From positions 1 to 36,491 of the IMG/VR virus record IMGVR_UViG_3300048998_000331: DNA of 36,491 nucleotides; one strand, 5' to 3'. Under the pieces are notes generated by a model that saw only the letters and a program-made list of their open reading frames with translations, had not been told where the DNA came from and made no database searches. Each line of letters starts with the position of its first letter. Position 1 is the stretch's first letter. This DNA comes from a virus. Its lineage: Duplodnaviria > Caudoviricetes. The position numbers were made by a program, and so were the translations under genes. This document shows positions 1 through 36,491 of the stretch, piece by piece.

Positions 1-261
1 TCAGTGTTGGAGTAGGGCGACGGCCGCGGTGATCGCGCCGCCCACGCCGGTGAGGACACCGATCGTGGGAAGTGGCCACCGGGCCCGTTCCAGGGACCGG
101 AGGCGCGCCTCGTGGTCGGCGACATCGGTACGGACCTCGGTATAGCCGTCGCGCAGCCCGTCGAGCTTGGTTTCCACCCGGGATACGGCGTCGTGCAGCG
201 ACCTCATCTCTTGATACATCTGCGACGAGCTGATGTAGACCCCGGGATCCTGCGGGGTCAC
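1..261 (-). CDS. Lysis-cassette membrane protein (coiled coil plus C-terminal TM helix)
   Basis: Heptad region LHDAVSRVETKLDGL...HEARLRSLE followed by hydrophobic PLPTIGVLTGVGGAITAAVALL; ATGA overlap with the holin stop. Confidence 0.7.
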   Translation of the reverse strand: MTPQDPGVYISSSQMYQEMRSLHDAVSRVETKLDGLRDGYTEVRTDVADHEARLRSLERARWPLPTIGVLTGVGGAITAAVALLQH

Positions 262-506
262 GCCCCGCTCTTGGTGTACGCCGGGGGCTTGGCCAGGCCG
301 AGGAACCAGCCCCAGCCCTTGCCGAGGTGCTGCTCGGCCAGGCGGAACAGCGCGTAGTACACGCCCGTGAAGGCGGTGCTCAGCCAGGCGGTGGCCGCGG
401 CGGAGTCAACGTTCAGGCCGGCGTGCGCCAGCCACGCGGCGAGGGTGCCGACGATCAGCGGCACCACGGTGCGCCACAGCGACGCGAGGTAGTCGTACAG
501 AGGCAT
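258..506 (-). CDS. Putative holin
   Basis: 82 aa with two TM segments (RTVVPLIVGTLAAWLA; AATAWLSTAFTGVYYALF) and WFLG...PAY tail typical of actinophage holins; downstream of endolysin. Confidence 0.75.
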   Translation of the reverse strand: MPLYDYLASLWRTVVPLIVGTLAAWLAHAGLNVDSAAATAWLSTAFTGVYYALFRLAEQHLGKGWGWFLGLAKPPAYTKSGA

Positions 507-530
507 GGCGGATCCGTTCTGCTGGGTGGG

Positions 531-1112
531 TCAGGCGTTGACGTGCTGGGCGAGCCAGCGGCGGACGGTCTGGTTGTGGCGGGCGTCGGACAGGGCGTTG
601 TGCTCTGTGCCCACCTGTTCGGGCAGGTCGTCCCAGGCGAGGCCGAGCCGGTCGCGCTCCTGCTGGATGTCGTGGGTGAACATCGGCACCCCCGCGGGCA
701 GCCGGACCATCGGGCCCCAGAGCTGAGCCAGCCCGACGTGGTCGTAGGCGCCGTAGTTCGCCCACAGCGCGGGCTCCGCGGTGGCCTGGATGAAGTCGCG
801 GACCTCGTTGCCGATCACGAAGCGGGGCTTGACCCTGCTGTCCGTGAGGTCGGGCCCGACCAGGTTGATGGGAGGCCGGGGATGGTGCGCTGCCGGGTTC
901 GCCAGGTAGGCGTCCAGGCTCCTCCTGCCGGTGACGGGCAGGTGGGGCACCACGTTGCGGACCAGCCAGTCGTTCTCCTTGATGCGGTCCCAGGGCGCTT
1001 CGCTGTTCACGGCGTAGTACTCGCGCCCGTCGTCACAGACCATGCCGATCGAGATCAGCACGATCGTGCGGCCGTCCTCCAGGAACTCCAGGTCGTAATC
1101 GATCGCGGTCAC
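531..1112 (-). CDS. DEDDh 3'-5' exoribonuclease (Rv2179c/RNase AS-like)
   Basis: GTG start overlapping the endolysin stop; motifs IDYDLEF, LISIGMV, YGAYDHV, EHNALSDA. True start is downstream of the ORF-track start at 1520. Confidence 0.85.
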   Translation of the reverse strand: MTAIDYDLEFLEDGRTIVLISIGMVCDDGREYYAVNSEAPWDRIKENDWLVRNVVPHLPVTGRRSLDAYLANPAAHHPRPPINLVGPDLTDSRVKPRFVIGNEVRDFIQATAEPALWANYGAYDHVGLAQLWGPMVRLPAGVPMFTHDIQQERDRLGLAWDDLPEQVGTEHNALSDARHNQTVRRWLAQHVNA

Positions 1113-2056
1113 GAAGCTTCCGCCCCGCCGGTGACGTCCACCTGGACGTGGACGACGGCGGTGGCGATGGCCTCCTCGACGGCGTTCACCACGGTCGCGG
1201 TGTCCACCTCGGAGCCGACGAGTCCGGCGAGGGTCTTGACGGTCGCGGACAGTGCGGTGACCTGGGTCAGGAGCGTTGTGGTATTCCCCGCGGCCTTGTT
1301 GGCCTGCCCGTAGGCGGCCCACAGGGCGCCCCGCACGGTCACGGTCTCCGTGCCGGGCTTCGTCGGGTCGTCCATGCGGGTGTCGAGCAGCGTCTTGGCG
1401 TCGGCAGCGGTCAGGGGCATGTCGTCCTCCGGGGTGCCTGCGGCCCATGCGCGCAGCGCGGCCGGGCTCATGTAGATGACGGTCTGGTCGCGCGGGACGG
1501 AGGCGAACTGCCAGCCCCACACGGTGTGGCCGCTGGGGTCCGGCCGGGTGGCGGCCGCGGCCTGGGCGAACGTGCGGCCCTGCACCGGGTACGCCGGGTA
1601 CCAGATCCCGTCCTGATTGCCGGGCAGTATCCCGGCCGCGATGGACTCCCCGGACAGGTAGACCAGCACGCGCTGCTGTGGGAAGGCCTTCTTCACCGCG
1701 GCGATCCAGGCGTTGGCGTAGGTCCGCTTCCTCGCGGTGGTGCCGGTCCAGTTCTCCCCGGAGGGGTTCCGCTCCAGGTCCAGGAAGTGGAGGAACGGTC
1801 CGGCGTTGAAGGGGAGGACGGCCTCTACGTAGTTCGCCGCCTCCTCAAACGGGTCCTGGCTGGGCCACGCGAAGTGGTACGCCCCCGGGATCAGGCCGGC
1901 CGCCTTGATATCGGCGATGTGCCGGGCGAACCAGGCGTCGCGGGTGTGCTGGCCTTCGGTGGCCTTCGCGATCCCGACGTGGGCGCCGAAGGATCCCCAC
2001 GGCTGGTGGGCGGGCTGGTTGCCGGAGACGTCCACTGCGTAGCTGACAGATGGCAT
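1109..2056 (-). CDS. Endolysin, GH25 muramidase
   Basis: VDVSGNQ, KATEG, GAYHFA, LDLE and WQF motifs of GH25 lysozymes; ATG at 2056 after AGGAAGG. Confidence 0.9.
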   Translation of the reverse strand: MPSVSYAVDVSGNQPAHQPWGSFGAHVGIAKATEGQHTRDAWFARHIADIKAAGLIPGAYHFAWPSQDPFEEAANYVEAVLPFNAGPFLHFLDLERNPSGENWTGTTARKRTYANAWIAAVKKAFPQQRVLVYLSGESIAAGILPGNQDGIWYPAYPVQGRTFAQAAAATRPDPSGHTVWGWQFASVPRDQTVIYMSPAALRAWAAGTPEDDMPLTAADAKTLLDTRMDDPTKPGTETVTVRGALWAAYGQANKAAGNTTTLLTQVTALSATVKTLAGLVGSEVDTATVVNAVEEAIATAVVHVQVDVTGGAEAS

Positions 2057-2077
2057 ACGCGCCTTCCTGGGCATGCG

Positions 2078-2104
2078 AAAGCCCCGGCCGGTTCGGCTCG
2101 GGGC
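2078..2104 (-). terminator. Putative intrinsic terminator between tail and lysis genes
   Basis: Minus strand GCCCCGAGCCG-AAC-CGGCCGGGGC hairpin followed by TTT. Confidence 0.55.
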
Positions 2105-2120
2105 GGGGTGGTGGGTGGGG

Positions 2121-2618
2121 TCAGGTGGTTTCGTAGGTGCCGTCGATCCGGATGGTGTTGCCGGAGGCCCATGCTGAGCCGAACAGGCCGCCGGAGCCCA
2201 GCTGGGCGGTCGGCGGGGTTGTCGACGAGGGTGCGAAGGGTGCGACGGTGGTGCCGCTGGCGGCGATGACGCATGAGGTGTCGGCCCGGCCGCCGGCTGA
2301 CAGGGCCTGCCCGGTCAGGATGCGGGCGACACTGGAGGCGGCGGTGAACGGCAGGCTGAAGGCATACGAGCCGGAGCCGGCGGTGGTGGTTGATCCGAAG
2401 GTCAGCTCGATGGCGAGGTGGCAGGTCTTGCCGATCAGTTTGTACCGGCCGGTCAGGGTGCCGTTGCCCAGGGTCGGGTTGGTGGTGGCGCCGGTCCAGG
2501 CCGGGCTGTATGACGTCCAGGCGGCGAACAGGTCGTTGAACTGGTCGCGGATCTCGGTGTTGAGTTCCGCCGCGGTGACGACCTCGCCGACGACCCAGGT
2601 GCGGGGGGTGGTGCTCAC
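2121..2618 (-). CDS. Minor tail / receptor-binding protein
   Basis: N-terminal PRTWVVGEVVTAAELNTEIRDQ anchor and beta-rich C-terminus (WTSYSPAWT...GNGTLTGRY...YAFSLP) typical of actinophage fibres; last tail gene. Confidence 0.75.
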   Translation of the reverse strand: MSTTPRTWVVGEVVTAAELNTEIRDQFNDLFAAWTSYSPAWTGATTNPTLGNGTLTGRYKLIGKTCHLAIELTFGSTTTAGSGSYAFSLPFTAASSVARILTGQALSAGGRADTSCVIAASGTTVAPFAPSSTTPPTAQLGSGGLFGSAWASGNTIRIDGTYETT

Positions 2619-3058
2619 GCGTCAGGCTCCTTTGCGCCGGGCAGCGGTACCGGATCGGCCGCCTGTCCCCAGGGGTCGGGGTCGTCGGGGTTCCACCAGT
2701 TGCGCTGCGAGGGCACCTGGTCGGCGACGGCCGCCTCGGCAGCGGCGGTGTCGGCGGGGAACAGCACGGTCAGCCAGCCCGCGCCGCATTCGGGGCAGCA
2801 CATCCGCGGATCTGTCGGCGAGACGACTTGCGCTGATCCGCAACTGCAGTCGGCTACCCACCGGTTGTGGTTGATCCGGGCGTACTGGGCCTGCCCGAGC
2901 AGCAGGCCGGCGGGCACGGCCAGGCGGCGGTGCTGGCGGATCTCGTACCAGCGCAGTACCCGCTCGGCGACGGGCACCAGGTCCCAGACGTCCGGTGGCA
3001 GGCTGGGCGCCGGCAGGTAGAACGTCTCGGCCCGCTGCACCGGGATGGGGATGGCCAT
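2615..3058 (-). CDS. Cys-rich tail-region hypothetical protein
   Basis: ATG at 3058 after GGAGG; CSCG and CCPEC motifs; stop overlaps the next GTG. Confidence 0.65.
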   Translation of the reverse strand: MAIPIPVQRAETFYLPAPSLPPDVWDLVPVAERVLRWYEIRQHRRLAVPAGLLLGQAQYARINHNRWVADCSCGSAQVVSPTDPRMCCPECGAGWLTVLFPADTAAAEAAVADQVPSQRNWWNPDDPDPWGQAADPVPLPGAKEPDA

Positions 3059-3068
3059 GCGGGGCCTC

Positions 3069-5438
3069 CTAGTAGGCGAGCCGGGTCGTGGAGCCCAGCA
3101 CGCTGTATGTGGCGTCGTCCAGGACCCACACCGTGTCGGTGCCGGCCCGGGAGGTGTGGAAGCTGAGGGTGTGGTGCTTTTCGGTGATGGTCTCGGTGTA
3201 GCCCTCGACGAACACCGTGGTGCTGGCGGCCGGGGCCTGTGACGGCAGGGTGGTGACGGCCAGCACGGTGGAGATGTCGGCTTCCAGTAGCGCGGCATAC
3301 GTCGCGGTCGGCATCGAGTACGCGCCGACTTCCAGCTGCCGCAGTTCCGGCGGGGGGTCGGCGTACCGGGACACCATCCACGTCGCGGCGTCGATGACCT
3401 CGGCGTCGGTCGTCTTCAGCAGTGTCGTGCCCGACGAGGGCTCATACGGGCCGTAGGCGGCGATGGACGCGGCGTCGGTGACGACCTGGACGGCGCCGCC
3501 GGGCCGGCTGGCGGTGACGGTGTTGATGAGTTTCTGGTCGTCGTCGGCCCACTGCGCGTTGTCGGTCTCGGTGTCGGACCAGGTCAGGGTCAGTGCGGGC
3601 ACGGGGTTGTAGCGGACGGTGCGGGACTGGAAGACGATGCTGGCTCCGTCGAGCGCGCCGCGGTCGCAGAACACCTTGCCCGACTCGGTGCCCTCCACAT
3701 CCCGCATGTGGGTCATGACGTTCTGCCCCAGCTCGCCTTGTGCGGCGACCGCGGAGAAGCTGCCGGCGGTGATGAGGCTGTAGATCCCGCAGTAGGAGAT
3801 GAGGCGGCCCATGCGGCTGTCGGCGCTCTCGCCGGCGAACGCGGTGGTACCCGCGGTGTAGTGCGCGGTGAAAGAGGTCTGCGCGATGCCGGGGCTGCCG
3901 TTGTGGAGGTAGACCGCGACGTGGCTGATCGAGCCGTCCCACAGCCTCGCGCTGTTGTAGGCGCCGACGGTCAGGCGGCGTAGCCGGTCGCGCTGGGGGC
4001 TGATGACGACGCTGCGGACGGTGCCGTCGACCATCGTGTACTGGTCGGTGCCCAGCAGGCCCTGCCGGTCGTCGTAGACCAGGTGGTGCACGGAGCCGTT
4101 GGCGAGGTTGCCGGTGGCGACCGTGGTGGTGGTCACCGATCCGGCGTCGCGGGTCTCGATGACCAGCGCCCCCGACGTGGCGTCGAGCAGGAACACGATC
4201 GAGTTGTCGAACGCGATCGGGTCGTTGCCCTGCCAGGCCATGATCACGCGGCCTTTGACGGTGGTGGAGAACCAGCACTCGAAGGTGTAGGTGCCCGGGC
4301 GGGTCGCGGCGTCGGTCAGCGGCAGGCCGACGTCCATCGTCAGGCACAGCCCGGCGGTGGACGATGCGGGGGCGAACACCGGTGTGCCCAGCCCGTCGGT
4401 ACCGGGCCCGGTGCCGGTGCCGAAGGTGAGGGTGCCGCCGACACCGACCTGGGTGGCGGCCAGCGCGGGACGCGCCGTGCCGGAGATGTCTCCGCCGGAG
4501 GCGGCTCCCTCGGCCTCCGACAGCGGGTAGTACGCCACCGGCCCGGTCAGCATCGTCTCCTCGACGAGCATGGGCTGCAGCGCCGGGTTCCGGGCCAGCC
4601 ACGCGAACAGGTCCGAGCAGGTGATCTGCACGGTGGCCTGCAAACCCTTCCAGCCGAACGGCAGCGAGGTGACGGAGCCGTAGAACCGGTCGTGGACGGT
4701 CGCGGCCGAGGGGTCGAACGCGGACGCGGCGGCGGCCTCTTCGACCTGGACGTCGTCGATCCACGCGCTGGTGCCCGGCGCCGGGCTGGTGGTGCCGGTG
4801 GTGACCTGCACCAGGTGGCTGCCGGCGGTCGCGGTCCACGACACCGTGATCCGGGTGAACGCACCCGTGGTCGCGGACAGTGCGCCCAGGGTGGTGCCGT
4901 CGATCCGCAGCCGCACCGCGGGGTTGGCTGCGGGCACCCACACATACGCCGACGCGGTGTAGGTCCGGCCGATGGTCAGGCCGCACACCCGGGTGCGGAC
5001 CTGACCGCCGGTACCGGTCGCCGACCACTGGACCAGCATCGACGTGGTCCCCGTATGGGCGTGGGTGGTGTCGGGGTTGTAGTCGGCGACCGCGTCGGAG
5101 AACGGCGCCGACCAGCCGGCGGTGCCGGCCTCGAACGTGGGGTTGGTGACGTAGTTGATCCCGGGCAGGGTGGTCACGCCGACCCAGACCGGCAGGCGCC
5201 GCCGCATGTAGGGGAAGTACGGCGACGCCGCGTTGCCCGGGGTGAAGCGGCCGTCGGTGTCGTCCAGCGTCAGCGTGCAGGTCCCGGTCTGGGTCTGCTG
5301 CACCTCGTCGGACGCGCCGCGGGTGATGGAGATCCCGGCGCTGACGATGTCCACCCACCCGGTGATGTCCGTCCAGGAGTCCTGGTCCACGGTGATGGCG
5401 CTCGCCCCGAACGCGGCCAGGACGGTAACCCTCGTCAT
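3069..5438 (-). CDS. Large minor tail protein (distal tail/hub-like) with carbohydrate-binding and LamG-like domains
   Basis: Directly after tape measure; DITGWV...ITRG...CTLTLDDTDGRFTPGN N-terminus, NPTFE...W...IDDVQVE CBM-like insert, PVAYYPLSE/TFECWF/HHLV LamG-like region. Confidence 0.8.
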   Translation of the reverse strand: MTRVTVLAAFGASAITVDQDSWTDITGWVDIVSAGISITRGASDEVQQTQTGTCTLTLDDTDGRFTPGNAASPYFPYMRRRLPVWVGVTTLPGINYVTNPTFEAGTAGWSAPFSDAVADYNPDTTHAHTGTTSMLVQWSATGTGGQVRTRVCGLTIGRTYTASAYVWVPAANPAVRLRIDGTTLGALSATTGAFTRITVSWTATAGSHLVQVTTGTTSPAPGTSAWIDDVQVEEAAAASAFDPSAATVHDRFYGSVTSLPFGWKGLQATVQITCSDLFAWLARNPALQPMLVEETMLTGPVAYYPLSEAEGAASGGDISGTARPALAATQVGVGGTLTFGTGTGPGTDGLGTPVFAPASSTAGLCLTMDVGLPLTDAATRPGTYTFECWFSTTVKGRVIMAWQGNDPIAFDNSIVFLLDATSGALVIETRDAGSVTTTTVATGNLANGSVHHLVYDDRQGLLGTDQYTMVDGTVRSVVISPQRDRLRRLTVGAYNSARLWDGSISHVAVYLHNGSPGIAQTSFTAHYTAGTTAFAGESADSRMGRLISYCGIYSLITAGSFSAVAAQGELGQNVMTHMRDVEGTESGKVFCDRGALDGASIVFQSRTVRYNPVPALTLTWSDTETDNAQWADDDQKLINTVTASRPGGAVQVVTDAASIAAYGPYEPSSGTTLLKTTDAEVIDAATWMVSRYADPPPELRQLEVGAYSMPTATYAALLEADISTVLAVTTLPSQAPAASTTVFVEGYTETITEKHHTLSFHTSRAGTDTVWVLDDATYSVLGSTTRLAY

Positions 5439-8400
5439 CCGATCTCCAAACTGACGTTGAGGCCACTGGTCCGCTTGAGGGTGAGCAGCATCTTCTGGAT
5501 CTGCTTGGCCGTGGACACGGGATCGATGGCGCCCTGGACGGTGATGTTCACCTGGGCCGGCTGAGCCGAGCGGGCCACACCGAGCCCGGGGGCCTGCGCC
5601 GGCGTGGCGAAGGCGAGGTCGGTGCCCGACACGGTCGCGGCGACCCGGGCCATGGCGGCCCGCAGCATCGGCAGCCGGGCCAGAGCGCCGACCGCGATGC
5701 CCTCCGTGGCGTGCCCGCCGTCCTTGGCCAGGACGGTGGACGGGCTCTTGATCCCCAGGGCTTTTCTGATCGCCGACTGCATGCCCTTGGCGATCGTCAG
5801 CATCTGGTTCTCGATGGCTTTCTGCTGCGACTGCAGCCCGGTCAGGAACCCCCGCCCCGCGTTCTTCCCCGAGTCGTACAGCGCGTCCGCGCTGACGTTG
5901 CCGAGCGCGGTGGAGCTCTTCACCAGCTGGCCCGCGGTGGAGTTGATCGCGGCCAGCTGCTTCTTGCTCGCACCGTCCAGCGCCGAGGCGTACTCGAAGC
6001 CGGAGTCCGGGCCCATCTGGATGACCTGCTGCAGCAGGCCCTTGTTCAGGCCCTTCTTCGCCAGGTCGGTGATCAAACCGGTGAAGTGCTTGATGTTGGC
6101 GAGCTTGCCCTGCAGACCGGCCAGGATCGAGCTGGAGGTTGTCCCATCGAGATTGGACAGCGACGCGGTGCTCAGCGCGGCCGATCTGGTGTCGGAAGCG
6201 AACTTCTTCGCCGCGGCGATCCGCGCGGTGATGGTGTCGCGCTGTGCGGCCAGCGTCTGCAGCTTCTTGTTGTCCTTCTCGACCAGGTGTGACAGGGCGT
6301 TCAGGCCGCTGACCTTGTGCGAGTTGGTCTTGTTGGTGCTGATCGCCTTGTCGATGAGGGTGGTGACCTGACCGAGCTTCGACTTCAGCGTGGACGTGCT
6401 CGCGTCGATACCGGCGATGAGACCGCCGATGAGCAGCTTGCCCGCCGGGGTCAGCAGCGCCGCGTCCCTCTTGGACGGGCCCTTCCAGTCCGGCAGCATG
6501 TCGGTCAGGGTGCTCAGCGTCGACTTGACCGAGTCGAACTTCGACGTGATACCGCTGATGAAGCCGCTGATCAGCTTCCCGCCAGCATCGGACAGGATTC
6601 CGCTGAGGTCGCCCAGCGCTGTCTTGGCCTTGCCCGGCATCCCCTTGACCGAGGTCACCGCGTCGTTGATGCCTCGGCGTACCGCGGTGAGCAGGTCGGC
6701 CGCTGCGTCGCTGGCCTTACCTGCGATCGCCTTGCCCAGTCCGGCCAGGGCGGTGGCGGCCTTGCCGGGCAGTCCGGCGAACCAGGACACGGTGCCGTTG
6801 ACGATGTCCGGGATGATGCTGTGTCCCAGCAGCACGTCGTAGAGCCAGCGGAACGCGCCCGCGATGGCCTTGGTGACCGCGGTGACCGCGCCGATCACGG
6901 GCTGCATGGCGCTGCCCATGCCGCGGACCGCGCCGGTGATCAGGGAGATCGCCGGAATGACGACCGTGGTGATGACGCCGGTCGCCAATTTGAGTAGCAG
7001 CACGGTCAGTTGCGCCAGCGGTGGCAGCAGCGGCAGCAGCGCGGGCAGCAGCGCGCTGATGAGCTGGGTGCCCATGAGCATGATCTGTGGGATCAGTGGG
7101 GCGATCGCCACCAGGATCTGCCCGATGCTCTTGGCCAGCTGCAGCACGACCGGGATCAGGACTGGGATGACCGGCAGCAGCTGGGTGAACATGGCGAGGA
7201 ACTGGGCCGCGTACTGGGTGACCATCTGGCTGATGATCGTGGTCAGCCCGGTCAGGATCGGTGTCAGGCCCTGCGTGCCGAGCTGGTTCAGCGCGGTGGT
7301 CAGCACCGGGGAGAGCTGTCCGAAGACGGTGCCGAGGGTCTTGGTCACCGTTGCAAGCGGCGGCAGCAGCTGCGCGCCGAGGGTGGCCAGTACCGGGGCC
7401 AGCGCGGCGAACAGCGTCCCGACGATCTTGAGGATGGGGGTCAGGATCGGGCCGAGCGAGGCGATCATCTGGCCGACGACCGGCAGCAGCGGAGACACCG
7501 CGTCGGCCAGCGAGGCGACCGCGCCGGCCGCGGCGAGCAGCACCGGCCCCAACGCGGTGATGATCGGCTCCAGTCCGGCGCCGAGGGAGTCGACCAGCCG
7601 CAGCGCTGCCGGTGCCAGGGCCACCAGCACCGGGGCGATCACCGCGAGGGCTTTGCCGAGCAGCGGGCCGGCGACCTTGCCGATCTCGCTCATGACCGTG
7701 AACAGGTCGGCGAACGCGGCCTGCACACCGGGCATCGCCGAGACCTTGGCGAGGGTGTCGGTGAGGGTCGTGAGGAACCCGAACGCGCCCGCGCCCCCGC
7801 CGGCTTGGGCCAGGACGTTGCTCAGGATCGTGCCGACGTTGCCGATGATGTGGAACAGCGAGCCGAACAGGGTGATCGCACCCTCGATGGCCTGCTGCAT
7901 CCCGCCCGAGTTGAACGCGCCGGAGAGCTTCGCCGACAGCTTGTCGACCGCGGATCCGGCCGAGCCGGTCAGCCGGGCGAAGGACGGCGCGGCGGCGGCG
8001 GCGACCTGGGTCAGGCCGGTGACGATGTGCGCAGGAATCCCCGACAAGTTGCGCAGACCGGCGTTCGCGCCGGTCAGCGCGGCACCGAGGGTGCCGCTGG
8101 TCGCTAGGTTCTTCGCGGCGTTGGCGACCCCCACCGCCATGGCGTTGAGGGACGAGGCGCTGCTGGTCAGCTGGGCCTTCAGCACGGGCAGCGCGGAAGC
8201 GCCGAGGCTGCGGACGGTCGTGCCCAGGCCCTGGAACAGGGCGTTTTGCACGCCGAGTTTCAGGCCGTCGAACTGCGGCTTCATCTCCCGCAGCGTCAGC
8301 ACGAAAGCGCGGGCGTTGGGGGCCAGGCCCTTGAGCGCGGCCTGCAGTTTCGCGGCCTTCGTCGCGGGGTTGAACGCGGCGCTGATCGCTTCACTGACCC

Positions 8401-8890
8401 CGGACATGCCGATCTTGAGGGCGGCGCCCGCCGACACCGCCATGAAGATGCCGGTGGCCGCCAAGCCGGCCGCGGGCAGCAGGTTGGCCAAGGTCGACAG
8501 CAGCGCGGCCACCACCGGGCCGGCCGCTCCCAGTGTGGCGACGAGTGTGCCGACAGGGCCGACGACCTTCATGACCGTGCCGCCCATGGACCCCAGGCCG
8601 CTCAAGCTCGGCAGGAGGCTGTTCAGCCCGGCGCGGGCCTGGCGGGTACCGCGCTCGGTGCCCCCGCCCAGGCCCGCCTCGGCGATCTCGCCCGCGGTCG
8701 CGAACCGGCCATCCAGCGTCCGAAGCCGGCCGCCGGAGTCGCGGACCAAGCTGGCGACCGAGCCACTGGTGGCGGCGTTGGCGGCGGTGACGCGGGCCGC
8801 CATGTCGTCGGCCGAGCGCCCGGCGCTGCGGAGCCGGGCACTGACCAGGTCGCGCCCCAGCAGGGTGAAAGTCAGCGTCCGATCGGCCAC
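5435..8890 (-). CDS. Tape measure protein
   Basis: 1151 aa, Ala/Gly/Leu-rich helical repeats, HSIIPD and GIKSPS motifs; follows the tail chaperones. Confidence 0.92.
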   Translation of the reverse strand: MADRTLTFTLLGRDLVSARLRSAGRSADDMAARVTAANAATSGSVASLVRDSGGRLRTLDGRFATAGEIAEAGLGGGTERGTRQARAGLNSLLPSLSGLGSMGGTVMKVVGPVGTLVATLGAAGPVVAALLSTLANLLPAAGLAATGIFMAVSAGAALKIGMSGVSEAISAAFNPATKAAKLQAALKGLAPNARAFVLTLREMKPQFDGLKLGVQNALFQGLGTTVRSLGASALPVLKAQLTSSASSLNAMAVGVANAAKNLATSGTLGAALTGANAGLRNLSGIPAHIVTGLTQVAAAAAPSFARLTGSAGSAVDKLSAKLSGAFNSGGMQQAIEGAITLFGSLFHIIGNVGTILSNVLAQAGGGAGAFGFLTTLTDTLAKVSAMPGVQAAFADLFTVMSEIGKVAGPLLGKALAVIAPVLVALAPAALRLVDSLGAGLEPIITALGPVLLAAAGAVASLADAVSPLLPVVGQMIASLGPILTPILKIVGTLFAALAPVLATLGAQLLPPLATVTKTLGTVFGQLSPVLTTALNQLGTQGLTPILTGLTTIISQMVTQYAAQFLAMFTQLLPVIPVLIPVVLQLAKSIGQILVAIAPLIPQIMLMGTQLISALLPALLPLLPPLAQLTVLLLKLATGVITTVVIPAISLITGAVRGMGSAMQPVIGAVTAVTKAIAGAFRWLYDVLLGHSIIPDIVNGTVSWFAGLPGKAATALAGLGKAIAGKASDAAADLLTAVRRGINDAVTSVKGMPGKAKTALGDLSGILSDAGGKLISGFISGITSKFDSVKSTLSTLTDMLPDWKGPSKRDAALLTPAGKLLIGGLIAGIDASTSTLKSKLGQVTTLIDKAISTNKTNSHKVSGLNALSHLVEKDNKKLQTLAAQRDTITARIAAAKKFASDTRSAALSTASLSNLDGTTSSSILAGLQGKLANIKHFTGLITDLAKKGLNKGLLQQVIQMGPDSGFEYASALDGASKKQLAAINSTAGQLVKSSTALGNVSADALYDSGKNAGRGFLTGLQSQQKAIENQMLTIAKGMQSAIRKALGIKSPSTVLAKDGGHATEGIAVGALARLPMLRAAMARVAATVSGTDLAFATPAQAPGLGVARSAQPAQVNITVQGAIDPVSTAKQIQKMLLTLKRTSGLNVSLEIG

Positions 8891-8893
8891 GGC

Positions 8894-9061
8894 TCAGCCC
8901 CCCTTGCTCTGCGCGTTGTAGGTGTCGCACCAAGCCACGGCGGCCTCGAAGTCCTCGACGCTCAGCCGGTCCTGGTCCCACGGGGAAATGTGCAGCAGAT
9001 GGCAGATCAGCCAGCGGTACCCACGGGCCCGGTCGGCGAGTCCGCCACGGAGTCTTTTGGG
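8894..9061 (-). CDS. Tail assembly chaperone, frameshifted C-terminal (gpT-like) segment
   Basis: The -1 frame after C CCA AAA reads PKRLRGG...HLLHISPWDQDRLSVEDF...; stop just before the tape measure start. Confidence 0.75.
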   Translation of the reverse strand, partial: PKRLRGGLADRARGYRWLICHLLHISPWDQDRLSVEDFEAAVAWCDTYNAQSKGG

Positions 9062-9483
9062 GCCCCGCCCTCGGCCGGCTCGGCGTCTGTCACCGACGGC
9101 TCGCCAAGCGTGCCCCAGCCAGGCTCGGGCTCGGGGTCGGCGAGCTCGGCCTTGATCTGCTCGCGCTGGGCATCGGTGAGGTCGGGGTTCTTGTCCGCCT
9201 CGGCCCGCAGCAGCGCCCGCTCCTCGGCGTCGAAGTCCACCGCCAGCTCGTCGGCCGCCGGGGTCCACTGCGTCATCCGCAGCGTCGGCTGCTCGCGCTT
9301 CATCAGCACCCAGGCGATCGCCCACAGCGCCTGCGCGCCGCCCTCCATCGCCGCGGCCTTCACCTGCGGCCACCGCTCCCCGCAGGCCCGTTCCACGGCC
9401 GCGGCCTCGGGGATGAGGATCGCGGTGGTCTTCAGGTCCCATCGGCGGGCGTCGCCGTCGGCGGGCGTGTACTCGATGATCAT
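9007..9483 (-). CDS. Tail assembly chaperone (gpG-like)
   Basis: ATG at 9483 (MIIEYTPADG); located before tape measure; slippery site near 3' end. Confidence 0.8.
   Translation of the reverse strand: MIIEYTPADGDARRWDLKTTAILIPEAAAVERACGERWPQVKAAAMEGGAQALWAIAWVLMKREQPTLRMTQWTPAADELAVDFDAEERALLRAEADKNPDLTDAQREQIKAELADPEPEPGWGTLGEPSVTDAEPAEGGAPKDSVADSPTGPVGTAG
9055..9061 (-). promoter_or_regulatory. Programmed -1 ribosomal frameshift site CCCAAAA
   Basis: In-frame X XXY YYZ heptamer C CCA AAA; -1 frame stays open to 8894. Confidence 0.8.
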
Positions 9484-9505
9484 GGCTGTGCTCGCTCTTT
9501 CAGCC

Positions 9506-10030
9506 TCAGTTGAGGCGGCGTTGAAGGTCCGCCAGGATGCGGGCGGTGTCGCGGTTGATCCGGTCGGTGTGGGGGCGGATCGTCGGCCACCACCACTCCC
9601 GGCCGTAGCTGGTCGTCCACGGCGAGCGGCCGAACGTCGGATGCCGCCACCGGCCGGAGTTGATGTGCCCCGGCAGCGACCGCTGCCGGACCGGGATCTT
9701 GCTGTAGTCGACGAAGACCCTGGCCCCGGCGCTGCTGCCGTGCAGGACCGCGGACGCGGTGATGGCGTTCGCGATGGCCGCACGCAGCGGCCCGTCCGGT
9801 GAGGGGCGCCGCCGCTGCGGCCTGGTCCTGTTGGTGCCGCGGGCGGCGCTGCCGCGGATCGGCACCGCCTGGATCGCGGCGCGCAGGTCGTCCCGCACCG
9901 GGGCGGCCGACCTGCGCAACCGGGCACCCAGCTGGTCACGCAGGCCCCGGTGCCCCTCGTCCCGCAGCTGCGCCGCCAGGCGCCGCAGGTCCGCCACACC
10001 GGTGAGGTAGAAATCCCGCTCGTTCGCCAC
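9506..10030 (-). CDS. HK97 gp10-like tail completion protein
   Basis: Basic protein with GVADLRRLAAQL start and GRWRHPTFG...WWWPTI motif; tail operon. Confidence 0.6.
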   Translation of the reverse strand: MANERDFYLTGVADLRRLAAQLRDEGHRGLRDQLGARLRRSAAPVRDDLRAAIQAVPIRGSAARGTNRTRPQRRRPSPDGPLRAAIANAITASAVLHGSSAGARVFVDYSKIPVRQRSLPGHINSGRWRHPTFGRSPWTTSYGREWWWPTIRPHTDRINRDTARILADLQRRLN

Positions 10031-10034
10031 CGGC

Positions 10035-11021
10035 TCAGAGCGTGACGTCGGTCGACATGTACTCGATGGCGGTGGCGTTGGTCCCGTCGTACAGCCCGGT
10101 AAAGGAGTACGTCGGCTTGACCACCGCCGGGCCGTCCACCGTCGGCGGCTGCGAGTCGAACTTGATCGCGGGCAGCTTCACCCGGAACGTCTCGGCATAG
10201 GTAGTGGCGATGATCGGGCCGACGAACTCCCACACCAAGCTGGTTGCGGCGTCGGAGGTGTGCAGGTCGTCGATGGCGGTGTCGACGTAGTCCATCTCGA
10301 TCGTGCCGGAGATGGAGATCTTGTCGTTGGTGATGGGCTCTTTCTTCAGCCCGGCCTGCCCGGCGTAGTACCGGTCGGTGGCGCTCTTGCGCTCGAACTT
10401 GATCGACACCTTGCGGATGCCGTCCTGCGCGGTCTCCGTCCCGAACGTGCCGGTCTTCACCGCCATCTGCCCGAAGTGGAACGGGCTCATCACCGGGTAG
10501 CTCGCGGTGGCCAGCGTCTGGGCCTCGTCGCAGTTCTTCGCGTCGATCTCGAAGCTGACGGTCAGCATCCCGCCCACCTCGCAACTGAACTCAGCGCTGA
10601 TGATCTTGCAGCCGACGAACGTCTTGTCCGTCACCGTGCCCGTGGTCAGCGGCACGCCCTTCTGGATCGTCAGCGACTTGCCGAAGTTGTCGGCCAGGAC
10701 GTGGGTCTGCAGGTAAGCCGTGGTGGCGGCCTGCTGCACCGGCGTCACCGACGTACCCATGAGCGCCTGGAACAGGATGCCCATGGCCTTGTTGGTGACC
10801 TCCATCTCCAGCGTGCCGCCCGCGTCCTTCGTGGTCACCACCCGCCGCGCGGCCAGGTCCACCTGGCGGCCCGCGGCGATCCCCGCGGACTGCGCGGTCA
10901 CCTTCCGCAAGACCACCGATTCCTTGGTGAACTCCACGAACTTCGTCGACGCCACGAACGTGCCGTAGGTGCTCTCAGCAGCGATACCGATCTGGGCGCC
11001 AAGGCCCGACCCGATAGCCAT
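10035..11021 (-). CDS. Major tail tube protein
   Basis: MAIGSGLGAQIGIAAESTYGT N-terminus; KSLTIQKGVP and FVGCKI motifs of actinophage tail tubes. Confidence 0.88.
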   Translation of the reverse strand: MAIGSGLGAQIGIAAESTYGTFVASTKFVEFTKESVVLRKVTAQSAGIAAGRQVDLAARRVVTTKDAGGTLEMEVTNKAMGILFQALMGTSVTPVQQAATTAYLQTHVLADNFGKSLTIQKGVPLTTGTVTDKTFVGCKIISAEFSCEVGGMLTVSFEIDAKNCDEAQTLATASYPVMSPFHFGQMAVKTGTFGTETAQDGIRKVSIKFERKSATDRYYAGQAGLKKEPITNDKISISGTIEMDYVDTAIDDLHTSDAATSLVWEFVGPIIATTYAETFRVKLPAIKFDSQPPTVDGPAVVKPTYSFTGLYDGTNATAIEYMSTDVTL

Positions 11022-11236
11022 CAGACCTCACTTCCCTTCGGTGCGGCCTTGGCCGCGGCCTTCTTCGCGGGCGCCGGCGCGGCCGGCTCCTCCACCGACT
11101 CCCACAGGTGCGGCTGGCACACGTAGCCCTCCCACCGGGAATCGGGGACGGTCACGATCTCGTCAGGGCTGACAGGGCGGTCGCCGAGCTCCGGCACGAT
11201 GTGCGGCTCGGCGCCGATGAAGCGAACTCGCGCCAC
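11021..11236 (-). CDS. Small hypothetical virion-region protein
   Basis: GTG after AAGGAG; Ala/Lys-rich tail; stop overlaps the tail tube ATG. Confidence 0.65.
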   Translation of the reverse strand: MARVRFIGAEPHIVPELGDRPVSPDEIVTVPDSRWEGYVCQPHLWESVEEPAAPAPAKKAAAKAAPKGSEV

Positions 11237-11303
11237 GGGCTTTCTCCTTCGACGGCATGGCGAACAGCCCGCACACAGGCGGGCCGGCACGAACGGGATT
11301 AGG

Positions 11304-11771
11304 TCAGAGGCGGGCTTTGCAGGCCACAGTGAACGTGACCCCGGCCAGCGCGCCGTCCGGAGTCTGGGGCTGGGCCAGGACGCCCTGGGTGAGGTGCGCC
11401 CACAGCACGCTGCCGTTCAGCGTAGGGGCGTTCGGCTGGGTATCAGTGGCCCGCAGCGCGTCCTCGACAGCAGCCAGCAACGCGAAGACCCGCACCCGCC
11501 GCGCGGCCAGGTCCGTGTCGCCGGCCCGGGACTCGGCGTACCCGAGGATCGTGAAGTCCTCGTCCCGCCGGCGGGCGCCGGCCGAGGCGAAGTCCTGCGT
11601 CATCGTCGCGGCGATCGCGTCGTCCGGCGACCAGCCGATGAACAGCTGATCCTGCTCGGACAGGTCGGTGACCGGCCCCCCGTCGTGCACCACCACCCCC
11701 GCCAGCGACGGGGCGGCGCGGCACAGGTCGAGCAAGGCGGCCATCGCGGCCGGAACCCGGGACGTGCTCAC
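11304..11771 (-). CDS. Tail terminator-like protein
   Basis: GTG overlapping the upstream stop; VVVHDGGP...RRDEDFTI...TLNGSV...VTFTVACKARL pattern; position before tail tube. Confidence 0.65.
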   Translation of the reverse strand: MSTSRVPAAMAALLDLCRAAPSLAGVVVHDGGPVTDLSEQDQLFIGWSPDDAIAATMTQDFASAGARRRDEDFTILGYAESRAGDTDLAARRVRVFALLAAVEDALRATDTQPNAPTLNGSVLWAHLTQGVLAQPQTPDGALAGVTFTVACKARL

Positions 11772-12601
11772 GCGATGCCTCCCGGGGTGCGGTCGCCCTG
11801 CAGCAGATGCAGGGCCCGGTTGGGGATCGCGTAGCCCAGGCCCGGGACCGGCTCGGTCACCGCGAAATCGTCGCCGCCACCGGTGCCCGGCAGCGCCCGG
11901 GACGAACCGAAGTAGGTCCGCCACAGGTGCTGCAGGATCATCTTCCCGCCGAGCGTGATGTTCGCGTCCACGACCGTGCGGCCGGCCTGGTACACCACCC
12001 GGTACGGGCCCACCCAGAACGGCAGCCAGTCATTGCGCCGCAGCACCCCGGTGTCGGTGTCGATATCCAGGGCCGAGACCGGGATGGCCAGCTGCCACGG
12101 CTGCACACCGGTGATCGACGCGACCGACAGCACCGGCGTGGTGTGCAGCACCATCCGGGTCGTGCCGCCCTTGGCGATCTGCGTGACCGTCCGGCGGGCG
12201 ACCGCGCCGACGTAGTACTCGACACACTTGGTGGTCGCCTCGATGCACATGCGCAGCTCGCCGTCGTCGGTCGTCGACGTCGGCGACTTGCCGAGCTTGC
12301 TCTTGGCGTCGGCCAGCGAGAACAGCGCCGGCGGCACCGCCGGCCGCACGTCCAGCACGTCGGTGTACGCACACGCCGGGCTGGTGAACACCCACCGCAC
12401 CGCGTGCAGTCCGGGCTGGGTGGTGACGTAGTCGACGCTGTACTGCCCGGTCACGGCGGGCGGATTGGTGACCGCGGGGGTGGCGGTCGTGCCGTCCGGC
12501 AAGGTGACCGTCACCGCCGCGGTCGTGGCGTTGACGAGCACGCCGACCGCGTCGGTGCAGGTCGCCGTCAGTCGGGCGGTATCACCCAGGTCGAACGGCA
12601 C
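11768..12601 (-). CDS. Head-tail adaptor with N-terminal Ig-like extension
   Basis: GTG after GGAGG; beta-rich N-terminal ~90 aa then FSLADAKSKL...DDGELRMCIEATT...YAIPNRALHLL gp6/gp15-like adaptor. Confidence 0.7.
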   Translation of the reverse strand: MPFDLGDTARLTATCTDAVGVLVNATTAAVTVTLPDGTTATPAVTNPPAVTGQYSVDYVTTQPGLHAVRWVFTSPACAYTDVLDVRPAVPPALFSLADAKSKLGKSPTSTTDDGELRMCIEATTKCVEYYVGAVARRTVTQIAKGGTTRMVLHTTPVLSVASITGVQPWQLAIPVSALDIDTDTGVLRRNDWLPFWVGPYRVVYQAGRTVVDANITLGGKMILQHLWRTYFGSSRALPGTGGGDDFAVTEPVPGLGYAIPNRALHLLQGDRTPGGIA

Positions 12602-12609
12602 GGCGCCTC

Positions 12610-12861
12610 CTACTTGGTGGTGCGGCGGCGGGTCTCGGCGGGCTTGCTCACGGCCCGCTCGGTGCCGGCGTGGGCATCGGCCCGGGTGTGGCCGAGCCGC
12701 TTCAGTTCGGCGTCGACCGCGGCCACCCGGTCGGGCAGGTCTCGCTGGACGTAGCCCGCGCGCTCCCGCTTCAGGGACTCGATCAGCGCCTCGTCGGCGC
12801 CCGGCTCTTCGGTGGTGACCGTCTCGCCCGTGCGGACGTTGACGGCCTCGGTCTCCGGCAT
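12610..12861 (-). CDS. Hypothetical protein downstream of capsid
   Basis: ATG after AAGGAG; LIESLKRERAGY...VDAELKRLG. Confidence 0.7.
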   Translation of the reverse strand: MPETEAVNVRTGETVTTEEPGADEALIESLKRERAGYVQRDLPDRVAAVDAELKRLGHTRADAHAGTERAVSKPAETRRRTTK

Positions 12862-12880
12862 GGCGCTCTCCTTCCTGGCA

Positions 12881-12910
12881 GGCGCCGGGCGACATCAGCC
12901 GCCCGGCGCC
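12881..12910. terminator. Stem-loop after major capsid gene
   Basis: Perfect 11-bp inverted repeat GGCGCCGGGCG-N8-CGCCCGGCGCC just past the capsid stop. Confidence 0.5.
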
Positions 12911-12917
12911 CGAGCTG

Positions 12918-14300
12918 CTAGAACACCGGGGCGATCAGGCCGGTTCCGGACACGACGCTGATGGACTTGGGGTACCGCTCGGAGTGGATCGCCGCGTAGT
13001 TGTAGAAGCGAAGCAGCACTGAAAGCTGGTTGGCGTAGGTCTCCCGGAATGCCTCGGCCCGCGGGGTGCCCTCGAACAGCAGCACGTCGTCGGCCTTGAC
13101 GATGACGAGACGGTCCTCGTTGGTGCCCGCCCCGAGGTTGACCGGGATGGACGGGTCGATGTACACCGGCAGGCCCTGCAGGGTCCCGACGAAGCCCTCG
13201 CTGACGACGTCGCCCATGGTCGCCAGCAGGCTCATCGGGATGTTCGCCACCGGCACGACCAGGGGGCGGCCCTGGGTGTCCAGCGACACCGTGAACCACG
13301 CCCACCGGCGCGGGTGCATGAAGATCCGGTTGGCCGGCAGGAACCGGCCGGTGTGGATCTGCTGGATACCGTCTCCGACCTTGGAGTACAGCTCACCCAC
13401 CGTGGGAGTGGCGTCGGTGTAGGTGATGGCGTTCAGCCCCGACACGTTCAGCAGGCCGCGCTTGTTCGCCGCGTTGTTGTTGATCGCGAACACGTCGAGC
13501 TTGGTGGCGTAGTCCGCCGCCAGGTCGGCGAGCAGGATCTCGTCCATGTTGATCGGAGACTGGTCCAGCAGCTGCTGAGCCAGGACCTGCTGACCGGCGA
13601 TCGTCTCCACCGCGGCGGTCACCGAGTTGCTGGTCGCGTCGGTGTTTTGCACCGCGGTGTTCTGCGTGGCCTGCGCGGCGACCGCGGTTCCCGAGGCGAC
13701 CCGCGGCAGGTTGATCGAGTCGGTGCCGGGCGGCAGCGGCAGCGGCCGGAGCTGGTTGGCGATGACGCGGCCGGCGCGGGCCAGCGCCACGTAGTCGTTG
13801 ACCATCCACAGCGGCGGCACGAATTCTCCGACACCGCCGTCGGTGGTGGTCAGGGCGCGCTTTTCCAGCTCGGCCTGGACCTCGCGGTCGTTGCGGGTCA
13901 TGCGCTCGATCGACTCGCGGTTGCCGTTGACCGTGCCGCGGTACAGGTCCCGGAAGTACGAGACGTTGCCGCCCTTGCGGTAGGTCTCCGGCTCGCTGAC
14001 GACCCGCACGCTCGGGCCCTGCAGGCCGGTCTGCCCGTACTGGGCGCGCATCTCGGCGGCCAGGTTGTCGCGAAGCTCTGCTTCTTCCGCCGCCGTGATC
14101 CGGGCCTGCAGCGGCGTGATCTCGTCGGCGTCCAGGGCGCGGATCTCCGCGGTGAGCCGGTCGTACTCGGCCTGCTCGGTGTCGTTGAGCTTGGCGCGCT
14201 GCTCCGCCGTCGCCGCCGTCATGGTGGCGTCGAGGTCGGTCTTCAGCGCGGCCCGCTGAGTGAGCAGCTTCTGCATCTGCTCACGCAGGAATACGAGCAT
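12918..14300 (-). CDS. Major capsid protein, HK97 fold with N-terminal scaffold (delta) domain
   Basis: Coiled-coil N-terminus, then RALTTTDGGVGEFVPP, MHPRRW and GTLQGLPVYID motifs; AAAAGGAG RBS. Confidence 0.93.
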   Translation of the reverse strand: MLVFLREQMQKLLTQRAALKTDLDATMTAATAEQRAKLNDTEQAEYDRLTAEIRALDADEITPLQARITAAEEAELRDNLAAEMRAQYGQTGLQGPSVRVVSEPETYRKGGNVSYFRDLYRGTVNGNRESIERMTRNDREVQAELEKRALTTTDGGVGEFVPPLWMVNDYVALARAGRVIANQLRPLPLPPGTDSINLPRVASGTAVAAQATQNTAVQNTDATSNSVTAAVETIAGQQVLAQQLLDQSPINMDEILLADLAADYATKLDVFAINNNAANKRGLLNVSGLNAITYTDATPTVGELYSKVGDGIQQIHTGRFLPANRIFMHPRRWAWFTVSLDTQGRPLVVPVANIPMSLLATMGDVVSEGFVGTLQGLPVYIDPSIPVNLGAGTNEDRLVIVKADDVLLFEGTPRAEAFRETYANQLSVLLRFYNYAAIHSERYPKSISVVSGTGLIAPVF

Positions 14301-14429
14301 GGCTCGCTCCTTTTGGGATGGGGATGGGACGGGGTCGCGCCCGCGGCCGATGGGTGGTGCCCCAGGTGGTGGCGCGCGAAAGCGCGCTCCGGCGTGGGGT
14401 CCGGCGCGTCGTGGTGCAGGCGGGGGTGG

Positions 14430-15104
14430 CTACAGGGCCAAAGCGGCAGCCTGAGCCAAGTACAGGGGGAGCCCGGCGGGCTCAGGGGCGGGCGGTGCCA
14501 GACGCGCCTGCAGCCGCTCCAGCAGGGCGCGGGCGCCGGTCTCGTCCATGGCGTCGATGTCCTGCGCGCGCATCGCGTCGACCGAGGTGGCCGGGTTCGC
14601 GCCGAAGTTCACCACCGACACGTCACCGCGGTGGATGTCCACCTCAAGGATGTCGCGCTGGTCGAAGTCCGGGCTCCACAGCTGGCGGGTCACACGGAAC
14701 GCGAAACTCATCTCGTCGACCGCGCCGTCCTCGATCGCAGCCACCATGTCGCCGACATCGGACCGGGAGGTGTTGACATCGGCCTGCATGTGCAGGCCCG
14801 CCGCGTCCTCCGACAGCCGCAGACTGCCAGCCTTGGTGTACGCCATCGACAGCCCGGAGTGGTTGAGCAGCAGCTGCACCTGAGGGGTCTCGCCGAGGGT
14901 CTTGCCGAACGCGCCCTGCCGCACCACCTCGCTGTACGGGCCGAGCCAGTCGTACATCTCGTAGGGCTGCTCGGTCGCCGAGGCGTAGCCCTCGATCGTC
15001 GACACCGCCGTGGCGCCGGCCTTCGCCCGGACCTCCAGCCGCACCGGGTACGCGCGGCGGACGATGCCACCGAGCGCGTTGCGCTCGCTCTTGTCGCCCA
15101 TCAC
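14430..15104 (-). CDS. HK97-family prohead protease
   Basis: IEGYAS, EVVRQGAFGKTL, LLLNH, EMSFAF, DVSVV.FGANPAT motifs. Confidence 0.92.
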   Translation of the reverse strand: MMGDKSERNALGGIVRRAYPVRLEVRAKAGATAVSTIEGYASATEQPYEMYDWLGPYSEVVRQGAFGKTLGETPQVQLLLNHSGLSMAYTKAGSLRLSEDAAGLHMQADVNTSRSDVGDMVAAIEDGAVDEMSFAFRVTRQLWSPDFDQRDILEVDIHRGDVSVVNFGANPATSVDAMRAQDIDAMDETGARALLERLQARLAPPAPEPAGLPLYLAQAAALAL

Positions 15105-16267
15105 TTGCCTCCCAGCACGCCGATGGTCGCCGCGGCGACCGCCTCATTCGGGTCGTTGCCCCACGGGACGGGGCCCAACTCGTTCTCGTCGCGGATCTCG
15201 TTGACGACCTTGATGCGGTTCTGCAGCTCGATCGCGGCCGTCTTGATCCGGGTGAACATGTCGGTACGCACCAGCCCGGCCCGGTCGAAACGCACCTTCG
15301 CCTGCGGGTCGGGCAGCAGCGCCGTCAGCGCCCGCTCGGCCCGCACCAGCCACGGATCCACCGCGTAGGTCAGCAGGTCCAAAGACCGCTGCTCAATGTT
15401 CGAGTACGTCAGAGAGCCGCCCGTTTCGTACCCCAGGATTTCCGCGAAACCGGGGCCGAAGATCCGGCAGCACTCAGCCGCGGTGTAGTTGTTCGTCTCC
15501 AGGAACTGCGACTCGTTCGGGCTGATCTGGATCTGCTGGTACTTCCAGCCGCCACCCAGCACCACCGGCTCACGGCGGCCGTGGATCGCCGCGAGGAAGC
15601 GTTCCTTCGCGGTCATCGACTGCTTCTGGTCCAGATCCTTTTCCGTCGTCAAGATCCCCGAGGGGTGCGCGCCCTCGGAGAACCACTGCGCGCCGAACTG
15701 CAGGGCGCTGATGCCGGTACGGATCGTCATCGCCTGCAGCGCGATCGGCGACAGCCCGACCAGCTGACCCGGCGCGGTGTGCAGCCGCTTGTGCCACACC
15801 TGCGCGGCGGGCACGTCCTTGCCGTTGTAGTTCCACGTCGCCCGGCCGTCGGTGTCCTGGTAGGCCCGCACCGCATCCGGGTGCTGCAGGCCGATCTGCG
15901 TCGGCAGGCCGAACCGCGGATTGCGGGCCAGCACCTTGCCGTAGACGTTGCCGCGCAGCATCGCCGAGTAGAAGAACGACCACAGCCAGTCCGGGGTGCC
16001 GTACCCGTCGCCGCCGATGTCGGCCAGCCAGCCCGGCAACGGCTCCTGCTCCCGCGGCCGGGGGAAGTACTGCAGCGTCAGCGTCTCCCCGATCGTCGCG
16101 ACCAGGTTCACGCAACTCCAGACCGCGACCTTCTGCAAGCTCGACTCGGTCCGCGACAGATCCACATAGGCGTAGTTCAGCCCGCCCACCTGCGAGTTCG
16201 GCGGGATCGGCGGGATCGGGAACGCGGGCTGATCCCGCTTCTCCCTCCGCCCGAAAAGCACACTCAC
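15101..16267 (-). CDS. HK97-family portal protein
   Basis: AVWSCVNLVA, LRGNVY, GLSPI, QFLET, YSNIEQ and NEIR motifs; GTG start overlapping the upstream stop. Confidence 0.92.
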   Translation of the reverse strand: MSVLFGRREKRDQPAFPIPPIPPNSQVGGLNYAYVDLSRTESSLQKVAVWSCVNLVATIGETLTLQYFPRPREQEPLPGWLADIGGDGYGTPDWLWSFFYSAMLRGNVYGKVLARNPRFGLPTQIGLQHPDAVRAYQDTDGRATWNYNGKDVPAAQVWHKRLHTAPGQLVGLSPIALQAMTIRTGISALQFGAQWFSEGAHPSGILTTEKDLDQKQSMTAKERFLAAIHGRREPVVLGGGWKYQQIQISPNESQFLETNNYTAAECCRIFGPGFAEILGYETGGSLTYSNIEQRSLDLLTYAVDPWLVRAERALTALLPDPQAKVRFDRAGLVRTDMFTRIKTAAIELQNRIKVVNEIRDENELGPVPWGNDPNEAVAAATIGVLGGK

Positions 16268-16479
16268 GGTGACCCCCTTCGCCGCGGCGCCCGGTCGGCG
16301 ACCTGGTCGGCGAGCAGCAGCACCCCGGCCACCAGCGGGCCGGCCGGGTGGTACGCCATCCACGCGCCCACCGCGATCAGACCCACCGCGAGCAGCCCCG
16401 GGGCGGCGCGCCACACCGCGCCCACCGCCACACCGGCCAGGGCCGCCAGGCGGACCGTCAGCGGCTCCTTGCCGGGCAT
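16264..16479 (-). CDS. Small membrane protein between terminase and portal
   Basis: 71 aa hydrophobic (GLLAVGLIAVGAWMAYHPAGPLVAGVLLLA); AAGGGAG RBS. Confidence 0.7.
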   Translation of the reverse strand: MPGKEPLTVRLAALAGVAVGAVWRAAPGLLAVGLIAVGAWMAYHPAGPLVAGVLLLADQVADRAPRRRGSP

Positions 16480-16490
16480 GGGCACTCCCT

Positions 16491-17987
16491 TCACCAGATG
16501 TTGTCCAGCGGGTCCGACTCGGTGTCGTCCGCATGCATCGCATGACCCCACAGGGCATTCGTCGCGGCCACCAGCGGGCTGATGTCCACCGTCAAGCCGC
16601 GCCGGGCCCACGCCCACGCATCACCCAGCGGACGCTTCTGCCCGCCCGCCAAAGCCGCCGCCAGCGGCGCCGGGTCCCGGTGCGCCAGGGTCTGCTCGGT
16701 GACCGCGTCGAAGAACTGACCGGCCGCCGCCGCGATCTCCCGCGCCTTCGGCTGCACGATCTCCAGCCCGGCCTTCTCCAAGTCCGGGATCAGCGAACCG
16801 GCCGGGCCGCCCGCGTCCACAACGATCGCGCACGGCTTCCACTTCACCGCCAGCTCGGCCATCCGCTCCACGACCCAGCCCATGCCGGGCCGGTGATCGA
16901 TCACCTCGACCGCCCGCCCGTCGCCGTACTTCCCGGCCGCGCAGATCGCCGCATGCGACCGCTCAGGCGTCGCGTCGATAGCGAAGGCCACCGGGTTGGC
17001 AGGATCCGCCTCAGCGTCCGCCAGCGCCCGCCACGCCTCCTCCGGGATGACCTGCCAGGTGTCCGTGCCGTCCGCCGGGTACTCGCCCACCCCGAGGCGT
17101 TCACGGGCGAACCCGGACACGCCCATGGACAGGCGTTCCTTCGCCACATGCTCCGGTGTGATCCGGATGCCCAACGCCGGGTTGGCCTTCGCCCACGACG
17201 CCGGGTCACCCGGGTCGTCGTGAGCCGTGCAGTCCGGCGGGCACTCGTCGACGTGCGGCTCGACTGACCACTCGAAGTACGCCAGCGACGGATCGGGCTT
17301 CCCCACCTCCATCGCGCCGAGCGCACGCCGCCGCAGCCGCGCAAGCTGCAGCGACAACGAGCCGATGCCGGCGCTGCCCAGGTACCAGATCTGCGGGTTC
17401 TTCACCGCGGACATGGTGGGCATCAGCGCCGACATCGCGTCATCGCCGAGGATCATCGCCTCGTCCAGAACGTTGCAGTCGCCGGTGAAGCCGCGGCCGG
17501 AGCCGCCCGAGCGGGCCAGGAACCGCAGCACCTGCCCGGTCGCCAGCTCGATGGCTTCCTCACCGGTGGTCCGCCGCACCCGCAGAACACGTTTCCGCAA
17601 GTCAGGGCATCCCATGATGAGCTGTTCGATCCGGCGGAACGCCACGATGCTCGTCTTGAACTCGTGTGCGCTGTGCAGGATCAGCCGCTCGCCGAGCAGG
17701 AACAGCCCAGCCAACTCGCGGGCCTCGATGATCCCGCCCTTGCCGTTCTGCCGCGGCACGTTCACCGCGACCTCGAACGCCGACCACTTGCCGCCCGGAC
17801 GCTCACCGAGACCGATGTCCAGGACGTGCTGCTGCCACGGATCGAGCTTCAGTCCGGCCAGCGCGGCCAGTTCGACCGCCTCCTGCCCACTGCTGGACAA
17901 GAACGGCGGCGCCGTCTGGATCCGCGGGGTCTGCACGCCGGGCAGATCAGGCTCCTCTGCGGCGCTCGCGACGAGCAGCGAGGTCAT
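16491..17987 (-). CDS. terL: Terminase large subunit
   Basis: LDPWQ adenine-binding motif, VPRQNGKG Walker A, VLDEA Walker B, ANPALG, FAIDA nuclease Asp, DISPLVA; start approximate. Confidence 0.93.
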   Translation of the reverse strand: MTSLLVASAAEEPDLPGVQTPRIQTAPPFLSSSGQEAVELAALAGLKLDPWQQHVLDIGLGERPGGKWSAFEVAVNVPRQNGKGGIIEARELAGLFLLGERLILHSAHEFKTSIVAFRRIEQLIMGCPDLRKRVLRVRRTTGEEAIELATGQVLRFLARSGGSGRGFTGDCNVLDEAMILGDDAMSALMPTMSAVKNPQIWYLGSAGIGSLSLQLARLRRRALGAMEVGKPDPSLAYFEWSVEPHVDECPPDCTAHDDPGDPASWAKANPALGIRITPEHVAKERLSMGVSGFARERLGVGEYPADGTDTWQVIPEEAWRALADAEADPANPVAFAIDATPERSHAAICAAGKYGDGRAVEVIDHRPGMGWVVERMAELAVKWKPCAIVVDAGGPAGSLIPDLEKAGLEIVQPKAREIAAAAGQFFDAVTEQTLAHRDPAPLAAALAGGQKRPLGDAWAWARRGLTVDISPLVAATNALWGHAMHADDTESDPLDNIW

Positions 17988-18201
17988 CGAGCGCATCCCC
18001 CTCCGACTGAACAGGCGCCAGCTTCCGCAGATCCAGGAGGATCGCGCGCAGGTCACGGGCCACAACCGCCGCAGCCGTCGGGGCATCGGTCTCGTCCTGG
18101 TGCCGAGCCAGGTTCAGGGCGGCAGCTGCCAGACCGGGCGCGATCTGCTCGGCGCCGAGCGCATCGATCTCCGCCCGGACCGCATCCTCGATCGCACCCA
18201 C
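17947..18201 (-). CDS. terS: Terminase small subunit
   Basis: Small helical protein (LAAAALNLARHQD...DALDDLAARRERRRGA) directly upstream of terL. Confidence 0.75.
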   Translation of the reverse strand: MGAIEDAVRAEIDALGAEQIAPGLAAAALNLARHQDETDAPTAAAVVARDLRAILLDLRKLAPVQSEGDALDDLAARRERRRGA

Positions 18202-18339
18202 AGCCCACCCCAAATCGGACGTAACAAGGAGCAACCAGACGGATGGTGACCTACCGTCACAAGAGCGAAGTAACGCAGGGTGAGCGCCGCTAAAACGGGT
18301 CTCGCGGTTTCCGAGTCAAGATCCGCTTTCAAAAACCCC

Positions 18340-18395
18340 ACGCAAAAATTCGGGCGAGAAGGGCTTGTGGGTCGCCCGGGAATGTGCTTAAAAAC
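18340..18395. other. Candidate cos/packaging site
   Basis: AT-richer intergenic gap between HNH/ATPase genes and terS; CGGGCGA-N14-TCGCCCG inverted repeat flanked by A-tracts. Confidence 0.45.
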
Positions 18396-18398
18396 TGG

Positions 18399-18839
18399 TC
18401 ACCACTCGCGCGATGCCTGCGCCGTGACGGTTGCTCCCCGCGCGGGCCGGTAGTGGTCGTACCAGCGTGTGACCACGCCGAGTAGTGCGGGCTGCCGCAT
18501 GTCCCTGACTCTCCGTTCGGTGACGGAGCGTCCCGGGTCTACGACCACGATGCGTGCGCGCAGCCGCTTGTACTTGGCCGTGGCCTTGGGGCTGGGCATG
18601 GAGTGGATGAGGTACACGTCAGTGGTGTCAAGGTGCTGGCATGCCTCGTCGATGGCGGCGTACCGGGCACGGTGCGCGACCTTGAGCAGGGCCGCGGTGT
18701 GTGCCCAGCCGTCCGCGCCGGGGGTGGTGAGGGCGAGGGCGATGCGGTCGAGGTCGATGACGATGTCACCGGGCCGGGCGTGCCCCGCGATCCACGTGGA
18801 CTTACCCGAGGCCGGGGGGCCGGTGATGACGTACAGCAT
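18399..18839 (-). CDS. P-loop ATPase/kinase-like protein (HNH-associated)
   Basis: Walker A GPPASGKST; DIVIDLD. Confidence 0.8.
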   Translation of the reverse strand: MLYVITGPPASGKSTWIAGHARPGDIVIDLDRIALALTTPGADGWAHTAALLKVAHRARYAAIDEACQHLDTTDVYLIHSMPSPKATAKYKRLRARIVVVDPGRSVTERRVRDMRQPALLGVVTRWYDHYRPARGATVTAQASREW

Positions 18840-18843
18840 GGGG

Positions 18844-19122
18844 TCACCACCTGCGTGAGGCTGTGGGTTGCGCGTACTCCATGCGGTTGCCGCGGGCGCT
18901 GTTGCAGCGGCGGTGTGCGCTGCGGGCGTTGGCGGGGTCGAGCAGGGAGCCGCCGCGGCTGAGCGGGATGAGGTGGTCGAGGGTGAACGACCAGGCGTCG
19001 CGTGGGTCGAGGGTGAGGTCGATGTCGTGGCCGCAGCGCCAGCAGGGCTGGCCGAGGTCGCGGACCATGGCGCACAGGCGGCGGTACGGGCGGCCGTTGT
19101 GGGGATTGCCGGCCACGGTCAC
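18844..19122 (-). CDS. HNH endonuclease (terminase-associated)
   Basis: CWRCG...LDHLIPLSRGG...NARSAHRRCNSARG. Confidence 0.92.
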   Translation of the reverse strand: MTVAGNPHNGRPYRRLCAMVRDLGQPCWRCGHDIDLTLDPRDAWSFTLDHLIPLSRGGSLLDPANARSAHRRCNSARGNRMEYAQPTASRRW

Positions 19123-19227
19123 CCCCGGGGCATGGCGAGGGCCCCGGCTCGGTGAGCGCGGGGCCTGGTGGTCTTGTGTCCGGGCACGCCGGACTTGCCT
19201 TGAGTGTTACACCTGGTCACCGGTAGA

Positions 19228-19410
19228 TCAAGCGCCGTTGAGTTTCCGGAGTTCGGTGAGGTCGATGAGGGTGCGGCCGGCGCTGTCGTGGCCGTGGTGG
19301 GTGAGTTTGCCGCGGGTGAGCCAGACGCGGATGGTGCCGGGCTTGATGCCGGTGGCGGCCGACGCGGCGTAGGCATCAACGAGGGTGGGCGCCGGGGCGA
19401 CGGTGGTCAT
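19228..19410 (-). CDS. Small MerR/Xis-type HTH DNA-binding protein (possible late regulator)
   Basis: VDAYAASAATGIKPGTIRVWLTRGKL...RTLIDLTEL. Confidence 0.75.
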   Translation of the reverse strand: MTTVAPAPTLVDAYAASAATGIKPGTIRVWLTRGKLTHHGHDSAGRTLIDLTELRKLNGA

Positions 19411-19436
19411 GGCCCAAGTGTGGATCACGGGCGGCG

Positions 19437-19598
19437 AGGGAGGCAGGCGAGCGGCCGAAAGCCCTGTTTCCGGGGCTGTTCTGGGCTCGGATTGGCTGCC
19501 TCCCCGCCTCCCTTACCCAGGGTTACCACAGGTGGGGCCGGGGGATGCGCTGCGGGGAGCCGCTTGGGGAGAACTCCCCGCCTCCCCGCAGCCTCCCC
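19437..19598. repeat. Cluster of GGGGAGGC-like 8-mers directly after traB (candidate clt)
   Basis: GCCTCCCC at 19498, 19580, 19591; GCCTCCCT 19506; AACTCCCC 19572; inverted AGGGAGGC 19437, GGGGAGCC 19554, GGGGAGAA 19566. Confidence 0.6.
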
Positions 19599-21758
19599 CT
19601 ACTCGACGGCTTCCTCGTCGCGCTCGGCGAGGGCTTCCAGCACGCGGTCGCGGGCGATGGTCGAGACGCCGTGGGACTTGTACGGCTGCGCCCCGTAGGG
19701 CTCCAGAGCGGCCGTCAGGTCGTTGAAGCTCCAGTCCCGGTAGGCGGCCGGGTTGAGCGCGGCGAGGCGGTGCAGCACCTCCTGGGAACGCACCCGCGGG
19801 TCAGCGCCGAGGACCGCGGCGATGTCGGCGAGGTGGTCGGCGGGTGCGGCCGGGTCCGTCACGGGTGCGGCGGCCGGCGTCTGCCCGTTGCGTAGGGCCA
19901 TGGCTCGCTGGACGACGGGGGTCACCTGGTCTGTGCCCGACTCCTTGCGGACGTAGTAGGAGCGGATCAGCTCGAACGGCTTCTTCACGAAGCCCACGGT
20001 CAGCGCGGTGCCGACATCCTCGGCCGGGTTGAGGTTGGTCGCGGTGATGCCCGCCTTGTGCTTGCCCGTGCCCAAGAGGCCGTCGTTGGCGACGTGGTCG
20101 CCGACCGCGAACGCCACCCGGTTGGAGGTGTTGCGGGTGACGTCCTTCGGGATGCTGTCGGCGGTCGGGGAGACCGTCACCCAGATGATGGTGATGCCCA
20201 CCTTGCGGGCCTTCTTCATCGCCTTGATGGCCAGTTCCTCGGCCTCGGCCTTGTACTTCTTGTGCATGAACAACTCATGGCACTCGTCGTACACCACGAT
20301 CTTGGGGCGCATCCGCGGGTCCCGCTCGGCCAGTTCCCGGGTGAGTTTGGTGTCTTCGCCGCCCAGCGACTCCAGCAGCTTGCCGCGCAGGGTCACGTCG
20401 TCGACCAGGTCCCGCAGCGATTCGAGGGCGGCCTCGATCTGCTCGTCCTCGTCGCCCTTCACCAGAGCCTTCAGGCGGGGCTTCATCGGGTCGTAATCAA
20501 CGTTGTACGCCATGACGTACACCTCGATCTCGACCAGCGGATCGAGCATCGCGCCCAGCAGCAGGCTCACGACCAGCGAGGACTTACCCGAACCCATGAT
20601 GCCGCCGATCATGTAGTTGCAGGCCATGAGCTTGCCGAACACCGGCTCCCCGCGCTGCGATACACCCACCGGCACGCCCTTGAAGTAGTCGGCGGTGCCG
20701 TCGGTGAGCAGCGGCCACGGCGGGACCGGACCGGACAGCGACCCCTGGTCAGCGACCCACAGGTCCATGACGCTGGGCTGGTCGCGGGGCTGGGTGGGCC
20801 ACACCTCGACGGGAAGCCGGGTGAGGTTGTGGGCGAGTACGGGCTTCTTGCCGTTGACCATTTCGACGGTGACGCCGAGGGGCAGCTGCAGCTGGCTGTG
20901 CCAGCCGTTGCCGAGGCGGGTTGTAGGGGACATCCAGCGGGGCTGCCAGCCGTCCTTGAACGCCTTGTTCAGCGCGGGGATGCCCAGGTGGCGCAGGGCG
21001 TCGAGGATGGCGCCCTCGTCGGGGACGACGGCCCGCTTGTCCCGCTCGGCTTCGGGTAGCGCCCACTGGGGTGCGGCCTGCCCACGGCGACCGGTGTTCC
21101 ACAGACCGAGGAACGCCAGCCACGGCGCGAGGAACACCGCGGGGCCCCACACGATGCTAACGATGACGACGGCCCACCGAATCGCGTCGATGGTGAACAT
21201 GACGGGTGCGATGACCTGCGTCGGGTCCTTCTCGGCGATGGCCATGATGACGCCCAAACCGAGCAGTCCACCAGCCGTGGCCGCCGTGCCGACCGCGGCA
21301 CCCTTGGCGATCTGCAGCGGCGCCTTCAACAGGTCCATGCGGCGCTGGTGGCGCTGCTGCCGGAACGTGGCGGCGCGCTGCTCCCATTCGAGGGCCACCT
21401 CGTGCTGACCCGCGGCCTCGGCGGAGCGCATCATCCGCTCGTGCCGGGCGACCGTGCGGCCGTCCCAAGCGCGCTTGGTGACGATGCGGGTGCCACCGAC
21501 GACGTAGGCGCCGTGACGGACCGCCAGGCGGCCGGCGGTACGGGTCCGGTCGTGGGTGGCGATGACGCGCGCCCGCCGGGCTGACCTGATCAGCAGGTGC
21601 CGTCGAACGGGCTGGTCAGCGGCAGGGGTCCGGGCTGGTGCGGACCCTTTCTCGCCGTCTGCCGGCGCCGGGTCCTTGAGGAGGCTGACGGGTTCGGGCC
21701 GGTGGTCGTCGAGGCGGTGGAGCGTGCCCACGTCGGGCTCCGTCGCGGTATCGGTCAT
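19599..21758 (-). CDS. traB: TraB-like FtsK/SpoIIIE DNA translocase
   Basis: 719 aa: N-terminal TM helices, Walker A GGIMGSGKS, Walker B IVVYDECHEL, KARKVGI, RVAFAVGD; Pro/Ala linker and C-terminal helical (wHTH-like) domain; GGAG RBS. Confidence 0.85.
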   Translation of the reverse strand: MTDTATEPDVGTLHRLDDHRPEPVSLLKDPAPADGEKGSAPARTPAADQPVRRHLLIRSARRARVIATHDRTRTAGRLAVRHGAYVVGGTRIVTKRAWDGRTVARHERMMRSAEAAGQHEVALEWEQRAATFRQQRHQRRMDLLKAPLQIAKGAAVGTAATAGGLLGLGVIMAIAEKDPTQVIAPVMFTIDAIRWAVVIVSIVWGPAVFLAPWLAFLGLWNTGRRGQAAPQWALPEAERDKRAVVPDEGAILDALRHLGIPALNKAFKDGWQPRWMSPTTRLGNGWHSQLQLPLGVTVEMVNGKKPVLAHNLTRLPVEVWPTQPRDQPSVMDLWVADQGSLSGPVPPWPLLTDGTADYFKGVPVGVSQRGEPVFGKLMACNYMIGGIMGSGKSSLVVSLLLGAMLDPLVEIEVYVMAYNVDYDPMKPRLKALVKGDEDEQIEAALESLRDLVDDVTLRGKLLESLGGEDTKLTRELAERDPRMRPKIVVYDECHELFMHKKYKAEAEELAIKAMKKARKVGITIIWVTVSPTADSIPKDVTRNTSNRVAFAVGDHVANDGLLGTGKHKAGITATNLNPAEDVGTALTVGFVKKPFELIRSYYVRKESGTDQVTPVVQRAMALRNGQTPAAAPVTDPAAPADHLADIAAVLGADPRVRSQEVLHRLAALNPAAYRDWSFNDLTAALEPYGAQPYKSHGVSTIARDRVLEALAERDEEAVE

Positions 21759-21796
21759 GCTGGCGGTCTCCAGTGCTCGTCAGGGTGCTGCGAGGG

Positions 21797-21840
21797 CCCG
21801 CGGCGGCCGGCTTCCTTGGCCGGGTGACGGCCGCCGCGGG
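21797..21840. terminator. Strong stem-loop upstream of traB (terminator/attenuator or processing site)
   Basis: Perfect 13-bp arms CCCGCGGCGGCCG / CGGCCGCCGCGGG. Confidence 0.5.
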
Positions 21841-21846
21841 GTGTAG

Positions 21847-22065
21847 CTACAGGGGCAGGGGCTTGGAGCGGCAGGTGCCCGCGTGCTCGTTGGCCTTGCC
21901 GCGGGCGTAGGGGATGCCCGTGTGGATGCTGTCCAGGCCGCAGCCGAGGCAGTTCCAGCTCCCGCGGCGCATACGGTCGGGGTCCGGGGTCTCGATCAGG
22001 GCGACGGTCGCGCCGCCGAGGGTGGCGAACACGGCGATGGTGCCCTTGGGCAGGGTCTCGGTCAT
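21847..22065 (-). CDS. Small Zn-finger protein
   Basis: WNCLGC...ANEHAGTC (CxxC...HxxxC); AGGAG RBS. Confidence 0.7.
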   Translation of the reverse strand: MTETLPKGTIAVFATLGGATVALIETPDPDRMRRGSWNCLGCGLDSIHTGIPYARGKANEHAGTCRSKPLPL

Positions 22066-22068
22066 GGG

Positions 22069-22251
22069 TTATTTCTCCTGTTCAGCCCGGGTGCGGGCCT
22101 TGTTGAGGATGGCGTCGAACTTCTTTTGCAGGTCCGCCAGGTCAACGGCCTCGCCCGCGAGGCCGCGCTTGGCCATCCGGGCCGTCAGCCAGGCGAGCCG
22201 GGTGGTCTCGCCGGCGGTCAGCGGCGGGTCGGAGTCGGTGAGGCGGATCAC
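22069..22251 (-). CDS. Small hypothetical protein (DUF6257-like)
   Basis: GTG overlapping the upstream stop; AWLTARMAKRGLA...DLADLQKKFDAI resembles small proteins of Streptomyces mobile elements (family from memory). Confidence 0.6.
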   Translation of the reverse strand: MIRLTDSDPPLTAGETTRLAWLTARMAKRGLAGEAVDLADLQKKFDAILNKARTRAEQEK

Positions 22252-22415
22252 TGGCCGGTCCCCTCCTGGAGAAGCTGGCCGGCGGCCTGGACGGCGGCGG
22301 GGCCTTCGTCCATCAGCAGGTTGTCCATGGCGAGGCGGGCCTCGTCGGTGCTGCCGCCGTGCGTGATGGCGATGCCGACGATTTCCTTGGCGATCTGGTC
22401 GGTGGTGCGAGCCAT
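22248..22415 (-). CDS. 55-aa hypothetical protein (not in ORF track)
   Basis: GAGAGGAG RBS; MARTTDQIAKEIVGIAITHGG...; TGA overlaps the next GTG. Confidence 0.65.
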   Translation of the reverse strand: MARTTDQIAKEIVGIAITHGGSTDEARLAMDNLLMDEGPAAVQAAGQLLQEGTGQ

Positions 22416-22464
22416 GACGGGCTCCTCTCGGTTTTGGGCCGACTGGTACCGGCCCCACCGCGCC

Positions 22465-22491
22465 CACTCACTTCCCGCGAGGAAGTGAGTG
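22465..22491. repeat. Perfect 11-bp inverted repeat CACTCACTTCC-N5-GGAAGTGAGTG
   Basis: Intergenic, read directly from sequence. Confidence 0.8.
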
Positions 22492-22506
22492 AGACGGAAG
22501 GGCAGG

Positions 22507-22818
22507 TCAGCGGCGGCGGATGTCCTTGTAGATCCCGTAGACGACCAGCGCGACCAGGGCCACGGATACGGCGGCGATGGCCAGGGCGACCGCAGCGAAC
22601 GCCACGGTGACCATGAACATCGAGCCCGCGATCCCGATCCCGATCCACTTGCCGGCCTCGCCCGCCCGCTGCTGCGGTACGGGCGCCGGGGGCGGTACGG
22701 GCTGCTGGAGTTGCTGCACGATCGCGGCGGTCTGCAACGCGGCGAGGACCGCGGCGTAGGTCTCGCCCTGCCGGGCGGCGTCGATGGCGTCCTGCGACGC
22801 CTTGCCCAGGTCGGTCAC
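22507..22818 (-). CDS. SpdD-like small membrane protein
   Basis: Pro/Gln linker, long hydrophobic hairpin (WIGIGIAGSMFMVTVAFAAVALAIAAVSVALVALVV), basic tail; coupled to upstream gene. Confidence 0.6.
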   Translation of the reverse strand: MTDLGKASQDAIDAARQGETYAAVLAALQTAAIVQQLQQPVPPPAPVPQQRAGEAGKWIGIGIAGSMFMVTVAFAAVALAIAAVSVALVALVVYGIYKDIRRR

Positions 22819-24007
22819 GGCAGGTACCTCTTCAGCTCGTTCTGGATGCGGGTGGCCCGGTCCTGGCCGATGGAGTAGCGGCCCCGCAGATCGCGGATGG
22901 ACGGCACGCGGTCATCGATCAGGAGGTGGAGGTAGTCGTTGCGGGCGCGGGCGGTGAAGGTGTCCTCACCGGGCGGCGGGGGGCTGTCGTCGTCGGGCTC
23001 GGGTACGTACTCGACCCGCACCTCAGGGCGGGTACGCGGCTGCTCGGAGGCGAGTACGCCGGCCGATACGGCGCCCACCGAAGCCGCCGCCGGGGACAGT
23101 TCCGAGTCGGGCCCGGGTACGCCCGCGAGGATCTGCGGGTACGCCTCGGCGTGTACCTCGGGTACGGGCTGCGGGGCGGGTACGCGCTCCACGGTGACCG
23201 CGGAAGCGACCGGTTCGGGCTGCTGCTCCCACGGTGCGGTGAGCGCCATCGAGGCGAGCGAGCCCGCGCCCCGGTACGCCGCGATCCGGTCCAGGAGTAC
23301 GGCCCGCTGGGCTTCGAGTACGCCCGCGTCGGTGCGGTCCACGGCCACCGCGAGGCGGTGGCGGGCGCGGCTGAGACGGTACGGGCGGGCCTTGGCCGTT
23401 TCCAGGTCGGCGAGGGTTGCGGCCCGGCGGGTGGCGATGCGGGTCCACCGGTCGCGGGTGATCTGGGCAGCGTCCCGGCCCCGCACGGCCAGGCCGAGGC
23501 GGGACAGCAGGCGCTCGCGCAGCTCCCTGACCAGGATCGCGGGCAGCGATTGGGAGTCGGCGCCGGGCTTGGTATGGCGCAGTTCGATACCCATGGCCAG
23601 GTGCCACAGCAGCGCGGCGCAGACCGGCCCGAAGAACGCCCGGACCGTACCCGCGACCGGGCCGGTCTCCGAGTACGCCGGGATGACCTGTACTGCGGTC
23701 ACCACCCAGACGAGTACGCCGGGCGTACCCGGGGCGCCCAGAACACGGAGGTTCTGGCGGGCCATCATCGCCATCGCGAACAGCGCCACCTCGGCGGCGG
23801 CGAACATGACGACCCGCTCGGTGCCGCTGGCCATCCCGAGGTGGTCACGGGCGAACCGCCACGAAGTGTCACCGGAGTACGCGGTGCACAACAAGGCGGC
23901 AGCAGCGGCCACGACGACCGCGGCGGGGGTGCGGCGTACCGCTCGGAGTACGAGGGCCAGTACGCACCCGAGTACGGCGAGTACACCGGCCAGGTACACC
24001 GGGGTAC
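22677..24007 (+). repeat. Dispersed, polarised (G)RGTACG repeats inside spd-like genes
   Basis: Hand count of 26 GTAC cores in 23003-24007, of which 18 are RGTACG on + and 4 inverted; two more at 22677 and 22695. Confidence 0.85.
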
Positions 24008-24038
24008 GCGCCAGCTCGGCGAGGGTGGGCAGGTTCAT
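22815..24038 (-). CDS. SpdB2/DUF2637-like multi-TM spread protein with C-terminal winged helix
   Basis: ATG at 24038 after GGAG; about 5 TM segments, Arg-rich helical region, Pro-rich linker, then PSIRDLRGRYSIGQDRATRIQNEL. Confidence 0.7.
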   Translation of the reverse strand: MNLPTLAELARTPVYLAGVLAVLGCVLALVLRAVRRTPAAVVVAAAAALLCTAYSGDTSWRFARDHLGMASGTERVVMFAAAEVALFAMAMMARQNLRVLGAPGTPGVLVWVVTAVQVIPAYSETGPVAGTVRAFFGPVCAALLWHLAMGIELRHTKPGADSQSLPAILVRELRERLLSRLGLAVRGRDAAQITRDRWTRIATRRAATLADLETAKARPYRLSRARHRLAVAVDRTDAGVLEAQRAVLLDRIAAYRGAGSLASMALTAPWEQQPEPVASAVTVERVPAPQPVPEVHAEAYPQILAGVPGPDSELSPAAASVGAVSAGVLASEQPRTRPEVRVEYVPEPDDDSPPPPGEDTFTARARNDYLHLLIDDRVPSIRDLRGRYSIGQDRATRIQNELKRYLP

Positions 24039-24214
24039 CGGACTCTCCGGGGAAGGCGGCGGGCGATCCGCGGCCGGGCGACGATGCCCGCGGCGAACGC
24101 CCAGACGACGGGCTGCAGGGCGAGCCAGTGGGCGACGGACATGACCGGCACGGCCAGCGCTGGGAACGCCACCAACAGGCCGAGGGCCAGGCCGAGGAAG
24201 ACGGTGAGCTTCAC
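24035..24214 (-). CDS. Small Spd-like membrane protein (59 aa)
   Basis: GTG start overlapping upstream TGA; two hydrophobic segments and Arg-rich tail; ATGA overlap with next gene. Confidence 0.65.
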   Translation of the reverse strand: MKLTVFLGLALGLLVAFPALAVPVMSVAHWLALQPVVWAFAAGIVARPRIARRLPRRVR

Positions 24215-24303
24215 CGGGCACCCCCGGCGGGGTACAGGTCGTCGTCCTGCGGCTTGATCGGGTCGTCGTCTTTCTTGCCGCACCAGTCGCACGAGGTGGT
24301 CAT
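24211..24303 (-). CDS. 30-aa peptide MTTSCDWCGKKDDDPIKPQDDDLYPAGGAR (not in ORF track)
   Basis: AGGAG RBS, ATGA overlap upstream and GTGA overlap downstream; CxxC motif. Confidence 0.6.
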   Translation of the reverse strand: MTTSCDWCGKKDDDPIKPQDDDLYPAGGAR

Positions 24304-24467
24304 CGGGTCTCCTCGTCGGCGGTGTGCGCGGCGTCCTCGTACAGGCCCCGGGTGAGGTCCTGCTGCCATGCCAGATCGGCGGCGGCAGGCGGGGGGTCTG
24401 CGGCGGCGGTGTGTGCGGTGATGGCGTCAGCGCGGGCCTGGAGCGCGGCAGCGATACGGCCGGTCAC
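24300..24467 (-). CDS. 55-aa hypothetical protein (not in ORF track)
   Basis: GTGA and ATGA coupling on both sides; MTGRIAAALQARADAIT...EETR. Confidence 0.55.
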   Translation of the reverse strand: MTGRIAAALQARADAITAHTAAADPPPAAADLAWQQDLTRGLYEDAAHTADEETR

Positions 24468-24868
24468 AGCGCACCGCCGCGGGTCTCGGAGGCCAGCCGG
24501 CGGGCTACCAGGCGGACGCGCCCGGCAGCCTCCAGCAGGTCGGCAACCAGCCCTTCCAGGCCGGCCACGTCGAAGTCGAAGTGGTCACCATCGAGCAGGT
24601 GCGCGACGACGTAGACCTCAGCGCCGTGGGCGTAGGTCGGCTTGGGGAAGGCGTCCTGCCAGAGCAGCAGTTCGAGCAGCCGGCGCGGGCCCCGCTCGGT
24701 GCCGACCATGATGTCGATGGACGGCCCGGTGTGGGCGATCTCCGACGCCAGCGGGCGGTGTACGAGATCGTCGGGGAAGTCGTGGGCGGTCCCGGTGCAC
24801 CACGCGGGCTCGGGGATGCTGACGATCCCGAGGTCGGAGGTGGCGACGGTCACGGTTCGCTCGGTCAT
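24464..24868 (-). CDS. Hypothetical protein (DUF6907-like)
   Basis: PEPAWCTGTAH...H motif and LEGLVADL...ARRL helix; family from memory. Confidence 0.6.
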   Translation of the reverse strand: MTERTVTVATSDLGIVSIPEPAWCTGTAHDFPDDLVHRPLASEIAHTGPSIDIMVGTERGPRRLLELLLWQDAFPKPTYAHGAEVYVVAHLLDGDHFDFDVAGLEGLVADLLEAAGRVRLVARRLASETRGGAL

Positions 24869-25200
24869 CGCTGCTCACCCCCGGCGGGCTCGTCGGCGTC
24901 CTGCCACACCGGGTACGTGACGGGGTGACGGTCGATGCCGTCGCGGACGGTCTGGGCCAGGACGCTCCAGCTGGGGCTGCCGTCCATCTTCACGGCGACC
25001 TCAGCGGCCAGGAGGACGGATCGGGCGCGCCGGTGGGTGAGCAGCCGCATCTGCTCGTACCCGTCGGGCGTGCCGAGTTCGGGGAACGGCACGTCGAGGG
25101 CATCGCGGATCGCGGCGAGCAGGGTGAGGACGTCGCTGGACAACGTGGACGCGGCCGGCTGGCTGTCCTTCGCGGCGGCGTCGGTGGTGGGCTCGGTCAT
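24865..25200 (-). CDS. Hypothetical protein
   Basis: ATG at 25200 overlapping upstream stop; LLAAIRDALDVP. Confidence 0.65.
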   Translation of the reverse strand: MTEPTTDAAAKDSQPAASTLSSDVLTLLAAIRDALDVPFPELGTPDGYEQMRLLTHRRARSVLLAAEVAVKMDGSPSWSVLAQTVRDGIDRHPVTYPVWQDADEPAGGEQR

Positions 25201-25604
25201 CGGGCACCGCCGATCCGGGCGGTACGGAACCCGGTGTTGACGACGTCGTACGTACCCGACGCGGCCGGCGTGAGGTTGCGGTTGGCGAAGGACCAGTGGC
25301 CGGTGTCGGCGGGCACCTCGCGGGTGTTGCGCATGACGCGGTACCAGTGGCCGACGGACTGCCTGGCCATGACGTGGAGCAGGCCGCCGAGGTCGCGGGC
25401 CATGTCGGTGCGGTTCCGGATGCGGAACAGCTCCAGGAAGACGTTCTGCGTGAGGTCGTCGGCGAGGTCGTGGTCGCGGCGGCCGAGCTTGCCGAGGATG
25501 ACCCGGCGGACCATCGGCCGGTACTGGGTGTACGCCGCGGTGAACAGGTCGTCGGTGGTGGTCGGGCAGGTCGCAGGCGTGCCCGCGGGCATGGAAAGAT
25601 CCAT
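25197..25604 (-). CDS. Sigma70 region-2-only (ECF sigma-like) protein
   Basis: FTAAYTQYRPMVRRVI...LADDLTQNVFLELF...LLHVMARQSVGHWYR matches ECF sigma2; no sigma4; AGGAG RBS. Confidence 0.7.
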   Translation of the reverse strand: MDLSMPAGTPATCPTTTDDLFTAAYTQYRPMVRRVILGKLGRRDHDLADDLTQNVFLELFRIRNRTDMARDLGGLLHVMARQSVGHWYRVMRNTREVPADTGHWSFANRNLTPAASGTYDVVNTGFRTARIGGAR

Positions 25605-25643
25605 GGTTAGCCGTTCTCCTTGCTTGGATCAAGGGTTCGGTCA

Positions 25644-25679
25644 GGCCCTTGGTCGGGGCGGGAACCCCGGCCTTGGGCC
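25644..25679. other. Intergenic stem-loop
   Basis: GGCCC-TT-GGTCGGGG-cgggaa-CCCCGGCC-TT-GGGCC. Confidence 0.45.
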
Positions 25680-25699
25680 GTCTTCAGTTGTGGGGTGGA

Positions 25700-26023
25700 T
25701 CAGGCCAGCAGGTCGGCGCTGGCGTCGAGCGCGTCGGCGAACGCCCGGTAGCGGGCGGCCATGGTGCGCACGTCGGCCGGGGTGGTGAACCGGCCCTGGG
25801 TCTCGTCGGTGTGCAAGTCGAAGTTGTAGACGACGATGCACACCGCCTCGTCGTCGACTGCGACCAGGTCGGCGTACACCTTGCCCTGGTCGCCGAGCGG
25901 CATCTCAGCGATGTCGACGACGCACCCGCCGTCGGTGTGGTGCCAGCGGCCGTCACAGCCCGGGATCCGGTGGGTCTCGACCTCGTCCAGCTCGGTCGTG
26001 GCGTACTCGGCGATCATGGTCAT
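25700..26023 (-). CDS. Hypothetical protein, first gene of transfer operon
   Basis: ATG at 26023 after AGGAAAGGA; acidic, Cys/His cluster, C-terminal helix ARYRAFADALDASADLLA. Confidence 0.7.
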   Translation of the reverse strand: MTMIAEYATTELDEVETHRIPGCDGRWHHTDGGCVVDIAEMPLGDQGKVYADLVAVDDEAVCIVVYNFDLHTDETQGRFTTPADVRTMAARYRAFADALDASADLLA

Positions 26024-26063
26024 ATCCGCGTTCCTTTCCTCCGGTTGCGAGTCCATCGGCCCC

Positions 26064-26133
26064 GGTGTCATGACACCCACCGTAGCCCTGGTGTCATGAC
26101 ACCGCAAGGGTTAACCTCAGGTGTCATGACGAG
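26064..26133. promoter_or_regulatory. Three palindromic operators GGTGTCATGACACC over divergent promoters
   Basis: Perfect 14-bp palindromes at 26064-26077 and 26090-26103, partial copy at 26120-26133; leftward TTGCGG-17 bp-TACGGT (26107-26079); rightward -10 TAACCT at 26112. Confidence 0.85.
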
Positions 26134-26148
26134 AGTGGAGAGCCGCTG

Positions 26149-26325
26149 ATGCCGAACGTCGAGAAGACGCCCCGCCAGACCATCCGCGTCGAGAAGGAGC
26201 TCTGGGCGAAGGCGGGGAAGACGGTCGGCGACCGCAACCGGGGCTCCGTCATCCGCGACTTCCTGCGCTGGCTCACGCATGAGACAGACGACCTTCCGAC
26301 TCGGCCGGAGAAGCCGAAGGGCTGA
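26149..26325 (+). CDS. Ribbon-helix-helix transcriptional regulator, 58 aa (not in ORF track)
   Basis: MPNVEKTPRQTIRVEKELWAKAGKTVGDRNRGSVIRDFLRWLTHETDDLPTRPEKPKG; beta-strand QTIRV then two helices; GGAG RBS; divergent from the operators. Confidence 0.8.
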   Translation: MPNVEKTPRQTIRVEKELWAKAGKTVGDRNRGSVIRDFLRWLTHETDDLPTRPEKPKG

Positions 26326-26935
26326 CCTTCGCGTCCTCCTGGGCCAACCGCAGCGCCGCCCAAGTCCCGGGCGGATACGTCCGCTGGCACCACCGGCACT
26401 TCACCACCCGGCCGCCCGGCGGCAGCCGCAGCACCGACCCGCAGATCGCACCGTTGTCCGCCACGGTCGGGCAGTAGCCCAGCCGCGTCCCCTGCTCGCG
26501 CGGGCCGACCACCGACGTGGCGGACCGGTACAGCTCCCGGATCTCGCCCGCGCAGTCACCCGCCGCCGGCCACGACGAGGCGATCCACAGCCTGTTGACG
26601 TGCAGAGCCTCAGCCGCATCCTTCACCCGCTCGGCGAGCGATGACGCGGGCGCCTGCGGATCCCAATCCAACGCGTCGTACAAGGCGACGTGCCAGCTGG
26701 TGAGCGTCGCGGCGATCTCGGTACGTAGGTCCACCACGTCGAGGTTCAGCGGGGCGGGCGCCTCCACCGGGCGGGCGCCCCGGCCACCGGTACGGGCGGC
26801 GGGCAGCAGGAACTCCTCCAACTGTCCGAACAGGGTCGGTAGCGCGGTCAGGTGCTCGGCCAGGTCCTGGGTGCAGCCAGCGCAGAGGTACGCCGGGGCG
26901 CCGTACACGGGCCGCTGGCACCGGTCGCAGGTCAC
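26273..26935 (-). CDS. Multi-Zn-finger actinophage protein (possible late regulator)
   Basis: CDRC...CAGC N-terminus, APLNLDVVD, C-terminal CP...CG...CRWC. Confidence 0.7.
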   Translation of the reverse strand: MTCDRCQRPVYGAPAYLCAGCTQDLAEHLTALPTLFGQLEEFLLPAARTGGRGARPVEAPAPLNLDVVDLRTEIAATLTSWHVALYDALDWDPQAPASSLAERVKDAAEALHVNRLWIASSWPAAGDCAGEIRELYRSATSVVGPREQGTRLGYCPTVADNGAICGSVLRLPPGGRVVKCRWCQRTYPPGTWAALRLAQEDAKVSPSASPAESEGRLSHA

Positions 26936-27111
26936 GGCCGTTCCGTCTCGGTCAGCGCGGCCGTGCGGGCTTCCAGGGCCTCCATCTCCCGGCGGGCTTC
27001 CCGCAAGTCGCGGCGGGCGTCAAGGTGCCGGCCGAGCAGGTGCACGGCCATGGCGATGTCGATGCCGATGACGATGCCCGCGACGAGCATCAGGAACTGG
27101 TCGGCGGTCAC
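26932..27111 (-). CDS. Small membrane protein
   Basis: GTG overlap; TM FLMLVAGIVIGIDIAMAVHLL plus coiled coil. Confidence 0.6.
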   Translation of the reverse strand: MTADQFLMLVAGIVIGIDIAMAVHLLGRHLDARRDLREARREMEALEARTAALTETERP

Positions 27112-27320
27112 GGCGTGGTCCCTTCGGTGAGCATGCGGTCGATGCCGTCGGCCAGCTCGGGGAAGCCGGTCGCGCGGGCGGTGTCGCGGATCTTCTCCAT
27201 GCCGGCCCGGTCGATGCGGATGTCGGTGCGGCCGAACGCGTCGGTCACCACCGGCGTCTCGATGCCGAGCTGAGTGCAGATGCCGCGGATCAGCGGCAGG
27301 AAGTCGTCGGGCTGGGTCAC
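27108..27320 (-). CDS. Hypothetical protein
   Basis: Coupled 70-aa ORF after GGAGG. Confidence 0.65.
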   Translation of the reverse strand: MTQPDDFLPLIRGICTQLGIETPVVTDAFGRTDIRIDRAGMEKIRDTARATGFPELADGIDRMLTEGTTP

Positions 27321-27568
27321 GCCGCCTCCAGTTCGTGTTCTCCGTAGATTCCAGCTCCCAAGGCTCCGGCGAAGTCGACGCCGTACCAGGGACCGGGGCA
27401 GTCGCGGCCGTCGGTATCGCAGAGGCCGCAGTACGCATCGGTGGAGTGCTGGTCGGTGATGCGGCCGACGGGGATGGAGCCCGGCCAGTCAGCGCGGAGG
27501 CGGTCGCTCCAGCGGACGGTCTGGCCGATGGTGAACGCGAAAGCCGGGACGACGTGCAGGCGGGCCAT
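27317..27568 (-). CDS. Hypothetical SH3-like protein with Cys cluster
   Basis: FTIGQTVRW...CGLC...CPGPWYGVDF...YGEHELE; GGAG RBS. Confidence 0.6.
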   Translation of the reverse strand: MARLHVVPAFAFTIGQTVRWSDRLRADWPGSIPVGRITDQHSTDAYCGLCDTDGRDCPGPWYGVDFAGALGAGIYGEHELEAA

Positions 27569-27599
27569 GGCGGTCTCCGTTCTGTGATGCTGGGGTGGT

Positions 27600-27626
27600 G
27601 CCGGGCCTGATAACGACAGGCCCGGC
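27600..27626. terminator. Intergenic stem-loop
   Basis: GCCGGGCCTG-N7-CAGGCCCGGC. Confidence 0.45.
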
Positions 27627-27643
27627 CGGTCAAGCGGGGAGGT

Positions 27644-28255
27644 TCATCGACGGCCGCCGCGCATGGCGTCGGCGGCGTGGGCGAGCGCGACGTAGGCCAT
27701 GACCGTCGCGGTGGCCGACTTCTTGACCGCGGCCCGGTAGCAGCGCATGCACGGACGGCGGGGGTCGCCGGTGCGCTTGTGCGTGCAGTGCTGATCGACT
27801 CCGCGCCGGAGCTCGGCGAGAGTCTGGCTGGTCTCCTGAAGTTCCTCCGGCGTGGAGTAGGCGATATGGAGGCCGAGCTTGTCGGCCAACCTCTGACCAC
27901 CCGGGGTAAGGGGCGCCTTCACGCTCATCGGCTGCGGGCATTTGGCGGCCAGCTCGGCAAGGACCTGTGTGGACAAGCCGTGGCCACGGAACTCCGGCAC
28001 GACGTAGATCAGCTCGACGGAGTGGCGCCCCATGTCGGCGGCGAAGTACCCGGCGAAGTCGCCGCCCGCGCGCAGGACCATCGTCCGGAGCCAGCCGGCG
28101 GCCGGGACGCCGAGCGCGTGCTCGCCGGTGCGGGCCAGCTCTTCGAGCAGGTAGTCCTGGTGCATCCGGATCAGGGCCCGGACGTGCTCGGCCGAGTGCG
28201 GGTCGAACACCTCACCGGTGATGACCGGGGTGGCCTGGGTGTTGGTGGCGGTCAT
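27644..28255 (-). CDS. GNAT-family acetyltransferase-like protein with C-terminal Cys/His cluster
   Basis: Acetyl-CoA motif A IYVVPEFRGHGLSTQVL, GQRLADKLGL, then CTH...PCMRC; AAGGAG RBS. Confidence 0.7.
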   Translation of the reverse strand: MTATNTQATPVITGEVFDPHSAEHVRALIRMHQDYLLEELARTGEHALGVPAAGWLRTMVLRAGGDFAGYFAADMGRHSVELIYVVPEFRGHGLSTQVLAELAAKCPQPMSVKAPLTPGGQRLADKLGLHIAYSTPEELQETSQTLAELRRGVDQHCTHKRTGDPRRPCMRCYRAAVKKSATATVMAYVALAHAADAMRGGRR

Positions 28256-28338
28256 GACGCTCCTTCGGTTCGTGGTCGGGCGGGGTTGACATAGGAGTTA
28301 TGGGGTAATCGGCGCCAGATGTAGGGGCGGCTTCGGAC

Positions 28339-28794
28339 CTAAAACGGCGGGAGGTCGTTAGCGGCATCAGGCGCGCCGCCCCATCCGCCGGTCTGCGGGG
28401 CTGACTGGGTGCTCCCGCTGCTGCCCTGCCGCGGGTTCTTGGTGACCTTCGCGGTAGCGCGGCTGAGCGCGGGGCCGACCTCGTCGACGTCCAGCTCGTA
28501 GACCGTCCGCTTGACGCCCTCACGGTCCTCGTAGGACCGCTGCTTCAGCCGCCCCTGCACGATGACCCGCATGCCCTTCGTCAGGGACTCGGCGGCGTTC
28601 TCGGCCGCCTGCCGCCACACCGAGCAGGTCAGGAACAGGCCCTCGCCGTCCTTCCACTCGTTGGTCTGCTTGTCGAAGACCCGCGGGGTGGACGCGACGC
28701 GGAACTTGGCCACCGCCGCACCGGACGGAGTGAAGCGCAGCTCGGGGTCGTCGACCAGATTGCCGACGATGGTGATCACGGTCTCGCCTGCCAT
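28339..28794 (-). CDS. ssb: Single-stranded DNA-binding protein
   Basis: [29 protein letters not shown]... actinobacterial SSB with DLPPF tail; AGGAGG RBS. Confidence 0.97.
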
Positions 28795-28831
28795 GGGATT
28801 GCCTCCTGGGTTGTGGTTCGGGTGGTTGTGC

Positions 28832-31633
28832 TCAGGCCGCGTAGGACTCGTCGGGCTCGTCCAGGGGCGCATCCCAGAGGCCATCGCCATCGGCGGGCGG
28901 TGGCGCGGGGGGTTCGGGCGCGGGGGACGCTGCTGCCTGGGGCGTTGCTTGGCCCGAAGTGTGTGCGTCACCCCCGTGGGTGTCTCCTGATGAGCCCTCT
29001 TCTTGGTCCACCTCCTCTCTTTTTTGGGGAGATGGGGTTTTAGAACCAACATCTCGTGCCATGGGCTGACCTTCGCTTTCGTTTTCGCGCTCGGCGCGGA
29101 CCTGGGCCTTGAGCACACGCATGACGAGGTCGCTCTCGTCGCCCAGTGCCCACGGCTTGGCGCTGGGGAAAGCCGAGTCCTCGGACTGCTCCTCCTCGTC
29201 GCCGAGGAGGCAATGAGTCAGCTCAACGACCTCCATCTCTTCCAGCGCCCGGCGCGCTACGTGCCGGTGAAGACCGGTGCGCCGCCGGATCTCGGAGACT
29301 GTCAGCGGCTCCCCGTTGGCCAGTTGGTACAGGCACGCGAGACGGGCCTGCGGAACGGTGTCCAGGGCGGCCCGTCCGGCGAGTACCAGCGCCTGCCGCC
29401 GGGGCACGCCGATGGCGAGCAGCGACTTGGCGAGGGCGACGACCTGGCCGGTGATGCGGGCCGGTTCTTCGACGATCGGGATGCCGTCGATCTCCCGCTT
29501 GCCGTAGGCGTTGCGGGGGACGGCGGCCCGGCCGAGACAGGTGAGCATCGCGGCATCTTCGAGCTGGTCGTACATGTCGTCGTCGAGTTCGACGTCGCGC
29601 ACGCGCCGCCGTGCCGCCTGCACGAGAGCGGTGGCCCGCCGCTTGGCTTCGGTCTGGAGGTCGTCCAGGCCGGCGATGGTGCGCCGTTTGCGGACGGTGG
29701 CCTTTTTGTGGGCGTTGTCGGTTTCCGGCAGGCGGTAGTACAGCCAGCGCGGGCCGAGGGCGTCGGCGTGGGAGGAGAAGTTATCGATGGCCGGGGTGAC
29801 GGCCGCCAGCAGGGTAAGGCGACCGGTCCAGGTGAGGGGGCGGGGTGAGTTGCCGACTTCGCGGACCACGTGCCCGTCGTAGGCGCGGCGTAGCAGGGCG
29901 AAGAGGGTGTCACGGCCGCCGCGGTCGGAGGTGGCGAGGACTGTGGAGAAGTCGCTGATGGTGACGAATGCGCGGCTGGGGATGCGAGTCAGGATGCCGG
30001 CGGGCCGCGGGTTCTTGCCGGGCATCCACGAGAGCAGGGCGGGGCCGGTGATGTCGTCGACGTGCTCGTCGGCGATGGTGTCTAGGCACTTGATCGCTTC
30101 GGTCTTGCCGCCGGACGGCGGGCCGACGATCATGCCCCAGAGCGGGTCTCCGTCCAGTTCGGAGGACACAGCCACGGCGAGGGCGAACATGATGTGTCCG
30201 TCGTCGGTGAGGTGGACGTAAGTCTTGAGCTGATCGAGGAAGGCTTGCCGCAGGGTGGCGATCGGGTCGGTCGGCTCTTCGGGCCCGTCCTGGTCCGGTT
30301 GAGCCTCCTCCTTGGGCGGTTCCTCCTCCTTCGACTTCATGCCTGCGTCCAGCAGTGCCTGGCGTGCTGCGGCCTGGTCCTCGGGCGTGAGCAGGTCTTC
30401 GAACCCGCTCCGGTTGCTTGGCCCACTCGCAGCGCGGACCGCCTCCAGCACGGCGGCGGGAAGTGCGCGGGCTGCTGACGTCGCATCGAGACGGTCGTGG
30501 GCAGCGCGCAGGATGTCCTTGGCCGCTTCGGATTCGTCTCCCCGGTGGTGGAGCGCGGCGAAGAGCTGCCCGGGAGACAGGACGCGACCGACCGACCCCG
30601 GGTCGAATCCGGGGAAGTTGTCGGTGCGCACGGTGATCGCGGCACCGCCCTTGTGGACGGCGATGCCATCGATCGAATTGCCTACAGCCCAGCCGGGCCG
30701 GTTCCACCGCTGACAGTCGGGGCCGCAGTACGAGCAGTTGCCGGGGTGCTGCTCGCTGTATGTGGCGCCGGCGAACGCGATGATCTCGCCAGCGCATTCG
30801 TGCTCGCCGAGGATCTGGAACGGGCCGACACCCGAGTGAATCGGCGTACCGCCGGACGTCTTGCTGCCGGGCTTGGCAGCCGACTTGGGCGCGGCGGCCT
30901 TCCTCGGCTTCGGCTTCGGCTTGAGGTCGGTGGCCAGCTGCAGCATTTCGTCCAGCGTGTACCGCGGGCCGCCATCCTCGACGACACGGCACATGGTGGG
31001 TACGCGGCCGGGCTTCCGGTTGATCGTCCAAGGCGCGCGCAGTACCCGTGCCAGGTCCTTGACGCCTGTTCCGTACCCTAGGCCCATGGACTTGGCGCCT
31101 TGCGCGAGGATGTTCTGCCAGTCCGCAGGGAGCATCACGGCCGCGTCGAAGTCGATGTCCTCGCCGATGACGATCGGCCGGTCGAATTCCCAAGAGACGT
31201 AGAGCCCGGCGCCGGAGTCCTCGACTCGCGTCGGCTCGGGCAGCTTCGCGAACCGCGGGATGTCGCGGGCTTCTCCGGCGGTCTCGGGCAGATCCGTGGC
31301 GCTGTGGAGCTTGTTGTCGTAGTCGATGTCGGACCACATGCCGACCAGGGCGCGGGAGTCGCGCGCGGTGCCTCGGCTTTTGCCGGGAAATCGCGAGGTG
31401 ACCGTGGTGACCCGGCAGTAGATCCCCTCAACTCCGGCCCGGTCTTCGGCCATGATCCAGTCGACGGCCTCATCAAGGTCGTCGGTCTGGATGCCGGTCC
31501 AGTTGCGGGTGGAGCAGATGGAGACCAGGCCGGGCGCCGCGAAGCGCGGGGTGAGCCATGACCGGATGGCGTCCGCGTCTGCCGTCAGCGGATCGGGGGT
31601 GTCGTTCACGAACGGTGGCTCATCTCTGTCCAT
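28832..31633 (-). CDS. Replication protein: RepB/AEP-type primase, Cys-rich linker, AAA+ helicase-like domain and winged helix
   Basis: [27 protein letters not shown] primase motifs; CSYCGPDC; Walker A GPPSGGKT; C-terminal [23 protein letters not shown]. Confidence 0.8.
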
Positions 31634-31714
31634 GCCGGTGGTGGTCGTTCGTGGTGCACGCGGGACCCGGCGCCGGGGGGTGGCAGACCGGGTCCCGCGT
31701 GGCTTTCGCGCGGC

Positions 31715-32041
31715 CTAGCCGGTGCGTTGCCGGCGGGCGCGGATGATGGCGGCCGTCAGAGCGGCGTGGGTCTCGGCGACGCCCTGCCAGTAGGTTCCGG
31801 CGATCTCGATCTCGGCGGCGTCCCGGACAGCCCCGGCGATCTTGTCGGCGTCCCACGGTGAGCAGTGCTCGGCGTCGCCGATGTTGATCCGTACGACCGA
31901 GCCGGCGGGGCAGTACGGCAAGCCGCCGTACTCCATCGTGGGCTGCGGGGTGACGACGCTGCCGTGATCAGCGCGCAGTTGCATGGTGACGACGGCGCGC
32001 AGCGCAGGGCCGGTGGTTCGGATCGGCAAGGGCCCGGTCAC
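31715..32041 (-). CDS. Hypothetical protein
   Basis: GTGA-coupled 108-aa ORF. Confidence 0.6.
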   Translation of the reverse strand: MTGPLPIRTTGPALRAVVTMQLRADHGSVVTPQPTMEYGGLPYCPAGSVVRINIGDAEHCSPWDADKIAGAVRDAAEIEIAGTYWQGVAETHAALTAAIIRARRQRTG

Positions 32042-32484
32042 TGGTTGCCCCCATTGGTGGCCATGTGCAGGCGGTGCCGGATGAGGGCCAGTTCGTCGAG
32101 GACGTTGGACAAGCAGGACGCGTACACCCCGTTGACCTTGGTGTCATCGCCGATGGGCCGCACCGTGTTGAGCGCGACGTGCAGCAGGTACTCGTCGTCG
32201 GCCTGCAGGTAGGTCTTCACCTCGGCCGCCGCCTGGTCGAGCTGCTGAGCGCGCTCTTCCTCGTTCAGCTGCGAGTGATAGGCGTGCCACAGCTGCGGCA
32301 GTGCCAGCGCCCGCTGCACGGGGGTGAGCTGCTGCCAGGCGTGTTCGCCGGGCTTGGTGATCTCGTAGCCCTCGGGGTGGCGGCGCCGCATCTCAGCTAC
32401 GGACTCTTGGAACTGGGCGTACCAGCCGGCGCCGTGTTCGATGTCGTCGGCGATGTCCGCGAGGGTGCGCTCGTCGTCGGTCAT
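32038..32484 (-). CDS. Hypothetical protein
   Basis: ATG at 32484 overlapping upstream stop (MTDDERTLADIADD). Confidence 0.65.
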   Translation of the reverse strand: MTDDERTLADIADDIEHGAGWYAQFQESVAEMRRRHPEGYEITKPGEHAWQQLTPVQRALALPQLWHAYHSQLNEEERAQQLDQAAAEVKTYLQADDEYLLHVALNTVRPIGDDTKVNGVYASCLSNVLDELALIRHRLHMATNGGNQ

Positions 32485-33011
32485 CGGGCGGCCTGGAGGG
32501 CGGCGTGTTCGCGGGTGATGGTCCGGGAGATGCAGGCGACCGCGGCGAACGGGTCGGCGGCGCCGATGACGGTCTGCTCGACCAGGTCCCAGAACTCGAT
32601 GGTCTCGGGGCGGTAGTCGCCGCGGCGGTACTCGGCGATGCCGCGGAGCGCCTGGTACACGTCCGGGGTGTACTCGATGCACTCGCCGGTGAACATGCGG
32701 AGGAATCCGTCGACGGTCTCGCGGCTGGTCTGCGCCGGGTCCCAGGTGATGACGTGCTGAACGCCTTGGTTGTCGAGTTTGCGGTGGAGGATGACGGCGC
32801 CCTCGGGCATGGCGGCCTCGCACACGACGACGCGGTCCCAGGTGGCCCGCTCCTGAGCGGTGAGGGCGGTGGCGCTGGCGAGGCTGGCCATGCGTCGCAG
32901 GTCGGGATCGGTGGCGCGGGCGTCCGCGTCGGAGATCCAGCCTGCGACCTCGGCGAGGGTCACGCGGTCGGCGTTGGCGGCCGGCGTCTTGGTGGTCGTG
33001 GTGGTGGTCAT
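32481..33011 (-). CDS. Hypothetical protein
   Basis: ATG at 33011 overlapping upstream stop (MTTTTTTKTP); GC3-rich codons. Confidence 0.65.
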   Translation of the reverse strand: MTTTTTTKTPAANADRVTLAEVAGWISDADARATDPDLRRMASLASATALTAQERATWDRVVVCEAAMPEGAVILHRKLDNQGVQHVITWDPAQTSRETVDGFLRMFTGECIEYTPDVYQALRGIAEYRRGDYRPETIEFWDLVEQTVIGAADPFAAVACISRTITREHAALQAAR

Positions 33012-33229
33012 ACCGTCACCTGCTCGGCGTTGATCAGGTCGAGGACCTTGCGGGCGGCGCCGGACGGGTCGCCCGCGTCGATGACGAACCGGGTGATCTT
33101 CCGCAGGGCCTCGGCCTGCCCTGCGGTGACGCCGTGCTGGGTGATGCACGCCGCGACGCGGCCGAAGAGGGCGCCGGTGCTCTGATCGTTGGGCGACGCC
33201 ATGGGCGCCGCGGGCTCTACGATGTTCAT
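33008..33229 (-). CDS. Hypothetical protein
   Basis: MNIVEPAAP... 73 aa; coupled to downstream gene. Confidence 0.6.
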   Translation of the reverse strand: MNIVEPAAPMASPNDQSTGALFGRVAACITQHGVTAGQAEALRKITRFVIDAGDPSGAARKVLDLINAEQVTV

Positions 33230-33251
33230 GAGATGTGCGGCTTTCTGCTGG

Positions 33252-33548
33252 TCAGACGGTTGAGTCGTGCGTCTCGGCAAGTGGGGTCGGTGTTCCAGCA
33301 CCGGCCCCATCGCCGTTGTCCTCGCCGATGGCGCGGAGGATCGCGGAGCGGAGAACCTTGCGGCTGCGGCCGACGGTGAACGTCGGTACGGGCAGGGCGT
33401 CCTCGGCGAGCAGCCGGTAGTACGTGGCTGGGCTGATCTCCCAGACCGCGCAGATCGTGGGCTGCGCCGGACACACCGCGGGCAGGTTGTTGATCTCCGC
33501 CGGGGTGAGCGTGCGGCGGACCACCTCGGCGGCTGAGGCCGTGATCAC
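33252..33548 (-). CDS. Excisionase-like HTH protein
   Basis: EINNLPAV...WEISPATYYRL...LPVPTFTVGRSRKVLRSAIL, Xis/HTH_17-like; second early gene. Confidence 0.7.
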   Translation of the reverse strand: MITASAAEVVRRTLTPAEINNLPAVCPAQPTICAVWEISPATYYRLLAEDALPVPTFTVGRSRKVLRSAILRAIGEDNGDGAGAGTPTPLAETHDSTV

Positions 33549-33790
33549 GCGGACTCCTTGGCCGGCTCTGCGGCCTGCTCCTCGCGCTCGATCAGCTCGT
33601 CCACATCGATCCCGTAGGTGTTCGCGAGGGTGAGCAGCGAGTCGATTGAGGGCTTGGTCTTGCCGCTGTGCAGGCGAGAGAGCGTCGACTCGGCGATGCC
33701 GGTGCGCTTGTGGACGGCGTAGCTGGTGGAGTCGCCCTTGGCCTCGGCCGCCTCGCGGAGCCGGTCACTCCGCAGTCGGTAGGTGGTCAT
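33545..33790 (-). CDS. Cro-like XRE HTH regulator
   Basis: ATG at 33790 after AAGGAG; AVHKRTGIAESTLSRLHSGKTKPSIDSLLTLA. Confidence 0.85.
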   Translation of the reverse strand: MTTYRLRSDRLREAAEAKGDSTSYAVHKRTGIAESTLSRLHSGKTKPSIDSLLTLANTYGIDVDELIEREEQAAEPAKESA

Positions 33791-33799
33791 GCATGTCTC

Positions 33800-33966
33800 C
33801 TTGCTAGGTAGGAAGCTGAACGTCCCTACGAGGAAGGACGCTAACACCGACTTAGCGTGCATGCAAGGAAGCTGTTGCCCGGGCGCGCCCCCCGCGCTCC
33901 AGAAAACAGCTTGGATGCGCCTACGTCCTCTCGCGGAAGTACTTGCGTGCTTGCTAGCGTGGAAGC
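33800..33966. promoter_or_regulatory. Lysis/lysogeny switch: divergent promoters and quasi-palindromic operators
   Basis: Leftward TTGCAT-17 bp-TAGCGT with extended TG (33866-33838); rightward -10 TAGCGT (33955-33960) 6 nt before repressor ATG; CTTGCTAGnnnGGAAGC at 33800 and 33950, related copy near 33856. Confidence 0.7.
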
Positions 33967-34416
33967 ATGACCGATGAAGATGAGCCCGGCCCCACCCAGG
34001 CGCAGAAGTTCGGCCAGTACACCTCCGCGGCAGCCCGGGAGGCTGGCTACGACATCGACTCCCCGCGTGGCGGAGGCAAGAAGGCGCTCGCCGAAGCTGC
34101 CGGCATGTCGGCGGCAAGCGTTAGCCGGATGCTGGCCGGGATCACCATCCCGATGCCCCGGTACTTCGGCCCGCTCGCGCGTGCCCTTCACCGGCCACTG
34201 CGCGAGATCATGATCGAGTCCGGCTCGGCCGACGCGGATCTCATCGACTCGGCGGCGGCTGCCCTATTTACGCCGCAGCATCTGACGCCGGAGGGGGCGG
34301 CCGCAGCATTGGGAATCACGAGGCCGGAGAATGTGGAGGTCTTCGTCGCCCTAGTGGAGAACTTCCAGAAGCAGGAAGACAGCCCAAAAGGTAGATCGTC
34401 CAGGGGAGTCGCATGA
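33967..34416 (+). CDS. Immunity repressor (XRE HTH)
   Basis: GGKKALAEAAGMSAASVSRMLAG; divergent from cro, upstream of integrase. Confidence 0.85.
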   Translation: MTDEDEPGPTQAQKFGQYTSAAAREAGYDIDSPRGGGKKALAEAAGMSAASVSRMLAGITIPMPRYFGPLARALHRPLREIMIESGSADADLIDSAAAALFTPQHLTPEGAAAALGITRPENVEVFVALVENFQKQEDSPKGRSSRGVA

Positions 34417-34922
34417 CTTCCGAATTGAAGCGGCTGGATTTCTTCACTCGAACTGCTCTCGGGCTGTCCGGCCGGATCGTGTTCTGGATTATTATTGTAC
34501 TCGGTTTCGCGTGCTGTGCAGAAGGAGCCTACCTTCTCATAGCCAGCCCGGGTATCCCCCGTCGCGACCTTGCTATGGCTTGGCCCTTGCTCGGCCTCTA
34601 CGCGATGGCTACGGTGATCCTTAATCGAATGATGTGGAAGGCGAAGGCTGATTTACAAGTAGAGGCTAACAGGAGAGAGGTCGCCGAATCTGTCATAGCT
34701 GAATTGCAGTCGCGGATCTCCGAATTGGTAGGCGGGGACTCCTCCGGATCCGAGCAGGGTGAATCCGGCTGTGATGAATGCCGATACCATTACGACCAAG
34801 GGGTTCTTGATGCCCTCGAAGCAGTAGAGCGGACAAGGGAAAATCTCGATCAGCTTGTTCACTCGCCACGCCAGCCGACTCTTAGGCTGGTCCGAACAGG
34901 CAGCGACAAGGCGCACGAGTAG
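34413..34922 (+). CDS. Lower-GC two-TM membrane protein in the lysogeny operon
   Basis: ATGA-coupled to repressor; two TM helices, coiled coil, CDEC; AT-richer codons including in-frame TTA at 34653. Confidence 0.7.
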   Translation: MTSELKRLDFFTRTALGLSGRIVFWIIIVLGFACCAEGAYLLIASPGIPRRDLAMAWPLLGLYAMATVILNRMMWKAKADLQVEANRREVAESVIAELQSRISELVGGDSSGSEQGESGCDECRYHYDQGVLDALEAVERTRENLDQLVHSPRQPTLRLVRTGSDKAHE

Positions 34923-34931
34923 GGGGACCGG

Positions 34932-36491
34932 ATGCCAGGATCCCGCCGCGCTGGCGGCGTCACGAAGCGCTGTGAGTGCCGCGGCCCTGATGGGAAGCGG
35001 CTGGGGGAGGACTGCCCCGACATCCGGAAGCGGTCGCACGGGAAGTACGAGATCCAGCAGGGGATGACGCCGGCCGAGGACGGGAAGCGGCAGCGGTTCC
35101 GCCGCAACGGCTACGCCACCGTGAAGGACGCGAACACCGACCTGTCCCGGGTGCAGGCCATCCTCGACCTCGCCGACGAAGACGACCAGGACGCGCAGCA
35201 GCGGGTCAGCACGCTCCTCATGGACGTGATGCGGGAGCGGCGCACGATCCCCGAGCCGGTCGAGGTGTCCCGCAAGCTCGGCGTCGGCATCCCGCTCAAC
35301 GGCAAGATGACGGTCGCCGAATGGCTCGACGTGTGGATCGCGGCGAAGAAGACCCGCAGCACCACGAACGCCAGCTACCGCAGCCACATCAAGGTCCACC
35401 TGAAGCCGCACATCGGGCACATCCGGCTGGACAAGCTCGGCGTCGGCCACCTCGTCACGATGTTCGACGCCATCGCCGATGCGAGCGAAGTCGTCGCCGC
35501 GGAGAACAAGGCGCGGCACGAGCAGATAGCCCGCTGCAAGTGGACCAAGCCCGGCCGGCCGCCGGCTGCTGCTCGCGGGCAGCTCGCCGAGGAACGGGCC
35601 CGCCTCGCCGGGATGAAGCCGTTCCGCAAGACGAACAAGGCAGCCACATGGCAGTCGGTCCGCCGCACCCTGCGCGCCGCGCTGAACGCCGCAGCGGGCC
35701 GCCAGCTCATCACCTTCAACGCGGCCTCGTTCGTCGAGTTGGAGTCGGGCGCCCGCCCGACCGGCCTGCTGTGGACGGATGAGCGGGTGGCCCGTTGGCG
35801 GGAGACGGGGGAGAAGCCGAGTGCGGTCATGGTGTGGACGCCGGCGCAGCTCGGCCAGTTCCTGGACGCGGCCGAGGGCGATCGCCTCTACGCCCTGTTC
35901 CACGTGATCGCCCACCACGGCCTGCGCCGCGGCGAGGGTGTCGGGCAGGACTGGGACAACGTCAACTACGAGCTGAAGCAGATCGCGGTGGCGAAGGAGA
36001 TCGTGGTCGACGGCTGGACACCGATCGAGACCGACCCGAAGACGACCGGCTCGCAGGACACGGTCAGCATCGACACCGGCACGATCGAGGTGCTGAAGGC
36101 CCACCGCGTGCGGCAACTCGCTGAGCGCGATGCGCGGCTCAAGGCGGACCCGCCAAAGCCGTGGAGCGACACGGGCAAGGTGTTCGTCCAGGAGGATGGC
36201 TCCTGGCTACACCCGGAGACGGTCAGCGAGACGTTCCGGCGCATCGTCCGTCAGGCCGGTCTGCCGCCGATCAACCTGCGCGATCTCCGGCACGGTGCGG
36301 CCTCCCTCATCAAGGCCGCCGGCGGGGACCTGCACGACGCGAAGGTGAAGCTGCGGCACTCGACCATCACTTTGACCTCGGACACCTACACGACCTTGTT
36401 CCGGGAGGCCGAGGACGCGCTGACGGAGAAGGTGGCGGCGGTCGTTCCCCGGGCACGGAAGGCGGAGGCGCCCACCGACAGTCCTTCTTGA
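34932..36491 (+). CDS. int: Tyrosine integrase
   Basis: Core-binding domain (TVAEWLDVW...YRSHIKVHLKPHIG), HGLRRGE, LRDLRHG, KLRHS, SDTY catalytic residues. Confidence 0.95.
   Translation: MPGSRRAGGVTKRCECRGPDGKRLGEDCPDIRKRSHGKYEIQQGMTPAEDGKRQRFRRNGYATVKDANTDLSRVQAILDLADEDDQDAQQRVSTLLMDVMRERRTIPEPVEVSRKLGVGIPLNGKMTVAEWLDVWIAAKKTRSTTNASYRSHIKVHLKPHIGHIRLDKLGVGHLVTMFDAIADASEVVAAENKARHEQIARCKWTKPGRPPAAARGQLAEERARLAGMKPFRKTNKAATWQSVRRTLRAALNAAAGRQLITFNAASFVELESGARPTGLLWTDERVARWRETGEKPSAVMVWTPAQLGQFLDAAEGDRLYALFHVIAHHGLRRGEGVGQDWDNVNYELKQIAVAKEIVVDGWTPIETDPKTTGSQDTVSIDTGTIEVLKAHRVRQLAERDARLKADPPKPWSDTGKVFVQEDGSWLHPETVSETFRRIVRQAGLPPINLRDLRHGAASLIKAAGGDLHDAKVKLRHSTITLTSDTYTTLFREAEDALTEKVAAVVPRARKAEAPTDSPS

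Follow-up and report, generated by a model that had tools for sequence, protein, structure and literature searches.

Why the coding sequence of a prophage membrane-protein gene is crowded with a single four-base core, and what might read it, is the question raised by this locus. The window is the whole of the IMG/VR record IMGVR_UViG_3300048998_000331 (36,491 nt), in which terminase, portal, capsid, tail, endolysin and integrase genes are present. Over positions 1-36491, a complete siphovirus gene set and an integrase accompany TraB and spd-like genes, which is the content of a phage/conjugative-element hybrid. TraB and packaging genes co-occur in 11 surveyed long-flank loci. The array-bearing gene is a gene of a Streptomyces-type prophage.

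The gene (22815-24038, minus strand; 1,224 nt, 407 aa) lies on the same strand as traB and 1 kb upstream of it. It encodes hydrophobic helices, a helical region, a disordered linker and a C-terminal helix-turn-helix (HTH). The hydrophobic helices (residues ~14-153; 23580-23999, minus strand) likely form four membrane helices, an approximate count from hydropathy and from model helices with a pLDDT of only 45-76. The predicted disordered linker (residues ~278-355; 22974-23207, minus strand) has a pLDDT below 50. The C-terminal three-helix HTH (22818-22970, minus strand) is confident in the model; it is FtsK-gamma-like without a wing, and its helix 2 reads SIRDLRG. A small hydrophobic gene lies downstream (22507-22818, minus strand), and a TraB-like FtsK/SpoIIIE gene (719 aa), likely not the reader of the array, occupies 19599-21758 on the minus strand.

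The spd-like gene has 1,494 homologues at E ≤ 0.001, and the named ones are from Streptomyces and Actinacidiphila. Pfam and PHROG scans gave no family for the 407-aa protein, and no match to it was found among cultured phages. Plasmids gave 12 partial matches, and the one inspected, pRVR2, is without an array. In the nearest Atlas cluster, 10% of members contain DUF2637. No ParA or ParB family was found among the 29-32 window ORFs scanned, a subset of the ORFs. The preliminary description called the gene spd-like. The label suits the architecture and the location of the gene upstream of traB, as well as the tail modules, which also occur in SpdB/DUF2637 proteins. For the membrane domain, homology to SpdB2 or DUF2637 could not be detected (no Pfam match and, with shallow alignments, no profile match).

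The coding sequence contains 27 GTAC cores. Recounting 23003-24007 gives 26 copies in two clusters of 13, in agreement with the earlier hand count, and the extra copy is at 22824. The 3' cluster (23001-23382) spans the linker together with the last part of the helical region, and 9 of its 13 cores read G(A/G)GTAC on the plus strand. The 5' cluster (23647-24007) falls in the membrane-domain coding part, where 7 of 13 cores have this form on the plus strand. When the window is divided into 1-kb bins, 23001-24000 contains 25 GTAC and each of the 36 others contains 0-8. Two further copies, both GGTACG, are confirmed in the downstream gene at 22677 and 22695. The background of 2-3 per kb assumed by the first count is too low; the 19 other genes of the window have 3.8 per kb. 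Outside spd-like genes, the highest count among 3,451 1-kb windows is 18. The codon phases given for the 26 copies (15/7/4) were reproduced, and the 27 copies fall 15 times as GTA-C, 8 times as nnG-TAC and 4 times as nGT-AC. The tallies of 18 RGTACG and 4 CGTACY on the plus strand were also reproduced. The core is GTAC as first described; the corrected consensus is G(A/G)GTAC, with 16 copies on the plus strand and 3 on the minus strand.

The excess is not explained by the protein sequence or by codon usage. In 5,000 synonymous recodings with the codon usage of the window, GTAC occurs 5.22±1.79 times (maximum 12), and when the synonymous codons already present in the gene are shuffled, the count is 12.5±2.3 (maximum 21), versus 27 observed. 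Each cluster is enriched alone (12 copies vs a null of 1.76 in codons 1-130; 13 vs 2.40). In the 5' part, Val is written GTA in 9 of 12 cases when C follows and in 0 of 16 before other bases; gene-wide, 15 of 16 GTA codons precede C. Codon bias as the cause is ruled out by the recoding null and by this C-dependent usage. The outer flanks of the copies are no more alike than random (identity 0.321 vs 0.305±0.013), so the copies arose via separate substitutions and duplication is ruled out. Assembly error is ruled out as well, since one contig, possibly from the source sample itself, crosses the region without differences. The codon-aware excess, the context-dependent GTA codons and the non-duplicated flanks support the original proposal that selection acts on the DNA and has produced a hidden cis-acting array.

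The array was also described as polarised. This is true within the gene, where 16 of 22 possible sites are used in one orientation versus 3 of 12 in the other (p 0.012). Family-wide, the orientation bias (0.58 vs 0.38) is about the same size as in control genes (0.06 vs 0.03), so the bias does not demonstrate selection on orientation, and strand polarity is mostly a coding constraint. Possible word sites number 21.5 per gene in the tail class of the window and 10.5 in controls. The protein sequence of the linker is shaped by the DNA word, which offers a reason for the odd low-complexity linkers in spd-like genes.

Relatives of the gene were drawn from three collections. Of 172 matched genes, 151 are complete, 149 are without ambiguous letters and 131 remain after dereplication at 90%; L096, L101 and L149 were dropped as apparent frameshifts, leaving 128 training genes. 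The membrane domain is conserved among them, and the tail falls in many classes, with 35 label changes on the membrane-domain tree. The preliminary description had raised the question whether the over-represented words of homologues co-vary with the C-terminal HTH. They do: linker words track tail class across the 128 homologues. The word of a class, chosen from these same 128 genes, occurs at ~10-44 per kb in its own linkers, and off-diagonal values are mostly below 5. About half of the family bears a strong array (66 of 128 genes vs 2 of 97 controls; best-hexamer score, log10p<-4).

Within one 34-gene clade, the membrane-coding part contains 5-8 GTAC in the five genes with GTAC tails and 0-4 in the other 29. 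In the QLREI, LSRREA and SVRETA classes of the training set, 5' enrichment is absent. An independent-pairs test on the membrane-domain tree is not significant (median p 0.25 and 0.5) and is underpowered, with only 5 pairs. No word enrichment occurs in the 2 kb upstream of the training genes. Four genes (L060, L072, L090 and L092) keep GTAC copies in the 5' part and have the tail and linker word of another class; they are likely recent tail-cassette swaps. The QLREI class (L017, L089-L135) has very dense GGGGACC arrays, and genes for a WhiB and a MobA-type relaxase adjoin the gene in 15 of 15 long-flank loci.

The tail class of the window comprises 46 genes, and its words follow single residues of helix 2. 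Tails of the IR type, with helix 2 [IVFY][RK]xx[KR], accompany GGGTAC 5-24 times in 30 of 30 genes (expected 0-2). Those with an LRxxQ helix 2 accompany GGATGC 5-16 times and GGGTAC at most once (11 of 11 genes). With VAxxK, GGTAGC is gained and GGGTAC retained (3 of 3 genes), and two L..K tail genes favour GGGTGC. When the helix-2 code positions are masked, the tail tree (60 columns) places the VA and IR states each on both sides of the deepest split. This pattern suggests that one helix-2 change arose twice, convergently.

The tail weakly resembles a wingless FtsK-gamma domain. The FtsK-gamma Pfam family is matched by 17 of 36 members of the tail class, all below the cut-off (best E 0.0012); the window tail scores E 0.018 and 15.2 bits (cut-off 30.6). 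Among PDB matches of the tail, 6 of 8 are FtsK (best E 0.0039). Fold searches with the full model and the tail gave nothing at E ≤ 0.001; Foldseek ranks FtsK-gamma 2-4 at E ~2, and the best VIA Z of 4.0 is uninformative. Helix 2-turn-helix 3 aligns with that of FtsK-gamma (SIxxxQR..RIGYNRA vs SIRxLK..xIGQxRA), and, as in FtsK-gamma/KOPS (PMC3384302), a short motif co-evolves with the domain. Unlike FtsK-gamma, the modelled tail ends after three helices, without a wing or an ATPase motor, the scores are weak, and the sites are clustered in one gene.

The same tails occur on other membrane domains, including DUF2637. These genes form a held-out set, none of which matched the training membrane profile. 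From 113 loci, 109 are complete and 97 remain after dereplication; 63 of these could be classed, 32 have no known tail and 2 are unclassed. Predictions for the IR and LRQ types were recorded before the loci were fetched, and the other class words were kept as fixed earlier. The predicted word ranks best of 11 motifs in 52 of the 63 genes; taken one at a time, only 31 of the 63 genes have p<0.01. Agreement is complete for IR (6/6), LRQ (12/12), SGADIG (7/7) and LSRREA (17/17), and weaker for HTH17 (6/11), QLREI (2/3), TTGQMT (1/4) and SVRETA (1/3). Two IR-type genes prefer GGATAC. The membrane-coding part is enriched in three of the five classes tested (IRK p 0.0013, LRQ 3e-11, SGADIG 4e-6), and downstream DNA is enriched for the class word in four classes. 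The 600 nt upstream of the held-out genes show no word enrichment. Enrichment in the membrane-coding part and beyond the gene speaks against linker and tail simply being inherited together, except in the classes without 5' enrichment. Co-variation with tail class, helix-2 residues and the held-out families together favour the earlier suggestion that the array is a site for the protein of the same gene, and it is quite likely, judging from these sequence patterns, that the tail binds the words of its own gene directly.

The array had alternatively been proposed as a clt-like locus recognised by TraB. The proximity of traB, 1 kb downstream, is consistent with this, as is the description of clt loci as short direct repeats in PMC4447253 and PMC3583192. 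In 5 of the 9 such training loci, though not in the window, the word also extends into traB at its 5' end. These loci (L020, L022, L070, L091 and L097) have a second GTAC cluster within the initial 150 nt of traB, which encodes GTPVPAVPEQPGTP at the N-terminus of TraB. However, with a profile from the TraB of the window and at least 5 kb of flank on both sides, a TraB-like gene was found within 5-10 kb in only 10 of 26 GTAC-class loci and in none of the 15 QLREI loci searched, counts in which a missing gene could sit beyond the flanks or escape the profile. TraB C-terminal types and array words combine without any fixed pairing, and identical C-termini accompany different words (L059/L091, L154/L148). 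The array also lacks the format of clt, which is a compact locus of conserved 8-bp direct repeats; it is a degenerate 6-bp word at irregular spacings (4-268) over ~1 kb. A separate repeat tracks TraB. Directly behind the traB stop (19438-19597, minus strand), GGGAGGC/GCCTCCC repeats lie at 19438, 19498, 19506, 19580 and 19591. GGGAGG occurs in 5-8 copies behind traB in 9 of 9 loci with the TraB type of the window and in 0-2 copies in 29 others, and a CTAG-containing word lies there in 16 of the 18 loci that have another TraB type. The known repeats of pSVH1 and pJV1 are likewise located behind traB. Since the repeat tracks TraB type and matches this location, 19438-19597 is the likely clt, a candidate for this TraB type. 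The reading of the array itself as a clt for TraB is very improbable. Behind traB of other types are CTAGCA, CGGTTTC, GTAGAG or GGCAGTG, which points to a TraB-clt code.

The array co-varies with tail type and helix-2 residues and is independent of TraB. The main rival to membrane tethering, the role favoured below, is a transcription roadblock, in which the protein, bound to its own gene, blocks transcription and so caps the level of a membrane protein that could be toxic, as well as that of the downstream transfer genes. The co-variation fits this equally well, sites occur in the gene body and downstream, and SpdB2 is reported to form pores (PMC4447253). Against it, the upstream DNA (600 nt, 2 kb), the usual location of an operator, is not enriched, and 20-40 scattered, irregularly spaced sites exceed the needs of repression; we consider it unlikely. 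Less likely still, there is no protein reader, and the words are low-complexity linker features that move together with the tail in a single cassette, or else some other co-inherited factor reads them. This would account for the concentration of copies in the linker beside the tail, the classes without 5' enrichment, the non-significant pairs test and the vestigial GTAC left in the 5' part after the apparent swaps. It does not account for copies in all three phases that use rare codons and are not duplicates, for words that appear in other genes and where unrelated families encode their membrane domains, or for words that shift convergently with single helix-2 residues. The neighbouring genes also vary among phage, TraB and relaxase contexts, which counts against this reading. 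Two other candidate readers were rejected. The tail profile matches KorA weakly, and a GntR gene of the TraR/KorA type is near only 4 of 26 GTAC-class loci. The parts of the literature consulted show no link to Gbn, a GATC binder.

An own-gene binding site is known from SpdA2 of pIJ101. SpdA2 binds sps inside its own gene, and synonymous removal of sps lowers segregational stability, according to PMC4170104. The array is alike in lying inside the coding sequence of its inferred reader. The same source describes SpdA2 as a small soluble protein with 1-3 conserved 12-bp palindromes shared across plasmids, whereas here there is a membrane protein and 20-40 six-base words whose sequence varies with the element and the tail. 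No 12-bp sps palindrome and no SpdA-type small soluble protein were found for the array and protein of the window, and tail profiles missed SpdA2. The arrangement would be an own-gene binding site as in SpdA2/sps, joined here to Spd-like membrane proteins. The tail of pIJ101 SpdB is common to two family members. In L060, L072 and L174:2735-3610, an SpdB-type tail accompanies CGTCAC/CGTGAC, which is one half of the sps palindrome.

The SpdB2/SpdB proteins (pSVH1, pJV1, pIJ101; DUF2637) also combine hydrophobic helices with a C-terminal HTH-like tail near traB, and homologues are reported on phages (PMC4447253). The tail of window-type genes is also present on DUF2637 proteins. Unlike for the window gene, the available part of that source describes no intragenic array for SpdB2. 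Arrays are nevertheless found in spdB2-type genes of pJV1, pSN22, pWTY27 and three related plasmids (GCTCAC 14-19 vs ~2; GCGAAC 16 vs 2.7). In pJV1 spdB2, GCTCAC occurs 16 times vs 2.0 expected, apart from the mapped clt repeats. No array was found in the spdB2 genes of pSVH1, pSG5 and pFP11 or in the genes of phiSASD1, Dubu and OnionKnight, so not every such protein needs one. The membrane domain of the window gene matched none of these plasmid and phage proteins, with or without an array. TraB/clt is similar in that a short-repeat cluster marks element DNA for a membrane-bound protein, with clt mostly outside genes, behind traB and following TraB (PMC4447253, PMC3583192 and PMC12857230). The window array differs in being intragenic and degenerate, in following another protein and in occurring without TraB. 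The literature search covered few subscription papers, and the original SpdB2 and TraB publications lay outside it; it gave no account of tail-matched intragenic arrays in spd genes.

We lean towards a reading, by analogy with Spd proteins, in which the protein holds on to its own gene and so anchors the DNA of the element at the membrane, in the service of spread or segregation. The ~20-27 G(A/G)GTAC-type words would be putative sites for the C-terminal HTH. Such a 6-mer turns up roughly once per kb in any DNA and would gain specificity from the clustering of sites and from oligomerisation of the membrane protein. Co-translational insertion into the membrane beside the gene may assist this. 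With sites and reader in one gene, linker-plus-tail cassettes could be swapped as self-consistent units, after which point changes would build up sites in the membrane-coding part and in downstream genes. Excised circular element DNA might be kept at cross walls or tips for mycelial spread or segregation, alongside TraB where it is present and without it elsewhere. A much wider reading is doubtful. It would hold that a "self-addressing" module is common to phages, plasmids and relaxase elements of actinomycetes: a membrane channel with exchangeable DNA-reading tails and the address in its own gene. One tail would derive from FtsK-gamma, lacking the motor and following a code at the level of residues. 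Each element, TraB-less prophages included, would bring no DNA but its own to the cross-wall pores and would need no virions to spread through the mycelium, and the array would supply the cis element still missing from the picture of intramycelial spreading.

For the choice of DNA by Spd proteins, TraB/clt is the only known specificity step, and the one protein studied, pSVH1 SpdB2, has been reported to bind DNA non-specifically (as cited in PMC4447253). The present data point to a second, independent specificity layer in coding DNA, including that of the classical plasmids pJV1 and pSN22. The tail/word pairs provide a small natural protein-DNA code, and a candidate clt is provided for the TraB type of the window.

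The GCTCAC-array spdB2-type genes of pJV1 and pSN22 are at L173:926-1742 and L298:5361-6444; the annotation of the pSN22 record splits the gene in two. Next after spdB2 comes a gene annotated as encoding a Pycsar effector family protein (L173:1778-2221; L299:3086-3529). GTAC-rich kilobases (11-16 copies) also occur far from the studied gene in L062:2501-3500, L093:2501-4000 and L094:16001-17500, and these are possibly further genes of the same kind.

What the first reader, a model, noticed from the sequence alone, without database searches (positions are those of the whole stretch)
22815..24038. Membrane spread protein ending in an FtsK-gamma-like winged helix
Seen: multi-TM N-terminus, long Pro-rich linker and terminal PSIRDLRGRYSIGQDRATRIQNEL. 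Established: the KOPS-reading FtsK gamma domain has the pattern S....QR...IGYNRAARI. Inference: this looks like an FtsK layout without the motor, i.e. a membrane tether that reads a sequence. It may bind the GTAC repeats in its own gene and deliver phage DNA to TraB or septal pores, splitting recognition and pumping over two proteins.
Basis: partly seen in the sequence, partly recalled or inferred. Interest (0 to 1): 0.75.

Follow-up and report, generated by a model that had tools for sequence, protein, structure and literature searches.

The report
Self-addressed membrane anchor for phage DNA
A prophage membrane protein's own gene is packed with a short DNA word that changes whenever the protein's helix-turn-helix tail changes, so the protein likely grips its own element's DNA and would anchor it to the membrane of filamentous soil bacteria.

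Summary
The 407-aa gene is real: five hydrophobic segments, a Pro-rich linker and a three-helix tail most like FtsK-gamma helices 1-3, but with no wing. It is a remote SpdB2/DUF2637-type spread protein in a near-complete temperate phage that also carries traB. The tail is a swappable module: 129 loci share the membrane core but end in about ten unrelated tails, and a repeated DNA word inside the gene switches with the tail. Here the word is GRGTAC, kept at silent sites (27 GTAC against 5.4 expected), in all frames and both orientations. On other membrane cores one helix-2 residue predicts the word in 26 of 29 genes. The word does not follow TraB. TraB has its own clt-like array just downstream, and only 3-4 of 34 near-complete phages with this gene have a TraB/FtsK motor. 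The 'recognition for TraB' split is therefore not supported. Best reading: the tail binds an array in its own gene and tethers element DNA to the membrane. Binding is inferred, not shown; pSVH1 SpdB2 was reported to bind DNA non-specifically. pJV1, pSN22 and phiC31 genes show such arrays too, so the idea can be tested in existing systems.

The parts
22815..24038 (-). SpdB2/DUF2637-type membrane protein gene, 407 aa
   Evidence: (1494 relatives among 7992 scored)
23580..23993 (-). membrane domain, residues 16-153, five hydrophobic segments
   Evidence: nearest named ESM Atlas clusters carry DUF2637
23250..23546 (-). conserved helical domain, residues 165-263, likely cytoplasmic
   Evidence: pLDDT 90-97 over 191-250; conserved in alignment A3
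22965..23234 (-). Pro/Val/Glu-rich low-confidence linker, residues 269-358
22827..22961 (-). wingless three-helix HTH, residues 360-404, most like FtsK-gamma helices 1-3; I381, R385 and Q392 are the residues that track the DNA word
22824..24007 (.). intragenic array of 27 GTAC, 19 of them GRGTAC (consensus about SGRGTACGS on the + strand; 16 in one orientation, 3 inverted; all three frames); predicted binding sites of the tail
22507..22818 (-). 103-aa gene with a C-terminal hydrophobic segment, overlapping the stop codon by 4 bases; likely accessory spread protein
   Evidence: relatives in 17 of 129 loci, window included
19599..21758 (-). TraB/FtsK-SpoIIIE-like translocase gene, 719 aa
   Evidence: Pfam FtsK_SpoIIIE E 7.9e-5, below cut-off; PHROG 1358 E 2e-18
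19437..19597 (.). clt-like array directly downstream of traB (GCCTCCC x5, both orientations); its word tracks the TraB C-terminal type

Best explanation
This is a remote SpdB2/DUF2637-type membrane protein whose gene holds an array of the word GRGTAC that tracks its swappable helix-turn-helix tail, and the tail likely binds that array and would tether the element's DNA to the membrane. Shown: the architecture, the array, its upkeep at silent sites, and its covariation with the tail rather than with TraB. Inferred: (1) the tail binds the word on double-stranded DNA; (2) several tails of a membrane oligomer on long linkers would hold a dense, irregularly spaced array by avidity, much as a centromere is held; (3) gene and sites form one portable cassette, so each tail type would address only its own element; (4) the tether would keep excised phage or element DNA at cross-walls or tips for spread or retention within the mycelium, without needing the element's own TraB. 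Where TraB is present it likely loads separately at its clt.
For: Silent-site selection in this gene: Val is GTA in 15 of 20 cases before C, 1 of 22 otherwise, and 6 of 110 before C in 11 other phage genes; GTAC 17 against 3.0 expected in residues 1-270, outside the linker. Tail class by motif table is diagonal in tails (3-19 own-word copies per gene) and, for classes 0a and 0b, in the shared core (2.64 vs 0.50; 2.08 vs 0.68), above synonymous expectation (103 vs 23.5; 27 vs 7.7). Excess of any 6-mer over synonymous expectation (LLR >= 8): 73 of 126 genes vs 2 of 161 control pieces, both of which were traB starts beside 0a genes carrying the 0a word. New genes with the same tail on other cores: K/R at helix 2 gives TAC > TGC in 19 of 22, Q in 0 of 7; Q392-to-P and Q392-to-H tails carry other words (5 and 3 genes). 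The word spills into the neighbouring traB gene: mean 7.0 (10 loci) vs 2.1 (25 loci). Positive control: the same approach recovers TraB-type-specific clt-like arrays. Motor absent in 30-31 of 34 near-complete virus records. Precedents: SpdA2 binds a palindrome in its own coding region and affects stability (PMC4170104, passages); SpdB2 is oligomeric, pore-forming and needed for spreading (PMC4447253).
Against: No binding was measured. pSVH1 SpdB2 is reported to bind DNA non-specifically (PMC4447253, citing Tiffert 2007, not read); pSVH1 could not be fetched. Linker and HTH travel together, so much of the covariation can be shared descent; pairs independent on the trees go the right way but are too few (4.2 same, 0 opposite of 7, p 0.125; 3.2 same, 0.2 opposite of 8, p 0.25). 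Classes 2, 3, 4, 6, 7 and 9 give 0 of 43 genes over the LLR bar, and pIJ101 spdB and the pRVR2 gene show no array. Class 1 and 4 cores show no excess. The window's own traB holds only 1 GRGTAC. On other cores the word sits mostly in the linker. Nothing here tests localisation or spreading.
Confidence: 0.58

Rival explanations
1. Autoregulation: the tail binds the intragenic sites as a roadblock to limit expression of a toxic pore-forming protein and of traB downstream; membrane attachment is incidental.
For: Same covariation evidence as the best explanation; sites cluster at the 5' end of traB in several loci; SpdB2 forms pores and unregulated traB is toxic (PMC4447253).
Against: No enrichment upstream of the gene (0.6-1.9 per kb vs 26 per kb in the linker for class 0a); no single fixed spacing or dyad; density peaks at the 3' end of the gene.
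Confidence: 0.14
2. Neutral repeats: the words are slippage-expanded coding units (Val-Pro, Gly-Thr) in a disordered linker that hitchhike with the tail and are bound by nothing.
For: Most copies lie in the linker and in the frame that reads Val-Pro/Leu (279 of 501 in class 0a tails); class 2 tails are close to their amino-acid expectation (76 vs 64.7); tree-independent tests are not significant.
Against: Both orientations and all frames; excess in the membrane-coding part and in a separate gene; only one tested linker of 11 on other cores aligns with the window's over more than 20 residues, yet they keep the word.
Confidence: 0.12
3. DNA-gated pore: the tail senses its word on incoming or replicating related elements and opens the membrane oligomer, slowing growth (pocks) or excluding superinfecting relatives.
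For: SpdB2 forms pores and is needed for pocks (PMC4447253); another pJV1 spread protein family, SpdB3, is the membrane effector of Pycsar defence (10.64898/2026.08.12.744502, passages); rapid tail swapping (at least 8 changes of class 0a forced by well-supported branches) fits conflict.
Against: The sites are on the protein's own gene, so a resident copy would trigger itself; spdB2 deletion abolishes spreading rather than immunity (PMC4447253). No defence-library scan was run.
Confidence: 0.09
4. One reading: the protein supplies sequence recognition for TraB, which pumps; or the array is TraB's own loading site.
For: traB lies 1 kb downstream in the window; pSVH1 SpdB2 interacts with TraB (PMC4447253); the word enters traB genes in some loci.
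Against: TraB relative within 10 kb in 39 of 129 loci and in 3 of 34 near-complete virus records; tail class is unclustered on the TraB tree (8 changes, shuffled mean 8.9); each TraB type has its own downstream array; class 1 sits beside a relaxase instead (4 of 5 loci scanned).
Confidence: 0.07

Closest known systems
SpdB2 of pSVH1 / pJV1 (DUF2637, PF10935; SpdB_N PF27080; HTH_SpdB_C PF27079)
   Same: Membrane N-terminus, helical middle, low-complexity linker, place in a spd-traB module, homologues known in phages (PMC4447253). Nearest named Atlas clusters carry DUF2637; the same tail sits on true DUF2637 cores; this core can carry PF27079. The second gene of pJV1's spdB operon also ends in an HTH-like segment and has an intragenic word (16 vs 2.5).
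   Different: No Pfam DUF2637 hit (0 of 62, 0 of 66); profile vs pJV1 protein E 0.23; an extra N-terminal hydrophobic segment; SpdB2 is described as a non-specific DNA binder working with TraB.
FtsK gamma domain and KOPS
   Same: Helices 1-3 align; the Arg matching E. coli R1300 is kept (R397); short word read at the end of a long linker from a membrane anchor.
   Different: No wing, no motor, no FtsK membrane domain; E1303 and E1306 positions are N400 and K403; no GGGNAGGG (consensus recalled) in the gene; host-family FtsK gamma scores only about 10 bits on the tail profile.
SpdA2/sps of pIJ101
   Same: DNA-binding protein whose sites lie in its own coding region; stability role (PMC4170104, passages).
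   Different: SpdA2 is small with no membrane domain described in the passages read, and reads one conserved 12-bp palindrome in 2-3 copies; here 10-25 short words, a membrane anchor and many interchangeable specificities.
TraB/clt of Streptomyces plasmids and AICEs
   Same: C-terminal helix-turn-helix reading short repeats on its own element (PMC4447253, PMC3583192); the window carries such a pair.
   Different: TraB is an ATP-driven pump with an intergenic array; this protein has no motor and its array is intragenic and independent of TraB type.

Membership tests
FtsK gamma domain (PF09397) | score above the Pfam cut-off | tested here: not met
   14.4 bits vs 30.6; 16 of 49 relatives hit weakly, best E 7.6e-4
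FtsK gamma domain (PF09397) | three-helix HTH core with the IG..RA.RI recognition helix | tested here: met
   model pLDDT 93; Z 5.4/5.3, rmsd 2.2-2.3 over 45-47 residues, tied with GntR at 5.1; PDB profile E 0.025
FtsK gamma domain (PF09397) | beta-hairpin wing after helix 3 | tested here: not met
   no strands in either model; chain ends at residue 407
FtsK gamma domain (PF09397) | attached to an FtsK ATPase motor | tested here: not met
   no ATPase domain in the 407-aa protein
FtsK gamma domain (PF09397) | sequence-specific DNA binding | not testable with these tools
   only covariation
SpdB2 / DUF2637 | Pfam DUF2637 match of the membrane core | tested here: not met
   0 of 62 core sequences, 0 of 66 distant relatives
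SpdB2 / DUF2637 | remote likeness of the membrane core to DUF2637/SpdB | tested here: inconclusive
   Atlas feature scores 0.94, 0.92, 0.91 to clusters with DUF2637 on 15-32% of members, 197-212 shared features; hhalign to pJV1 and pIJ101 proteins E 0.23 and 0.15
SpdB2 / DUF2637 | about four membrane helices, helical middle, low-complexity linker | tested here: met
SpdB2 / DUF2637 | encoded on a mobile element in a spd-traB module | tested here: met
   window; traB nearby in 39 of 129 loci
SpdB2 / DUF2637 | oligomeric pore, TraB contact, needed for pocks | not testable with these tools
   needs bench work
clt (TraB loading site), for the GTAC array | repeat word tracks the TraB C-terminal domain | tested here: not met
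   GRGTAC genes occur with three TraB types and without TraB; other arrays track TraB
clt (TraB loading site), for 19437-19597 | short repeats next to the 3' end of traB that track TraB type | tested here: met
   [GC]CCTCCC 6.4 per 300 bp in 7 loci of the window's TraB type, 0-0.2 in four other types, 3 in one singleton; same placement as the pWTY27 clt (PMC3583192, passages)

The most novel reading that the evidence does not exclude
SpdB2-type proteins are a motor-less partition system for mycelial bacteria: a membrane anchor that carries its own centromere written into silent and linker codons of its gene, with interchangeable helix-turn-helix tails giving each phage, AICE, plasmid or mobilisable element a private address and a readable residue-to-base code. 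Temperate phages would use it to hold and spread their DNA through hyphae without virions, and this phage, with traB and clt as well, would also conjugate.
Probability: 0.35. Interest if true: 0.88.

Novelty: new variant of a known kind. Interest (0 to 1): 0.72.

Why it matters
How Spd proteins spread DNA through Streptomyces mycelium has been open for decades, and SpdB2 is described as a non-specific DNA binder. A tail-matched array gives specific, cheap predictions for systems already in laboratories (GTGAGC for pJV1 and pSN22, TGAGC for phiC31 gp25, GRGTAC here). It would explain why phages without any transfer motor keep such a gene, point to an overlooked cis element in Streptomyces vectors, and supply a natural series of small HTH domains paired with their target words.

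Tried and rejected
Foldseek of the full-length model found nothing at E <= 0.001; phmmer of the last 61 aa against PDB found nothing. PHROGs has no family for the protein. No cultured phage in the INPHARED copy matched this protein, two relatives or the window's TraB. Atlas search of the TraB C-terminus gave one unnamed cluster at 0.81, so its fold was not established. Homo-tetramer prediction of the core gave no answer (0.35, mark 0.42). The careful core tree did not finish; the quick tree was used. A first residue-versus-word table was mis-anchored for some rows (part 1) and was redone on the profile alignment. No sigma-70-type promoter match near the gene. No RNA holder listed. No earlier scan findings. 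KOPS-like GGGNAGGG as the target: 0 in the gene. Fixed-spacing operator: no single spacing dominates. Host FtsK as recent donor of the tail: about 10 bits only. The 22 strongest DUF2637 genes examined mostly lack arrays (20 of 22 with LLR < 4), so the array is not a property of all DUF2637 proteins.

Full report
Setting. The window is one IMG/VR provirus record, 99% complete by CheckV, with integrase, repressor-like HTH, primase, terminase, portal, capsid, tail tube, tape measure and endolysin genes. Named relatives of the gene are from Streptomyces and Actinacidiphila, so the host is likely of that family. Between replication and packaging genes lies a module of the 407-aa gene (22815-24038, minus), an overlapping 103-aa hydrophobic gene, three small ORFs and a 719-aa FtsK/SpoIIIE-like traB.

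The protein. It has five hydrophobic segments and a 90-residue linker with 19 Pro. AlphaFold gives a helical core, a low-confidence linker and a confident helical tail at 360-404 with no strands. The tail's nearest matches are FtsK-gamma by Pfam (E 0.032, below cut-off; 16 of 49 relatives), by profile against PDB (2j5p E 0.025; the top row was a repeat protein summing eight 2.4-bit pieces), by Foldseek (probability 0.75, TM 0.65, E 2) and by VIA-align (Z 5.4 and 5.3, GntR 5.1). It is therefore a wingless HTH most like gamma helices 1-3, not a gamma domain by the family's test. Of the KOPS-reading residues R1300, E1303 and E1306 (PMC2680272, passages), placed by their spacing on the alignment, only the Arg is kept. 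The core has no Pfam family and only E 0.15-0.23 to plasmid Spd proteins, but its nearest named Atlas clusters carry DUF2637 and SpdB_N, the same core carries HTH_SpdB_C in two relatives, and the same tail sits on true DUF2637 cores (5 of 19 scanned pass the cut-off, 4 of them with the IGQ tail). I file it as a remote SpdB2/DUF2637-type protein.

The tail is swapped. The tools returned the best 80 of 485 genome loci and 58 viral loci. With the window, and after dropping 10 (5 with N, 4 duplicates, 1 truncated), 129 remained; their last 70 residues fall into 17 clusters, ten with two or more members. Pfam names some tails (HTH_17, HTH_24, HTH_38). On a quick tree of the core the classes need 28 changes, and well-supported branches force at least 8 for the window's class.

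The array. GTAC is confined to this gene (25 in one kilobase, 0-8 elsewhere). Val is GTA in 15 of 20 cases before C, 1 of 22 otherwise, and 6 of 110 before C in 11 other phage genes; synonymous resampling gives 5.4 GTAC against 27 seen, and 3.0 against 17 in residues 1-270. The 19 GRGTAC sites fall in all frames, 16 in one orientation and 3 inverted. In relatives the repeated word changes with the tail: GRGTAC (0a, 39 genes), GCATCC/GCACTC (0b, 13), GGGACC (21), GTGACS (15), GGACGC (13), GTGAAC (9), CGGAAC (4), TGAGCC (2), CCGACA (2). The words were taken from these tails, so the 113 of 118 agreement is partly circular, and 0a/0b was split by word. The non-circular tests follow. (a) Shared core: own word 2.64 vs 0.50 (0a) and 2.08 vs 0.68 (0b), above synonymous expectation for these two classes but not for classes 1 and 4. 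(b) Controls: 73 of 126 genes vs 2 of 161 control pieces pass LLR 8; classes 2, 3, 4, 6, 7 and 9 give 0 of 43. (c) Residues: helix 2 ends in K/R in 39 of 39 0a and Q in 13 of 13 0b genes. A search of 251 genomes of the family found the tail in 43; 56 of the 58 matches were fetched and 8 dropped as duplicates or fragments. On cores the A3 profile does not detect, K/R gave TAC > TGC in 19 of 22 and Q in 0 of 7 (Fisher p 8e-5, relatedness not corrected); Q392-to-Pro tails carry GATCGG (5 genes) and Q392-to-His tails GGGAGC (3 genes). There the word is mostly in the linker (GTA before C 78 of 120 vs 12 of 79 in the membrane part). (d) Spill-over: full-length traB genes beside 0a-type genes hold 7.0 GRGTAC (10 loci) vs 2.1 (25 loci), p 0.0003, although the window's own traB holds 1; tree-independent pairs go 4.2 the same way and 0 the other of 7, p 0.125.

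Not TraB's site. A TraB relative lies within 10 kb in 39 of 129 loci. Four of five class-1 loci scanned have a relaxase downstream instead. Where traB is present, a separate array lies within 300 bp of its stop and follows TraB's C-terminal type: CTAGC (18 loci), CGAAAC (8), [GC]CCTCCC (7, window included), CACTGCC (3), CTCTAC (2). This is where the pWTY27 clt lies (PMC3583192, passages) and serves as a positive control for the method. Tail class is unclustered on the TraB tree. The two words are thus dissociated.

Known systems. The second spdB-operon gene of pJV1 (label recalled; relatives annotated DUF2637) has GTGAGC 16 times vs 2.5, and phiC31 gp25 (my identification as the phage SpdB2-like gene) has CTGAGC 9 vs 1.7; pSN22, an S. 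subrutilus plasmid and phage RemusLoopin repeat these words, pWTY27 has another, and pIJ101 spdB and the pRVR2 gene show none. gp25 shares a 'PAT' helix and the TGAGC word with class 8.

Mechanism. Shown: architecture, array, silent-site upkeep, covariation with the tail, independence from TraB. Inferred: the tail binds the word; a membrane oligomer (known for SpdB2, PMC4447253) would hold the array by avidity, as single gamma domains bind weakly and three bind one KOPS (PMC3384302, passages); the cassette would tether excised element DNA for spread or retention in hyphae. A stabilising effect of spdB2 on SLP2 is mentioned in PMC4170104 (passage). I put binding at about 0.75 and the whole tether reading at 0.58. 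Rivals are autoregulation, neutral linker repeats, a DNA-gated pore and the TraB split.

Literature. Seen: PMC4447253 (abstract, first sixth, section 13, passages); passages of PMC4170104, PMC2440964, PMC3218068, PMC2680272, PMC3384302, PMC3583192, PMC9239103 and 10.64898/2026.08.12.744502. Ten searches showed no paper describing tail-matched arrays in spdB2-type genes. Tiffert 2007, Vogelmann 2011, Servin-Gonzalez 1995 and Hsu and Chen 2010 were not read and may mention repeats in spdB2; no supplements were opened. SpdB2 homologues in phages, a SpdB C-terminal HTH (Pfam PF27079) and intragenic sites for SpdA2 and RepAM are already known.

Verdict. A new variant of a known kind: ordinary as a gene family, but with an apparently undescribed and testable self-addressing code. 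Interest 0.72.

Noticed in passing
window 19437-24038 within the prophage: A near-complete temperate siphophage carries a full plasmid-type transfer module (traB, clt-like array, spd-like genes); no cultured phage in the INPHARED copy has a relative of this TraB, while 5 of 50 related virus records do.
   Followed up: partly
300 bp downstream of traB in 39 loci (e.g. L007, L012, L020, L024, L037): Five TraB C-terminal types each pair with their own clt-like word (CTAGC, CGAAAC, SCCTCCC, CACTGCC, CTCTAC), a ready set of predicted TraB targets.
   Followed up: partly
L141:666-1781, L230:5361-6444, L232:1409-2428, L139:6292-7008, L233:3956-4756: Plasmid and phiC31-group SpdB2-like genes end in HTH-like segments and hold intragenic GTGAGC or TGAGC arrays; the pSN22 gene is split into two ORFs in the record.
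   Followed up: yes
L030, L060, L070, L079 (class 1): The same core with another tail sits upstream of a MobA/VirD2-type relaxase, with WhiB upstream in three, i.e. on integrative mobilisable elements without TraB.
   Followed up: partly
L024:7547-8824; P0036, P0062: Tandem tails: the gamma-like HTH followed by a second, different helical domain; L024 keeps the GRGTAC array. Possible swap intermediates.
   Followed up: no
L006 and L017: Close relatives of the window's core with a different tail (HTH_SpdB_C type); core GTAC counts 2 and 7, as if the old array were decaying after a swap.
   Followed up: no
L182, L185, L188, L189: GRGTAC continues into the 800 bp downstream of the gene (8, 6, 5, 5 copies).
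   Followed up: no
L143-L172: All 151 genomes searched have DUF2637 matches; 20 of the 22 strongest examined lack an intragenic array, while two with a 'SP.TASEY' helix carry TCGGCA.
   Followed up: partly
window 28832-31633: 933-aa primase/polymerase-like replication protein with a C-terminal MarR-type HTH.
   Followed up: no
window 27644-28255: GNAT-like acetyltransferase gene among the early genes.
   Followed up: no
window 25197-25604 and 24464-24868: A sigma-factor-like 135-aa ORF (by eye only) and a DUF6907 gene upstream of the module; DUF6907 relatives recur in 23 of 129 loci.
   Followed up: no
L231:10642-12034: Plasmid pWTY27 carries a phage capsid gene next to its spd-tra module, another phage-plasmid mosaic (noted in PMC3583192).
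   Followed up: no
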